A stretch of 64,000 nt of DNA from Synechococcales cyanobacterium VAR_4_metabat_354. Lineage in GTDB: Bacteria; Cyanobacteriota; Cyanobacteriia; Cyanobacteriales; Chamaesiphonaceae. Both the position numbers and the translations under genes were made by a program. The notes under the pieces are model-generated. The model was not told where the DNA came from and did not search any database. It saw nothing but the letters and a program-made list of their open reading frames with translations. The stretch lies in NCBI GenBank assembly GCA_031414775.1, contig JANOQI010000016.1, positions 160,001 to 224,000 on the forward strand, given 5' to 3'. Positions 1 through 64,000 of this stretch are shown piece after piece (the first letter of the stretch is position 1; every line of letters starts with the position of its first letter).

Positions 1-72
1 GGGATTTTGTCGGCGGGGATTGACGGGATTAAAGTTGCTGAAGCAGTGGCCTTAAGTATTCTGAAAAGCTAG
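1..72 (+). CDS. 3' end of NAD(P)/FAD-dependent oxidoreductase (partial)
   Basis: Frame 1 reads GILSAGIDGIKVAEAVALSILKS*, resembling the C-terminus of COG2509-type FAD-dependent dehydrogenases. Confidence 0.7.
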   Translation, partial: GILSAGIDGIKVAEAVALSILKS

Positions 73-256
73 AGAAAGAAAGGCGTGTACATCTGAGTGC
101 TCAACAAATTTGGAAGGTACTAAAAAAAGGCGAAAAGATTGAGCGTTATTGCAGCACTATGACAAAGTTAGGGCTAGTAGAAGAAAGTTTAAATAGTGAA
201 GCCTACTATTAAATGACAGAACCCAATAACGCTATAAATTAAGACCCGACTACTTA
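66..256 (+). mobile_element. possible IS630-family remnant
   Basis: Reads KLEKERRVHLSAQQIWKVLKKR ending in an A-run plus GG, resembling the end of an IS630 orfA HTH and its slippery site; no intact transposase. Confidence 0.3.
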
Positions 257-303
257 CCGCAGCCGAGTACTTAAGGTGATAGAGAAATTACAGGCAATGA
301 ATG

Positions 304-723
304 TTAGCCGATCCGGGGAGAAGACATTAAGTCAATCGCCACCAACGAGATTTTGTTTTGGGAATCTAAAGAGAACCGCCAAGCCATATTGAGACCAGGA
401 CTATCGCCAGACCAGGTAGTTTGCATCCTCCCAGTTACTCGCATCCTAGTCAGCTCATCATCTTGGTATGAAACCAAACCTTGGTCTGGCAATATCTTAA
501 TATTCTGGCATTCCGCTTCGAGATAGCTCAGAATCTGCTCTTTGCCCACGATGGGCTGTTGAAAGGGTGGTTGCAGAGCACCACCAGTCACAAACAGATC
601 GACTACGGCATCAAAATCATTAGCGTTCATACTACTCAAATATTCCAACACGGTGGAATTAGTAATGCTCTCGATCGCCCTTGGCGCTAGCAGAGTCATC
701 GCTGAGTCAATAGTAGATGTCAT
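304..723 (-). CDS. stand-alone OCP C-terminal (NTF2-like) carotenoid-binding domain protein
   Basis: Aligns by eye with the CTD of OCP at 2968-3918 (TVLEY, NANDFDAV, GALQPPFQxPIVGK, ECQN, QTxW, NMAWRF, VAIDL). Confidence 0.9.
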   Translation of the reverse strand: MTSTIDSAMTLLAPRAIESITNSTVLEYLSSMNANDFDAVVDLFVTGGALQPPFQQPIVGKEQILSYLEAECQNIKILPDQGLVSYQDDELTRMRVTGRMQTTWSGDSPGLNMAWRFSLDSQNKISLVAIDLMSSPRIG

Positions 724-954
724 TATTTCCTCATTTTCTTATGCAAGAGGTTTAACTACTTTAGCTACTAAATTGTGAGGAATTAGAAGCTCAGCAGTTA
801 CTGGCTATCTTATTATAAATATTTTATAAAGTTTATATTATCTTATACATTTTAAACATTTAGTTTTAAGTCATTATGATTAGGCCAAGATCATTATAAA
901 GCTCTCCCAGACTAATGAAGGAGAGCTTGAAAGCAACAAATTACACATGTATTA

Positions 955-991
955 AATGTATCAAAGATAACAAAGTTATCTTTGATACATT
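955..991 (-). terminator. perfect 17-bp inverted repeat downstream of linker gene
   Basis: aatgtatcaaagataac-aaa-gttatctttgatacatt. Confidence 0.55.
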
Positions 992-1027
992 GTTCTCAAT
1001 CTATTTATTAAATTCATTCTAAATTCA

Positions 1028-1900
1028 TTAGAATGTGCGACTGCGCCACTTATTTAAACGGTATTCAGCGATACTAGCTAAGGCTCGTGCTTCTGATAAT
1101 TGGGCAGTCAAATCATCATTGCCAATAGTCGGTGAGGTACCTTTGGATACCACAGCAGCTCCCACGTTAGCCAAAGGCCGCAATTCGTCAATTTGTTGTT
1201 GCAGCGTGGTACTTTGATTACTGATGGCACTCACTGGCTGAACGACAGGTGGCACATAAACAGGTGTCGCAACGATCGTACTGTGCTGAAACAGATTGGC
1301 CAACATTTGATTAACATCTGTGAACTGAGTGGGTCCCACGGCATTGTAAATCAATACTTTTTGCAGCTTTGGTACATTGCCAGTAGTTAAATCTTTATCA
1401 CTACTAGCTGCCCCGCCCATCAAAGAGCGCATATTAGTTACAGCTTGCATAGACAAGCCATTTTGGGTAGAAAAACCTCGTGCAAATGGCACGACGTTTT
1501 CACCGTAAAAGTTTTGATACTCATCGCTATCTAAATAACTATCAATTTCAGCATCATGGCCACCCTCATCAAGGATGGTGCTGTGGGTACGCATTTCTTC
1601 AAAATCATCGGGTGCTCGCCCTAACAAATGTTTAAAGTTCAGTTCGATCGATCGATAGCGGTAGCAATTATCAAAAAATCTCGACAGGTACAGCTCAGAC
1701 TTGGCAACCTGGCGTACAAACTCGCGCACGCTAATTTCTCTGGCCTTTAACTGCGATTCCGGAACGACGAGCCGCTCACTTTCCATCACATAGGCATTAC
1801 CTAACACTTGACGATAAACGGCATTAATTAAGGTCTCAACAGCAGTGCTGCCATCATCCGATGACAGCCACACAGAACTCTTCGCAAAACTGCTAACCAT
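1028..1900 (-). CDS. phycobilisome rod linker, CpeC-like N-terminal domain with atypical C-terminus
   Basis: PBS linker motifs [41 protein letters not shown]; no CpcD-like C-terminal domain. Confidence 0.85.
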   Translation of the reverse strand: MVSSFAKSSVWLSSDDGSTAVETLINAVYRQVLGNAYVMESERLVVPESQLKAREISVREFVRQVAKSELYLSRFFDNCYRYRSIELNFKHLLGRAPDDFEEMRTHSTILDEGGHDAEIDSYLDSDEYQNFYGENVVPFARGFSTQNGLSMQAVTNMRSLMGGAASSDKDLTTGNVPKLQKVLIYNAVGPTQFTDVNQMLANLFQHSTIVATPVYVPPVVQPVSAISNQSTTLQQQIDELRPLANVGAAVVSKGTSPTIGNDDLTAQLSEARALASIAEYRLNKWRSRTF

Positions 1901-1949
1901 CGCAATAGCTCCTGGTTTATGAAAGGTGTTTTTAAAGTTAAAACATCAA

Positions 1950-1974
1950 CACCTCTTGCCAGTGGCAAGAGGTG
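1950..1974 (-). terminator. intergenic hairpin between the two linker genes
   Basis: cacctcttgcca-g-tggcaagaggtg. Confidence 0.45.
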
Positions 1975-1998
1975 GAACAAGAAATTCTTAGCCTCGGA

Positions 1999-2760
1999 CT
2001 AAGCGATTTCTGTAATATTTAAAATTTTGCCGCCAGCTTTTTGAATGCTCTGGATTTTAGTCGAGAGCTGGGCATAGCTAATATCGAAAGATACACTGCT
2101 GCGGGCAGTACGGGAGGCATATTTAACACTGCTAGTTGCAATCCGAAAACGCTTACTAGTATTGCTATAACCACCAGAACCATTGCGAGGAGCACTAATT
2201 TTGGTTGCTAAGTTACCACCAATATCGCTGATGAGTTTGGCTGATTTACCAATATCATTAGCGGCAAAACCCCGATTGATCGCAAAAGTACGATTGAAGC
2301 CGACGTTTTTAATACCAGCTTGGGTCTGATTGCCGCGCACCGATGGTACAATCGCATCCCCAAAGTTGTCTACATACTCATTACTGTCAATATAAGAATT
2401 GATTTCAGCTTCATAGCCGTGATTGTTGTAGATTTGAACATGTTCAGCGATTTCGGCTTGATCTTGCGGTGCCCGACCGAGCAAATGCTTGAAGTTTAAT
2501 TCAATAAAACGATAAGCCGAGGAACTTTCAAAAAATAGTGATTTGTATAGATCAGAATTAGCTACTGCTCTGACAAATTCTCTGACGGTGATATCCCCGT
2601 TACGCAGTAAGGATTCAGCACTATCTAAACGCTGACTTTCCATCACATGAGCATTACCCAAAACTTGACGATAGGCGGCGCGGATCACGCCTTGCAGATC
2701 GTCTTCAGTGGCATTAGAACGCAATTCTACTTGATCGGAATTATTTATCCAAAGAGACAT
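1999..2760 (-). CDS. cpeE: phycoerythrin-associated rod linker, CpeE-like
   Basis: [14 protein letters not shown] start (ATG 2760), PBS linker domain plus CpcD-like tail KRFRI...[14 protein letters not shown]. Confidence 0.75.
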
Positions 2761-2908
2761 GGTACTTATCCTTAAAATTTTCAAAAGCTGACTATCACAT
2801 TAAGGCAATATGAGAGCATGATGTATAAATGTTAAGTGCATCTTCACGCTTCAGAAGTTTTACTAACATTTATATTAAGGATTATTAAGACAATTTATTT
2901 TCAGCCTC

Positions 2909-2942
2909 AAAAAAACGCTCCAACCTAAGTAGGGGAGCGTTT
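2909..2942 (-). terminator. rho-independent terminator of ocp
   Basis: aaacgctcc...ggagcgttt stem; the A-run on + gives a U-tail on the minus strand. Confidence 0.65.
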
Positions 2943-2967
2943 ACAGCGTAATTTATTCTAATTGAAA

Positions 2968-3918
2968 TTAGCGAATGTAGTTCAATAGTTCTTTGGGGGA
3001 AGCTAATAGATCGATCGCTACGAAGAAGATTTTACCTTCGGGATCGAGTAAGAAACGCCAAGCCATGTTCATACCAACATTGGCACCAAACCAAGGAGTT
3101 TGCACTTTGCCAGTGACTTTAATCTGATTATAGCTACCTTCCGCTGGCTCAATGGTGCCCCGCTCCGGAATCAGCTTCAGGTTTTGGCATTCTTCTTGCA
3201 GGTAACGAAAAACAGCATCTTTACCAACAATCGGTCTTTGGAAAGGAGGTTGTAGAGCACCGTCGGTGTCAAAAAGAGCAATAACAGCATCGAAGTCATT
3301 GGCATTCATGTTGTTGATGTAGCTCAAGACGGTGGCATTATCTACGCCTTCGATCGAGACAGCTTTCCGCAGTGCTATTTCTTGAGGTAAAACCATCGGC
3401 TCAGATACTTTTGCCGCCCCTTCACCGATATAACCCATGTCTACTACGGTATTTCGTAATACCGTAATCTGTTGACCCTGCTCTAGATCACGAATGGCTT
3501 GTAGAATGGCGGATGCGTTGGCGGAAAGCTTATAGCCTTCTGGGATGGGGGCAACAAGACCTTCAGCCATCCACTCCCCTAATTGATACCAAAAACCTAA
3601 CTTGATGTTGGGAGTAAAAACACCGTAGGCACGACAGACTTCGTTGTCGGCGCGGTTCGCCAAGTCGCACATGGCTTGGGACTGTTCAGTGAAAGACATC
3701 GCCTTAATTTGGTTCAGCAAGCCCTGCGCCAAAATCATACTAGCAGCGCCCGGTGCCGCTACAGTAATGGTGGTACCCATTTCTTCGTAGGCAAACCAAA
3801 TTAGGGCTAACTGATCTTCAGCACTGAGTTGATTGAAGCGAGCGATCGTCGCTGGTACAGCATCAGCAGTCAGAGTGCCGGGGAAAATGCCGCGTGCAGA
3901 ATCAATAGTGAATGACAT
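2968..3918 (-). CDS. ocp: orange carotenoid protein
   Basis: MSFTIDSARGIFP, EDQLALIWFAY, NIKLGFWY, QQITVLRN, KVQTPWFG, VAIDLLASPKELL. Confidence 0.97.
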   Translation of the reverse strand: MSFTIDSARGIFPGTLTADAVPATIARFNQLSAEDQLALIWFAYEEMGTTITVAAPGAASMILAQGLLNQIKAMSFTEQSQAMCDLANRADNEVCRAYGVFTPNIKLGFWYQLGEWMAEGLVAPIPEGYKLSANASAILQAIRDLEQGQQITVLRNTVVDMGYIGEGAAKVSEPMVLPQEIALRKAVSIEGVDNATVLSYINNMNANDFDAVIALFDTDGALQPPFQRPIVGKDAVFRYLQEECQNLKLIPERGTIEPAEGSYNQIKVTGKVQTPWFGANVGMNMAWRFLLDPEGKIFFVAIDLLASPKELLNYIR

Positions 3919-3992
3919 ATAGCATTACTCCAAATTTTATAGCTTTATTTTATGTGTTGTTGAGCGGAAAGATAGCGAATATTCGCGAACTA

Positions 3993-4022
3993 GTTACATA
4001 CTTTATTACATTTTGTTAACAA
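3993..4022. promoter_or_regulatory. HLR1-like (RpaB) direct repeats upstream of ocp
   Basis: gttacata-cttt-attacatt-tt-gttaacaa, imperfect (G/T)TTACA(T/A)(T/A) repeats. Confidence 0.4.
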
Positions 4023-4042
4023 AAGTAAATATATCTTTACAA

Positions 4043-4732
4043 TTATTTAACAGATGGTAACTTATACCAAGGCAGCTGGGGATATTCATGATGCTCCCAG
4101 TGATAGCCAAAATGGTAACAGGTCAACAAAGACCACAGGGTTGATAAGTTGCTGCTGCGCGATCGATGTTCTCCCAAGTTGACTGGGGAATGATGGGGCA
4201 GAAAAGTACCAAAATAGAAGAGCTGGAGCGAGCTGAGCAAGATCGGCAGCACCCAGAACAACAGCAAGTTAGCGATCGATACTTGCCCGAACCAGTACAA
4301 ACAAATAAAAATAGTAGCCATTCCCAGCAGTAATGTCCAAACTTGTCGGCGCGGCACCCCGACTAAATAACCGCGCATAAATTGGAGATACCATTGCCCA
4401 ATCCCCTGTTCACAAAAATCTGGGTCTAGCTCAGTGGCTGGATGCTGGTGATGGAGCTGGTGTTTAGCTTGCAGGGCAGAATAGGACAAAAAAGCGTAGA
4501 GAGTAGTACAAAGTCTGCCAACGAAATGGTTTAGGCGGGGATGATCGATCGAGACTGTGCCATGCATCGCATCATGAGCCGTCACAAACAGTCCGGTATG
4601 GAAAAAAGTCCGCAGCGCAATCACCGCCAGGATTATCATTAGCGGACAGTGAGCAACATCCAGCCAACAAGCCCCCACCAGGCTTACTGTCCAAGCAGTC
4701 AATAGCAGCAAAGGAACCAGTAGGCCAACCAA
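4043..4732 (-). CDS. crtW: beta-carotene ketolase
   Basis: His boxes HDAMH, HQLHH, HWEHH; DPDF; LFYFGTFLPH; adjacent to ocp; TTG start with an in-frame stop just upstream. Confidence 0.9.
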   Translation of the reverse strand: MVGLLVPLLLLTAWTVSLVGACWLDVAHCPLMIILAVIALRTFFHTGLFVTAHDAMHGTVSIDHPRLNHFVGRLCTTLYAFLSYSALQAKHQLHHQHPATELDPDFCEQGIGQWYLQFMRGYLVGVPRRQVWTLLLGMATIFICLYWFGQVSIANLLLFWVLPILLSSLQLFYFGTFLPHHSPVNLGEHRSRSSNLSTLWSLLTCYHFGYHWEHHEYPQLPWYKLPSVK

Positions 4733-4944
4733 TATTTACACAAGAGAATAACGCCATCCTAGAGTCTAGCGGAAAAATTGGGCTTGGTCGGAATCTTCCA
4801 GCGTTCCGGTCGCGTCAGTTCTAGTTAAGTTCCTCACCACTGCGGGAGTAGATAGCAACCTTGATGCTAGGATTACACCGCAGCGATCAGTGCTCTGGTG
4901 CCACACCCAGATTGCGAATGTCCAAATCGTTTTTCTCTAAAAAT

Positions 4945-6720
4945 ATGAAATCAAAGTTTTTAGTATCCACAGGTCTGGTTCTGCTAGGAGTAATGGAGCT
5001 ATGTATATTAGCTGTTCATCCACAGACAGTCCAAGCTCAGCAGGGGGTCGCCGCCCATCAAGGGGTAGAAGTAGTAATCAATGGCAACAAAGTTGCCCTG
5101 CCCTGGCGCACGAATGGCAAAAAACTAGAACTGAGTGATACCGGATTGCTGTATCAGTTTGGCTTGGAATTACTAAATACCAGCAGTTACCGCCAGCAGC
5201 CGGTTGACGGTTATGCCAACGCCAAAATGAGTCTGTCTGCTAGTTTGAACAAGCAATATCGCTACTTAGATATCACGAAACTGGCAACAGCCAATAAGTG
5301 GAACTGGAAAACAACGGGTAAGCAACTGCAAATTAATACACCCAAACTGACGGTGGCGGATGTACAAGCCAATAATTTGGGGAGTGATCGAGGCCAAATT
5401 ACGATCAAGCTCGATGGTACTGTGCCCTGGCGATTGAGTCAGGATGCCACTGAGGGATTTTTGACTATTTATACTGCTGCTAAGCCGCAGCTAGTGACTT
5501 TAACTAGTCCTAGTTCTACCCCAACTCCGAGAAGCAATGAACCGGGCGATGAGCAAAAAATTACTAATACCAACTTTCAAGTAACCAGTACCGGCCAAAA
5601 AACCATAATTCAGTTTCCAATCAAACTCGGAACCAGAGCCAGAGCCAAAAATATTGCTGGTCGGCAGATTGCGATCGATATCACGCCCACTGCCATGACC
5701 GAAAGAAAAATTGCCTGGGCACCGGGATTGAATTGGCAGCAAAAATGGCAGCCGGTAGGCAAAGATCGTTTTCCAGTTTCCCTATTAGAACTAGATCCGC
5801 AGCAAGTGCAGCTCCGCCCCATTCTGCCCCAGCCGGATACGGTAGTCGGTAGCCAACCGATCAGCCTGATTACAGCTAATCAACAGGCCGCCGCCGCCAT
5901 CAATGGGGGTTATTTCAATCGCAATACTCGCCAACCCCTGGGGGCGATCAAAATAAATGGCAAGCTGCTCTCCAGCCCGATCTTGGGCAGAAGTGCTTTA
6001 GGCTGGCAAAAAAAAGATGGTTGGGAAATTGCTCGTTTCAGCTATGCCGAAACTATTAGTAATAGCCAAGGACAAAAGGTGAGTAATACCTTTCTGAACA
6101 GTGGCTACGCCCAAAATGGAGTAGCTAGATACACTACTGCTTGGGGTAAGGCTTATCAACCAATTACAAATAATGAGCTAGTGCTGACTGTCCAAAATAA
6201 CCAAATCACACGAGTTACGCCGCGCGGGGAAGCCAAGAGCGTGACTATTCCAATTCCGGCTAATGGTTACCTGTTGGTAGGTCGAGGCATTGGCACTTTG
6301 GAGGATTGGCAACCGGGTAGTAGTGTATCGATCACAAATGTGAGCAAGCCAGCAACATTCGATCGATATGCTCACATTTTGGGGGCAGGGCCTTGGTTAA
6401 TCCAAAATGGTCAGGTGGTCTTAGATGCCCAGGCCGAGAAATTCAGCGGCTCGTTTGGGATCCAGTCGGCGGCGCGCAGTGCGATCGCCTTTAATGCTCA
6501 GGGAAAAATCTTGATTGTGGCTGTGCACGATCGAGCAGGGGGCAAAGGTCCAACCTTGGCCGAACTCGCCCAACTCCTCAAACAAATGGGCGCAGTAGAT
6601 GCTCTAAATCTAGACGGTGGCAGTTCAACCAGTATGGTGGTGGGCGGGCAGTTGGTGAATAGGTCGCCCGCTACTGCGGCTAGGGTTCATAACGGCTTGG
6701 GTATTTTTTTGGAGCGTTAG
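4945..6720 (+). CDS. secreted phosphodiester glycosidase (NAGPA/DUF2233) family protein
   Basis: Signal peptide from MKSKF; AINGGYFN, GAGP, ARSA, ALNLDGGSST motifs; start uncertain (ORF open from 4861). Confidence 0.85.
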   Translation: MKSKFLVSTGLVLLGVMELCILAVHPQTVQAQQGVAAHQGVEVVINGNKVALPWRTNGKKLELSDTGLLYQFGLELLNTSSYRQQPVDGYANAKMSLSASLNKQYRYLDITKLATANKWNWKTTGKQLQINTPKLTVADVQANNLGSDRGQITIKLDGTVPWRLSQDATEGFLTIYTAAKPQLVTLTSPSSTPTPRSNEPGDEQKITNTNFQVTSTGQKTIIQFPIKLGTRARAKNIAGRQIAIDITPTAMTERKIAWAPGLNWQQKWQPVGKDRFPVSLLELDPQQVQLRPILPQPDTVVGSQPISLITANQQAAAAINGGYFNRNTRQPLGAIKINGKLLSSPILGRSALGWQKKDGWEIARFSYAETISNSQGQKVSNTFLNSGYAQNGVARYTTAWGKAYQPITNNELVLTVQNNQITRVTPRGEAKSVTIPIPANGYLLVGRGIGTLEDWQPGSSVSITNVSKPATFDRYAHILGAGPWLIQNGQVVLDAQAEKFSGSFGIQSAARSAIAFNAQGKILIVAVHDRAGGKGPTLAELAQLLKQMGAVDALNLDGGSSTSMVVGGQLVNRSPATAARVHNGLGIFLER

Positions 6721-7249
6721 CTTTTGGCCGCAAACTGAAGAAACCAATGCTGGGTGGTAGAGGTAAAACTAGATACCATCCCAGCACGGCTGGTTAGTAG
6801 AGAGGATCATCATAGGGGGGAATCGAATATTGCTCGTCAGCTGCCAAATTGTGAGCGAGAGATTGGCGCTGAGCGATTTTAAACCCTAAGAGTGATTCTA
6901 GAGTTTCAGCGACTTTTTGCGCCAGTAACGAAATTGTTAACATCATTTTTGTGACCCATATTATGTGTGGTAACTGGAAAATCAATCCAGGTAAATTGAA
7001 ACAATCAAGAATAAGTAGACTTCGATCTTCTTAACTTGGTCTTAATTAAAAAGATGAATTTTTGATGAATTTGTTTCTTGAGAAACGAACACAAATGCCA
7101 AAATGTGTCTATTCCGTGAGTGCTGACACTGATAGCTGGGTTTATTATCTGGAGTTGATTTGCTAAAAAGTGGCTGTCCCACTATATTTCTTGCAATGAT
7201 TAGGCTGTCAAATATTTGGGATGTTCTGGAAGGTAAATAAATGTTGAGC

Positions 7250-7388
7250 GAGCGGATGCGGAGTCTTACTTCCGTATCGGGAATCCCTATTCCTGCTTAG
7301 TGGTCGATCGAACGGTAATTCGGCATAATAAAAAAGCCGTCTGTGACCACTTACGATCATGAAAGCCTCTGATGTCACCGCCATCTCC
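7250..7388 (+). ncRNA. ssrS: probable 6S RNA (SsaA/SsrS)
   Basis: Long irregular hairpin: cggc/gccg, acgg/ctgt, agtggtc/gaccact, closing gcgg/ccgc. Blocks gcggagtcttacttccgtatcgg and aacggtaattcggc...gccgtctgtgaccact match my recollection of cyanobacterial 6S; ends approximate. Confidence 0.6.
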
Positions 7389-7856
7389 ACCTACACCCAA
7401 GACGATATTCAGCAGATTCTGCACCTAGCTCTGACCAAACAGAGTAGTAATGGTGATTTAGAGTTTTCCCATCAGCAATTGGTCGAAATTGCCGAAGAAA
7501 TGAATATTGGTCTAGATACCCTCCAGTCGGCCAAGCAAGATTGGCTAATCAATCAAAGCAGTAGCCAGCAGCGTATCGAGTTCGATCAACATCGCCAGCA
7601 AAAATTCAAAAAGAGCTTAGGCAAATACGCAATTGTTAATACCTTTTTGGTGGGTATTAATGTGTTGCTGATGGGCGGCGGTTTTTTGTGGTCGCTATAT
7701 GTTTTGGGCTTTTGGGGAATGGGGATGGCTTTGAAGGGTTGGAACCTGTATCATTTGGCAGGCGAAGATTACGATCGACAGCTGCAAAAATGGCACAGCA
7801 ATCGCAAAATTCGCCAGTCAGTGCATAGCCTCATTGCCAAAGTATTGCCTGGTTGA
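7359..7856 (+). CDS. 2TM domain-containing protein
   Basis: YTQDDIQQIL N-terminus, two hydrophobic segments with WSLY..WG motif. Confidence 0.8.
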   Translation: MKASDVTAISTYTQDDIQQILHLALTKQSSNGDLEFSHQQLVEIAEEMNIGLDTLQSAKQDWLINQSSSQQRIEFDQHRQQKFKKSLGKYAIVNTFLVGINVLLMGGGFLWSLYVLGFWGMGMALKGWNLYHLAGEDYDRQLQKWHSNRKIRQSVHSLIAKVLPG

Positions 7857-7872
7857 GTTTGGTTGGATTTGA

Positions 7873-9234
7873 TCAAATGCCGCGCAGCGTAAGCACTTGA
7901 GGCGGCGTAGCATCTGGCGGATATAGTAAATCCACTTGCACCATGTTTTTCCCTAATGGTGGCAAGGTTAAAGTCGTGAGCGGACTGCCCTGTTGACCGC
8001 GTTTTTGCACCAAGTGATAGAACTTAGTCTGGGTAGTGCCTTGGGCATTTTGATATTTAACTTTCACTGTGCCCCGCCAGAAAACGGGCTTAGGCAAAGG
8101 CTGTAAGAACCGCAAACCCCCACCATCTAGTTGATCTTGTTTGAGTGGTGTTTGAAGTGCCAAGGTGACAGTTTTAGCTTGCTTGGTCGGATTCGATAGC
8201 GGTAACTTGAGGCTGTACTGCACTCCATAATTACCGTGGGCTTGATAGGCCGTATCGGGATAGCGGACAGCCATCGGGGCACTCTGTACCTGATTAGTGC
8301 CAAAAGTCCCACCGGGCAAGGTCGCCAGCCCCCAAGAAATTGCTTTACCTTTGGGCGGCACTTGCAAAAATTTACTGCCCTTGTCTACCAATCTGGTTTG
8401 CCAGCGGGAGCCGATCGATACCCCGGCCACCCGGCCATAAATTCGCGCTTTATCGCTATCTGGTGGAGTTGGTGTGCGATCGCGTGGAGTCGAAAGATTT
8501 CCTTGCTCCAACACCTGCTGCCACTCCGTCATATTCGGTGCCCGCTCCTGACCCGCCGCATCTTGCGGTGCAAACAAAGCCATAATAGCCATCTGTACCG
8601 GGCCAGAGCTAAACAATCGCAAATAGCTCGATCGACCATTAATCGGCGGTGTGAGACTAGCCACTGGAATCGGTAGATTCATCAATAATTTACTGCCCCC
8701 GGCTGGAATGGTTATCTGAGCAGGAAAAATGCTCTGCCGCCCACCCCGCAAAACCTCACCCATCACCCGACTACCCGGTCCGGCGTAGATATTACCAGCG
8801 GCATTATCCAACTGAGTAGCTAGTTCGATAAAGGGCGCATCTGGTTGACTGAGATAACTAGCGCCCTGCAAAACTTTAATGGTGACAGATCGCTTGCCCG
8901 GATTTTTGACTAGTACTCCCAGATACAGAGTCCGTAAATTATCGGCGGGTTGGGCTTTGGCAACATGGTGAGCAAAAATATCAAAGTAGCCAGTCAGCGG
9001 ATAGTTCAAATGAGCCGCCGGATTCGCTTTGCCCTTACCCGGAAAGGTAGACAGCAAAATACCTTCTTGTAAGACTAATTCGGGACTATTGCTATTAAAA
9101 ACCGGTACATTATCCAACTTGCCAGGTAAAGGACGAACTTCTTGCATTTCCACAATCTCTTGTGGTTTAACTTCTGGAGGTTTGGGGGTAGGTGGAGCAG
9201 GCAATGTTTGGGCAAGTAAGAAAACTGGCAGCAT
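7873..9234 (-). CDS. DUF3370 family protein
   Basis: VPVFNSNSPE, GILLSTFP, AHGNYGV, YPPDATPPQVLT motifs. Confidence 0.85.
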   Translation of the reverse strand: MLPVFLLAQTLPAPPTPKPPEVKPQEIVEMQEVRPLPGKLDNVPVFNSNSPELVLQEGILLSTFPGKGKANPAAHLNYPLTGYFDIFAHHVAKAQPADNLRTLYLGVLVKNPGKRSVTIKVLQGASYLSQPDAPFIELATQLDNAAGNIYAGPGSRVMGEVLRGGRQSIFPAQITIPAGGSKLLMNLPIPVASLTPPINGRSSYLRLFSSGPVQMAIMALFAPQDAAGQERAPNMTEWQQVLEQGNLSTPRDRTPTPPDSDKARIYGRVAGVSIGSRWQTRLVDKGSKFLQVPPKGKAISWGLATLPGGTFGTNQVQSAPMAVRYPDTAYQAHGNYGVQYSLKLPLSNPTKQAKTVTLALQTPLKQDQLDGGGLRFLQPLPKPVFWRGTVKVKYQNAQGTTQTKFYHLVQKRGQQGSPLTTLTLPPLGKNMVQVDLLYPPDATPPQVLTLRGI

Positions 9235-9327
9235 ATTTGTGGTGGTAGATTGATTCCAGAGATTATATTAAGTTAGTTGATTGCTGATTATCAATCGACG
9301 TTCCCGCTCTTCATCCTTCTTATTTTC

Positions 9328-10425
9328 ATGACCCAGCCTACTGTCTATGTCACTATTACCAATCATGGCTTTGGCCATGCTGCCCGGACAGCCGCAGTAG
9401 CAGGCATGATTCAACAACTGAATCCAGAAATAAAATTAATTATTACCACCACAGCGCCCCGCTGGTTAATTGCCAGCTATATTTCTGGTGATTTTGTCTA
9501 TCGTCCCTATGGCTATGATGTGGGCGTAATTCAAGCTGATAGCTTGAATATGGATTTGCCGGCTACTGTTGCGAGATGGCAAGATATTATCGATCGACAG
9601 GAAGAAATTGTCCGCAGCGAAGCCAGCTTTTTACGCGAGCAGCAAGTCAATTTGGTATTAGCCGATATTCCGCCCCTCGCTCCCCTGATTGCCCACCGCG
9701 CAAACGTACCCTGCTGGGCGGCGACTAATTTTGGTTGGGATTTTATCTATCGAGATTGGGGAGAAGACTTTGCCGATATTACCGACTGGATCAGCAGTTG
9801 CTATCAACAGTGCGATCGATTGTTTCGGTTGCCCATGCATGAATCACTCAATCGGTTTACCGTAATGGAAGATGTGGGTTTAACTGGTGGTCAGCCCCGT
9901 TACGAGACTGCCGAGTTGCAAGCCAGACTAGGCTTTAATCATCCCCAAGACAAAACAGCCCTATTAGTATTTGGGGGCTTAGGACTGCAATCTATTCCCT
10001 ATCACAACCTTAGTAACTTTCCCGACTGGCAGTTTCTGACTTTTGACAAAACTGCACCGTCTCTGCCCAACCTGCACCAAATTCCTGATCCATCTGGGAC
10101 TGATCTAGGACAACATTATCGACCCGTGGATTTATTCCCGCTCTGTGGCTTAGTCATTTCCAAGCCAGGTTACACCACCTATGCCGAGGCCATGATGGCA
10201 AATATTCCGGTAGCAACGATCGATCGCCAAGGTTTTGCGGAATCGGCCATAATTCTGAAGGGCTTACAAGACCATAGTTCCCACCAACTAATTACTGACC
10301 AAGATTTCTTTACCGGCAGCTGGGGATTTCTCAACCAATTGATTCAGCCCGCCCGGACTGGACAGGCTTATCGTAATAATGGCACGGAGACGATCGCTCA
10401 GGCCGTGGTGAAGTACCTAAGCTAA
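9328..10425 (+). CDS. GT-B glycosyltransferase-like protein
   Basis: HGFGHA, NFGWDFIY, SKPGYTT motifs; ATG 9328 preferred. Confidence 0.8.
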   Translation: MTQPTVYVTITNHGFGHAARTAAVAGMIQQLNPEIKLIITTTAPRWLIASYISGDFVYRPYGYDVGVIQADSLNMDLPATVARWQDIIDRQEEIVRSEASFLREQQVNLVLADIPPLAPLIAHRANVPCWAATNFGWDFIYRDWGEDFADITDWISSCYQQCDRLFRLPMHESLNRFTVMEDVGLTGGQPRYETAELQARLGFNHPQDKTALLVFGGLGLQSIPYHNLSNFPDWQFLTFDKTAPSLPNLHQIPDPSGTDLGQHYRPVDLFPLCGLVISKPGYTTYAEAMMANIPVATIDRQGFAESAIILKGLQDHSSHQLITDQDFFTGSWGFLNQLIQPARTGQAYRNNGTETIAQAVVKYLS

Positions 10426-10458
10426 ATTATAGTAATTTTGGTAATTTTCGGGCTAGTT

Positions 10459-11400
10459 TTAACAGTTCGATCGATACCATTCGATCGTCTGCTCTAGACC
10501 TGCTCGCAAGGTAGTCGTAGCCTGGAAGCCGAAGTATTCTTTAGCCTTTTGGGTATCCAAACACCGTCGCGGTTGGCCGTTGGGTTTATCAGTTTCCCAG
10601 ACAATTTCGCCTTTGAATTCCATCAACTCACAGATTAATTCAATTAAATCTTTAATGGTGATTTCAAAGTTGGTGCCCAAGTTTACCGGATCTGGGGAGT
10701 CGAACTTGGTGGTTGCCAATACGATTCCCCGTGCCGCATCCGCCGCATAGATAAATTCTCGACTAGGGCTACCATCGCCCCACACCAGCAGGGTAGAATC
10801 ATGGCGTTGCTGGGCTTCATGAACTTTCCGAATCAACGCCGGAATCACATGGGAGCTACTGGTATCAAAGTTATCAGCCGGTCCGTAGAGATTAACAGGT
10901 AAAACATAAATGCCGTTGAATCCGTATTGCTGGCGATAAGCTTGTAGTTGTACTAACAAGGCTTTTTTGGCAATACCGTAGGGGGCGTTAGTTTCTTCTG
11001 GGTAACCATTCCAAAGATCTTCTTCCTTGAAGGGCACCGGCGTAAACTTGGGATAGGCGCAAATGGTGCCAACGCAGACAAATTTTTCGATTTGGGCTTG
11101 ATAAGCCGCATGGATCAACTGGGTACCCATCATCAAGTTGTCGTAGAACAGCTCAGCAGGCTTTTGCTGATTCAGGCCAATCCCACCGACATGGGCAGCT
11201 AGGTGAATAATAATATCTTGGTTCTTGACTACTTCTTGGCAGTTGGCCATCACACACAAATCATAGTCTTTAGAGCGCGGAATAGTAATTCGATCGGTGC
11301 TAGCACCAGCCTCTATCAATTGGGCGACTACTTGCTGACCAAGGAAACCCGCACCACCAGTGACTAAGATTTTTTTGTTACTGAGTTCTAGAGTAGTCAT
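10459..11400 (-). CDS. fcl: GDP-L-fucose synthase
   Basis: GGAGFLG, HLAAHVGGI, YGIAK, PVNLYGP, SHVIPALIRK. Confidence 0.92.
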   Translation of the reverse strand: MTTLELSNKKILVTGGAGFLGQQVVAQLIEAGASTDRITIPRSKDYDLCVMANCQEVVKNQDIIIHLAAHVGGIGLNQQKPAELFYDNLMMGTQLIHAAYQAQIEKFVCVGTICAYPKFTPVPFKEEDLWNGYPEETNAPYGIAKKALLVQLQAYRQQYGFNGIYVLPVNLYGPADNFDTSSSHVIPALIRKVHEAQQRHDSTLLVWGDGSPSREFIYAADAARGIVLATTKFDSPDPVNLGTNFEITIKDLIELICELMEFKGEIVWETDKPNGQPRRCLDTQKAKEYFGFQATTTLRAGLEQTIEWYRSNC

Positions 11401-11926
11401 AAGAATTTAGATTCTGATCGAGATATATCATCATCTGTTATCGTATCTGAGTTTGGATATCGGTTATCACAGAGATGTCTTTTTTTCGCAGGAGCTATGA
11501 GATGAGAGGATTTTAAAACTTATTCTGAGTGCCAACCTTTTATGATCTGTCCATAATGGCTGAGTTTTTGCATTTTTGTGATAAGAAGTGATCCAGTTCC
11601 TGAAAATAAGCGGATGTCAGTGCTTAAAATAGAATAGTTAAGATAGACCATAAACCAAAATTATTATCATTGAGTCTATTGTGCAATTTGCGACATCGAA
11701 ATGCTCAGCGACGATTAGGTTTGATCAGCCATTCACCTAACGTACATGTGACGGATATCAAAATCATCGCCATGGAGTCAAAATAGTTTACCGCAGAGGT
11801 TTTGCATGATGATTAAATTAATATGCAATCATTATTAATCTAATATGAAAGTATTTTACGATTAATATTTATTGAATCTAAATAAATTAAATAAATAAAT
11901 TTATATATATAAACTCCAGCTTTTGC

Positions 11927-13912
11927 ATGAAAAATTTAGCTACTGACTTATATAAAAGCAATGAGTCCATCTCTAGTCGCCAAAAGCGCTGGCTGCTAGT
12001 TATTATCGATATCTTGCTCTTGCACCTGTCGATCGTTATTGCTCTTTGCTTAGGCTACCGCTATTTTCAATTAGGTTTAGAGAAGTTTGCCGATGTTTAT
12101 TGGCCATATATCTTCTTTTTTATCTGCTTGAAGATTAGTCTATTTCATTTTCTGGGTATCTATCGGCCAATTCTGCGCTTCACTGGCATCGAGTTTATCA
12201 GCAATATCAGTCGGGTTACTATCTACGCTTGCATTATTCAAGTTGTCATTTCTTTCAGTCTCAATTACTGGCCGCTACCCAAAAGTGTCCTGATTATTGA
12301 TATTCTATCAACTCTCTTTTTGGCGATCGCTGTTCGTCTGGCGATCAGCTCTTTTTTAGCTTCAGGCAATTTGGCTGGGCGCAATCCGAACCCTAATCGT
12401 CCCCACGAACGTCTGCTAATTTACGGCGCTGGTATTTCGGGTAGTCAACTGGTAGATGCTCTGAAACAAGAGCCGGGTTATCAGATTGTTGCTTTCATTG
12501 ATGACAGTGAGGTATTGCAAAACCGCACAATTAGAAATTATCGGATTTATCCCTCTGAACAAATATCTAAAATAATTAGTAAAGAAAAAATCGACACAAT
12601 GATTTTGGCCATGCCGTCGATTAGCAAGTCACGGCGGCGTGAAATTATTGAGCAACTAGAAAAGCTGCCGATCGCCATTAAAACAATCCCTTCTTATAAC
12701 GAGATTCTTACCAATAAGGTATCAATTAACGAAATTCGGCGGGTAGACGTGGCCGATTTACTCGGTCGGGAAGAAGTACTGCCAGAGCCAGCACTGCTGA
12801 GTCGCAACGTTATTAACAAATCGGTTTTAGTGACCGGAGCTGGTGGTTCGATCGGATCTGAACTATGCCGCCAAATTGCCAATCTGGAACCAGCTTGCTT
12901 AATTCTTTATGAGTTGAATGAGTTCGCGTTGTATTCGATCGATATGGAACTCAGCAAGACCTACCCGCAGGTCACTCGCCATGCTTATCTAGGCAATGTT
13001 AATGATGCCCAGCACCTAACTCAGGTGCTCCGCTCCCACCAGGTTCAAACGGTGTATCATGCTGCTGCTTACAAGCATGTCCCACTGGTAGAGGCCAACC
13101 CCTCGCAAGGGATTTTCAACAATGTCCAAGGTACGATGATTTCGGCCAAGTCGGCCATGGCGGCTCAAGTTGCTAATTTTGTGCTGATTTCTACTGACAA
13201 AGCTGTCCGTCCTACCAATGTGATGGGTGCTAGCAAGCGGATAGCGGAATTGGTGATTCAAGCTCTCGCCGATCGACCGAACTGTCCCACTTGTTTCGGC
13301 ATTGTCCGTTTTGGTAATGTCCTCGATAGCAGTGGTTCTGTTGTGCCGCATTTCCGCAAACAAATAGCCGAGGGTAAACCCATCACCGTTACCCATCCAG
13401 AAGTAACTCGCTACTTCATGTCTATTCCGGAGGCTGTCCGGTTGGTGATGCAGGCCGGAGCGATGGCCACCGGTGGAGACGTATTTGTCCTAGAAATGGG
13501 TGAACCAGTCCGAATTTTTGACTTAGCTGAACAAATGATTAGGCTAAGTGGACTAACTCCTGGTAAAGACATTGAAATCAATATCACCGGCTTACGACCA
13601 GGCGAAAAACTTTTTGAAGAACTACTCATCAATGGGGACAATATTCGACCCACTAAACACCCCAAGATTTTCTCTGCTTTTGAGCAAAAGTTCATTTGGG
13701 AACAGCTCCAACCAATGTTGACAGAGCTATTTGAGTTAGCCAAATGTCATGACACACCTCGTCTTATTCAACAACTGCAAATACTGGTGCCTGAATACAA
13801 GCCAGACCCGAAACTGCTAATGATCACGAATCGCATGATGGCAACTCCCTTACCAGCAGGCAACTTGACTGGTGAAAGCGATAACCAACAAGCTCTCAGC
13901 AGTTCTGTTTAA
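11927..13912 (+). CDS. membrane-bound nucleotide-sugar 4,6-dehydratase (CapD/PglF family)
   Basis: N-terminal TM segments, GAGGSIGSEL, HAAAYKHVP, STDKAV, VRFGNVL, GLRPGEKL. Confidence 0.92.
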   Translation: MKNLATDLYKSNESISSRQKRWLLVIIDILLLHLSIVIALCLGYRYFQLGLEKFADVYWPYIFFFICLKISLFHFLGIYRPILRFTGIEFISNISRVTIYACIIQVVISFSLNYWPLPKSVLIIDILSTLFLAIAVRLAISSFLASGNLAGRNPNPNRPHERLLIYGAGISGSQLVDALKQEPGYQIVAFIDDSEVLQNRTIRNYRIYPSEQISKIISKEKIDTMILAMPSISKSRRREIIEQLEKLPIAIKTIPSYNEILTNKVSINEIRRVDVADLLGREEVLPEPALLSRNVINKSVLVTGAGGSIGSELCRQIANLEPACLILYELNEFALYSIDMELSKTYPQVTRHAYLGNVNDAQHLTQVLRSHQVQTVYHAAAYKHVPLVEANPSQGIFNNVQGTMISAKSAMAAQVANFVLISTDKAVRPTNVMGASKRIAELVIQALADRPNCPTCFGIVRFGNVLDSSGSVVPHFRKQIAEGKPITVTHPEVTRYFMSIPEAVRLVMQAGAMATGGDVFVLEMGEPVRIFDLAEQMIRLSGLTPGKDIEINITGLRPGEKLFEELLINGDNIRPTKHPKIFSAFEQKFIWEQLQPMLTELFELAKCHDTPRLIQQLQILVPEYKPDPKLLMITNRMMATPLPAGNLTGESDNQQALSSSV

Positions 13913-14029
13913 CAAATTCACTAACTTTTTCTGGATTTTCAACATTTTAACAGTGCGTAACCATAGACTTTAGTCATCAGTCCAGCTATAATCAGGAGTT
14001 TGGTCAAGAAACAGTTTTAAGGAAATATT

Positions 14030-14638
14030 ATGTCCCGATATAGAGGACCCAGACTCAGGATTGTACGGCGGTTAGGAGACTTGCCTGGGTTAACAAGGAA
14101 AAGTCCCCGCCGTGCCTACCCCCCTGGGCAACATGGGCAAAATCGCAAAAAGCCATCGGAATATGCCATCCGCTTAGAAGAGAAGCAGAAACTGCGTCTC
14201 AACTATGGTGTTACCGAAAAACAAATGCTGCGCTACGTCCGCAAGGCTAGACGCGCATCCGGTTCTACTGGATTGGTAATGTTGCAGATTTTGGAAATGC
14301 GCTTAGATAACACCGTATTTCGGATGGGGATGGCTCCCACCATTCCGGCTGCTCGTCAGCTAGTGAATCATGGTCACATTACAATCAATGGCAAAGTCGT
14401 AGACATTGCTAGTTACCAGTGCCGTCCCGGCGAAGTAATTACAGTTCGCGATCGTGCTGCTTCCAAGCAATTGGTCGAAGCCAATCTGCAATACCCCGGT
14501 CTGGCCAACTTGCCTAACCATTTAGAGTTTGATAAAAAGACTCTTACTGGCAAAGTAAATGGTGTAATTGAGCGGGAATGGATTGCCCTCCAAGTCAATG
14601 AATTGCTAATTGTTGAGTACTACTCACGTCAAGCTTAA
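14030..14638 (+). CDS. rpsD: 30S ribosomal protein S4
   Basis: [32 protein letters not shown]. Confidence 0.99.
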
Positions 14639-14727
14639 TTCTCCCCAAAACAGAAAATTAAAGACTGAAAACTATTATGGTTGGAAGTTTTTAATTTTTT
14701 GTTTTTACATAGATTTTTGATCTCTCA

Positions 14728-15552
14728 ATGCAAACCGCTGAGTTTCCAGTGTCCAAATCCACCGACCAACCACTAATTATTGCGGGTAAAAGCTTTAACT
14801 CCCGGCTGCTAACTGGCACGGGTAAATATCGGAGTATTGCCGACTTGCAGGCCAGCATTATTGCTAGTAATTGCGACATGGTGACAGTGGCAGTGCGGCG
14901 CGTGCAGACCAAAGCGCCCGGCCATGAAAGCTTAGTAGAAGCGATCGACTGGCAAAGAATCTGGATGCTACCGAATACTGCTGGTTGTCAAACCGCTGAG
15001 GATGCAGTGCGGGTGGCGCGGCTGGGACGAGAGATGGCCAAGTTGCTCGGCCAAGAAGATAATAACTTTGTCAAACTAGAAGTCATTCCCGAAGGTAAAT
15101 ATCTGCTGCCCGATCCGATCGGCACCCTAGAAGCAGCCACCCAGTTAGTGAAAGAAGGCTTTGCGGTTTTACCTTATATCAATGCTGATCCGCTTTTAGC
15201 CAAACGCTTAGAAGAAGTAGGCTGCGCCACCGTGATGCCGTTGGGTTCGCCGATCGGCTCCGGGCAAGGGATCCAAAACACTGCTAATATTCAAATTATT
15301 ATCGAGAATGCTGGCGTGCCAGTGGTGGTCGATGCCGGGATTGGCACGCCCAGCGAAGCTGCACAGGCGATGGAGATGGGAGCAGATGCAGTTTTAATTA
15401 ATACAGCGATTGCTCAGGCTCAAGATGCCCCAGCGATGGCCAGGGCCATGGCTTTAGCAACTGAGGCGGGACGATTGGCTTATTTGGCGGGGCGGATTCC
15501 GGTGCGATCGATCGCTAGCCCCAGTTCACCCATCACTGGCACAATTGTCTAG
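14728..15552 (+). CDS. thiG: thiazole synthase
   Basis: [32 protein letters not shown]; no ThiO fusion. Confidence 0.97.
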
Positions 15553-15567
15553 ATTTTTTAGACTTAC

Positions 15568-15690
15568 TTACATGGGAGCGGGCATGGACATGTCTGCTGG
15601 TAAAAAGATTCGGGAGCTGACGGCGACGAGGGCAAACAAGAAAACCAATAAGATAATGGCTGGAAAAACGTTTTGTCTAATAAATTGCAT
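15568..15690 (-). CDS. small single-TM protein (40 aa), below ORF-track cutoff
   Basis: MQFIRQNVFPAIILLVFLFALVAVSSRIFLPADMSMPAPM*. Confidence 0.7.
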   Translation of the reverse strand: MQFIRQNVFPAIILLVFLFALVAVSSRIFLPADMSMPAPM

Positions 15691-15873
15691 AATTAATCAA
15701 AGTCGCGAGCGATCGGATGTGATGGGAAGACCTAAATAGAAATTATATCCGATCGCACTTTCGAGGATGATGATTACTGGCGATGTTGTCGCTGCAGTTT
15801 TTGTGGTAACTGAGCTGCAAGATTACCAGTTCTGGCCAGCGGTAGATCAGACGTAAAAACAAAATATCTTAAA

Positions 15874-16587
15874 TTAACCACCCAAAGTTTTCATAAATCT
15901 CTTTAAACCACTGAAAATCCCCGCCGCCGTCGCCGGAGCCGACTCCTCATCCCCCATCAAGATCCTGTCCAACTCATCCCCCAACGGCTTATACGGCAAC
16001 TCCGCAATCACTTGATACTCCCCATCTTGCATCCGCCACACCTGCCACTGCCCCGGAAAACAACGATAAATTGCTACCTCATCCGACAGCGGCTTAATAT
16101 AATATGCCGTCGTCAGAGTCTTAATAAACCTGTCCCGCAACTGCCGCGCCGCGTACCCAATCCCCACAATCGCCGCATCTTCCAACCTCGGCAATAGCAA
16201 AATCACCGGCCGATCTGCCGCCACCCCGCACAGCTTTTCAATCTGCTCCACCTCCACCGCCGAAGGCTCCACCGCCACATAGATCCGATCCTCCGGCTGA
16301 ATCTTATCCACCACCGGACTGCGGCTACTGCCCATATCACTAATCTGAAACCCCGCCTCTGGCCAATCCCGCCGCGCCAAAGCCGCCGCCCCTGTATCTG
16401 AAAATAACACCCGTAGCGTCGCTCCGTATTCTTCCGCTAGAACCGGCAGAAACTGCTGAGCTACCCCCATACTCCGCAACTCCGGATAGATAATCTCCAC
16501 TGTAATCTTGGCATGACCAGCCGCAATCGCCGCCTGGGTGGCTACTTTGGCCTGTTCGATCGCTTCTTCAATACTTTGGGGCAGCAT
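15874..16587 (-). CDS. DUF1995 family protein
   Basis: LPQSIEEA, DTGAAALARRDW, VGIGYAARQLR motifs; ATG 16587. Confidence 0.85.
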   Translation of the reverse strand: MLPQSIEEAIEQAKVATQAAIAAGHAKITVEIIYPELRSMGVAQQFLPVLAEEYGATLRVLFSDTGAAALARRDWPEAGFQISDMGSSRSPVVDKIQPEDRIYVAVEPSAVEVEQIEKLCGVAADRPVILLLPRLEDAAIVGIGYAARQLRDRFIKTLTTAYYIKPLSDEVAIYRCFPGQWQVWRMQDGEYQVIAELPYKPLGDELDRILMGDEESAPATAAGIFSGLKRFMKTLGG

Positions 16588-16637
16588 AGTAAAAAATTCA
16601 AGGGGGATAGTGAAAATTCTAATCCCCCAGCGGTGCA

Positions 16638-17306
16638 TTACACCACGAACTCTTGATAAAGATCTTTGCTATAGACCATGTTTTTATCAAACGCCGATAG
16701 CACCTGGTTTTGGGCATTGTCTGATGTCAAACACTGACAAACAAGGCTGGCCACGTCCGATCGACAGATACTACCCGCCACATGCGTGTCCAACGTCAAC
16801 ACCCCATTCCCAGTGGCTGGCTCCGATTTCAAACCACCGGGCCGGACGATCGTGTAATTCAAACCACTCTCGATCAAGTATTGCTCGGCTTTTTCTTTAT
16901 CGGCTAGCACCGCTGCCAACGACTCATAAGCCGCTGCTGGAATCGCATCTTTAGTGGCACCAGCGCCCAATGAAGAAACCAGAATAAACCGACCCACGTC
17001 GCTTTTCACCGCCGCATCAATTAATTGCTTATTCCCCAAGAAATCCGCCCGTTGACCATCTTGCGGCATTCCTCCAATCGTACTGATAATTGCACTAATT
17101 TGACCAGTCATGGCACTAGTTACATCGGCCACGTTCAGAGCATCACCCACCACGGTCTCCACGTTCAGTGCTTGCAGATCGGGCTGAGAGGCCGGAGACC
17201 TAACTAGTGCCAGCACCGGCAAATTTTGCGTAGAAAGAATCCGGGCTACTTGATTGCCGACGCCCCGGCTAGCACCAGCGAGAAAAATTGAGCCAGAAGT
17301 TATCAT
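16638..17306 (-). CDS. NAD(P)-binding atypical SDR oxidoreductase
   Basis: GASRGVG, GNKQLIDAA, YTIVRPGGL, ICRSDVA. Confidence 0.85.
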   Translation of the reverse strand: MITSGSIFLAGASRGVGNQVARILSTQNLPVLALVRSPASQPDLQALNVETVVGDALNVADVTSAMTGQISAIISTIGGMPQDGQRADFLGNKQLIDAAVKSDVGRFILVSSLGAGATKDAIPAAAYESLAAVLADKEKAEQYLIESGLNYTIVRPGGLKSEPATGNGVLTLDTHVAGSICRSDVASLVCQCLTSDNAQNQVLSAFDKNMVYSKDLYQEFVV

Positions 17307-17633
17307 AGTTATGGGTGAATAGAAAGTGGCAGTATTTTTAGAAACGCAATAGTAGTTGAGTAATTAACTACTTGAGTAAAGGAGATTGATAACTACTTCC
17401 CGTTTCATCGTAGAACCTGAAACCTGACGACAACTAAAGATTAAGATGTAGCCAAACCCACCACACAGACTGAATGGATTGGAACCAGTGGAAAATGGCT
17501 ACAGACAGACTTAACTTGTTAGGTATTAAATATCTGATTGTCCAACTTTAATTGATAGGTGGCAAGTTTACTATAAATTTCATATAAAACATCTATAGTA
17601 AACCTTTGCTGTTGCTATAAAACTATTGACTCC

Positions 17634-17867
17634 CTAAACAGCAGATGCGTAGGCATCACATAAGTGCTGAAACTCTTGATCATCGACTGTTTTGGTAGTG
17701 TGGTCTTGAATAGTTTTTGTCATCCCATATCCAACTGCTGAATCAGTCGAAATGAGCCGTGCAACTGCCTGACCGTCTCTTTCGATCGTAACTTCTCCGC
17801 CTTTATGAACTCTGTCGAGTAAGGCAATTAAACTAGTGTTGGCAACTTTAACAATAGTGCTTGGCAT
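17634..17867 (-). CDS. Phd/YefM-type antitoxin-like protein
   Basis: LIALLDRVHKGGEVTIERDGQAVARL matches the Phd N-terminal pattern. Confidence 0.6.
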   Translation of the reverse strand: MPSTIVKVANTSLIALLDRVHKGGEVTIERDGQAVARLISTDSAVGYGMTKTIQDHTTKTVDDQEFQHLCDAYASAV

Positions 17868-17993
17868 AATTTTTAATCTCTAAACTCGTTGCCCACATTC
17901 TAGCGGCCTAAGTGCAAATTGACTACCCACCGCAAAATAAAACTACTTAAAGGTATGTAGCTGGAACTGAGCATGACTACCAGGCCGCACAGC

Positions 17994-19739
17994 CTAAGTT
18001 AACATTTCTTCTAGTTGATTTTGACTCCACAGCCACTGGTATAAGCCCTTTTGAGCGATCAGCTCTGCATGAGTGCCAACCTGGACGATCGATCCTTTAT
18101 CCATCACTAAAATTCGATCGGCCATCGCGGCTGCGGACAACTGATGAGATATAAAAACAACTGTTTTACGTTGAGTTTCCTCTGCTAAGTTTTGCAAAAT
18201 TGTCGTGGCGGTTTGGTTGTCCACACTCGAGAGCGCATCATCTAAAATTAGGATTGGTGCATCCACCAGTAGTGCTCTGGCGATCGAAGTCCGTTGGCGT
18301 TGGCCGCCAGATAGGGTGATGCCCCGCTCCCCGACCAAGGTGTCGTATTGTTGGGGAAAATTAGTAACCTCACTATGCATCTGTCCCTGTCGAGCGGCGA
18401 TCTGCACTTGTCCTAGATCAGCTGCCGGACTACCGTAGCGAATATTGTTAGCGACTGTAGTGCTGAACAAAAAACTCTCCTGCGGCACGTAAGTAATTAG
18501 TCCGCGCAAGCTAGCTAGGGTTAGCTTTGTCACATCATAGCCATCCACGAATAGCTGACCGGGAGCGACTTTTAGGAGCCGAGGAATGGCATTCGCCAAT
18601 GTCGATTTGCCCGATCCGATCGGACCCACAATCGCAATTCTTTCCCCCGGCTGAATCTTAAAACTTACATCCTGGAGGGCGGGACTGCTGGCACCAGGAT
18701 AAGTAAAAGATAGATGACGAGCTTCCACCCCACCCCGCCATTCATAGGCTGGTGCGATCGAGTCTGGAGCATCAGCAATTTGCGGCTGGGCAGACATAAT
18801 TTCTTCTACTCGCTCAATACTGACTTCCCCCCGTTGAAAGGCCGTAATAGTAAAACCTAGTAGAGCAGTAGGGAAAATTAGATTTTGGGCATAGATAATC
18901 AAAGCCAAAAAGTTGCCCACCGTAATTTCTTGGCTGGCGATCGCCTGACCGCCTTGCCATAACAAAACTAGCAAGCTAATCGAAGCCAGACCTTGAATGA
19001 TAGGGAATACAGTATTGCGCGATTCGGCGAGCTTCAAATTAGCAGTGAATACTGCTTTGTTTTTTTCGGCAAAAGCCTGCCGCTCAGTTTCCTCTTGGGC
19101 GTAGATTTTGATCAGAGTAATCCCGCTCATATCCTCCTGAATCAACTCGCTTAAATCCGATAGCTTTTCCTGGACAATCACTTGCTCCTGACGCAAACGT
19201 CCACTAAAAATCTGGACAGTCAGCAACATTACTGGATAGATCGCCAAGGCCAGCAAAGTCAGCCGCACATTAATAGTCAGCATGGCTGGCAGCGTAAAAG
19301 CATAGGCAAAAATAATGTTGAAAATACTGAGCAGCGAAAATCCCATCAGCCGCATAATATTTTCCACATCACTAGTTGATCTGTTGATTAAGTCACCAAC
19401 AGTAGTGGTGGAAAAGTAGGCCACATCCATTTTTAGTAAGTGATCAAAAATCTGTTGTTTTAGATCGGCTTGTACCCTTCGACCCACGCCAAAGATTAGT
19501 AGCCGCGAGGTCATTCTAGCTACCCAGGCGATGGAAGCCAAGAAGATCACCAGCATCGCTAAATGAGTGATTTCGGTGTAGCTAAAGTTGATACGCAATC
19601 GATCGATCCCATCACGGATCAGTAAAGGGATATAAACACTCAGGAGATTAACGACTAGCAGTGCTCCGATGCCCTGCCATACAGCTGGCAAATAGGGTTG
19701 GGCGTAAGCAAAAAGTTTTTGGAGCCGAGGATTAGCCAT
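17994..19739 (-). CDS. ABC exporter, fused permease/ATPase
   Basis: TM domain, GPIGSGKS, LSGGQRQR, ILDDALSSVD; ATG 19739 preferred. Confidence 0.92.
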   Translation of the reverse strand: MANPRLQKLFAYAQPYLPAVWQGIGALLVVNLLSVYIPLLIRDGIDRLRINFSYTEITHLAMLVIFLASIAWVARMTSRLLIFGVGRRVQADLKQQIFDHLLKMDVAYFSTTTVGDLINRSTSDVENIMRLMGFSLLSIFNIIFAYAFTLPAMLTINVRLTLLALAIYPVMLLTVQIFSGRLRQEQVIVQEKLSDLSELIQEDMSGITLIKIYAQEETERQAFAEKNKAVFTANLKLAESRNTVFPIIQGLASISLLVLLWQGGQAIASQEITVGNFLALIIYAQNLIFPTALLGFTITAFQRGEVSIERVEEIMSAQPQIADAPDSIAPAYEWRGGVEARHLSFTYPGASSPALQDVSFKIQPGERIAIVGPIGSGKSTLANAIPRLLKVAPGQLFVDGYDVTKLTLASLRGLITYVPQESFLFSTTVANNIRYGSPAADLGQVQIAARQGQMHSEVTNFPQQYDTLVGERGITLSGGQRQRTSIARALLVDAPILILDDALSSVDNQTATTILQNLAEETQRKTVVFISHQLSAAAMADRILVMDKGSIVQVGTHAELIAQKGLYQWLWSQNQLEEMLT

Positions 19740-19836
19740 CGAAAAGTTTAGAACCAAGTAGATCTCTGACCATCGTAACAAACCATGTTATTATTGGAAT
19801 TCTGGCATTTGGGTTTCAAGACATTCCCCTAGGATT

Positions 19837-20295
19837 ATGGCAAAGCGTACAAAATTAGTTCTCAGTAAAGAAGTTCGGAAGCTGGGCAAGCTCGGTGACG
19901 TAGTAGAAGTCGCCCCTGGCTATGCTCGTAACTACCTGGTGCCTCAAGGCATCGGCCTTCCAGTGACTCCTGGTATTTTACGGCAGGTCGCCAAGAAAAA
20001 AGAAATTGAATTGCAGCGGTTAGCGGAGCTGAAGATTGAAGCTGATCAGCAAAAAGCATCGATCGATAAGGCTGGTGCATTGCAAATCAGCAAAAAGGTC
20101 GGTGAAAACGATGCCATCTTTGGTACTGTCACCACTGCTGAAATTGCGGAAGCAATCAAGTCCTTGTCTAGCGTGGAAGTAGACAAACGGGATATCAGTA
20201 TTCCTGATGTTGATCAACTGGGTAGCTACAGCGCCGAAGTAAAACTGCACCCCGAGGTAATCGTAACTGTTGAATTCAACGTGGTTGCTGAATAG
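19837..20295 (+). CDS. rplI: 50S ribosomal protein L9
   Basis: LGKLGDVVEVAPGYARNYL, FGTVT, KLHPEV. Confidence 0.98.
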   Translation: MAKRTKLVLSKEVRKLGKLGDVVEVAPGYARNYLVPQGIGLPVTPGILRQVAKKKEIELQRLAELKIEADQQKASIDKAGALQISKKVGENDAIFGTVTTAEIAEAIKSLSSVEVDKRDISIPDVDQLGSYSAEVKLHPEVIVTVEFNVVAE

Positions 20296-20315
20296 TTTTA
20301 GCCATCTTTTAACAA

Positions 20316-21743
20316 ATGTCTGAAGAAAACAGCTTTTCGAGTGCCAGACATAACCAAAACTCGCCGCTCACTGGCGAGTTTTTGGCATCTAGAGTCAGTG
20401 AAAATCTGACGGTTCCCAACATTGCGGCTAATTATATTCCTCCCCAAAATATTGGTGTCGAGGAAGCAATTCTGGGTGGAATTTTGCTAGATCCGGAAGC
20501 CTATGGACGGGTGGCCGAGTTATTGGTACCCAAAGCTTTTTATATTCCGGCGCATAGTCACATCTATCAGGCGGCGGTCGAGCTGCATAGCCAAGGTAAG
20601 CCCACCGATCTTTTGAACGTTACCAATTGGCTGATCGACAACCAATTAATGGAAAAAATTGGTGGCCAAAGCAAATTAATTCAACTAGTGGAACGCACCG
20701 TCAGCGCTGTAAATATTGATTCCTTAGCTGTTTTGCTGATGGAAAAGTATGTACGGCGGGAGTTAATTCAAGCTGGTAATGATGTCAGTCAATTGGGCTA
20801 CGACACCGGAAAATCGCTAGAACAGGTGCTAGACCAGTCTGAGCAAAAGGTATTGAACATTACCCAAGTGCGTCCCCAGTCTGGTCTGACGCCGGTCAGC
20901 GAGATTGTGCTAGATACTTGTAAATCGATCGAAGCACGGCATCAAAACTTAGTGCCGCCGGGCTTGACTTGTGATTTTGCTGACTTAGATGCGATGACTG
21001 GGGGTTTTCAGCGATCAGACTTAATTGTAATTGCTGGTCGCCCCTCGATGGGAAAAACCGCCATCAGCCTCAACATTTCCTATAACATGGCGCAAATTCA
21101 CCAGTTGCCAGTCTTGGTTTTTAGTTTAGAAATGTCTAAAGATCAATTAGTTCAACGGATGCTTGCTGGCGAAGCCCGGATTGATAGTAATCGACTACGG
21201 GCTGGTCGGATCAATCAAACGGAGTGGGAGCAGGTCTATGATGCCATGGAAAAAATCGCTACTTTACCGATTTATATTGATGACACTGCGAACATGATGG
21301 TGATGCAGATGCGTAGTCAAGCACGGCGGCTGCAAGCCGAAACTGGTAAGCAGTTGGGTATGATTATGCTGGATTATTTGCAACTGATGGAGGGCAGCAG
21401 TGATAATCGGGTACAGGAAATCTCAAAAATCACGCGGAGTTTAAAGGGGCTAGCGCGGGAGTTAGATGTGCCCATTATTGCGCTGTCGCAGCTGAGCCGG
21501 AGTGTGGAAGCTCGCAATAATAAGCGTCCGATGATGTCGGATTTGAGAGAAAGTGGCAGTATTGAACAGGATGCTGACTTGGTAATTATGTTGTATCGGG
21601 ATGCTTACTATAATCCAGATACACCCGATCGAGATATTACAGAATTAATTGTGACCAAGCATCGGAATGGTCCGACGGGAGTGGTGAAGCTGGTGTTTGA
21701 CCCCGGTTTGACCAAGTTCAAGAACTTAGCCCGACCTATCTAA
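20316..21743 (+). CDS. dnaB: replicative DNA helicase (no intein)
   Basis: PPQN, GRPSMGKT, FSLEMS, DYLQL, LRESGSIEQDAD contiguous. Confidence 0.97.
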   Translation: MSEENSFSSARHNQNSPLTGEFLASRVSENLTVPNIAANYIPPQNIGVEEAILGGILLDPEAYGRVAELLVPKAFYIPAHSHIYQAAVELHSQGKPTDLLNVTNWLIDNQLMEKIGGQSKLIQLVERTVSAVNIDSLAVLLMEKYVRRELIQAGNDVSQLGYDTGKSLEQVLDQSEQKVLNITQVRPQSGLTPVSEIVLDTCKSIEARHQNLVPPGLTCDFADLDAMTGGFQRSDLIVIAGRPSMGKTAISLNISYNMAQIHQLPVLVFSLEMSKDQLVQRMLAGEARIDSNRLRAGRINQTEWEQVYDAMEKIATLPIYIDDTANMMVMQMRSQARRLQAETGKQLGMIMLDYLQLMEGSSDNRVQEISKITRSLKGLARELDVPIIALSQLSRSVEARNNKRPMMSDLRESGSIEQDADLVIMLYRDAYYNPDTPDRDITELIVTKHRNGPTGVVKLVFDPGLTKFKNLARPI

Positions 21744-21792
21744 TGACTAAAAAATAAAATTAATTCTGTAAACCTAAACTCGATTTTTCATT

Positions 21793-23097
21793 TTATCGAC
21801 TGCGCGGCACTGGCCTTGATGGCCGCACCGGAGATGCCCCCCCAGCACTTCTCTGGGGCTTCGCCGACGAAGACCGCGCTGATTGCCCTCGTCCCTGGCC
21901 ACCCTGCCGGGACTGCCGCCCATTCGGAATCGGCTCCGCCTTAATGCGCGGATCTGGCTCAAAACCAGCCACAACTTCTTGCGGCAACGGCTGCTTAATC
22001 AACCTTTCAATATCAGCCAGCAACTTGTGTTCATCAATACAAACTAACGATGAAGCACCGCCATCGGCGCCCGCCCGACCCGTGCGACCAATGCGGTGCA
22101 CATAGTCTTCTGGTACGTTGGGTAACTCAAAGTTCACCACATGGGGCAGATCATTAATATCTAGGCCCCGCGCCGCAATATCGGTGGCTACCAACACTTG
22201 CAAACCGCCATCTTTAAATTCAGCTAAAGCCCGGGTGCGCGCTCCCTGACTCTTATTGCCGTGAATGGCCAAAGCTTTAATCCGATCTTCGGCCAGTTGC
22301 TTAACTAATCGATCGGCACCATGCTTAGTACGGGTAAACACTAACACCTGCGACCATTTGTGGGTATGAATGAGGTGAGAAAGCAACTCTCTTTTTTGCT
22401 CGCGATCGACTGGATAAACTTTCTGCGATACAGTGTCGGCGGTGATATTGCGGCGGGCAATTTCGATCATGGTGGGATTATTCAACAAACCCGCCGCCAG
22501 TTCCTTAATTTCTGAGGAGAAAGTGGCTGAGAATAGCAAATTCTGGCGATGCTTGGGTAGCAGCACCAAAATGCGTCGAATATCGCGGATAAATCCCATA
22601 TCGAGCATTCGATCGGCTTCATCCAGCACCAAGATTTCCACATGAGACAAATCTACTGTCCGCTGCTGGGCGTGATCCAACAATCGGCCCGGTGTTGCTA
22701 CCAAGATATCGATGCGGCTTTTCAACTTTTGGATTTGGGGATTGATATTTACCCCGCCAAAAATTGTCATGGAATTCAGCTTTAAATACTTGCCATACTC
22801 GGTAACACTTTCTTCTACTTGTGCCGCCAATTCGCGGGTAGGGGTTAAAATTAGCGCCCGAATCGGTAAGTTGCGGCTGATTGGACCATCGTTTTTGTTT
22901 TTTTCGGATAGTAAATGCAGAATCGGTAATGTAAAGCTAGCTGTTTTACCAGTACCAGTTTGAGCGCCAGCTAGAATATCACCACCAGCAATCGCCACGG
23001 GGATTGCCTGGAGTTGGATGGGGGTGGGTTCGGTGTATCCCCGCTCATTGACAGCCCGAATGATGGCATCGGATAGACCGAAATTAGAAAAAGACAT
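21793..23097 (-). CDS. DEAD-box RNA helicase (RhlE-like)
   Basis: [29 protein letters not shown], basic Gly/Arg tail. Confidence 0.93.
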
Positions 23098-23117
23098 GTT
23101 TAGTTTGCAGTGAGCGG

Positions 23118-24236
23118 TTATTTTTTACCAAATCCTTTGCCGACGTTGGCTTTGGTCAGAGACAAACAGTCATTTAACTGCTTTTTGAGCTGGTCATGGT
23201 CTAAGTTTTGACCAATCAGCACCAGCTTAGTAGAGGGTAAATCTGTCCATTCCCGATCATCGATCGAGAAACGCTTGCCGCAAAGATGAAAAATATGGCA
23301 ATTAGGGCTTTCATCAAACCATAGCAGACCCTTGGCGCGGAAAATGCCTTCATCCAGATGATTATCTAGAAAATATTGAAATTTCTTAATCGAGAAAGGC
23401 TGATCGCTCTGAAAAGACAGAGAAGTAAAACCATCTTGAGCCAGGTGATCAGAATGATGATGGTGATGCCCGTGGTCATGATCATCGTGTTCACAATGGT
23501 CGTGAGCATGATCGCAGTTGCTGTGATCTTCATGATCATGATGATCGTGGCCGTGATCTGCTGATCCTTCTACAAACTTATCAGACTCAAACAAGCCCAC
23601 GCTTAAAATCAGTGGCAAAGATACTTCGGAGTTTTTAGTGCGCAGGATTCTAGCGCCGGTCTTGAGATCTCTAATCCGCACTTCTAACAGATCAACATCG
23701 GCTTCATCAACCAAGTCGGTTTTGTTCAGCAACAAAATATCACCATAAGTGATTTGGTTCAGCGCTGCTTCGCTGTTAAACAAGTCCAGGCTAAAGTTGG
23801 CGGAATCTACCAGGGTGATGATTGAATCCAGGCGGGTCATGTCCCGCAACTCGGTACCCAAAAAGGTCAAAGCCAAGGGCACTGGATCGGCTAAGCCGGT
23901 GGTTTCTACTACTAGGTAATCGATCGGATCAGGCCGATTCAATATTTTGTAGACTTCCTTGACCAAATCATCATTGATCGTGCAACAGACACAGCCATTG
24001 CTCAGCTCTACCATGTTGTTATCAGCACTAGTCGCGATGATCAGATCATTATCGATCCCAATTTCTCCAAATTCATTGACCAAGACTGCGGTCTTCAAAC
24101 CCTGCTGATTGGTTAAAATATGATTTAGGAGAGTCGTTTTGCCACTGCCCAAAAAACCGGTAATAATTGTGACCGGCAAAATTGGTCGAGTAGTTTCATC
24201 GGTAGGTGACTGGGCAGAAATAGTAGCAGAAGTCAT
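23118..24236 (-). CDS. COG0523/CobW-family metal-chaperone GTPase
   Basis: [22 protein letters not shown], His-rich insert, CobW_C-like tail. Confidence 0.92.
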
Positions 24237-24316
24237 AGGGCGTGATGAAGAGAAGAGTTGATATGATTAAGCCTAAGCGACATCATGCTAACAAGTTTAA
24301 CAAACCCCCGTTTTTT

Positions 24317-26230
24317 ATGAGCATTAGTATCTATAACACCCTGACAGCTAAAAAGGAGCCATTTAAATCGCTGTTACCCAAACAAGTGAGCATGTATTGC
24401 TGCGGTGTCACGGTTTACGATTTGTGCCATTTAGGTCATGCCCGGGCTGCGGTCATTTGGGACACTGTGCGCCGCTATTTGGAATGGCGCGGGTATGAAG
24501 TGAACTATGTCCAGAATTTTACAGATATTGATGACAAAATTCTCAACCGGGCGCAGGCCGAAGGCTTGACGATGGCCGAAGTATCAGCCAAATATATTGA
24601 AGCTTACTTTACTGATTTAGCCCGGCTCAATGTGCGTAATGCCAGCAATTATCCCCGCGCCACCGAGCATATTCCCCAAATTATTGAGCTAGTGACCGAG
24701 CTAGAGAAAAAAGGTTTGGCCTATGCGGTGGCTGGCGATGTCTATTTTCGGGTACGCCAGTTTGCCGGCTATGGAAAACTCTCTGGTCGAAAACTAGATG
24801 ATATGCAAGCTGGTGCTGGTGGCCGGGTGGCTGTCGCCACGGCGGAAAACACCATCAAAGAAGATCCTAGTGATTTTGCCCTGTGGAAAAGTGCCAAACC
24901 GGGCGAACCGGCCTGGGATTCACCTTGGGGTAAAGGCCGCCCGGGTTGGCATATTGAATGCTCGGCTATGATTCGATCGACTCTAGGGCAAACGATCGAT
25001 ATCCACTGCGGCGGTAATGATCTGATTTTTCCCCACCATGAAAATGAGATTGCCCAATCTGAAGGTGCTAATCAGCATCCCCTCTCACGCTATTGGATGC
25101 ACAACGGCATGGTGAATGTGGATGGGGAAAAGATGTCTAAATCCTTGGGCAACTTCACCACCATTCGCGATTTACTGGACAGACCCGTAGATCCAATGAT
25201 CATTCGATTATTTATTTTGACCGCTCAATATCGCAAACCAATGGATTTCACGGCAGAGGCATTAGCTAGCAACGAACGCAGCTGGCAAACCCTCAAAGAT
25301 GGCTTGCTATTTGGTCAGCGATTTGCCGATAAATTGGGCTGGGATTTGCACAAACCACCGATCTTTGCACCCATACCAATAAACACCAGCACTAAGGTTG
25401 CCGCGCAGCCCACCGCAGTCAACATTCCGTTGCCAGAGGAAATTGGCCCCGTGGTAGAAACTTTTCAAGCGTTGCCGAATGCTGTGCGACAATTCACCCA
25501 AGAATATCGAGGCTTAGTAATACTGACGATCGCTCTATTCTTTACCCAGTTTCCGGTGCGGTTCTTTTCGCGATTTTTAGGTACCTTTAATACAATACCG
25601 ATCTTGCCAAATTTACTAGAATTTGTCGGTATTGCAGTGGTAGCAAGAACTATTTTGTTTAAAAAACCTCGCGAAAATTTCTTTGCTAGCCTCCGGAAGG
25701 TTCTTAGCTATTTATTTAAAGATCGATCGCCAGTTAAAAAAGTGCAAGAAGTGACAGCCGCTGATGATATTTCTAATCCAGATGTTTCTAATGCACAGAC
25801 CCCGGCGTTCACTGAACAGCCTGCCACCATCAACCCATCTTTCCAACAATTTTGCGATGTGGTCGATGAAGATTTCAACTTTGCTGGCGGCTTGGCGGTG
25901 TTATTTGAGCTGGCCAAAGATTTAGGCAAGGCCGGAAATGTCTTAACCCACGGCGGCCAAATTGCTGATTCTGCCATGCTAGAACAGCAGTGGTATAGCT
26001 TGCAGCAGTTGGCCTCAATCTTGGGTTTAGAAGCCCAACTGACCGATGAACCAGTTCCGGCCAATGACGGTTTGGATGACCTGTCGATCGAACAACTAAT
26101 TGCTGAACGTAAAGCTGCCCGAGATTCTCAAAACTTCCAAAAAGGCGACCAAATCCGCAATGATCTAAAAGCCCAAGGCATTGTGTTGGTTGATCGCAAA
26201 GGCGAGCCGACTACTTGGTATCGCAGCTAA
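24317..26230 (+). CDS. cysS: cysteine--tRNA ligase with internal CAAD-like insertion
   Basis: CGVTVYD, HLGH, GRPGWHIECS, KMSKS; about 160-aa insertion before FCDVVDEDFN; ATG 24317. Confidence 0.95.
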   Translation: MSISIYNTLTAKKEPFKSLLPKQVSMYCCGVTVYDLCHLGHARAAVIWDTVRRYLEWRGYEVNYVQNFTDIDDKILNRAQAEGLTMAEVSAKYIEAYFTDLARLNVRNASNYPRATEHIPQIIELVTELEKKGLAYAVAGDVYFRVRQFAGYGKLSGRKLDDMQAGAGGRVAVATAENTIKEDPSDFALWKSAKPGEPAWDSPWGKGRPGWHIECSAMIRSTLGQTIDIHCGGNDLIFPHHENEIAQSEGANQHPLSRYWMHNGMVNVDGEKMSKSLGNFTTIRDLLDRPVDPMIIRLFILTAQYRKPMDFTAEALASNERSWQTLKDGLLFGQRFADKLGWDLHKPPIFAPIPINTSTKVAAQPTAVNIPLPEEIGPVVETFQALPNAVRQFTQEYRGLVILTIALFFTQFPVRFFSRFLGTFNTIPILPNLLEFVGIAVVARTILFKKPRENFFASLRKVLSYLFKDRSPVKKVQEVTAADDISNPDVSNAQTPAFTEQPATINPSFQQFCDVVDEDFNFAGGLAVLFELAKDLGKAGNVLTHGGQIADSAMLEQQWYSLQQLASILGLEAQLTDEPVPANDGLDDLSIEQLIAERKAARDSQNFQKGDQIRNDLKAQGIVLVDRKGEPTTWYRS

Positions 26231-26241
26231 ACGCACAAACC

Positions 26242-26283
26242 AAACAAAAGCCCGACTTCTTAAAAGAAGTCGGGCTTTTGTTT
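26242..26283. terminator. bidirectional terminator between cysS and tRNA-Ser
   Basis: aaacaaaagcccgacttct-taaa-agaagtcgggcttttgttt. Confidence 0.85.
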
Positions 26284-26288
26284 CAAAA

Positions 26289-26373
26289 CGGAGAGGGAGA
26301 GATTCGAACTCTCGGAAGCTTTCACTTCATCCGATTTCAAGTCGGACGCGATCGACCACTCTGCCACCTCTCC
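26289..26373 (-). tRNA. trnS: tRNA-Ser(TGA)
   Basis: Reverse complement GGAGAGGTGGCAGAGTGG...TCCGA-CTTGAAA-TCGGA, long variable arm, GTTCGAATC, CCTCTCCG. Confidence 0.96.
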
Positions 26374-26383
26374 AGCAGGTTTT

Positions 26384-27304
26384 TTATTGTATCACAGGAC
26401 TCAGTGCTGTTAAATAGTTCTCCGAACGCTGAATTTCGCCCTGTCGATCAATCCAAATCAAACTGGCTTCAATCACTTGGCCATCTTGCAAAGTGACAAT
26501 CGAGAAGTTATGCAGAATTGGTGGATAGTTAACAACCCGTGGACAGCGCGCCGCATTGAGATATAGAGTTTGACCAATTTGGCGAGCAGGCACCCGTAGT
26601 CGGTCGGTCGTATGACGGAGCTGATGGTGCATATGCCCAAAAGCCACCAAGGGAATTGATTTGCCTTGAGATTGCAGTCGATCGATCGCCGCTGCCAAAT
26701 CCGGGTCCCCAAAGTCGCCACCCAGCGGTGCCCAATCTCTACCACAGATATCTTCTGGTTGATCGCCCAAGCCAGTCGGCCCATTGTGTCCAATAAAAAT
26801 TAATTGCTGTGCGCTGGCACTCTCGGCGGCGGCCACAATTTTGGCGGTAGATTCCGCAAAACTGTTAATCTCAAACCTGCTCCGATAAAACTCTTGATTG
26901 CGCCACTGATCACCACCCCAGCTAAACGGACGACCACCCACCACCGCCAGATTCAGCTGCGGAAAACTGCGCTGACCATAGCCCACGTAGCTATCCCCCA
27001 ATATCTCAATTTGGGCTTGCACCCAATCCTCTTGAGATCGATCGTAAGGACATTGGCTCTTTCCCCAGCTGGTCGCACTAAACCAAGCATCATGATTACC
27101 CAAGATTACTGCTTTGGGTAATTCTAATTCGGAAACAATTTTAGCGATCGATACGTCTTCATTGCCAAAATCACCAACAAATAGCACTAAATCTACTGCT
27201 AACCTTTGCAATAACTGATTGTCAGTCAAACTCCATTGACTGTGCACATCGCCAATAATTGCAATTCGGCAGCTACTGGACGCAATGCTTGCAATATAAT
27301 TCAT
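26384..27304 (-). CDS. metallophosphoesterase (TIGR04168-like)
   Basis: GDVH, GDFGNE, GNHD, GHNGP, GHMH; start uncertain. Confidence 0.85.
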   Translation of the reverse strand: MNYIASIASSSCRIAIIGDVHSQWSLTDNQLLQRLAVDLVLFVGDFGNEDVSIAKIVSELELPKAVILGNHDAWFSATSWGKSQCPYDRSQEDWVQAQIEILGDSYVGYGQRSFPQLNLAVVGGRPFSWGGDQWRNQEFYRSRFEINSFAESTAKIVAAAESASAQQLIFIGHNGPTGLGDQPEDICGRDWAPLGGDFGDPDLAAAIDRLQSQGKSIPLVAFGHMHHQLRHTTDRLRVPARQIGQTLYLNAARCPRVVNYPPILHNFSIVTLQDGQVIEASLIWIDRQGEIQRSENYLTALSPVIQ

Positions 27305-27869
27305 AAAACTTGCAGTTAAATACTGGTCAAAAACATTTTGATAAGCGCTATTTCCTGGGTATACCAGTGACAATTTGCCTGAATCTAATACGTCAAATTG
27401 CTGGCTGAATCAAGTGCCAATAATACATATTACTAATATTTTTAAATAGTAATAATTTTGGCCAAATCAATTCCGTGATATTAGTGTTTTCCATCCATTG
27501 TGTTGACCTTCCCTGCCCTTTCCGGGTTATGCCCTGAAAGACCCCGCTGAAAATTATCCTTTAGACACATGTTGATTCTGAACTTTTTAAGTAAAAGCAA
27601 TAAAGGGGTTTGCAAGTGATACATTCTAATTAAGAGTACCTGTCGCCGCACAATTAAATACTGATAAAATGATTAACATGTTGATTTAATCTATGAATTG
27701 ACAATATAATTGCCTCGGAAAGTTTACTTGCATTAAGACTTTGCACTAGTATAAAAGTATCTTATGCGATGCTTCAATTATGTCAAGCAATCACTATGCT
27801 ACATAGTTTAGACTTAATCTTTATGAAGTTTAGAGTAAACCAGTTTTGTTTAATAGGGAGTATTGAAGT

Positions 27870-28700
27870 ATGAAACATTTTTTGTTGACAATGAGCCTTT
27901 CTTGCTTTTTACCAGCAATGGTAGGAATGCCCAGTCAGGCCAGTAACCTAAATAGTCTAGATAACTTGGATGCTAGTTCGAGCCAAGCTAAATTAGTTGC
28001 TCAAGCTGTAGAAACTCCCGGTTCGCCTAGTACACCAGGCTCTACCGTAGATCCTTCGGTAGCTCCCGCAGACGATAAGTCAGCACCAGAAAAAGATAAA
28101 AAAGATAAAGCACCAAGTTCTACCACAGACCCTACGGTAGACCCAGCGGGTGACAAGGCCACCCCAGATAAAGATAAAGTAGCGCCTATTGCACCAGACG
28201 CCACCACACCTACAACACCCCTAGCTCCACCATCTGGTTCTTCCGATGCGCCAGCGGGTGATAAAGCTTCTCCTGATAAAGATAAAGTAGCACCAGGTAT
28301 CACCCCTGTGACACCTCTAGCTCCAGCTCCAGGTACCCCTGATGCGCCAGCGGGGGATAAAGCCACTCCTGATAAAGCACCAGGTTCCCCAGAGATGGTA
28401 CCTCCGGGAGCACCAGGAATTGCTCCTGCCGATGCGCCACCTCCTCCAGGATCAGTAGATCCTTCTATGTCTCCCGCGCCTGGTTCGGCACCGGCTCCTG
28501 TTAAGCCTGCCGGTGATGGTGTTCGTCGTTTTATGCGGAGCAGCGCCGAAGGCACTGGCACTCCTAATGCAGCAGCACAAGCTGAATTAGAGAAAGTTAA
28601 GGCTGAATCAGCTGCTTTCTTGGAATCTGTCAAAAACCCTAATGCTAGTCAGCTAGATCAGTCTTCTGGTGGTGCCTCTTACCCTAGCCCCACTTGGTAG
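27870..28700 (+). CDS. secreted Pro/Asp/Lys-rich low-complexity protein
   Basis: RBS gggag, signal peptide ending PSQA, repeats PAGDKA(T/S)PDK. Confidence 0.75.
   Translation: MKHFLLTMSLSCFLPAMVGMPSQASNLNSLDNLDASSSQAKLVAQAVETPGSPSTPGSTVDPSVAPADDKSAPEKDKKDKAPSSTTDPTVDPAGDKATPDKDKVAPIAPDATTPTTPLAPPSGSSDAPAGDKASPDKDKVAPGITPVTPLAPAPGTPDAPAGDKATPDKAPGSPEMVPPGAPGIAPADAPPPPGSVDPSMSPAPGSAPAPVKPAGDGVRRFMRSSAEGTGTPNAAAQAELEKVKAESAAFLESVKNPNASQLDQSSGGASYPSPTW
28143..28382 (+). repeat. intragenic repeats encoding PAGDKAxPDK(DKV)AP
   Basis: Copies begin at 28143, 28251 and 28347. Confidence 0.8.
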
Positions 28701-28776
28701 AAAATACCAAACTGATTGATGCATAACAGCTTGCTCAACTTAATCGATTGTCAATACCAAACTAACAGCGAACATT

Positions 28777-30144
28777 ATGGCGAATAAATTTAAAACTACT
28801 ACTACCATTGGCCTGGGACTAGCCAGTCTGGCTCTCACTGGCCTAACGGCTCAGACAGCTAAAGCTGATGAATTTGGCAACAATGTTGTCCAATTTGATA
28901 CCGAAACTGCCGTTGAATTTGAAGTAATCGAATCCCATGGCGCTTACAAGTCGATCTTTGGCGTTATGGATCTCAACACTGGAGCTAAAACACTCCTAAT
29001 TAAAGAAGAAAAGGCAGCAGACAGCGATGATCGAGATGTGAACAAGGCTAGTGACTTTCTGGGTACTCCTGGAAATACGCTCAACCCACCCAAGAACGTC
29101 TTTAAATTTCAGGCCAACACGCCTTACACCTTTTTTCTAGAGTCCCGAAATGGTAGTGGTCGGGTGGTTTCGACAGTCTATTCCACTAGTTCTAAGAACA
29201 CTAAGAGCAGCGTGCAGGCGCAGTTCGACAAAGATTTTTCGGGTCTTTCTAACCAAGGCGTGAAAATTAGTTGGGATGATTCGGTCAAAAAGGGCGGTGC
29301 TGGAACTGACTATAACGACTTTGTGGTGATTGCCGGTGGTGTTGGCAATAGCGCTGCTGCTCAGCCAGTTGATCCTGCTACTCAAGAAGTTGAGGGTCAG
29401 TTGGGTAGCCTAGGTTCTAAGGAATTTCCTTCTAACATTCCAGTAGCTGGTTCCAGTATCTCCCCTGGTTTGAGCATCAACAACCCGATCGGTTTTGGCG
29501 CTGATGGCAACATTGGCTTCATCTCTGGTAGCTTTCAATCTAGATCACGTTTTACTGAACAATCAGACGGTGAACTTGGTATCGGCGTGGGCTTAGGTAA
29601 CGCGATCGATTCAGTGGGCTTAGAAGTTGCCTATACCTTAAACAGTTTTGGTAGTAGCCAGTCTTTTGGTAATGGTGGTTTTAGTGCCAAGCTGCACAAG
29701 CGGATTGCTGATGATACAGCGATTGCGATCGGCTGGAACCAATTCGCTAATATTGGTTTTACTGATGTTCCTCGGAACTCCTACTACGCAGTAGGCACCC
29801 AGATTCTACGTACTACCGATAACATCGATAGTTTCTTGAGTCGGATTGCTCTATCCGTTGGGGTGGGCGGTGGCCAATTCCTTTCCCAAGAAACTCTTAC
29901 TAATACCCCTCCCGGCGAGAGTCCTAGCGGCGTGAATGTGTTTGGTTCTGCGGCTTTCCGCCTTGCCAAACCAGTGAGCGCAATTGTAGAATGGACCGGA
30001 CAAGACTTGGCTGCTGGCCTATCGATCGCTCCTTTTGGCGATAGCTTCCCATTGGTAATTACACCAGCCTTCCGTGATATTACTGGTGTTACTGGTGAAA
30101 GTGCTAGATTTGTATTGGGTGTCGGTACTTCTTTCAGATTTTAA
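28777..30144 (+). CDS. secreted two-domain protein: beta-rich N-domain plus putative outer-membrane beta-barrel
   Basis: Signal peptide ending AKA; N-domain ends WDD..DYNDFVV (DUF4114-like); C-terminal amphipathic strands ending FVLGVGTSFRF. Confidence 0.7.
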   Translation: MANKFKTTTTIGLGLASLALTGLTAQTAKADEFGNNVVQFDTETAVEFEVIESHGAYKSIFGVMDLNTGAKTLLIKEEKAADSDDRDVNKASDFLGTPGNTLNPPKNVFKFQANTPYTFFLESRNGSGRVVSTVYSTSSKNTKSSVQAQFDKDFSGLSNQGVKISWDDSVKKGGAGTDYNDFVVIAGGVGNSAAAQPVDPATQEVEGQLGSLGSKEFPSNIPVAGSSISPGLSINNPIGFGADGNIGFISGSFQSRSRFTEQSDGELGIGVGLGNAIDSVGLEVAYTLNSFGSSQSFGNGGFSAKLHKRIADDTAIAIGWNQFANIGFTDVPRNSYYAVGTQILRTTDNIDSFLSRIALSVGVGGGQFLSQETLTNTPPGESPSGVNVFGSAAFRLAKPVSAIVEWTGQDLAAGLSIAPFGDSFPLVITPAFRDITGVTGESARFVLGVGTSFRF

Positions 30145-30173
30145 GCATACATATTTTATTTAGGAGAAATCAA

Positions 30174-30653
30174 ATGAAAAAAATTCTTGCCAGTATAGCC
30201 TCAGTGACAGCTGTTTGTTTAGCAGCAGCCCCCTCCCTTGCTACTCCGCACAATCCTTCTTCAGCACCAGCAACTGTTTCCGTTTCTGGAGGGACACACA
30301 GTACTGGCAGTGCGCCCGCCCCAATGGCTCCATCACCTTCAATGGGAGGTTCTGCTCCTAGTGGTGTCGGTCCTGGTGCCAATGGTAGTAACTTTGGCGG
30401 CACCGGAAACACCGGCTCGGTCGCACCTCGTGTTAATGGTGGTACTGCTAGTAGTAATCCTAGCGCTGGTTCTGGTGGAACTGCTAGATTCAGTCCAGGT
30501 GTACTAGCTCAAGCGCAGTCCTTGCAGCAAAGATTGTCAGCTGCTAGAGCGGCTGTTGAGCAAGGTGGCCCGGAAGCTTCCATCGAAACTATTCCTGTTG
30601 CTGGAGAGCCAACTGTACCACCTAACACCAAGATAATTCGTGGTCGCGGTTAG
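30174..30653 (+). CDS. secreted Gly/Ser/Pro-rich protein
   Basis: RBS aggag, signal peptide ending PSLA, LAQAQSLQQR helix. Confidence 0.75.
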   Translation: MKKILASIASVTAVCLAAAPSLATPHNPSSAPATVSVSGGTHSTGSAPAPMAPSPSMGGSAPSGVGPGANGSNFGGTGNTGSVAPRVNGGTASSNPSAGSGGTARFSPGVLAQAQSLQQRLSAARAAVEQGGPEASIETIPVAGEPTVPPNTKIIRGRG

Positions 30654-30749
30654 TAATTCAACTACACTATATTGAGGTTTTCTAGTATTTTAGTTAAGAA
30701 AGCTAAACCTTAAGAAGTTAGTTAAACATCATCTAATTGTTAAGGTAAG

Positions 30750-30780
30750 TGAAGCAGGGACGAATCCCTGCTTCATTTTT
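30750..30780 (+). terminator. rho-independent terminator
   Basis: tgaagcaggga-cgaa-tccctgcttca-ttttt. Confidence 0.85.
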
Positions 30781-30884
30781 GTTTATCAATCACCTAGACT
30801 AACTAATACCAGATGGAATAAAATCATCATCATTGTCAGAAAGTGTGTAGCGTTGTTCTGACATACCTAATTTAGGGGAAATCA

Positions 30885-31250
30885 ATGAAAAAGAATCTCA
30901 CCAGTGTCGTTACTGCTGCTGCTGCTATATTTTTAGGCGCTTTACCATCTTTTGCGGGTGATCAAAAAGCTCCCGCAGCTACTAATGGTTCTAACGCAAA
31001 CTTTGGTATAGATAGTCCTATTCCGACACCAAGCTTGGTGCCAATAGCTGCTACGGCTATTAACGGCCTGGCTCAAGCTGAGTTCTTGCAGCAAAAATTT
31101 GCAGAGGACAGAGCGGCCGCCGAGAAAAAACTCGCAGCAGATAAGGCTGCGGCCGAGCAAAGCGATGCGCTAAAAAATCTCACTGAAAATGAAACTATTG
31201 CTGTTGCGCCAGAGCCAGTTGAATCAACTGAGATGCTCACACTGGATTAA
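30885..31250 (+). CDS. secreted protein, likely paralog of 30174-30653
   Basis: Similar RBS context and signal peptide ending PSFA; NG(S)NxNFG, LAQAEFLQQK and ETIAVA motifs shared. Confidence 0.75.
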   Translation: MKKNLTSVVTAAAAIFLGALPSFAGDQKAPAATNGSNANFGIDSPIPTPSLVPIAATAINGLAQAEFLQQKFAEDRAAAEKKLAADKAAAEQSDALKNLTENETIAVAPEPVESTEMLTLD

Positions 31251-31257
31251 CTTACCG

Positions 31258-31929
31258 CTAATTAAATCCAGCAATTAAGCCTGTAAAAAGACCTAAACCA
31301 TCGATACTACCCAGCTTGCTATCAGCGGCTCTTTCGGGGTGGGGCATCATTCCCAGTACGTTTTTTTGCTGGTTACAGATTCCAGCGATATTATTAAGCG
31401 AGCCATTCGGATTATTGCCCGCATAGCGAAATAAAATTTGCTGATTATCTTCTAGCTGTTGGATAGTGTCGGGTTCAGCATAATAGCAACCCTCACCATG
31501 AGCAATCGGTAAAGAAATCTCAGGCTGATTTTTATAGTCTGTTGTCCAAGGTAAGTCGGTCTTGGTAACGCTCAAAGGTACCCGGTCGCAGATAAAGTGT
31601 AAATCGCGATTGCGCACTAAGGCTCCTGGCAATAGACCCACTTCTGTTAAAACCTGAAAACCGTTACAAATTCCTAATACATACTTGCCTTGCTGGGCAT
31701 GATTCACCACTGCTTTCATCACCGGCGAAAACCGAGCGATCGCGCCACAGCGCAAGTAATCGCCATAGCTAAAGCCCCCTGGTACCACCACCACATCGAT
31801 ATCTGCAATGTCGGTGTCCTCGTGCCAAACCATCCGGGTGGGCATTTTTAACAGATCACGAGTAACATAGGCTACATCTCGATCGCAGTTGGAGCCAGGA
31901 AATACCACAATGCCAAATTTTATAGTCAT
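31258..31929 (-). CDS. purQ: phosphoribosylformylglycinamidine synthase subunit PurQ
   Basis: [32 protein letters not shown]. Confidence 0.97.
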
Positions 31930-31932
31930 GAG

Positions 31933-32193
31933 CTAGACAGCAGGAACAAGTTCAAAACGGTAGTTTTCGATGACTGGATTGGCCAGGAGCTGGTCACAGA
32001 TTTGGTTTAGTTCGGCCTGGGCAGCATTTTCATCATCACTATCCAGACTGACTTCGATATATTTACCAATTCTAACGGCACCCACATTCTGGAAGCCCAA
32101 ATGTTCGATGCCCGATCGCACTGCGGCACCAGCTGGATCTAAAACAGAGGGGCGGAGAGTTACGTAGATCCGAGCTTGATATGATTGAGTCAT
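31933..32193 (-). CDS. purS: phosphoribosylformylglycinamidine synthase subunit PurS
   Basis: VLDPAG, VRIGK, LLANPVIE. Confidence 0.96.
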   Translation of the reverse strand: MTQSYQARIYVTLRPSVLDPAGAAVRSGIEHLGFQNVGAVRIGKYIEVSLDSDDENAAQAELNQICDQLLANPVIENYRFELVPAV

Positions 32194-32294
32194 GCTAATC
32201 GCTTTAATTACTTAAAAATTCAATCCGCCAAACTCAAATATAATATAGCAACGTGGCTGCACATTGGCCGAAAATTTTCATCTATATATCCAGT

Positions 32295-32717
32295 ATGAAA
32301 TTGGAACTAACTCGCAGCCAAGAACGTATCTTGCAACTTCTTCAAGAGCTGCATCGATCGACATCCGCCCAAGACATTTATGTAGAACTACGCAATCGTA
32401 GTCAGGGTGTCGGTCTGGCTACAGTATATCGAGCCTTAGATGCACTGAAACTAGCGGGAGCCGTTCAGGTTCGGACCCTTGGCAGTGGGGAATCCCTGTA
32501 TAGTACTATTCAAGAAGATAAGCATCATCTCACCTGTGTGTATTGTCAAAAGTCGATCCCGATCGCGGAGTGCCCCGTTGATCAGCTAGAAATCAAGCTA
32601 CAAGAGATACACCAGTTTAAGGTGTATTACCATACACTAGAGTTTTTTGGGGTCTGTAGCATCTGTGCTGTAATTCATCCCCCCACCAAGACTGTTCACC
32701 ATCGCCACGATCATTAG
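32295..32717 (+). CDS. zur: Fur-family regulator, Zur/FurB type
   Basis: SAQDIY, GLATVYRAL, HHLTCxxC, ECPV, HTLEFFGxCxxC; ATG 32295. Confidence 0.85.
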   Translation: MKLELTRSQERILQLLQELHRSTSAQDIYVELRNRSQGVGLATVYRALDALKLAGAVQVRTLGSGESLYSTIQEDKHHLTCVYCQKSIPIAECPVDQLEIKLQEIHQFKVYYHTLEFFGVCSICAVIHPPTKTVHHRHDH

Positions 32718-32724
32718 CAGCACC

Positions 32725-33903
32725 ATGGATTTTATTTTTGGCTACATGAGATCGATCGGGATTAGTAATCCACAAGGAACCGGCTGGATGTCAGTGGTGC
32801 TGACTTTTGCGGTGGCTTGGGCGGTCACCTTTAGATTTATTCCTAACCTCCGTTCTTTTGCCCTGAAAGTTGGTTGGGCAGATAGCCCCAATGCTAGGCG
32901 GCTCAATAAAGAACCATTGCCCAATGCTGGTGGATTGGCGATCTATGCTGGTGTGATTGCCGCTTTGATTTTGGCGGCTTGTATCAGCCCCATGATCCTT
33001 CAGAAGATTCTGGTACAGATTTTGGCCATTCTGCTGGGAGCTTCAATCCTGGTATTGGTGGGTTTCATTGACGACCAGTTTGGCTTACCAGCGATGTTTC
33101 GGCTGATTGTCCAAATTTTGGCAGCTTTATTGTTAGTGGTCGTCGGCATCAAAGTTGGGGTGAACTTTGGTACTCCGATCGATGGCTCGCTATCCGTGCT
33201 GGTGACGGTATTTTGGGTGGTAGGCATCACCAATGCCGTCAACTTGATGGATGGGATGGACGGGTTGGCCGGGGGCATTAGTTTTATTGCCGGAATGAGT
33301 CTGCTAGCGGTATCAGCACAGTTTGAGGCTAGGGCAGCGGCCACCTTGATTCTATCGGCAGTATCGGGATCTTCCCTCGGTTTTCTCCGTCATAATTACC
33401 ACCCATCGCGAATTATTTTGGGTGATGCTGGGGCTTACTTTTTGGGCTATGTGTTGGCGGCTACCAGCATTTTGAGTAGTTCTAAGGTCTCTAGTATTTT
33501 TGCCTTGGTGCCCACCGCCATGTTTCTGCTGGTGCCGGTATTAGACACGACCCAAGTGATTGTGCGCCGCTTGCTGGCTGGTAAAAATCCGATGAGTACA
33601 CCGGGCAAAGACCATATTCATCATCGACTGTTGGCCTGGGGTTTTTCGCAGGGGCATTCGGCCGTAATTTTGTGGAGTGCCACGCTGGGTTCTAATCTAG
33701 TGGCCATGTGGTTACAAGGCACCCGGCTTAACGTAATCTTTACCACCGCCCTAGGGACGATGGGTCTGTTGGGGCTGACAGTGTGGCGAAGAATTCAGGC
33801 CACTAGCGCCGTTCAGAATAAAGCCGAACAGCTAGAACTATTGAACAAGACCGATATTGTGGAGCGAGAAAGACCTAAACCTGCCGCCGATTCGGAGTCC
33901 TAG
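32725..33903 (+). CDS. MraY/WecA-family polyprenyl-phosphate GlcNAc-1-P transferase
   Basis: GFIDD, NAVNLMDGMDGL, LGDAG, DHIHHRL. Confidence 0.9.
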   Translation: MDFIFGYMRSIGISNPQGTGWMSVVLTFAVAWAVTFRFIPNLRSFALKVGWADSPNARRLNKEPLPNAGGLAIYAGVIAALILAACISPMILQKILVQILAILLGASILVLVGFIDDQFGLPAMFRLIVQILAALLLVVVGIKVGVNFGTPIDGSLSVLVTVFWVVGITNAVNLMDGMDGLAGGISFIAGMSLLAVSAQFEARAAATLILSAVSGSSLGFLRHNYHPSRIILGDAGAYFLGYVLAATSILSSSKVSSIFALVPTAMFLLVPVLDTTQVIVRRLLAGKNPMSTPGKDHIHHRLLAWGFSQGHSAVILWSATLGSNLVAMWLQGTRLNVIFTTALGTMGLLGLTVWRRIQATSAVQNKAEQLELLNKTDIVERERPKPAADSES

Positions 33904-35552
33904 GTGTTTAATCGGCAAGCGATGGGCATCCGCCAACCAGTACCAAATGCTCGATCGGTAATTTTTAATCCTGGTGGCGCTTGACGACGCTTGAATTCTG
34001 CCCGTCGCAACAACTGGGTGATTTTTACAACCACCGCTGGCTCAAAATCCCGTTCGATTAACTCGGCTGTTGATCGATGCTCACAAATAATTTTTTCTAG
34101 TAAGTCATCTAAAACCTCGTAGGGTGGCAAAGAATCTTGATCGATCTGCCCCGGCTTTAATTCAGCGCTGGGGGGCTTGTCAATAATATTGATGGGAATA
34201 ATTTCCTGGTGGCGGTTCAGCCAGCGACACAGCGAATAAACGCGGGTTTTAGGCAGGTCGGCAATGACAGCTAAGCCGCCGTTCATATCGCCATAGAGAG
34301 TGCAGTAGCCCACCGCTATCTCGGATTTGTTGCCCGTGGACAAAAGCAAATGACCAAATTTGTTAGCGATCGCCATCAACAAATTACCCCGAATCCGCGA
34401 CTGGATATTTTCTTCAGCAATGCCAAATTCGGTATCTGCGAACAGAGGAGCCAGAGTTCGATCGAACCCCGTCATCAACTCTTGGATCGGTAGCTGAGTT
34501 GTCTGAATACCCAAATTCTGGCCGAGATCGATCGCGTCAGTAATAGAGTGATCGGAGCTGTAGGGCGACGGCATTAAGACTCCCAGCACTTGCTCGCCCC
34601 CCAGTGCTGCTGCCGCAATCGCGGCCACCAGTGCCGAATCAATGCCGCCGCTCAAGCCCAACAGCACTTTGCTGAATCCACATTTGTGAGTATAGTCCCG
34701 CACGCCCAACACCAATGCCTGCCAAATTTCTTCATCTTGGTGATCGATCGATCCCGCAATTACGCCCGGTTGTAAATCACCTTGCTGAAACTCCACTACC
34801 GATAAATCAGTTACAAAAGACTGGCTTCTAATAACCAGTTGGCCCTGTCGATCGAACCCCATGCTACCACCATCAAAAATCAAATCATCATTGGCACCCA
34901 CTTGGTTTACATACAAAATGGGTTGGCCATAGCGCTGTGCGGCATGTTGCAGCATCGCTTCCCGCACCTGCTGTTTTCCCACTGTATAGGGCGAAGCCGA
35001 AAGATTCACAATCAAATCTACCCCTTGAGCAGTTAACTCTTCGATCGGATTAGCTAAATACTGGCGCTTGCCCCAAAAATCCTGATCATTCCAAAGGTCT
35101 TCGCAGATAGTTACACCAATTTTGTAGTCCTGGAGTTGAAAATAATTACTACTCGCTCCCGCCTGGAAATAACGATTTTCATCAAAAACATCGTAGGTAG
35201 GGAGTAGTCGTTTGTGAAAAAGCTGCTGAACCTGGCCATTGAGCAGCAAAGCCGTACTGTTAAACAGTGGCTTACCAACATCGGGCTGCGAATTCTGGCT
35301 AGCAAATCCTACCAGTACAGCTAAACCCGTTGGTAGTTGAGTAGCCAACTGCGCCAATCGCTCCGCCATCGCTTTGATCAGGCCAGGATTTAGTAGCAAA
35401 TCACGCGGTGGATAGCCACAAAGTGATAACTCCGGAGTCAGCATCAAGTCTGCTTGTTGAGATTGAGCCTGTTTAGCCATTGCTAAAATCTGAGCCGCAT
35501 TACCAGCTAAGTCACCAACGATCGGATTAATTTGAGCTAATGCAATTTTCAT
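33900..35552 (-). CDS. nadE: glutamine-dependent NAD+ synthetase
   Basis: Nitrilase-like domain (PELSLCGY, ICEDLW) plus SGGIDS, NKSE, PPSAEL. Confidence 0.95.
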   Translation of the reverse strand: MKIALAQINPIVGDLAGNAAQILAMAKQAQSQQADLMLTPELSLCGYPPRDLLLNPGLIKAMAERLAQLATQLPTGLAVLVGFASQNSQPDVGKPLFNSTALLLNGQVQQLFHKRLLPTYDVFDENRYFQAGASSNYFQLQDYKIGVTICEDLWNDQDFWGKRQYLANPIEELTAQGVDLIVNLSASPYTVGKQQVREAMLQHAAQRYGQPILYVNQVGANDDLIFDGGSMGFDRQGQLVIRSQSFVTDLSVVEFQQGDLQPGVIAGSIDHQDEEIWQALVLGVRDYTHKCGFSKVLLGLSGGIDSALVAAIAAAALGGEQVLGVLMPSPYSSDHSITDAIDLGQNLGIQTTQLPIQELMTGFDRTLAPLFADTEFGIAEENIQSRIRGNLLMAIANKFGHLLLSTGNKSEIAVGYCTLYGDMNGGLAVIADLPKTRVYSLCRWLNRHQEIIPINIIDKPPSAELKPGQIDQDSLPPYEVLDDLLEKIICEHRSTAELIERDFEPAVVVKITQLLRRAEFKRRQAPPGLKITDRAFGTGWRMPIACRLNT

Positions 35553-35608
35553 GAAAATTACCAAAGAAAAATATTAATTTATAGAAAAAAACTATAAAAC
35601 TGAGTTAC

Positions 35609-36349
35609 TCAGACAAAAACCAAAGGTCGATCGCGCAACGGCTCAAACGCCACCGCATCAAACCGATACAAACTAGCCGGCCGACCACTCCCCCGCACCG
35701 CCTTCACCCCCGTCTCCACCAAAAAACCCAACTTCAGCAACCGATTCCGAAAATTAGAATAGTCCGAGAAATCTGCCCCCAAAATCGTCGTATACAGCTG
35801 GTAGATATCACTGAGCGTAAACGCCTCCGGCAGCACATCAAACGCGATCGGACTATACTCCAACTTATTGCGTAACCGCCGTTCCCCATAAGCCAAAATC
35901 TCCCGATGATCAAATGCCAAATCTGGCAGACTATTCACTGGATACCAAGCAATGCCCCCCACCCCCGTCGCAATCAACTCCGCTTCCTCAAACCGCACCA
36001 AGGCAAAATAGCTCACCGATAAATAGCGCACCCCAAAACTATCGATCGATTCCCGCGGATCCCGCCCCGGTCCCCCGAAACTATAGAGCTGCTCCAAATA
36101 TAAATTCTTGACCTTAATTTTCTCGGCCAGAATGCGATCAGCAGCGGACTCTAAAGATTCCCCACGGCGCACTAGAGTTCCGGGCAAACTCCACTGTCCC
36201 AAAAAAGGTTCCTCTCCGCGCATCACCAACAACACTAACAATCGATTTTGAATGGTATCCACCGAGAAAATGACATTATCGACCCCGACCTTAAAGTCGG
36301 CTAGAGCCTCGGCATCTCCAGATTTTTTTGAGCTTCGTTCCGCAACCAT
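35609..36349 (-). CDS. nrtR: NrtR, Nudix-related transcriptional regulator
   Basis: Degenerate Nudix box, LEQLYSF, LAFDH, wHTH tail SNFR...GRPASLYRF; located in NAD operon. Confidence 0.9.
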   Translation of the reverse strand: MVAERSSKKSGDAEALADFKVGVDNVIFSVDTIQNRLLVLLVMRGEEPFLGQWSLPGTLVRRGESLESAADRILAEKIKVKNLYLEQLYSFGGPGRDPRESIDSFGVRYLSVSYFALVRFEEAELIATGVGGIAWYPVNSLPDLAFDHREILAYGERRLRNKLEYSPIAFDVLPEAFTLSDIYQLYTTILGADFSDYSNFRNRLLKLGFLVETGVKAVRGSGRPASLYRFDAVAFEPLRDRPLVFV

Positions 36350-36356
36350 AAGGCAA

Positions 36357-36935
36357 TCAATTTTTCTTAGTTTTCAAATGATAGAGATCCAGTCGATCGA
36401 TATAGGCAGCCACTGCTGGCGTTAAGCCATATAGATCGTGGTGCTGGCGAATGGCCGTTGAAGAAACTGGCGGGGTCTTCAGATCAGTAACCAACTGCAC
36501 CCGTCCCCCTAACTCAGCCAAACGGCGCAATGATTCTGGCTGAATCGACCAACCGGGACGGGGCACCACCAATAACTCCACTTGCCGAATTAGTTCAATG
36601 CCACCTTGCCAGCGCTCGATCTGACTCACCAAATCGCCCCCAATCACCAAGCTAAATTCAGCTGTTGGCCACAACTGCTGGGCAAAATTCAGAGTTTTGT
36701 AGGTGTAGCGGTGGCTGAGTTCTTGATAAACCCGCACTTGGGGATGGTTCAAGTCGGCTACCAATAATTCCAGCATCCTGGCGCGCTGTCCCAAAGTAGC
36801 CTCATGGACTTTGTCAGGATTGTCGGCTGCCCACACCGCCACCAGGGGGAAACTTTCGCTTAACCAATGCATGATTTTTTGGTGAGCCAGAGTTGGCGGA
36901 TCGGCACTAGTGCCAAATAGGGCTATTTTCATCAT
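36357..36935 (-). CDS. nadD: nicotinate-nucleotide adenylyltransferase
   Basis: FGTSADPPTLAH, IGGDL, VSSTAIR. Confidence 0.88.
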   Translation of the reverse strand: MMKIALFGTSADPPTLAHQKIMHWLSESFPLVAVWAADNPDKVHEATLGQRARMLELLVADLNHPQVRVYQELSHRYTYKTLNFAQQLWPTAEFSLVIGGDLVSQIERWQGGIELIRQVELLVVPRPGWSIQPESLRRLAELGGRVQLVTDLKTPPVSSTAIRQHHDLYGLTPAVAAYIDRLDLYHLKTKKN

Positions 36936-38287
36936 TGCAGCTCCTGCATGACAGCGACCAAGTCTGGCCTGATTTTTGCTGCCACCTCCAGTGGTCGATC
37001 AATATCCCGCACCTCAGCTGGCAAACTGGCTACATTTTGTTGAGTTCGATCGCGAATTTGCATCAGACTTTCCGATGGGATAATTTGCTGGCCATTGGCC
37101 ATGACCAACTTCAATAATCCCGGTTGCTGATGATCGATTAAACCCAAGCTGTCACTTTGCCACTGACCCTGGCTCAACTGGCGATAAATTTGCTTTTTGC
37201 CGGGATAGGTTTGCTTGCCCGTGGCTTTTTTCATTGTCGGATGACCATCAATCTCCACTAATTTATAGACCCCATTGACTGGTTGACCAGTGACCAGCTT
37301 TGTTCCTAATCCATAACCGTCGATTTTAGCCCCAGCTGATCGCAGTTTAGCAATTTCCCATTCATCCAAATCGCCACTGGCGAAGATTTTAGTATCCGGT
37401 AAAAGTTGGTTGATCAGCTGCGATAGAGCCACCAAATCACCAGAATCTAGACGAATACCAGGGACTTTCATCTCACCAGCATCAACTTTGACGGCCAGTT
37501 GCTGGACAGCAGCGATCGGATCGAAAGTATCAATTAACAAGGGCGATTGGGGAAAATACTTCTGAAAAGTAGTAAATGCTTGTTGCTCGCTGCCACTAGT
37601 AGCAGCGATCGCCATCACCAATGAATGCGCCATCGTGCCACTGGGCTTGACTCCTAACTGAAGAGCGGCCAACACATTAGAAGTCGTATCCAAACCCGCT
37701 GCGATCGATGCCCGGGCAGCCCACAATGCTGCCTGGGGGCTAAAAGCTCGCCTAGTACCAAATTCTAAGAGCGTCGCCTCGGCTCCGGCTACATCCCGCA
37801 GCCGAGCAGCTCGCGTTGCAATTAGGGTTTGATAATTAATCGTATTAAGTAAAAAAGTCTCCACCAGCTGCGCCTGCCAGAGCGGTGCTTCCACCCGCAG
37901 GATCGGTTCATGGGCAAAGATGGCGGTGCCTTCGGATACCGCCCACACATCCCCGGTGAACTTTGCTGCCGCCAATAATTGCCAGAAGGTGGTGGGGGCG
38001 TGCTCAAAAACTTCTAGCTGTTGCAAGGCGGTAATTTGGGTGGCGGTAAACCGCAAATTTCGCAAATATTCCAGAGCCTGAGTTAGCCCCATCGCAATTA
38101 AATAACCAAAGGATTTTGGTAGTTTTCTCACGAATAGCTCAAAACTGGCTGGTCGTTGATCGAGCTGTTCACCCACATAGCAAGCGGTCATGGTGAGCTG
38201 ATAAAGATCGGTCAGCAAGCTATAGTCAGACATCTGTGGCAATGTAGTCAATGCTAAAGGAGCCACTGGTTGGTGGGTAATAGTCAT
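36932..38287 (-). CDS. pncB: nicotinate phosphoribosyltransferase
   Basis: LLTDLYQLTM, EFGTRR, GTMAHS, IRLDSGD, GVYKLVE. Confidence 0.95.
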   Translation of the reverse strand: MTITHQPVAPLALTTLPQMSDYSLLTDLYQLTMTACYVGEQLDQRPASFELFVRKLPKSFGYLIAMGLTQALEYLRNLRFTATQITALQQLEVFEHAPTTFWQLLAAAKFTGDVWAVSEGTAIFAHEPILRVEAPLWQAQLVETFLLNTINYQTLIATRAARLRDVAGAEATLLEFGTRRAFSPQAALWAARASIAAGLDTTSNVLAALQLGVKPSGTMAHSLVMAIAATSGSEQQAFTTFQKYFPQSPLLIDTFDPIAAVQQLAVKVDAGEMKVPGIRLDSGDLVALSQLINQLLPDTKIFASGDLDEWEIAKLRSAGAKIDGYGLGTKLVTGQPVNGVYKLVEIDGHPTMKKATGKQTYPGKKQIYRQLSQGQWQSDSLGLIDHQQPGLLKLVMANGQQIIPSESLMQIRDRTQQNVASLPAEVRDIDRPLEVAAKIRPDLVAVMQELQ

Positions 38288-38313
38288 AAACAGCTCTTAA
38301 AATCTTTTTTTTA

Positions 38314-38334
38314 TTATGGTGTTATTTACCACAA
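38314..38334. promoter_or_regulatory. NrtR operator
   Basis: 21-bp palindrome TTATGGT-GTTATTT-ACCACAA with GT-N7-AC core just upstream of pncB. Confidence 0.75.
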
Positions 38335-38458
38335 ATAGTCAAGTATTTTTTGTAAAAATACTGCTTATTAATATATTAAAGTGTTACAAAGAAAATACAC
38401 TTCATTAGGAATTTCTCTACTAGAATGCAGTATCAGAAATTGCTAGCCCCAGAAAATA

Positions 38459-39586
38459 ATGGTTTTTGTCCTCAATTCCGACAATATTTTTGATTACTTG
38501 GATCGGGCACAGCTGGGAATACCCGATCGATCAGCTGCTACCGTAAAATTAATTGGTGCTAAAAACTTTAACCTGCTGGTACAATCGCCCGGAGCCGATC
38601 CTTTGCTGGTCAAGCAAGAAACAATTAGTGCCGATGGTCAGCAAGCGGGGGAACTGTTTACAGAATGGAAACTGCAACAGCTTATTCCCCAAATTCCAGA
38701 ACTGCGATCGATCGCCAGCTTCATGCCCGAAATTTTGCACTGCGATCCCGATAACTCGATTGTGATTAATCGTTTCTTTGACCAGTACCAAGACCTGGCC
38801 GATTATTACAACCACCAATCAACATTTCCGTCCGAGCTTGCTACCATTCTGGGTCAGCGATTGGGATTAGTTCATCGGTTGTCGTTTGCTCGATCAGACT
38901 ATCAGCAGCAGATCGAGACAGCTATTGGTGACCGAAAGTTAATGGCACATCGCATCGTGCAGCGCTTAGCACGTTTATCGCCTGGTCTGCTGGGTATGAT
39001 GCCGATCGAATGCCTCCAGTTTTTTAAGCTCTACCAGCAATATCCCAGTCTCGGGGCGGCGATGCAGCAGCTGGCAGAGAGTAGTGTGGCTTGTTGCCTG
39101 GTACACAATGACCTGAAGCTGAACAACGTGTTGGTGTGGCCAGAGTCCAGTGATGCCAAAATTCGGTTGATTGATTGGGAACGAGCGGCCTGGGGCGATC
39201 CCGCCGGAGATTTGGGAATGCTGATTGCTAGCTATTTAGAGTTGTGGCTAGAAAGTATGGTGGTGAGCAATGAACTGAGTATTTCCGAATCTTTGCAACT
39301 GGCTACTGTGCCGTTGGAGCTACTGCAACCGTCATTACTGGCGCTCATTGTGAGTTATCTGAATACTTTTCCCCAAATTATTGATACTCAACCGCAATAT
39401 CTGCAACGGGTACTGCAATGTACGGGAATGTCGTTAATTTATCGGATTGAAGCAATTATGGAATTCGATCGATACTTTGGCAACCAGGGGATCATGATGT
39501 TGCAAGTTGCCAAGCAACTATTGTGTAACCCTGCTGATTTTATGAATACTGTATTTGGTGAAAATGCTCAGGAGTTATTGCAATAA
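38459..39586 (+). CDS. APH-family phosphotransferase (LanK-like peptide kinase)
   Basis: KNFNLL, VKQE, HNDLKLNN catalytic loop, IDWE, WGDPAGDLG. Confidence 0.88.
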   Translation: MVFVLNSDNIFDYLDRAQLGIPDRSAATVKLIGAKNFNLLVQSPGADPLLVKQETISADGQQAGELFTEWKLQQLIPQIPELRSIASFMPEILHCDPDNSIVINRFFDQYQDLADYYNHQSTFPSELATILGQRLGLVHRLSFARSDYQQQIETAIGDRKLMAHRIVQRLARLSPGLLGMMPIECLQFFKLYQQYPSLGAAMQQLAESSVACCLVHNDLKLNNVLVWPESSDAKIRLIDWERAAWGDPAGDLGMLIASYLELWLESMVVSNELSISESLQLATVPLELLQPSLLALIVSYLNTFPQIIDTQPQYLQRVLQCTGMSLIYRIEAIMEFDRYFGNQGIMMLQVAKQLLCNPADFMNTVFGENAQELLQ

Positions 39587-40650
39587 TGCTAGATGCCGCC
39601 ACTACTTTCATGCAAATGGCTGAGACTGTTTTACAGGAAATAGCCGATGTAATTACAATCGATTCAAAATTAACTATTCATCACCCTAGTTATCCAGAAT
39701 GGTTAGTGCCAGAGTTAGTTAGTAATCGACTGCAAGATAGTCCCAGAGAAATTCAGGCGAAGTTCTTGTGTGCTCAGCTCCAAGCCTATCTTCACTGCAT
39801 TTATTTCAGTCGTTCTCTATTGCCTTTGGCAGCTTCAGCTAGTGCGGCAACTCCGCCCCTGGTTATCCACAACAGTACGATCAAGGGCATTGATACCGCG
39901 TTTTATGCTCAGATCGATCGAGCGAATTGTAGCCAAGGTTATTATGATCCAGACTGGATTATTGAGGGTGATGAAGATGATGGCATGGTGGCGGTAGTCA
40001 AAGAAGGTCTGCGTTTGCATGTGTGGCCACCCTACATCTATCCTGATTATCAAACCCTGGCCGAGGGCGATCGAGCCGCGATCATTATGCCCAAAAATCT
40101 CCTGACGATCGATCGATATATCGCGATCAGTAATTATGGTCGAGTGCGACAGCAACCCATCATTAATCTTTACTTTAGTTGTCCGCCAGATCCGGCGATC
40201 GCGGTTATTACTCAAATTACTACCGCCTTAAACTCTCTGGAACTGCCTTTTGAACTGCAAGTGCAGCTAGCACCTAGTAAATATCAGCAGACCGATTCTT
40301 TAATTCTTCAGTTAGCTGTCGCCGACTACCCCACCGCCCAACCAGCTCTGAGCAAAATCCATGGCCAATATCGATCGCAATTTTACGATCAAACTCCCAG
40401 CCTCACTCAACCCGTCGCCACTGGTGTCGGTCTGTCTACAGCAACCACTGACCAATATGGAGTCTCGCAATTATGGCAATTAGTTGCTCAGGCGCTAGCC
40501 GAATCTTGGCTGCTCCAAACTGTGGATACTAAGACGAAGATCGATCGGATCTGGCAAGCATTGGAGCAAGCCGATATTAGGTCCTCGGTGGAGATTGCTC
40601 ACGAACAGCAACAGCTCACGTCAAATTTAGATAGTTATCAGTCGTGGTAA
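39586..40650 (+). CDS. HopA1-family (LanY-like) protein, divergent
   Basis: TAATG overlap with kinase; FY..I..AN.SQGYYDPDW, AVVKEGL.LH, MPKN, LYF, LN...PF, PxLT..V..GVGL layout. Confidence 0.75.
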   Translation: MLDAATTFMQMAETVLQEIADVITIDSKLTIHHPSYPEWLVPELVSNRLQDSPREIQAKFLCAQLQAYLHCIYFSRSLLPLAASASAATPPLVIHNSTIKGIDTAFYAQIDRANCSQGYYDPDWIIEGDEDDGMVAVVKEGLRLHVWPPYIYPDYQTLAEGDRAAIIMPKNLLTIDRYIAISNYGRVRQQPIINLYFSCPPDPAIAVITQITTALNSLELPFELQVQLAPSKYQQTDSLILQLAVADYPTAQPALSKIHGQYRSQFYDQTPSLTQPVATGVGLSTATTDQYGVSQLWQLVAQALAESWLLQTVDTKTKIDRIWQALEQADIRSSVEIAHEQQQLTSNLDSYQSW

Positions 40651-40796
40651 TGGCAGCTTTTTTCATGCAAATGGCTGATACTTTTTTCAGATAAATAGCT
40701 GATGAAAATACAATTTATTTCCTGTAGTGATTTTGGAAAACAACAATAGTCCACGTCAAATTTAGATAGCTATAGTCGTGATTAATGGCAACTTTG
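40651..40796 (+). pseudogene. collapsed remnant of a second hopA1-like copy
   Basis: 40660-40721 resembles 39605-39665 (gene start); 40727-40796 resembles 40591-40660 (gene end). Confidence 0.7.
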
Positions 40797-41036
40797 TATA
40801 AAATATTGTTATGTTGGCTGCACAACGCCTAGACACTTCATGTAAATTAAAATAGTCTCAAATACTTGGTTAGTAAAGTTTACAGCTATTAGTTGCTAAC
40901 TGAATAAAATAAAATATTGACCACCCACTTTACAAATATAGTGATGTGACATTAAGCTATCAAATATAGTAACTAATAACTTTCTCATAAGGAATTAGTT
41001 CTCTTTACGAATTTATGCATCTACTGGAGTTTTAAT

Positions 41037-41300
41037 ATGTCTAGAATTCAACTGACCAATCTTCCATCTGCTGGCAGCACTTTATTTCAAGGCAGCGAAA
41101 GTTTTCTAACTGAACTACAATCCACTGAAGCTCATGCTATTTATGGCGGCAAAGGTCATGGTAAAGGCAGTGGCAGTGGCAAAGGCCATGGCGGCAGCAA
41201 AAAAGGTAGTAAAGGTAGTGGCCGTGGTTATGGTGGACATGGACACGGCGGGCCTTGCGCACCCGGTTGTCCTCCTTACACACCACCAGTTTGTCATTAA
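41037..41300 (+). CDS. double-glycine RiPP precursor peptide
   Basis: RBS ggag; 38-aa leader LFQGSESFLTEL...IYGG; 49-aa core KGHGKGSGSG...PCAPGCPPYTPPVCH. Confidence 0.85.
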   Translation: MSRIQLTNLPSAGSTLFQGSESFLTELQSTEAHAIYGGKGHGKGSGSGKGHGGSKKGSKGSGRGYGGHGHGGPCAPGCPPYTPPVCH

Positions 41301-41378
41301 TTAATGTGATAAAACTTGATTTCCACCTGTTTAGCATTCATTACTTCATACTGAAGTGATTTAAGACAATGCTGAAAA

Positions 41379-41414
41379 GTAAGCCTATCCAACTTTTTGG
41401 ATAAGCTTATTTTT
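41379..41414 (+). terminator. terminator between precursor and convergent export operon
   Basis: taagcctatcca...tggataagctta followed by a T-run. Confidence 0.6.
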
Positions 41415-41542
41415 ATGAGCGATAAGAAAATTGTGAAGCTCAAAACTTTAAGATTTCTTAAAAAAATTAGTTAACTTTGAATGTAATTTCTACTAAAATT
41501 GGCAGGAGTACCGATCAGGGTTTATGGTGAAAAATTCAGGTA

Positions 41543-42283
41543 TCACAGGCCGTAACTGAAATCCAGATGCTCTCGCTGGTGCTCAATTTGCTGTTGTAGC
41601 CAACCTTGAAACAGATCCCACATAATTTGTTCGCGGATAGACGGGCTTAATTGTGGTGGCACAATTTCTGTAACCAGAATTAAGTGACTATTTTTAGTGA
41701 CCCTGATCGGCGGTAATAGTTGGGGCGGTTGGGTCGCAAATACCACCGCCGAAATTTCTGGTGGCATCTGGCGACGTTTTACCAAGCCCCGATAGCCCCC
41801 CTTTTGCTGCTGCACACCTGTCGAATAATCATGAGCCACTTCCCCAAAGCTCATATCGCCTTCTTGAATCGCATAAAATAGCTCGATCGCCAGATTGTAA
41901 TCATTGACCACTACCTCTGAAATTATAGCTCCCCCATAATCCAAAATATGCTGATGAAAAAATGGCTCAACTTTGTCAGCAAACATTTGCTGGGCAACTC
42001 TGTGGGTTAGGAGATTAGTGACCACTAGCTGCTCAAAATCATCCATTGAAAGTGTTCGATCTGCTAACCATTTTTCAGTAGCGGCAATCGTGTCTAACTT
42101 ATTAGCTTCTCGGAACTGATCAGCACCAACTTGTAATTCAGCGTCAGTAATCTCGATCCCTAGACGCTGGGCATGGTCTTCTAAAATTCTCTGTTGAAGA
42201 ATGCCAGTAATCAGCTCCGGAACCTTACCAGTAATTTTGATTTGATGCAGTAAGTCGAGACTAGTGATTTTGATAGTAGGCAT
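41543..42283 (-). CDS. parvulin/PpiC-type peptidylprolyl isomerase associated with peptide export
   Basis: ELQ..AD.FR, A.ELFYAIQEG..F..VA..YS, GGYRG, PEISAVVF. Confidence 0.82.
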   Translation of the reverse strand: MPTIKITSLDLLHQIKITGKVPELITGILQQRILEDHAQRLGIEITDAELQVGADQFREANKLDTIAATEKWLADRTLSMDDFEQLVVTNLLTHRVAQQMFADKVEPFFHQHILDYGGAIISEVVVNDYNLAIELFYAIQEGDMSFGEVAHDYSTGVQQQKGGYRGLVKRRQMPPEISAVVFATQPPQLLPPIRVTKNSHLILVTEIVPPQLSPSIREQIMWDLFQGWLQQQIEHQREHLDFSYGL

Positions 42284-42327
42284 AAGGCTGGATTCAACAA
42301 GTATTGAGGCTACATCAATAGCATCAA

Positions 42328-44505
42328 TTAGTTAGACTTTAGTTTCGTAAAAGGTGCCGTAATCAAGTCGATAATCCGGCGTTTGCGGATAATAATTTCG
42401 GCAGTGGCCGGTTGCCCAGACTTAAATGGTAGACACTCACCCCGGTACTTAATGCACGACTGTGCCAACGCCACCCGCACTTCGTAGTTAACCACATTCC
42501 CCAATGGTGAAGCAACCAACTTAGAATTAGGTGAAATCCAAATCAGCTTGCCATTGACAATCCCATAGCTCTCAAAAGGGAATTCCTCAAACTTCAACTT
42601 CACATTTTTGTTAGTAGTTGTACGCAACGATTCACTTTGGGAGGCCGGAATATCACCCTTGAAGATCAAGTCCATTGCTTGATTCGTCTGAGGTGCAATT
42701 TCGGCAATTAGTTGCTTTGGCTGCACTACCGAACCCTCCCGCGTAATCGGCAGTTCAAAAATTCGGCCATCCACATCAGCCCGAATTGTATATTTGGCCA
42801 GCTGCCGATTGAGAGTTGTGCTCAGATTTTTCGATTGTTCAATGTCGGTACGTAGCATCGTCACTTGGGATTGGACTTCTTTTAGTTGTTGTTCGCTTTT
42901 GCCCACAGCTAATTTACCGCCCTGCACCAAGCTTTGCAGACTCCGTTGTTGTTCTACCAACCGCAATTGGGCTTGGGTAATATCCGATCGCAACTGACCG
43001 ACCGTCCGCTGATAAGTACCCTGTTGCTCGGTTAAGCGCAGCTTAGACTGCTGGACATCGGCTTGCACTTGCTGAACTAACTTACTGTAACTATCTTGCT
43101 GCTCGCGGTAGCGGAGCTTGGCTTGCTGTAAGTTAGCCTCGGCTTGCAGTTTGGCTTGATTACGCTCTTTGGCTAGGCTCTCGATTTCCCGGCTTTTCAC
43201 CTCCGAAATCGCCCCGGACTTATAAAGCTGATTAAAACGACGCGCTTCGGCCTGGGCATCACGCAGCCGATTAACTGCTACCTGATAGGCCGCAGTACTA
43301 TCCATAATCGTTCGCTGAGCTTGGTTGATTTGGGTAATCTTCTCTTGCTTTTGCAGGTTGAGTCCACCCCGGCGATCTTGAACGGTTTGTTCTGCTTGGT
43401 TTAGTTGTGCTTTTTTCTCACCATCTTGAGTGTTGTAGCTATTCCTCAGATTAGTAAGATTTTGTTCAGCCTGAGCAATTTGGGCTTGTTTTTCGAGAAG
43501 CTGGGCTTGGTTCTGTTGCTGCTGAGTACTGATCGCGATCGATAGCTGGTTGTTCATGAGCAGGAGCTGATTCAAGCGCTGCTGCTGGCCTTCTAGCTTG
43601 ACCTGATTTTGCTGCACCTGATCCCGAATATTTTTGGCATCTAGCTCCATCAGCACCTGGCCTTTTTTGACAGCATCCCCTTTTTTGACAAGCACCTTTG
43701 TAACCGTTACACTGCCATCCACATCGGCCTCCCGCTTAATCGTATCCCCAATCACTTCTAATCTTCCTTTGGCGGTACCAATTTCATCCATCTGAAAGAA
43801 ACTCGCCCACGGAATAAAAACTCCCACAAACGCCAGCAGAAAATAAAATAGACCTCTTGTCCAAGGCAACGGCACCCCATCAATAACTTCTTTGGCCGCA
43901 GTTGACCAATCAGTCAACTGCGTCAGGCCGGTTGGAACTAAACCAAAGCTAGTTTCGGAATTGAACACAGCCAAATCTTGGGAAGGAGTCGGTGCTAAAT
44001 CCTGGGAAGAAGTTGGTGCTAAATCCTCACTGGGATGTGCTTCGACTGGGATAATTAGCTCGCTGGCGGTGGGTTCTTGAAATGCTAAATTGTCGGAACC
44101 GACTAAGGCTTTCTCTAATAAACCTGGGCCAAATTGAGTATACCCAAGTTGTACAGATCGAATAATTTCCACAATGATGGAGTTGATATTGTGTTTGGTA
44201 ACATAGCCACTTACCCCACTTTGTAAAGATTTTTGGACATACTCAGCATCATCGTAACTACTAATAATAATTACTTTGGTATCTGGAAAGTCGTGATGAA
44301 TTAACTTGGATACTTCCAGTCCGTTCATACCGGGCATTTCAATATCCAGCAGCACAATATCTGGCAAAAATATTTGCACCTGCTCCAGAGCACTAAAGCC
44401 ATCCGATGCGGTGCCAATTACCCGAAAATCCGGTTGTTGAGTTAAAATTGCTTGCAGATTTGCCCGCACCATTACTTGGTCATCTACAATCAGAATTTCA
44501 ATCAT
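42328..44505 (-). CDS. response-regulator receiver fused to HlyD-family membrane fusion protein
   Basis: ILIVDD, LLDIEMPGMNG, GYVTK; then TM, lipoyl-like VKKGDAVKKGQ, long coiled coil, FPFESYG, GQPATAEII. Confidence 0.9.
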   Translation of the reverse strand: MIEILIVDDQVMVRANLQAILTQQPDFRVIGTASDGFSALEQVQIFLPDIVLLDIEMPGMNGLEVSKLIHHDFPDTKVIIISSYDDAEYVQKSLQSGVSGYVTKHNINSIIVEIIRSVQLGYTQFGPGLLEKALVGSDNLAFQEPTASELIIPVEAHPSEDLAPTSSQDLAPTPSQDLAVFNSETSFGLVPTGLTQLTDWSTAAKEVIDGVPLPWTRGLFYFLLAFVGVFIPWASFFQMDEIGTAKGRLEVIGDTIKREADVDGSVTVTKVLVKKGDAVKKGQVLMELDAKNIRDQVQQNQVKLEGQQQRLNQLLLMNNQLSIAISTQQQQNQAQLLEKQAQIAQAEQNLTNLRNSYNTQDGEKKAQLNQAEQTVQDRRGGLNLQKQEKITQINQAQRTIMDSTAAYQVAVNRLRDAQAEARRFNQLYKSGAISEVKSREIESLAKERNQAKLQAEANLQQAKLRYREQQDSYSKLVQQVQADVQQSKLRLTEQQGTYQRTVGQLRSDITQAQLRLVEQQRSLQSLVQGGKLAVGKSEQQLKEVQSQVTMLRTDIEQSKNLSTTLNRQLAKYTIRADVDGRIFELPITREGSVVQPKQLIAEIAPQTNQAMDLIFKGDIPASQSESLRTTTNKNVKLKFEEFPFESYGIVNGKLIWISPNSKLVASPLGNVVNYEVRVALAQSCIKYRGECLPFKSGQPATAEIIIRKRRIIDLITAPFTKLKSN
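43970..44031 (-). repeat. 24-nt tandem repeat in REC-HlyD linker (SxDLAPT)
   Basis: SEDLAPTS-SQDLAPTP-SQDLA. Confidence 0.75.
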
Positions 44506-44507
44506 AG

Positions 44508-47279
44508 TTATTCGCCGATAATTGTCATTTGCTGTTCATTCAGGTGAAAATATTGACCCCGCCTCGCCATCAGCTCTCGATGATTACCGCTTTCAATCAA
44601 AATCCCTTGGTCTAAGACCAAAATTAAGTCAGCATTTCGCACTGTTGATAACCGATGGGCAATAATTAGGGTACTGCGTCCTTGGCAGATGTTTTCTAAG
44701 TTTTTCTGAATAATTCGCTCCGATTCGGTATCCAAACTGCTGGTCGCTTCATCAAAAACCAACAGTCTGGGATTGCCCAATAATGCCCTGGCAATCGCTA
44801 GCCGTTGTCGCTGTCCACCGGATAACATGCCACCGCCTTCCCCAATTTGGGTCTCATAGCCCATCGGCATCTTCCGAATAAATTCATCGGCACCAGCCAG
44901 TAGCGCCGCCTGTTTCACTTCTTTGAGGTTGGTACGGGCATGACCCAGGGAAATATTGTCCAGGATGCTACCGCTGAACAAAAAAGTGTTTTGATCAACC
45001 ACGCCAATTTGCGATCGGAGAGAATGGAGAGCAATATTAGATAGTTCTCTGCCGTCGATTAAAATTTTACCAGTAGTAGGCGAATAGAGTCCTAGCAACA
45101 GTTTAGAGATGGTGGTTTTGCCAGAACCACTGCGTCCCACCAAGGCCACCGTCTGGCCAGGTTTAATCTCAAAGCTGAGATTTTCTAAGGTATTATTTTC
45201 GGTGTGCGGATTGTAGCGAAAAGTCACTCGATCGAACACTACCTGACCGCGCAGTTTGCCGATCCGCTGGCGATTATCGTTGTGGAGATTTTCTTCCGGG
45301 GGAGACTCAATCACATCACAAATCCGTTCGATCGCGATCGTTACTTCCTGAAATTGATTCCATAAACCCGCCAACCGCTTGAAAGGACTAATCACATTCG
45401 CAGAGAGCATATTAAAAGCAAACATTTGACCAATACTAAACTCACCACTGATTACCAAGGTCGCCCCTAACCACAGTAACGCTACACCGCTGAAGGACTC
45501 TAATGCCGAACTAGCAGCTTGCAGCTTAATTCCAAACATCTTGCTGCGATATTGCTGCTTCACTTCTTGGTTGAGTAGCTCTTCCCACCGCCAGCGCACA
45601 CTCTTTTCCACAGACATGGATTTGACAGTGCGTACTCCGGTTAGGGCTTCAATCAAATAGCTATTCTCTTCGGCAGTGGCCGTAAATACTTCGCGCGAGA
45701 TTTTTTTCAGAAAAGGGGTGGCGGCCACATTCAAAATCAAGAAGGACGGAATCGTTACCAGTACCAAGAGTGCTAATTTCCAGCTATAGACAAACATCAG
45801 CGATACATAAACAAATACCGACATGATGTCCAGAATCAAACCCAAGGTTTCACCAGTAATAAAACTGCGAATCTTGTGATTTTCTTGCATCCGCGAGGTG
45901 ATATCGCCCACCTGCCTGGTGTCAAAATAATTGAGTGGCAGACTAAAAGCATGACGGATAAAGCCAACAATCATGGCTGTATCGATACGGATGGCCGTGA
46001 TATAAATCAAGTATTGGCGGAGACCTCCCATCATGATTTGAAAGATCGCCATGATGAGTAGTCCGATCGAGAAAGTCGTAAGGCTGTCAGCAGATTTATG
46101 AATGATGGCGCGATCTAAGATGAGCTGGGTAAAAATTGGGGAAATTAAACCAAAAAGTTGCAGAACGATCGAAGCAACGAAAATCTCACTAATCACCACC
46201 CGGTGGGGTTTAACTAGTTCTAGCAACTGCCAAAAAGTATCAGACTCTTCCTCCGTATTTTTCGAGAGCGCTACTGTCGGTTCTAGCAGTAGGCAATAGC
46301 CCGTCCAATCTTTAATAAATTCTGCCGCAGTCAACCGCCTTTGACCCACTGCCGGATCGCCGACAATCACGCCTTTCTTATTGATTTCATAGATCACTAA
46401 GTAATGGTTGCCACGCCAGTGAGCGATCGCTGGCAGTTTTTGTTGAGACAATTGATCGAGACTGGCTTTAACTGGCCGACTATTAAAGCCCAAGCTCTCC
46501 GCCGCCGTAGCCAAAGTTTTTAGGGAAGAGCCATCGCGGCTAATTACGGCCATCTCCCGCACCCGGTTGATTTTAAAAACCTTGCCCCAGTAACGGCCAA
46601 TCATCACGATACAAGCCGCTCCACAGTCTGCCGCACTCTGCTGAGCATAGAAGGGGTAGCTGGCCATGGTGCGCTGCCACCACTGCCCCAGTTGCTGTAC
46701 TGGCGAAGGAAAATAGATTTGGGATGTCTTCAGTCGAGAATCCTGATGATTACCTCTGGTATTGGTGAAGCTACCAAGCGTCATGGGCATCACGAATCGA
46801 TCGGCTGTTACCGGCGGAACGCTGATCTGGGAAATGTTGGTGACCGAGGCGATTTCTACCGGCTGGAGTGGACTTTGGGCTTGAGCCAGCAAATGAGACT
46901 GGATGTTGGGCAACTTCTGCCACAGCGTTTGCAGGGTCTCGGCAGTTAGCCGCGCGACGATCGCCTGAGTTTGTCCCTTGACCAGCGCTGCTTTGGCTAC
47001 ATAGACCAAACCGTCATTAGCAAATAGAGTGCTAGATCCAAAAGTATTATTTGCTTTGATAACAGCTAGTTTTTCACCGGCTTCGCTAAAGAGACGGATT
47101 TTGCCAGCTAAGACTAAATGTAGACCAGCCGGACTATTCTGAGAATGCCAAAACACTTGACCTGGTTCTACTCTAACCAACTCTACTCGCTGATTCAGCC
47201 ACTCCCAGTCAGGAGGAGTCAAGTATTCACCAAGCACGGCTTGCCATTGTTCAGCCGAAATAGTGGAAGAATTAACCAT
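44508..47279 (-). CDS. peptidase-containing ABC transporter (cNMP-like + C39 + TMD + ATPase)
   Basis: QQSAADCGAAC, HWRGNHY, GDPA (Cys/His/Asp present); GRSGSGKT, LSGGQRQR, DEATSSLD. Confidence 0.93.
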   Translation of the reverse strand: MVNSSTISAEQWQAVLGEYLTPPDWEWLNQRVELVRVEPGQVFWHSQNSPAGLHLVLAGKIRLFSEAGEKLAVIKANNTFGSSTLFANDGLVYVAKAALVKGQTQAIVARLTAETLQTLWQKLPNIQSHLLAQAQSPLQPVEIASVTNISQISVPPVTADRFVMPMTLGSFTNTRGNHQDSRLKTSQIYFPSPVQQLGQWWQRTMASYPFYAQQSAADCGAACIVMIGRYWGKVFKINRVREMAVISRDGSSLKTLATAAESLGFNSRPVKASLDQLSQQKLPAIAHWRGNHYLVIYEINKKGVIVGDPAVGQRRLTAAEFIKDWTGYCLLLEPTVALSKNTEEESDTFWQLLELVKPHRVVISEIFVASIVLQLFGLISPIFTQLILDRAIIHKSADSLTTFSIGLLIMAIFQIMMGGLRQYLIYITAIRIDTAMIVGFIRHAFSLPLNYFDTRQVGDITSRMQENHKIRSFITGETLGLILDIMSVFVYVSLMFVYSWKLALLVLVTIPSFLILNVAATPFLKKISREVFTATAEENSYLIEALTGVRTVKSMSVEKSVRWRWEELLNQEVKQQYRSKMFGIKLQAASSALESFSGVALLWLGATLVISGEFSIGQMFAFNMLSANVISPFKRLAGLWNQFQEVTIAIERICDVIESPPEENLHNDNRQRIGKLRGQVVFDRVTFRYNPHTENNTLENLSFEIKPGQTVALVGRSGSGKTTISKLLLGLYSPTTGKILIDGRELSNIALHSLRSQIGVVDQNTFLFSGSILDNISLGHARTNLKEVKQAALLAGADEFIRKMPMGYETQIGEGGGMLSGGQRQRLAIARALLGNPRLLVFDEATSSLDTESERIIQKNLENICQGRSTLIIAHRLSTVRNADLILVLDQGILIESGNHRELMARRGQYFHLNEQQMTIIGE

Positions 47280-47422
47280 TTGATTTTGCCGTTGTAGCTA
47301 GTAAGCAGTTTACCGTACTAAAACTACTGATCCACTAGGTAATATGGCTTAACCGCAGCTAGACATAGTTCACCAGCATGGCTCATAATTACTTCCATTA
47401 ATTTGCGAGTAGCGTGTGTTTT

Positions 47423-48772
47423 ATGTGGCGATCGATCTTGATCCGAAAAAAATATTGGCAATTTGCCGCAGTTATGCTGCTAGCAACTGCTTGCGCGATC
47501 AGTACAGTCACTTGGTGGCCACAGGCTACAGTGGCTCAAACCCAACCTAATTTTTGTCCGAAGGGCATAGGACTGCGGCCAAGGTCAGTAGCAGCCACTG
47601 CCAACTTACCGGTAGTAGAAGTAACAAAAGAACTAGGTATAGCCAGAACCGGTCCCCATGATGACTGCGAACGAGTAACACCCCTGCCACGCGGTACCCG
47701 TGCTCGGGTCACCAGCCGCGCGACTGGACCTGATCGCTACAAAAAAGTCGTGCCCTGGTCACAGTTGGATTATGGAGCCTGGATTGAGTCCTCGGAGTTG
47801 AATGCCATCTCCGGCTCGGCATCTATTCAGTCGCGCTTAGAAGCAGTCAGCACCCAAGTCTTGCCCGAAACCACCGAAATTTCTTTTCCGTTGTCTAGCC
47901 CGACTCCGATCGAGATTCAACAAGGCGATCGAACTCTTAGCCTAACTTTCCACAACACGGCGGCAGCCATTAAACAGTTGACTGATGCAGGCAAACAGCA
48001 AAACTGGAAACCCAGCCAAAACGTGGCCTTCAGCAATCCGGTGGTAGCTCAAGCCAGTTGGCGGCAAATTACCCCCAATAAGGTCAAGTTCGACTTCCAA
48101 CTCAAACCCCGCCAACAATGGGGATATCAGACCCGCTATGCCGGTAACAAGCTGGTCTTATCCTTGCGTCAGCCTCCCAAACTAGCTGGAAACATTCCCC
48201 AACCGCTCAAAGGAATTAAAGTACTGGTCGATCCTGGCCATGGTGCCGTGGACTCTGGCGCTGTTGGTAAAGCTTATGGCAAAACCTATGAAGAAAAGCT
48301 CTTGAACATCAGCTTTTCGCAACTACTTCAGAAAGAACTGCAAAGTAAAGGGGCGATCGTCACCATGACTCGGACTACTGACGTGAATCCATCCCTAGAC
48401 GATCGACACAATATGATCAATCGCACTAGTCCAGCGGTGTCAATTTCTATTCACCATGATGCTTCCACTCCAGGCCGCTCTCGCGGTGCTTCCATTTATT
48501 GGTATCAGCCCCAGTCCAAAAACTTAGCAGCCTCACTTTTAAATACTTTCAACAAAAAAGGAAATCGTCCAATTCTGAATAACAACGGCGTGATCCAAAA
48601 AAGTTTTGCAGTAGTACGTCCTAGTGGCGCACCTTCAGTACTCCTAGAAGTGGGTTTTATGACCGACTCCCAAGAAGTTACCGAACTATCGAAACCAGCT
48701 ACTCAACAGCGGCTGGCTAAAGTGTTAACCGATGGCATTACTCAGTGGGTGGTGAGTCAGGCCGCTACCTAA
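47423..48772 (+). CDS. N-acetylmuramoyl-L-alanine amidase
   Basis: Signal peptide; DPGHG, EK, ISIH, LLEVGF; start uncertain. Confidence 0.9.
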   Translation: MWRSILIRKKYWQFAAVMLLATACAISTVTWWPQATVAQTQPNFCPKGIGLRPRSVAATANLPVVEVTKELGIARTGPHDDCERVTPLPRGTRARVTSRATGPDRYKKVVPWSQLDYGAWIESSELNAISGSASIQSRLEAVSTQVLPETTEISFPLSSPTPIEIQQGDRTLSLTFHNTAAAIKQLTDAGKQQNWKPSQNVAFSNPVVAQASWRQITPNKVKFDFQLKPRQQWGYQTRYAGNKLVLSLRQPPKLAGNIPQPLKGIKVLVDPGHGAVDSGAVGKAYGKTYEEKLLNISFSQLLQKELQSKGAIVTMTRTTDVNPSLDDRHNMINRTSPAVSISIHHDASTPGRSRGASIYWYQPQSKNLAASLLNTFNKKGNRPILNNNGVIQKSFAVVRPSGAPSVLLEVGFMTDSQEVTELSKPATQQRLAKVLTDGITQWVVSQAAT

Positions 48773-48785
48773 AAAATTTAACAAT

Positions 48786-49094
48786 CTAGATAATCCACTC
48801 CGAAGTCCGATCGCCCAGATCCAAGGGAATACTAATTGCCTTGCCCAGTCTGGGCTTTTCTTTGGTTACTGCGATGAAATCTATGACCTGTTGTACGCCA
48901 CCCATGGCATTGAGATGGGCGGCGATCGCATCCAAATGTGCCAAATATTCTTCTTCGGAGAGCGGAAAGGAAACCTGCTCTAAATATCGCCACATTACTT
49001 GCAAATAGACTCTATTAGTCAGTTTGCGTAGCTGGACATCATAAGAATAAGTCCATTTCCCAATAATCAGTTGTCTGAGGTCTGCTCCAGTCAA
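48786..49094 (-). CDS. DUF3067 family protein
   Basis: KWxxSYDVQL, QVMWRYLEQxSFPL, PRLGKA. Confidence 0.85.
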   Translation of the reverse strand: MTGADLRQLIIGKWTYSYDVQLRKLTNRVYLQVMWRYLEQVSFPLSEEEYLAHLDAIAAHLNAMGGVQQVIDFIAVTKEKPRLGKAISIPLDLGDRTSEWII

Positions 49095-49218
49095 GTGCTT
49101 TCATCCATGTGCGATTCGGGCAAAATGCGATTTTCGCCGCTGCAAAAAAATGGCATAATAGTTCGATATCCTAGCTATTAGCTTTATACATAATATACAT
49201 TCAACCAAAATCTAAGTT

Positions 49219-49758
49219 ATGGCTCAACTTTCTGCTGGCTCCAACGACGCACCAGATCTTGGTCGCCGCCAATTTATGAATCTATTAACCTGGGGAACTG
49301 TGACCGGTACCGTTTTAGGCGGAGCCTACCCCTTTGTTAGCTATTTTATTCCGCCATCTAGTGGTGCTGCCGGTGGCGGCGCTACGGCCAGAGACGCTAG
49401 CGGCAACGATGTCTTAGTGAGTCAGTTTATTGCTGGCAAACAAAAAGGCGATCGAGCTTTAACCCAAGGTCTCAAAGGCGACCCTACCTACCTAGTCGTG
49501 GGTGAAGGTACCGTTTTAGACTATGGCATCAACGCCATCTGTACTCACCTAGGTTGTGTCGTACCTTGGAACGGTGCTGAAAACAAATTCATGTGTCCTT
49601 GTCATGGTTCTCAATATGATGCTGCTGGCAAAATGGTGCGCGGACCAGCACCAAAATCTTTGCCGTTAGCTCATGCTGCCGTAGTAGATGACAAAGTTTC
49701 CTTTACGCCTTGGACTGAAACTGATTTCCGTTCTGGTGAACCAGCTTGGTGGGCTTAA
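49219..49758 (+). CDS. petC: cytochrome b6f Rieske iron-sulfur subunit
   Basis: RRQFMN, CTHLGC, CPCHGS. Confidence 0.98.
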
Positions 49759-49807
49759 CTCGCCATCATTACAACCTATTTTCTCGGATCTCCTAATATT
49801 TAAAATA

Positions 49808-50764
49808 ATGAATCTAGTTTCTTTTCCCCGGCTGATTGCTAGATCTGCACTAGTTTTTTTAGCCAGTATCAGCTTCTTACTGTTTGCACCGCAGCCAGCA
49901 GAGGCGTATCCCTTTTGGGCGCAGCAAACCTACCCCGAAAGCCCTCGCGAAGCCACTGGTCGGATTGTTTGTGCCAACTGCCATTTGGCAGCTAAGCCCA
50001 CTCAAATAGAAGTACCCCAATCAGTACTACCAGACACTGTGTTTGAAGCGGTAGTGAAACTTCCCTATGATAGAAGCATCCAGCAAGTTACTGCTGATGG
50101 CAGTAAAGGCCCCTTAAATGTGGGTGCGGTACTGATGTTGCCAGAAGGCTTCAAGATTGCTCCTGACGACCGGATTCCACCAGAGATGAAGGAGAAAATC
50201 CAAGGTCTGTCCTATCAGCCCTACGGTGAAGGCAAAGATAACACCGTCATTATTGGCCCATTACCGGGTGATCAATACGAAGAAATTATCTTCCCAGTAC
50301 TGTCTCCCAATCCTAAAACTGATAAAGGTATCTACTTCGGCAAGTACCCTATTCATGTTGGCGGCAACCGTGGCCGTGGTCAGGTTTACCCGACCGGTGA
50401 GAAAAGTAATAACACGGCTTATGCTGCTTCTGTGGCTGGTAACGTCACTGAAATTACGGCTGGTGAAGCTGGTGCTTCCACCATCACGATTCAACCCGCT
50501 AGCGGCGAGGCTGTCGTCGAAAAGATTCCGGCTGGTCCAACTATCCTGGTCGCAGCTGGTGACACTGTAACTGTTGGTCAAGCTCTAACCAATAACCCCA
50601 ATGTTGGCGGATTTGGCCAGCGTGATGCTGAGATTGTATTGCAAAACCCTAACCGGATTTACGGTTTGGTGGCTTTTTTGACCATGATTATGCTTTCTCA
50701 AATCCTCTTGGTGCTGAAGAAAAAGCAAGTCGAAAGAGTTCAGGCCGCAGAATTAGAGTTTTAG
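49808..50764 (+). CDS. petA: apocytochrome f
   Basis: [29 protein letters not shown] 49808. Confidence 0.98.
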
Positions 50765-50788
50765 ATTACTCTTTTTAAAGCCGATCGC

Positions 50789-50816
50789 AGGGGTACCAAG
50801 TTGGTATCCCTTTTTT
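50789..50816 (+). terminator. petCA terminator
   Basis: aggggtaccaa-g-ttggtatccct followed by a T-run. Confidence 0.75.
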
Positions 50817-51139
50817 GGATCGATCGACAGATAACTTGAAAAGTTTGCTCCAGTACTATTGACAGTCATACTCCCAATGCTATAATCTCTCTCCATTAGA
50901 TAAATACACTTAAAATACTCCAATTATTATTAGCTCCTCAAGATAAATTCAGTATTCCTTCGGAGTGCAAATATCTAGTCTTGGTATTAGATTAAATTAT
51001 CTATCGCTAGCTGCCTGTCACTAAATTCCGTAAATTAACGGATTACTCTTGATTTACTATCTCAAGTCGATCGAGAGCATTAGTAATCGGCGGAATTAAT
51101 ATCTCAACATAATAAAATTTTTAACAGGAGGTGTAGCCG

Positions 51140-51343
51140 ATGATGGCTTCCCCGCACTTAAACAAACTAATCCGATTTTTAACAGAAGATTTATCACTGT
51201 CCACTGCCTCCATGAATGTGGCTCTGAAGCAGATCGAAAGTAACCCTGGTCCATTACCAATGGTTCTATGGCAGTATGGCTTGGTGACGATCGATCAGCT
51301 CAATCAAATTTATGACTGGCTAGATCTAGAAAAAGCATCCTAG
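51140..51343 (+). CDS. DUF2949 family protein
   Basis: PLPMVLWQYGLVTIDQLNQIYDWL; RBS aggagg. Confidence 0.85.
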   Translation: MMASPHLNKLIRFLTEDLSLSTASMNVALKQIESNPGPLPMVLWQYGLVTIDQLNQIYDWLDLEKAS

Positions 51344-51493
51344 CTAAAAACTTGTCGGTTCGGTTCTACCCATTAACTAACTTCGGTTCTACGCAATGAC
51401 TAGCTGGATCATTACCTGTTAGATTTTGACTATGTGTTAAGTTAGCGTTCTTATAAAACAAACCGTCGAAATCCAGAAGTAGGGGATAAATCT

Positions 51494-51835
51494 ATGGACA
51501 ACATTACGAACCACCTATCGGAGTTCTTTGAAGGTGATGGACAGGTCGCCACTGAAGAAAATCTGTGGGATTATATCCAGTCAATGAGTCCAGAAACGAT
51601 GCGTCAGTTGTCCCAGCCCGTTTCATCTGAGATATTACAGGTGATGGAACGTAATATCATTGGGATGCTAGGTAGCTTGCCATCAGGCCAGTTTGATGTC
51701 GTCGTAACCACCAGTCGGGAAAATCTTAGCCGCTTGGTGGCCTCCGCGATGATTAATGGCTACTTTCTGCGTAATGCCGAGCAACGTTTGTCCTTAGAAC
51801 AATTCATGGATGTTGCTGACGAGGACGAAATTTAG
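51494..51835 (+). CDS. DUF760 family protein
   Basis: LWDYIQSMSPE, GMLGSLP, SAMINGYFLRNAEQR. Confidence 0.85.
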   Translation: MDNITNHLSEFFEGDGQVATEENLWDYIQSMSPETMRQLSQPVSSEILQVMERNIIGMLGSLPSGQFDVVVTTSRENLSRLVASAMINGYFLRNAEQRLSLEQFMDVADEDEI

Positions 51836-52258
51836 GTGATAGTTCAGCCATTCACTCACAAGCTAGTTGGGGTTGGCCTTATTTGGGATGCCGACCTGCT
51901 GTTGATCGATCGAAGGCGACAGACTGGCTTGTTGGGGGGCTTATGGGAATTTCCGGGGGGCAAGATTGAACCAGGTGAATCCATTCCAGAATGTATTGCC
52001 CGCGAGATTCAAGAAGAGTTGGCTTTACAGGTGGTAGTAGGCGCAGAACTAATCACCATCAAGCATACCTACAGCGAATTTGACGTAACGCTGGTAGTCC
52101 ACCACTGTCAATACTTAGGTGGTGAGCCACAGCCGCTCTCTTGCGACGAAATTCGCTGGGTGAAGGTGGCGGAGCTAGGTAATTATCAGTTTCCAGCAGC
52201 TAATGCTGAGATTGTGGCAGCCTTGGTAGCTCTGAAGAATTTAGATCTTACTTACTGA
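51836..52258 (+). CDS. mutT: 8-oxo-dGTP diphosphatase
   Basis: GGLWEFPGGKIEPGE...REIQEE Nudix box, FPAAN. Confidence 0.85.
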   Translation: MIVQPFTHKLVGVGLIWDADLLLIDRRRQTGLLGGLWEFPGGKIEPGESIPECIAREIQEELALQVVVGAELITIKHTYSEFDVTLVVHHCQYLGGEPQPLSCDEIRWVKVAELGNYQFPAANAEIVAALVALKNLDLTY

Positions 52259-52269
52259 AAAGCAGCAAT

Positions 52270-53043
52270 ATGAATTATTGGTACGAAAGCTTAGCAGTAG
52301 CGCAGCGCATCTTAATTGAGCTAGTACGGCGGCGACGCAGCCTAATTTTGTGGGTGATATTTCCATTGTCCTTATTGAGTATTAATAGTCTGGTGGTGGC
52401 GGAGCAAGGAAATATTTCAATTAGCCAAGCTTTAAGCCTGATCGCCCCTTCGGCTCTCATTGGTTCTGCTTTGTTTTTTAGCTGTCTAGGCGGTACCGTG
52501 GCTACTATTGTGGCCGAAAGAGAGCATCTAACTCTAAAGCGACTATTCTTATCACCCTTGAGTGGTCTATCTTACTTTTTGGGTATTTTTATGGCCCATA
52601 GCTGTATTGGGCTAGGTCAGACACTATTGGTTTATACCAGTGCGATGCTCTGGGGTGCTAAGTTTCAGGGGAATTTTTTATTAGTCTTAGCCATCATTCT
52701 ATTAAGCATCATCTCCTATGTGGGGATGGGTTTTATCTTGAGTACCCAACTAGCCAAACGGACTGAAGATGTTAATTCTGTCGTGGCTGCTTTTGGGATT
52801 CCGTTGTTAATTTTGGGTGGAGCATTTTTTCCCACTTCTTTCTTTCCCAAATTACTCCTCCAACTAGCCGAATTTAATCCCGTCTATCATATGAATGAGT
52901 CTTTAGTCGGTGTTTCCAATAATGGCGACTCTTTACTGAAGATCGGCAGGCATCTTAGCTTTTTGTGTACTTTTGCGGCTATGACCTTGGGAACGGCCTG
53001 GTTCTCTTACAATCGCATGTTGAAAAGCGAGAAAAGATTGTAA
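52270..53043 (+). CDS. ABC-2 type permease
   Basis: Multi-TM, ERE..TLKRLFLSP, LGGAFFP, NPVYH. Confidence 0.85.
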   Translation: MNYWYESLAVAQRILIELVRRRRSLILWVIFPLSLLSINSLVVAEQGNISISQALSLIAPSALIGSALFFSCLGGTVATIVAEREHLTLKRLFLSPLSGLSYFLGIFMAHSCIGLGQTLLVYTSAMLWGAKFQGNFLLVLAIILLSIISYVGMGFILSTQLAKRTEDVNSVVAAFGIPLLILGGAFFPTSFFPKLLLQLAEFNPVYHMNESLVGVSNNGDSLLKIGRHLSFLCTFAAMTLGTAWFSYNRMLKSEKRL

Positions 53044-53100
53044 TCTGGAATTTTAGTATTCCCCAGTGATATCAAAGCTAATTTAGCGTCGTCTTTACCT

Positions 53101-54000
53101 ATGCTCCAAATCAGTGATCTATGCAAAAATTACGGCGCGAGACAGGTCTTAAATAACCTAAATCTCCATGTCACTGCGGGCGAAGTATACGGACTATTGG
53201 GACCCAATGGGGCTGGTAAAACAACGACTATCAATATTCTGTGCAATTTACTATCGTCAGATAGTGGCCAAGTCAAGATTGCTGGCGAAGTGTTATCAGC
53301 AGCGACCAAACGTTGCATTGGAGTAGTACCTCAAGATAACTTGGTCTATCGTAATTTAAGCTGCGCAGAAAATTTAAACTTTTTCGGCCAAATTTACGGC
53401 CTGCGTCGCCGTGAGCGGAAGCAGCGCATTCAAGAATGTTTAGTGGCTGTTAACTTGATCGATCGCACTCATTCTTTAGCCGAAACTTTGAGTGGTGGGA
53501 TGCAACGGCGGTTGAATATTGCTATTTCATTGATGCATCACCCCAAGTTGATTATTTTAGATGAACCCACCACTGGCCTGGATGTGGAAGCTCGTTATGA
53601 GATTTGGGAGCTAATCAGGACATTGCAACAGCAAGGAATAACTATTCTGTTGACAACACACCTTTTAGAAGAAGCAGAACGCCTTTGTCAACGGATTGGC
53701 ATTCTCAAACACGGACGAATTATTGCGGAGGGGACAATCGCCCAGCTGCGTGCCGAAATGCCCGCTAAAGAAATTGTAATGGTACACACTTCCCAGGAAG
53801 AACAAGCTATTCATATTGCCAGCAAGCACGGCTTTGCCCATCGCTTATATGGCAATGAGCTAGCCTTTTGGTTGCCAGCACATCTAGAATTGAAAGAAAT
53901 CCTAGAAATATTTGCTGGTATTGAGTTGGATTCCATTAGCCGTCAACCGGTACGATTAGAACATATCTATTTGGAACTCACCAATCAGTGTCAGTCCTGA
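53101..54000 (+). CDS. ABC transporter ATP-binding protein
   Basis: GPNGAGKTT, LSGGMQRR, LDEPTTGLD. Confidence 0.92.
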   Translation: MLQISDLCKNYGARQVLNNLNLHVTAGEVYGLLGPNGAGKTTTINILCNLLSSDSGQVKIAGEVLSAATKRCIGVVPQDNLVYRNLSCAENLNFFGQIYGLRRRERKQRIQECLVAVNLIDRTHSLAETLSGGMQRRLNIAISLMHHPKLIILDEPTTGLDVEARYEIWELIRTLQQQGITILLTTHLLEEAERLCQRIGILKHGRIIAEGTIAQLRAEMPAKEIVMVHTSQEEQAIHIASKHGFAHRLYGNELAFWLPAHLELKEILEIFAGIELDSISRQPVRLEHIYLELTNQCQS

Positions 54001-54204
54001 TTAGTCTTGAATATTCACCAATCGAAAACCCATCTGACACTCGTAGGCCGAGGGCTGATCATCAACGGTGCGCTGACTAATTTGTTGGCCGCAGCACAGT
54101 TGCCCTTGTCGCCAGCGTGGTTGGCCTTGAGTGGTTGCCCACAAGCAGCTAGAGCAGATGTCTTGGGGACAAATAATTTGTCGATCGGTCATAATTACGA
54201 GCAT
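54001..54204 (-). CDS. small Cys-containing hypothetical protein
   Basis: MLVIM...CSSCL.A...GQPRW..G.L.C...YECQMGFR pattern. Confidence 0.7.
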   Translation of the reverse strand: MLVIMTDRQIICPQDICSSCLWATTQGQPRWRQGQLCCGQQISQRTVDDQPSAYECQMGFRLVNIQD

Positions 54205-54345
54205 CTTATTACCTCCGGTTACTCACCGCAAGTGATATTGCTATTGTAATGGGCTATATTTTTTTTTGATAAATCCGCAACAATTTAAGACTGTCGATCC
54301 TTGGTGAGAAGTCCTCTGGATTAGATATAACGATAGATATTAACC

Positions 54346-55830
54346 CTAACCATTGAGCTTCTGATTCAAGATCTGGTTAGTCAGCTTTGGCTCCGCCCGT
54401 CCCCCAGACTGCTTCATCACCTGACCCACAAAGAACCCCAGTAACTTTGTTTTTCCCGCCCGGTATTGCTCTAACTCCTGCGGATTTGCTGCAATAATCT
54501 CATCAATCAGCGCCGCAATCTCCTCTGGATTTGAGATCGCCGTCATCCCCTTACTTTCCACTAGTTTTTGCACCGAGCCACCTTTTTCAAGCAGCTCTGG
54601 CAGAATTTCCTTAGCAATCTTGCCGCTAATTGTGCCCTTCTCGATCAGCGCCACCAACTCCGCTAAATTCTCTGGCTTCAGACCGATGTCATTGATACTG
54701 ATTTTCTGAGTTTTTAGATAGGAAGTAATATCTCCCATCAACCAGTTAGTGGCTTGCTTGACATCCGCTCCGGCCTCGATCGATCTCTCCAGATACAATG
54801 ATATATCCCGATCGTCGGTCAACACTTGGGCATCGTAGGCAGACAAGCCTAGCTCGGTGACATAGCGCAATCGTTTGACCGCTGGTAGTTCGGGCGACTC
54901 GCTTAACCACTCTTGTTTTTGAGCATCACTCACAATGATCGGAGTCAAATCTGGCTCGGGGAAGTAACGATAATCGCTGGAACCCTCCTTGGCGCGCATA
55001 CTAATGGTGCGCTGAGTACCTTCTTCCCACAGGCGGGTTTCTTGGACAATCTTTTCGCCAGCTTCGACGGCAATTGTCTGCCGCTCAATTTCGTGATCGA
55101 TCGCTCTTTGAATCGCACTAAAGGAGTTCATATTCTTGATTTCTACCTTGGTGCCGAACTCCTTTTGACCGAAAGGTCGAATCGAAATATTGACATCGCA
55201 GCGCAGGGAGCCTTCTTGCATGTTGCCATCGCCCACCCCCAAATAGCGGATGATCCGGCGGATTTCTTGGGCGTATTCAGCGGCTTCTAGGCCAGTCCGC
55301 AGATCTGGTTCCGACACAATTTCCACCAGCGGCACGCCGGTTCGATTAAAATCCACCAGAGAATAAGTGGAGCCAGATAGTCGATCGCTACCAGCATGGA
55401 CGAGCTTCCCGGCATCTTCTTCCATGTGCAGCCGGGTGATACCAATCCGCTTGCGCACTGGATTACCATCGGTATCTAAGGGCGCAATTTCTACCCAACC
55501 ATGCTCGCCGATCGGTAGATCTGACTGGGTAATTTGATAATTCTTCGGTGAATCTGGATAAAAATATTGCTTGCGATCGAACTTGCTATAAGCCGCGATC
55601 GTGGTATTCAAAGCCATGCCTGCTTTCACTGCAAACTCTAAGACCTTTTCATTGAGAACTGGCAATACACCGGGCATCCCCATGCAGACCGGGCAAACAT
55701 TTTGGTTGGGAGGATTGCCAAACTCTGTCGAGCAATTACAAAAAATCTTAGTGGCCGTACTCAATTGACAATGAGTTTCTAGGCCAATAATTGCTTCGTA
55801 CTTAGTTTTGACCGGAGCTGCTGTAACCAT
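54346..55830 (-). CDS. gatB: Asp-tRNA(Asn)/Glu-tRNA(Gln) amidotransferase subunit B
   Basis: IGLETH, FDRKQYFYPD, HMEEDAGK, YRYFPEPDL. Confidence 0.98.
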   Translation of the reverse strand: MVTAAPVKTKYEAIIGLETHCQLSTATKIFCNCSTEFGNPPNQNVCPVCMGMPGVLPVLNEKVLEFAVKAGMALNTTIAAYSKFDRKQYFYPDSPKNYQITQSDLPIGEHGWVEIAPLDTDGNPVRKRIGITRLHMEEDAGKLVHAGSDRLSGSTYSLVDFNRTGVPLVEIVSEPDLRTGLEAAEYAQEIRRIIRYLGVGDGNMQEGSLRCDVNISIRPFGQKEFGTKVEIKNMNSFSAIQRAIDHEIERQTIAVEAGEKIVQETRLWEEGTQRTISMRAKEGSSDYRYFPEPDLTPIIVSDAQKQEWLSESPELPAVKRLRYVTELGLSAYDAQVLTDDRDISLYLERSIEAGADVKQATNWLMGDITSYLKTQKISINDIGLKPENLAELVALIEKGTISGKIAKEILPELLEKGGSVQKLVESKGMTAISNPEEIAALIDEIIAANPQELEQYRAGKTKLLGFFVGQVMKQSGGRAEPKLTNQILNQKLNG

Positions 55831-55866
55831 TATGGAGAAGGCTGGATAGACTGATCAAATTATATC

Positions 55867-56394
55867 TTACGGGCGCAGCGTCGAGGGGTTGCTGATATTA
55901 ACGGTCTCCGCAATCAACCCTGAACCGATATCCTCAGCTGGATCGGCTGGTTGAAATTGACTGAGGGTGGTCATAAAGTCACTAACACCTTGAAATTGCT
56001 GATAGACCGACGCAAACCGCACATAGGCCACCTCATTGAGGGGTTTGAGTAGGGCTAAGACCAAATCACCAATCTCGGCGGTGGTTACTTCACGGCGACT
56101 GCGGGACTGAAGCTGGGCTTCGATTTCATCAACAATCCGCTCCAATGTATCATGAGTCAGACCGGTTTTTTGGCAAGCATGTACCATGCCGCGTAGCAGT
56201 TTAGACCGGTCGAAGTATTCCCGTTCTTCATTGCGTTTAATCACGGTGACCGGAATGAATTCGATCCGTTCGTAGGTAGTAAAGCGGTGCTTGCATTTCA
56301 AACATTCTCGCCGCCGCCGAATGCTCTGCCCGCTTTCTGTCGATCGAGACTCCAGCACGCGGCTATCGGTAAATTGGCAGTAAGGACATTCCAT
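55867..56394 (-). CDS. nrdR: transcriptional repressor NrdR
   Basis: [32 protein letters not shown] 56394. Confidence 0.96.
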
Positions 56395-56528
56395 ATTGAA
56401 CGCAGGTTTGGACAAAGCTACAACCATTATCCATCATGATTGCGAGAGTCTTTGTGCAAATGCGACATTCGCGACTCTCGATTACAATGGGCAGATTGCT
56501 GGTTGCTAATTTTCATCACCTTTTTATT

Positions 56529-57245
56529 TTGCGTTTTGACATCGTTACCCTATTTCCCGATTTCTTTACCTCGCCGCTCTCCTGTGGCCTATTGGGGAAA
56601 GCAATTGCTAAGCAGTTAGCCACAGTGGTGCTCACTAATCCTCGCGACTTTACATTCGATCGACACCACAAAGTCGATGATGAGTCTTATGGGGGCGGCG
56701 TGGGCATGGTTATTAAACCAGAGCCGATCTTTGCGGCGGTGGAATCGCTGCCAGTTTTGCCCAAGCGCTTAGTTTTGATGATGAGTCCGCAGGGCGAAAC
56801 CATTAGCCAGTCAATGCTTTGGGATATGGTGGCCAATTGTGAACAGCTGGTAATTATCTGCGGTCATTACGAAGGCATCGATGAACGGGTGATGAATATT
56901 GTCGATCGAGAGATCTCCCTCGGCGATTTTGTCTTAACCTGTGGCGAAATTCCGGCGCTGACACTGATCAATGGCATTACTAGATTAATTCCGGGCACTG
57001 TTGGTAAATTGGATTCCCTTAAACAAGATAGTTTTGAATCTGGTCTACTCGACTATCCACACTACACTCGTCCGCCAGAATTTCGGGGCTGGCCAGTACC
57101 AGCAGTTTTGACCTCGGGCAACCACAAAAATATCGCCCAGTGGCGCTATGAACAGCAACTCCACCGGACGAAAACGAAAAGGCCAGATTTGTATCAGGCT
57201 TGGCTAGAATTGCAAGCCCACACCAACGATGCCAGCAAAATCTGA
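56529..57245 (+). CDS. trmD: tRNA (guanine37-N1)-methyltransferase
   Basis: FDIVTLFP, YGGGVGM, CGHYEGIDER, SLGDFVLTCGE; TTG 56529 preferred. Confidence 0.96.
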   Translation: MRFDIVTLFPDFFTSPLSCGLLGKAIAKQLATVVLTNPRDFTFDRHHKVDDESYGGGVGMVIKPEPIFAAVESLPVLPKRLVLMMSPQGETISQSMLWDMVANCEQLVIICGHYEGIDERVMNIVDREISLGDFVLTCGEIPALTLINGITRLIPGTVGKLDSLKQDSFESGLLDYPHYTRPPEFRGWPVPAVLTSGNHKNIAQWRYEQQLHRTKTKRPDLYQAWLELQAHTNDASKI

Positions 57246-57851
57246 ATTAAAAGTACTAGAAAGTTGCAATAGTAGCGATGCCCCGCCACCCAAATAAGTG
57301 TCTGCGCCGAGGAGTGCCAGTGGCCTTAAGTCATTTCCACCAGTGCCTGATTGATAGGTGATCCCACCGCCAGCGTGCAGCATAATGAAGGGATTTTCTC
57401 CAAACTGATCATTGCTAGTTATAGGAAAATCATAGGTAATCGGTAATGAAAACTGGGGAAAATTACCCAAAAATATGCTGGGTCTTACCGAAATATTGGT
57501 GCCAACACCAAAACGGCTCACTGCTCCAATCTGGCTACTATTACCAAAAGATACGGCGGGGCCAATATAGTTGCCGTAAGAATTTTGTCTAGTATTAGAG
57601 TTGCTGCTAGACGGTGCTGGTGGCGGGTTATTGGGAGCCGGAGAGTTTGGTGGTGGCGGCGGTGGTGGGGCGCTGACGCCACTGGGAGCTGGATAGGGAG
57701 CTGGATCTCTGCCGGGTACGGGGACGATCCGCTTTTTTTGAGGTTTCTTCTGAGCTAAGCTAATTTTGCCTGGGATGGCAGCTAGATTATCTACCTGCCG
57801 AACATCTGCTTGGTAGAGACTAGGCGGCACCGTGTTGATGGGAGCAATCAT
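57204..57851 (-). CDS. hypothetical protein: Pro-rich linker plus small beta-barrel-like domain
   Basis: NYIGP, ISVRPS, PITYDF, terminal VGVGLQF. Confidence 0.6.
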   Translation of the reverse strand: MIAPINTVPPSLYQADVRQVDNLAAIPGKISLAQKKPQKKRIVPVPGRDPAPYPAPSGVSAPPPPPPPNSPAPNNPPPAPSSSNSNTRQNSYGNYIGPAVSFGNSSQIGAVSRFGVGTNISVRPSIFLGNFPQFSLPITYDFPITSNDQFGENPFIMLHAGGGITYQSGTGGNDLRPLALLGADTYLGGGASLLLQLSSTFNSDFAGIVGVGLQF

Positions 57852-57977
57852 AATCGTTTAAAAGAGTTTGCGAATGTTGCTGGATATGACGAATCGATAA
57901 TAGTCGCTGTGCCTAGCATACTGCCAATCCAGAAGATTTATAAATTTTCAAAGTTTTTCAGGCTCGTAATAATCACT

Positions 57978-58012
57978 AAAAACCCACCCCAGAGAAGCTG
58001 GAATGGGTTTTG
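57978..58012 (-). terminator. ftsH terminator
   Basis: aaaaccca..ccag/ctgg..tgggtttt imperfect stem. Confidence 0.55.
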
Positions 58013-58059
58013 TAGTAGGAGAATTATCGACAGGTTAATTTACTTGTCTTAACTGTGGG

Positions 58060-59946
58060 TTAGAGAGCCGGGACAAAGCGATCTTTTTCGGGTACTACGG
58101 TGTATTCGGCCACAATCTGGCGTAGTTCATCACCGTTGATGGTTTCTTGTTCGATCAGTAGATCTACCAGCCGATCGACAACTTGACGATTGTCTTTCAT
58201 GATTTTAATTGCTTCCTTATGGCATTCATCAACAATGGCTCTTACTTGGACATCAATCTGGGCGGCTACTTCATCGGAGTAGTCGGCGCGGCTGTTCCAG
58301 CCCCCACCCAAAAATACTTCACCCGATTGACTTTCTAAAGACAGAGGACCTAGCTTAGACATGCCAAATTGAGTCACCATCCGCCGCGCCATGCCAGTAA
58401 CCTGTTGCAAGTCGCCACCCGCACCCGTTGTTACTTCCGAATCACCAAAAACAACTTCTTCAGCTGCCCGACCACCCAAAGCGCCAGAGATTCGGGCGCG
58501 TAGCTGGGAGCGAGATATCAGCATTTGGTCTTCATCGGGGGTAAACCAGGTTAAGCCCAGAGCCTGACCACGCGGAATTAAGGTTACTTTTTGAACTGGA
58601 TCATGCTCCTTCAGCAAGGTGCCCACAATGGCATGACCAACTTCGTGATAAGCAATTAAGCGCTTGCTCTTACCATCTACCAACGGTGTGCCTTCCATAC
58701 CGGCTACTACTCGATCGACCGCATCATCCACTTCTAACATGGTGATGGCATCTTTGCGGCGACGGGCAGTGAGGATCGCGGCTTCGTTGAGTAAGTTGGC
58801 CAAATCGGCACCACTAAAGCCTGGTGTGCGGCGGGCAATAACTTCTAATGAGATATCTTCACCCAGCTTTTTGTTGCGGGAGTGAACATTTAATACTTCC
58901 AAACGACCCTTGATATCGGGGGTATCTACCGTTACCTGTCGATCGAACCGACCAGGGCGCAGCAAGGCCGAATCCAAGACATCTGGGCGGTTAGTGGCCG
59001 CAATGACGATGATGCCGGTGTTGCCCTCAAAACCATCCATTTCGGTCAGCATTTGGTTGAGCGTCTGTTCTCGCTCATCGTTACCACCACCAATACCAGC
59101 GCCCCGTTGGCGACCGACCGCATCAATTTCGTCAATAAAGATCAAACAAGGAGCGTTTTCTTTAGCTTTTTTGAAGAGATCTCGTACCCGGGAGGCACCC
59201 ACCCCGACAAACATTTCTACAAACTCAGAGCCAGAAATACTAAAAAACGGTACACCCGCTTCCCCCGCAATCGCCTTTGCCAACAAAGTTTTGCCGGTTC
59301 CGGGTGGTCCAATTAGCAGTACACCTTTAGGAATCTTGGCACCAACTGCTGTAAATTTCTCGGGCTGTTTGAGAAAAGTAACGACTTCTTGTAGCTCTTC
59401 TTTGGCTTCATCAATGCCAGCGACATCATCAAACATAATGCCAGTCTTGGCATCCATTTGAAACTTGGCTTTGGATTTGCCAAAATTCATAGCTTGGCCA
59501 GGGCCCCCGGGCATGTTGTTGGAACGTCTAAATAGTAAGAACAAACCACTCACCAGCAATACAGGGAAAAGCAGATTCCCTAGAAATCCCCAGACTGCTC
59601 CATCATTCCGGGCGGGATGGCTGTCAAGCTGAATATTAGAATCACGCAAACGAGCAATCAAATCAGGAGCGGTGCCCGGTAGATCTACCCGTAATCTCTG
59701 TACCCGACCATCTAGATCTGGATCCGTTGCTTGGACGATTGCCGTTTTGCCACCATCATACAAATCTACACTCACCACTCGGCGGGCATCAAGATATTCT
59801 AGGAACCGGCCATAGGTCATCCGGGCACTGGCAGTATTCTTACCTGGTTCACCGGTCAGGCCGGGGGATAATCCCTGCCAGAGGAAGAATCCAATCACCA
59901 AGAGCGGAACCGACCATAGGAGGGCTATGCGCCAAGAAAATTTCAT
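58060..59946 (-). CDS. ftsH2: ATP-dependent zinc metalloprotease FtsH (FtsH2 type)
   Basis: [32 protein letters not shown]. Confidence 0.93.
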
Positions 59947-60060
59947 ATGCTATCTGCCTTTAATAGAGGTTTATATTAAGTTCCACAGGTGGAAAGAGGT
60001 GGGTGTAGCCGAAATCTAAAGTTAGAGATTTCTACAACTAAGTGGATGGGAGGTGATTGC

Positions 60061-60078
60061 TTCTTAAACAAATGTAAC
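60061..60078 (-). promoter_or_regulatory. HLR1 (RpaB) motif upstream of ftsH
   Basis: Minus strand GTTACATT-TG-TTTAAGAA. Confidence 0.55.
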
Positions 60079-60151
60079 GTAATTCTCAGATTTCCGGCAA
60101 GCTAGCTGTTAATTTTTTGTCGATCGATACGGCTAGTTTGGACCGACCGAC

Positions 60152-60183
60152 AAAACCCCGACCTCCAGTAGAAGTCAGGGTTT
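60152..60183 (-). terminator. petH terminator
   Basis: aaaccccgac...gtcagggttt imperfect stem. Confidence 0.55.
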
Positions 60184-60202
60184 CCATCATAAAATGGGCT
60201 AT

Positions 60203-61399
<1,197 letters not shown>

Positions 61400-61722
61400 T
61401 TATTTTTAAGAATGGTGAGCGCACCTGCTAGATACGCCCGTCAGCTTACCGGATTCTGACTTCATCGCACAAGAGGCTAGCCCCTTGTGCATTAACCTGC
61501 TTTAGAAAAATATTATAAGCAGTCTGACTGTTAGAGTGTTCGCCAATTACCATTCTTGATCGAGATCGCACCAAGCGCTTGATAATCTGGGAGTCTATTG
61601 TGATGGATACTGCCTTCTGCTAGAATTTTGTATCGACTTATATTCGGCTCCAATAATCGGTATTTATTGGCCGTGCTCAGGTTGTTATATATAGATTTAA
61701 TTTTTGAATTTAGAGGGTTTCT

Positions 61723-62730
61723 ATGACTATTCAGGTGGATCGAGTAGTAATAATTGGTGTTGCTGGCGACTCTGGTTGCGGTAAATCAACTTTTTTGCGA
61801 CGCATTACCGATTTATTTGGGGAATCATTTGTCACAGTGATTTGTCTGGACGATTACCATAGCTTGGATCGCTATCAGCGCAAAGAAACTGGCATCACAG
61901 CTCTCGATCCCCGAGCGAATAACTTCGACTTGATGGCCGAGCAAATTAAAACGCTCAAGCAAGGTAAATCGATCCAGAAGCCGATTTACAACCATGAGAC
62001 TGGTTTACTCGATCCACCAGAACTGATTGAACCCAACCATGTAATTGTCGTAGAGGGTTTACATCCTCTCTATGACGAACGAGTACGTGATCTACTGGAC
62101 TTTAGTGTTTACCTAGACATTAGTGATGCCGTGAAGATTGAGTGGAAGATTCAGCGCGATATGGCTGAACGTGGTCACAGCTACGACGAAGTTTTGAAAG
62201 CGATCGAATCACGGCGACCAGATTTTTCTGCTTATATCGAACCCCAACGTGGTCATGCTGATGTCGTAATTCAGGTACTACCGACTAATTTGGTACCAGC
62301 CGATCAAAAGAGCGAATTATTGCGAGTGCGCTTAATTCAAAGAGAGGGTGCTGCTGGTTTGCCTGAGCCTTCTTATCTATTTGATGAAGGTTCTACCATC
62401 AACTGGCGACCATGTGGTCGCAAGTTAACTTGTAGTTATCCTGGCATCACCATGTTTTATGGTCCTGATGATTATTACGGTCACGAGGTTTCTGTTTTAG
62501 AAATCGATGGTCAGCTCGAGAACCTAGAAGAAGTGAAGTACATTGAAACTCACCTCAGCAAGATTTCGACCAAGTTTGAAGGAGAAATGACCAAGTTATT
62601 GCTCCAGCATAAAGAATATCCTGGTTCCAATAATGGCACTGGTCTCTTTCAGGTATTGGTTGGTCTGAAAATGCGTGAGACCTACGAGCGGCTCACTCAG
62701 AAAGAAGCTGTTGTAGGTGCCAAGGCTTAG
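61723..62730 (+). CDS. prk: phosphoribulokinase
   Basis: GDSGCGKST, LDDYHSLDR, KIQRDMAERGH, GSNNGTG. Confidence 0.98.
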   Translation: MTIQVDRVVIIGVAGDSGCGKSTFLRRITDLFGESFVTVICLDDYHSLDRYQRKETGITALDPRANNFDLMAEQIKTLKQGKSIQKPIYNHETGLLDPPELIEPNHVIVVEGLHPLYDERVRDLLDFSVYLDISDAVKIEWKIQRDMAERGHSYDEVLKAIESRRPDFSAYIEPQRGHADVVIQVLPTNLVPADQKSELLRVRLIQREGAAGLPEPSYLFDEGSTINWRPCGRKLTCSYPGITMFYGPDDYYGHEVSVLEIDGQLENLEEVKYIETHLSKISTKFEGEMTKLLLQHKEYPGSNNGTGLFQVLVGLKMRETYERLTQKEAVVGAKA

Positions 62731-62806
62731 ACTAGTCTATCCTCAAAATTTGTTCAGCCGTGGAGATATAATTGATGTCTCGGCGGCTTTTTTACAGGAG
62801 TGGGTT

Positions 62807-63055
62807 ATGGTGCAGCTAGCGATCGTTGTTTTCTTCGGACTATTTGCCGTCGTCGAAATTTATCAGTCAATTAAAAATATTCAACTGCCATTGCCCATAT
62901 ATTTAGCTTTGGGTATTGCGCTGGCTGTTGTTTCTAACTTGTCGGTATTAAATCAGACTAAAACCGTTCATCCGCCGCTGTCTGCTGCTATTACTGCCCC
63001 GACTACTAATTTAGTGGCGCAGGAGGAAGCTCAAATAGTATCCAGCATTAACTAA
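62807..63055 (+). CDS. small membrane hypothetical protein
   Basis: Two hydrophobic segments, LPLPIY..LG..LAV.SN; start uncertain. Confidence 0.55.
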   Translation: MVQLAIVVFFGLFAVVEIYQSIKNIQLPLPIYLALGIALAVVSNLSVLNQTKTVHPPLSAAITAPTTNLVAQEEAQIVSSIN

Positions 63056-63295
63056 CGATGTAATGCCTGCTCCCAGGATGACCCCCTTGATGATGCCCCA
63101 CCGCTCTTCATACCGTAGGAAAATAATGATGGGGATGATGTAAAGAAACTGGGAAAAGCCGATCGAAGACCAAAGATAGGAAAATAAAACTGAGAGGGGA
63201 ACGCCCAAAATACAAATTGCTAAAAATACTAAGTTGAGAATTAAAATCCCAACTAATCCTCTTAATATTGCTATTAATTCACGCCATTTAACCAT
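63011..63295 (-). CDS. hypothetical membrane protein
   Basis: Hydrophobic, IGFSQFLYIIP...KGVILGA. Confidence 0.55.
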   Translation of the reverse strand: MVKWRELIAILRGLVGILILNLVFLAICILGVPLSVLFSYLWSSIGFSQFLYIIPIIIFLRYEERWGIIKGVILGAGITSLVNAGYYLSFLLRH

Positions 63296-63305
63296 ATTGA
63301 GATAA

Positions 63306-64000
63306 TCAGCGGCTCCAGCCGATAGGAATTGCAGCGATCAATTTCTGAGTATAGGCTTTTTGGGGCTCGTTATATATTTTATCGGCAGTATCAATTTCTT
63401 CGATCTTGCCTTGATTCATTACCATAATTCGATCGCTCATAAACTTCACTACGCTCAAATCGTGGGAGATGAAAATATAGGTGAGTCGAAACTCTCCCTG
63501 AAGTTCTTTCAGCAAATTTAAGACCTGGGCTTGTACCGAAACATCTAAGGCCGAGACTGATTCATCACAAATAATGAAGCGGGGATTCAGTGCTAAAGCC
63601 CGCGCAATACAGATGCGCTGGCGTTGACCACCCGAAAACTCATGAGGATAGCGATTCATGCTATCGGGGTTGATCCCCACCCGTTGGAGTAAATAGGTCG
63701 CTCGTTCTTGGCGTTCCCCTTTGCCAATCGCCTTTTGGTGAATTTTCAGTGGCTCCATCACAATTTCACCAATACTCATCCGGGGGTTGAGGGAACTGAG
63801 CGGATTTTGAAAGACAATTTGCATTTCCCGGCGCAGTTTTTGGAGGACATTGTTCTTGTACTCCAAGATATTTTGGTTCTCGAATAGCACCACGCCATCC
63901 ATTGGCTCAATTAAGCGGACTAAGGTTTTAGCCAGCGTACTTTTACCACAGCCCGATTCGCCCACTAATCCCAGGGTTTCGCCAGGGTAAACATCAAAAG
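63306..64000 (-). CDS. peptide/nickel-type ABC ATP-binding protein (5' part outside window)
   Basis: GESGCGKST, YPHEFSGGQRQR, DESVSALD, YTQKLIAAIP. Confidence 0.9.
   Translation of the reverse strand, partial: FDVYPGETLGLVGESGCGKSTLAKTLVRLIEPMDGVVLFENQNILEYKNNVLQKLRREMQIVFQNPLSSLNPRMSIGEIVMEPLKIHQKAIGKGERQERATYLLQRVGINPDSMNRYPHEFSGGQRQRICIARALALNPRFIICDESVSALDVSVQAQVLNLLKELQGEFRLTYIFISHDLSVVKFMSDRIMVMNQGKIEEIDTADKIYNEPQKAYTQKLIAAIPIGWSR

Follow-up and report, generated by a model that had tools for sequence, protein, structure and literature searches.

Gene content of the locus

The locus consists of six genes in two convergent units within a stretch of 64,000 nucleotides, which is referred to here as the window. 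All six had been called in a preliminary description of this DNA and proved to be real, each with an open reading frame in place. The plus-strand unit starts with a LanK-type APH-fold peptide kinase of 375 aa (38459..39586; Pfam APH PF01636, 40.9 bits, 2.6e-10), followed by a LanY/HopA1-like pseudo-lyase of 354 aa (39586..40650; PF17914, 96.4 bits). The two genes are coupled, as had been proposed, by a 1-base overlap (TAATG). Directly behind them lies a decayed mini-copy of the start (40661-40719, plus strand, 80% identical, repeat family D1) and the end (40739-40773, plus strand, 86% identical, repeat family D2) of the pseudo-lyase gene, and the segment 40661..40773 is probably a duplication scar.

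The third gene of this unit encodes the 87-aa precursor (41037-41300, plus strand). It has a ribosome-binding site of its own in the form of a Shine-Dalgarno-like GGAG 7 nt upstream of the ATG (41026..41029, plus strand), from which it would be translated. The precursor is composed of a 38-aa leader ending in IYGG (41037..41150, plus strand) and a predicted 49-aa core with the stop codon (41151..41300, plus strand), assuming cleavage after GG as known from C39 biology. The terminator claimed for this gene is plausible: a hairpin preceded by an A-run and followed by a T-run lies between the convergent units (~41375-41414, no strand assigned) and folds with -20.2 kcal/mol for a 66-nt segment, calculated without a shuffle control, but it is missing from the list of the consensus terminator scan. 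It is a possible bidirectional terminator.

The minus-strand unit, confirmed by Pfam, encodes a parvulin/SurA-like PPIase (41543..42283; TIGR04500-like, below cut-off), an HlyD adaptor with an N-terminal receiver (REC) domain in which the phospho-acceptor D54 and K104 are present (42328..44505) and a transporter with cNMP-binding, C39 peptidase and ABC exporter domains (44508..47279). The transporter carries Q213, C219, H292, D308, Walker A, LSGGQ, E844 and H875. It has the cNMP domain, the C39 Cys/His/Asp, the TMD and the NBD of a PCAT of the long type, which has been described together with SurA in cyanobacteria (PMC3140520). Of 39 genomes in the family, 19 gave full-length matches to the REC-HlyD fusion, and a degenerate lyase of the clade was present as well in 18 of these 19.

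Pfam scans of 48 window ORFs, which covered most of the ORFs with at least 150 aa but not a few such as petC/petA, detected neither LanC nor a flavoprotein decarboxylase, in line with the preliminary description. The absence of a methyltransferase, also claimed there, has to be narrowed, as a tRNA m1G methyltransferase is the only one among the scanned ORFs. Phycobilisome linkers and an orange carotenoid protein are encoded in the same window, which identifies the host of the neighbouring HopA1-like and phosphotransferase genes as a cyanobacterium, and Synechococcales MAGs are the closest named records. Searching for related loci with a single-protein query in genome contigs returned two loci, while alignment A2 returned none in metagenome contigs.

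The kinase and its degenerate lyase partner

The kinase has all catalytic residues of the APH-type LanK of class V lanthipeptides (K52, H216, D218, K220, N223, D239 and E241), and it scores 76.6 bits against the NCBIfam model LxmK, under the equivalog cut-off of 315. All 34 aligned homologs share these residues, the motifs are present at 29 of 29 loci with a degenerate lyase, and dN/dS is 0.076 in comparison with locus L001.

The pair had been described as a split dehydratase. Its LanK/LanY ancestry was borne out, but N194, Q225, Q235 and Q242 of the pseudo-lyase stand at the positions of CaoY R187, K219, R229 and Y236, and all four mapped residues of the catalytic Arg/Lys/Arg/Tyr set of a class V LanY are thus lost. 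CaoY is an actinobacterial protein with about 14% identity to the window lyase in the structural alignment. Since PDB sequence searches with the window lyase and with alignment A2 gave no match, the link to LxmY was made via a paralog on contig C62, a wider profile and the fold: the structure model matches LxmY (9DK1/2/3 chain B, E 4e-13), the CaoY residue spacing of 32/10/7 recurs in LxmY, and LxmY can be aligned with the family profile as well as with the C62 paralog. We rejected a stand-alone type III effector HopA1 of a plant pathogen, the only label returned by the ESM Atlas, on the grounds that the gene is kinase-coupled, lies in a cyanobacterial peptide cluster and encodes LanY N-terminal domains; the best fold match is LxmY, and HopA1 matches over ~160 columns only.

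Loss of the residues extends to the relatives of the protein. R187 occurs in none of the 22 closest homologs, Lys is missing from the K219 position in 21 of these 22 (in the aligned column region), and K219 is lost in all 24 clade members, whereas a second degenerate clade keeps it in 9 of 10. For comparison, 51 full-length intact homologs retain all four residues, by which this class is defined. In CaoY, the K219A exchange led to phosphorylated peptide only and R187A nearly so (PMC9486802). Because none of the four mapped residues is left in the LanY partner, dehydration by the window pair is unlikely, with its inactivity extrapolated from the CaoY mutants, and the same loss and mutant phenotypes predict that phosphate is retained in the mature product.

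Could the lyase gene be a decaying relic in a dying locus, or an assembly artefact? The duplication scar behind the gene, long branches in a quick lyase tree and the lowest PF17914 score among the full-length cyanobacterial matches listed would fit such a state. On the other hand, 22 homologs with identities as low as 35% keep the reading frame open. The gene is also spanned by contigs of four other runs, all from one study, for which no indel is listed within it, and a dN/dS of 0.148 indicates purifying selection. Similar values were obtained for degenerate (0.10-0.23, six clade pairs) and intact lyases (0.13-0.22, three pairs). A pseudogene was rejected on this basis, and the relic explanation is largely refuted and extremely improbable.

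The pocket of the lyase may still do something, as conservation of the lyase domain relative to the N-terminal part is only slightly lower (ratios of 0.99 and 1.12) and R229 is retained in 22 of 24 clade members. A restriction of conservation to the kinase-binding half is weakly supported at best. A new role at the old site, such as phosphopeptide binding and hand-over or phosphate hydrolysis or transfer, or a kinase directed at Tyr, His or Lys, would give a modification other than plain phospho-Ser, and new invariant residues such as E223 (23 of 23 in the closest subclade) point in this direction. Nevertheless, the four former catalytic sites vary freely within the clade, where they show 7, 3, 2 and 8 residue types. 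This is more in keeping with loss than with a new catalytic set, and the locus encodes no other enzyme, so that we regard such a new role or target as improbable.

A role as kinase-binding partner is predicted for the pseudo-lyase by structure modelling. The predicted complex scored 0.79 compared to 0.02 for the best control and so passed a mark that is attained by 116 of 157 solved pairs and 2 of 215 mismatched pairs; the runs agree in 94% of contacts, and pLDDT of the partner is at least 81. The modelled interface is LxmKY-like and formed by lyase residues 44-66 and 134-176, and it includes none of the four old catalytic sites. The pass may reflect the predictor's memory of the solved LxmKY structure.

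Lyase state and core type across cyanobacteria

The window core contains 18 Gly, 6 Lys, 1 Arg, 5 His, 5 Ser and 3 Cys and ends in a Pro/Cys tail, and every Ser is at most two residues away from a Lys. The unmodified core has a mass of 4581 Da, a pI of 9.9 and a charge of about +7. The leader is conserved across 33 homologs, while the cores are variable. It is of the Family 1A or type-B kind and resembles by eye the Network 1 rows of the published Family 1A dataset, and a profile built from it finds precursors at kinase/lyase loci across the order.

Core composition follows the state of the lyase. The fraction of G+S+K+N+R is 0.56-0.86 at 28 degenerate loci and 0.16-0.40 at 31 intact loci, a measure that was picked after the first cores had been seen, and Gly/Ser/Lys/Arg-repeat cores are encoded at 28 of 28 and 0 of 31 of them, respectively. 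In a second set, taken from outside the family and chosen partly by likeness of the core, at least 0.75 is reached by 7 of 8 degenerate loci, and none of 19 intact loci reaches 0.5. Only two kinase clades underlie the association, which gives two independent pairs for which the sign test is not significant, and a single origin is not rejected (p-AU 0.10, 40-row subset, simpler model). Median net charges of kinase and lyase differ little between the classes (-13/-12 versus -10/-9), and we draw no support from them. Exceptions are L198, where a degenerate lyase accompanies an acidic Thr/Pro core, and L172, with a one-Ser core and a kinase in which the Lys is replaced by Thr.

Together with several clade cores that contain only one to three Ser, L172 is in favour of the idea that the peptide leaves the cell with next to no modification and serves as a cationic Gly-rich antimicrobial or matrix component, and that the kinase pair is directed elsewhere or nearly idle. 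EbfG1-4 are indeed GG peptides that leave the cell via a C39 transporter (PMC4997328). Polar His/Ser/Gly GG peptides also occur at six loci with no kinase/lyase pair within the fetched stretch, so modification in cis is not necessary for such peptides, and conversely L112-L117, L038 and L040 have a pair whose lyase lacks K219, but within 13-17 kb there is no precursor. Against this idea stand the strong purifying selection on the kinase with its invariant catalytic residues and the arrangement of the genes: the precursor adjoins the pair at 28 of 39 degenerate loci examined, and all of these 28 cores contain Ser or Thr, many of them in K/R-S repeats. Export without modification is therefore rather unlikely in our view.

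The genome also holds a second, canonical kinase/lyase cluster on contig C62 with an intact lyase and a LanM-like cyclase, whose LanC domain bears the Zn ligands; the genome gave no other LANC_like match. A third C39/HlyD/PPIase exporter lies on contig C46, giving two such exporters besides that of the window, TolC is on contig C31, and two Flavoprotein matches are on C36 and C54. The preliminary description of the system as self-contained is consequently correct for its layout, but not for the genome.

The C62 cluster opens a route by which the product could still be dehydrated, namely in trans by its lyase, or else assisted by Lys and Arg of the core, with Dha being cross-linked to core Cys or Lys, perhaps with the help of the C62 LanC. 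The cores carry the very basic residues that are missing from the enzyme, the window core offers its three Cys and five Ser, and the second clade mostly keeps K219. In contrast, the degenerate lyase is the sole match in nine genomes that are at least 95% complete, so the subtype needs no intact partner. A Lys adjoining the phospho-Ser (E-1K substrate) hindered elimination by CaoY (PMC9486802), and the Cys sit in the Pro-rich tail, away from the repeats that hold the Ser, with some cores being Cys-free. Dehydration is for these reasons an unlikely outcome.

A predicted phosphopeptide pathway and its relatives

Taken together, we consider it probable that the locus encodes a RiPP pathway which phosphorylates and exports a zwitterionic phospho-Ser/Lys peptide. 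A class V lanthipeptide was rejected, as the lyase residues are lost and the locus has no cyclisation machinery (neither LanC nor LanD/LanX for AviCys); the preliminary description had rightly expected a RiPP product of a C39 exporter differing from class V. The pathway would descend from a class V (LanK/LanY) dehydratase. Judging from the intact motifs and from CaoK, the kinase would bind the leader and use ATP to phosphorylate Ser of the Lys/Gly-Ser repeats. The partner would no longer eliminate the phosphate and may be kept as a structural kinase subunit, given that CaoK and LxmK are poorly soluble without theirs. The C39-ABC transporter would cut after GG and export the core via REC-HlyD and TolC, which is encoded far from the locus. 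The Pro-rich tail may be the target of the parvulin, and the Cys of this tail would be free or disulfide-bonded. The product would be an unstructured peptide of ~4.6 kDa.

The class V LanK/LanY systems (CaoK/CaoY; LxmK/LxmY, PDB 9DK1-3) share with the window the adjacent APH kinase and HopA1-like genes, the fold, the modelled heterodimer interface and a precursor with a leader. Unlike them, the window locus lacks the four lyase residues, LanD, LanX, a methyltransferase and LanC, and has a GG leader, C39 export and a basic low-complexity core. The architecture, presented earlier as unusual, is already known: Family 1A clusters of HopA1 and phosphotransferase genes comprise 570 peptides and 183 clusters (PMC8153245), and they correspond to type-B LanA (PMC9486802), with GG leader, variable core, kinase/lyase pair and exporter. 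Lys/Arg-Ser cores are listed in the published dataset for Chamaesiphon minutus PCC 6605, Stanieria PCC 7437, Pleurocapsa CCALA 161, Scytonema PCC 7110 and Cyanobium PCC 7001 (PMC8153245). In the passages considered, the clusters are treated as putative dehydratase clusters without known products, and no mention is made of a split between intact lyases with hydrophobic cores and degenerate lyases with basic Ser cores. The novelty is the subtype of pseudo-lyase and basic Ser core, for which we found no earlier report in the literature searched, whose coverage is incomplete; nor did this literature contain a characterised product of the large cyanobacterial kinase/lyase family.

Phosphate is the final modification in phospeptin (EmbM), paeninodin, pseudomycoidin, salivaricin 10 and phosphorylated cyanobactins, and phospeptin is made by a lanthipeptide-type enzyme halting at phosphorylation (PMC12639078). 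However, their enzymes are LanM-like, HPrK-like and PKc-like, none is a LanK with a pseudo-LanY, and none of the products is described in that article as a Lys/Arg-Ser repeat. By description, the exporter resembles that of cyanobacterial bacteriocin groups I/II, with a long-type cNMP-C39-ABC protein, HlyD and a SurA-like PPIase (PMC3140520), and the EbfG1-4/PteB system of Synechococcus elongatus, in which GG peptides are exported and EbfG serves biofilm formation (PMC4997328). The window differs from both by the receiver domain of HlyD and the attached kinase pair. A functional analogy, with no homology implied, exists to diatom silaffins, which are Lys/Ser-rich and zwitterionic by Ser phosphorylation (PMC4557024), and to phosphoserine-bearing aquatic adhesives. 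Silaffins are eukaryotic and need polyamine-modified Lys, and the window locus has no enzyme for the polyamine.

By analogy to EbfG and silaffins, binding to surfaces, matrix or minerals is our tentative proposal for the product. Only a little less likely, though doubtful as well, would be a cationic effector that carries phosphate to hide its charge until it has been exported, and a signal or a carrier of metal or phosphate would account for the rest. More speculatively, and rather doubtfully, a class V dehydratase may have turned, perhaps twice, into a poly-phosphorylation machine of active LanK and pseudo-LanY, sampled here in at least six cyanobacterial families, with secreted (Lys/Arg-Ser)n phosphopeptides as adhesives or mineral-nucleating matrix, a bacterial counterpart of silaffins and aquatic phosphoserine glues and a new class of phospho-RiPPs.

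If the proposed pathway is true, it would be a new route to a kind of natural product that is rare (PMC12639078), and a kinase that is guided by the leader and places multiple phosphates on Ser of basic repeats would be useful for making recombinant phosphopeptide materials. The same core type is listed in print for cultured strains. A simple sequence rule of four residues separates those pathways of the kinase/lyase family that probably dehydrate their peptide from those that probably phosphorylate it, and loci with a degenerate lyase should consequently not be annotated as lanthipeptide clusters. For surface-dwelling cyanobacteria, the product is a candidate for sticking or mineral binding.

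Architecture and genomic setting of the locus

All six genes named in the preliminary description were found at their positions: an APH kinase gene (38459-39586, plus strand; Pfam APH), a HopA1-like gene (39586-40650, plus strand; PF17914), the gene of the 87-aa precursor (41037-41300) and three minus-strand genes matching Rotamase, Response_reg with HlyD_3, and cNMP with Peptidase_C39 and ABC. Kinase and HopA1-like gene overlap, stop codon with start codon, in TAATG, and the precursor has a putative ribosome-binding site of its own (GGAG, 7 nt upstream). Of the terminator claimed behind it, a hairpin at about 41375-41414 stands, folded without shuffle control and absent from the terminator-scan listing. 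The transporter carries the expected C219, H292 and D308, and the REC-HlyD protein its phospho-acceptor D54. Pfam scans of 48 window ORFs revealed neither LanC nor flavoprotein decarboxylase, as described; the claimed absence of methyltransferases holds apart from a tRNA methyltransferase.

Directly behind the HopA1-like gene, 40661-40773 is a decayed copy of its first and last bases. Divergent from the kinase gene lies a complete NAD salvage operon (33900-38287; NAPRTase, NadD-like, NrtR-type Nudix regulator, NAD synthase), syntenic in the related locus L001 but not in L002 and probably unrelated to the peptide locus.

The window gene content indicates a cyanobacterial host, and Synechococcales MAGs, whose genes run in the same order, are the closest named records. 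Of the 401 genomes sampled from the phylum, 61 have PF17914 matches. The locus belongs to cyanobacterial Family 1A, which comprises 570 peptides from 183 cyanobacterial clusters, their GG leaders conserved and their cores variable (PMC8153245); type-B LanA is the same cluster type in print (PMC9486802), and the exporter, a long-type transporter accompanied by HlyD and SurA, corresponds to groups I/II (PMC3140520). The layout is therefore ordinary.

The genome is 99.96% complete and encodes TolC on another contig (C31). Contig C62 carries a second kinase/lyase (K/Y) cluster with five GG precursors and its own exporter, in which intact kinase and lyase adjoin a 972-aa LanM-like protein (L003:11346-16640; DUF4135 and LANC_like). 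This protein keeps the Zn-ligand motifs of its cyclase, but its dehydratase-domain motifs appear eroded relative to LanM motifs, so that the K/Y pair may provide dehydration for a cyclase-only LanM. Lan-type matches were also seen at L094 and L098. On contig C46, a third cNMP-C39-ABC/HlyD/PPIase exporter (L004:1108-8825) lies with one HTH gene and four genes of GG peptides, two of which are near-identical and have Lys/Cys/Tyr-rich starts; no kinase pair is present.

A retained HopA1-like protein without lyase residues

The earlier view of the pair as a split dehydratase is unlikely to hold, as the HopA1-like partner lacks all four mapped lyase residues: the multiple alignment places N194, Q225, Q235 and Q242 at the columns of R187, K219, R229 and Y236 of the class V reference CaoY. 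In CaoY, K219A abolished elimination and left only phosphorylated peptide, R187A had nearly the same outcome, R229Q slowed elimination, and K219 has Y236 as its conserved partner (PMC9486802). These positions were transferred via LxmY and residue spacing counted by hand, rather than by alignment to CaoY itself. In LxmY (9DK1_B), to which the C62 paralog aligns with E 6e-7, Arg, Lys, Arg and Tyr are spaced 32, 10 and 7 as in CaoY, and for the last three residues the family profile agrees on the register. Among a clade of 24 proteins from the window's family, the K219 column holds Ala (15), Gln (8) or Gly (1), while R187 is kept in 2, R229 in 22 and Y236 in none. Kinase residues K52, H216, D218, K220, N223, D239 and E241 are kept in 34/34 aligned sequences. 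The model of the HopA1-like protein (pLDDT 74.7) still matches LxmY best (E 4e-13, TM 0.53). A new activity at its old site is very unlikely.

The pseudo-lyase is kept and not decaying. Compared with L001, the kinase has a dN/dS of 0.076 and the lyase one of 0.148 (Nei-Gojobori, own script); the lyase values are 0.10-0.23 in five other clade pairs and 0.13-0.22 in three intact pairs. Its reading frame is open in 22 homologs with identity down to 35%, and for contigs from four other runs no indel is listed within it. That the gene is a mere relic has, in the face of these values, a negligible probability.

LxmK and LxmY are poorly behaved singly and stable as a heterodimer (PMC12141560), and CaoK likewise is poorly behaved alone (PMC9486802). 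The kinase/pseudo-lyase complex model scored 0.79 compared with 0.02 for the best control; 116 of 157 solved pairs attain this mark, as do 2 of 215 mismatched ones. Contacts agree in 94%, with a partner pLDDT of 81 or more. Residues 172-194 and 268-283 of the kinase and 44-66 and 134-176 of the partner form the predicted interface, which is similar to that of LxmKY and may simply reflect the solved LxmKY structure. The model lends support to a putative binding of the kinase by the pseudo-lyase.

Dehydration of the product, by substrate assistance or in trans, is quite unlikely: in nine genomes with a completeness of 95% or more (G402, G408, G409, G410, G290, G412, G416, G417, G429) the single lyase match is degenerate, so the subtype does not require trans rescue, although the present genome has an intact pair on C62.

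Lyase state and core type across related loci

The window core, Gly/Lys/Ser-rich with a Pro/Cys tail as in most of 33 homologs, has an unmodified mass of 4581 Da and a charge of about +7. The first set contained 72 loci with a lyase, 59 with and 13 without a precursor; three loci carrying both lyase types were scored as intact. The G+S+K+N+R core fraction, a measure picked after cores had been inspected, was 0.56-0.86 at 28 degenerate versus 0.16-0.40 at 31 intact loci. Precursor-profile and lyase matches yielded a second, non-random set of 40 loci outside the family, 30 with a lyase and 27 of these also with a precursor. Here, 7/8 degenerate loci, their cores bearing repeats of Arg-Ser or Lys-Ser, scored 0.75-0.95, against 0/19 intact loci at 0.5 or above. 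All members of this second degenerate group lack R187 and 9/10 keep K219, which makes their inactivity less sure.

A quick kinase tree (72 rows) divides the 28 degenerate-plus-polar loci between two clades, each with an SH-aLRT of 99. Only 2 independent pairs link lyase state and core type, which is not significant, and a test on a 40-row subset did not reject a single origin (p-AU 0.10). The association therefore describes clades and is no proof of co-evolution.

Cores at L163, L179, L166 and L118, which adjoin a degenerate lyase, and at L170, on a 1-kb contig, consist almost entirely of Arg-Ser, Lys-Ser or Arg-Thr repeats, reminiscent of eukaryotic RS domains. Two tandem K/Y pairs occur at L036, L110 and L101, one intact and the other degenerate, either in the lyase or in both of its proteins. 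At L042:7754-10255, kinase and degenerate lyase are fused in an 834-aa frame, beside which lies an Arg-rich GG peptide with a weak match; several 760-830 aa representatives may be similar fusions.

Eight K219-less pairs (L112-L117, L038, L040) have no precursor within 13-17 kb; together with L199 they represent a conserved orphan K/Y pair, mostly of family f6, with neither precursor nor exporter in 13-17 kb. The L115 pair neighbours menaquinone and DUF815/TerB_C genes. Conversely, six f6 loci (L164, L168, L169, L171, L174, L175) encode orphan GG-leader peptides with His/Ser/Gly/Tyr-rich cores and no K/Y pair or exporter within the stretch fetched; possibly they are trans substrates of the orphan pairs, or metal-binding peptides.

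Proposed pathway and novelty

Given the observed genes, residues, selection and co-occurrence of lyase state and core type, we consider it fairly probable that the kinase, held by the pseudo-lyase as modelled, would recognise the leader and phosphorylate core serines, that the phosphate would stay, and that the transporter would cut at GG and export a zwitterionic 49-mer. Phosphate could mask the charge of the basic peptide inside the cell. Several observations speak against this reading: L198, L172 (a one-Ser core and an altered kinase motif), other cores with 1-3 Ser, polar peptides without K/Y and pairs without precursors. In L198 the degenerate lyase is nested among intact relatives and paired with a core of acidic Thr/Pro repeats; this is perhaps a third, recent loss with another substrate type. 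Export of the unmodified peptide is unlikely.

Lys beside phospho-Ser hinders CaoY (PMC9486802); basic cores would thus be poor lyase substrates, and relaxed selection on the site is one plausible path to the pseudo-lyase. The REC-HlyD fusion, found in 19 of 39 family genomes and in 18 of these together with the clade lyase, goes with the degenerate-lyase clade and may gate export. For the product, surface/biofilm or silaffin-type roles can be suggested by analogy: a C39 transporter exports the GG peptides EbfG1-4, which serve in biofilm formation (PMC4997328), phosphorylation renders silaffins, which are Lys/Ser peptides, zwitterionic (PMC4557024), Chamaesiphon forms rock biofilms (PMC5928177), and it is listed with a basic core of such kind (PMC8153245 dataset).

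Assignment as a class V lanthipeptide was rejected for the missing lyase residues and cyclisation genes; a 2025 review knows class V products only from actinobacteria (PMC12328550). Known phospho-RiPPs use enzymes other than LanK with pseudo-LanY (PMC12639078). The accessible portions of PMC7794033 and PMC13060382 contain nothing on a degenerate-lyase subtype, and a literature search, mostly without subscription journals, found neither inactive LanY nor phosphorylated products of such clusters. Basic cores are already in the PMC8153245 dataset, apparently without comment in the portions accessible. New here is thus the degenerate-lyase subtype within the known Family 1A, in a cluster layout itself known.
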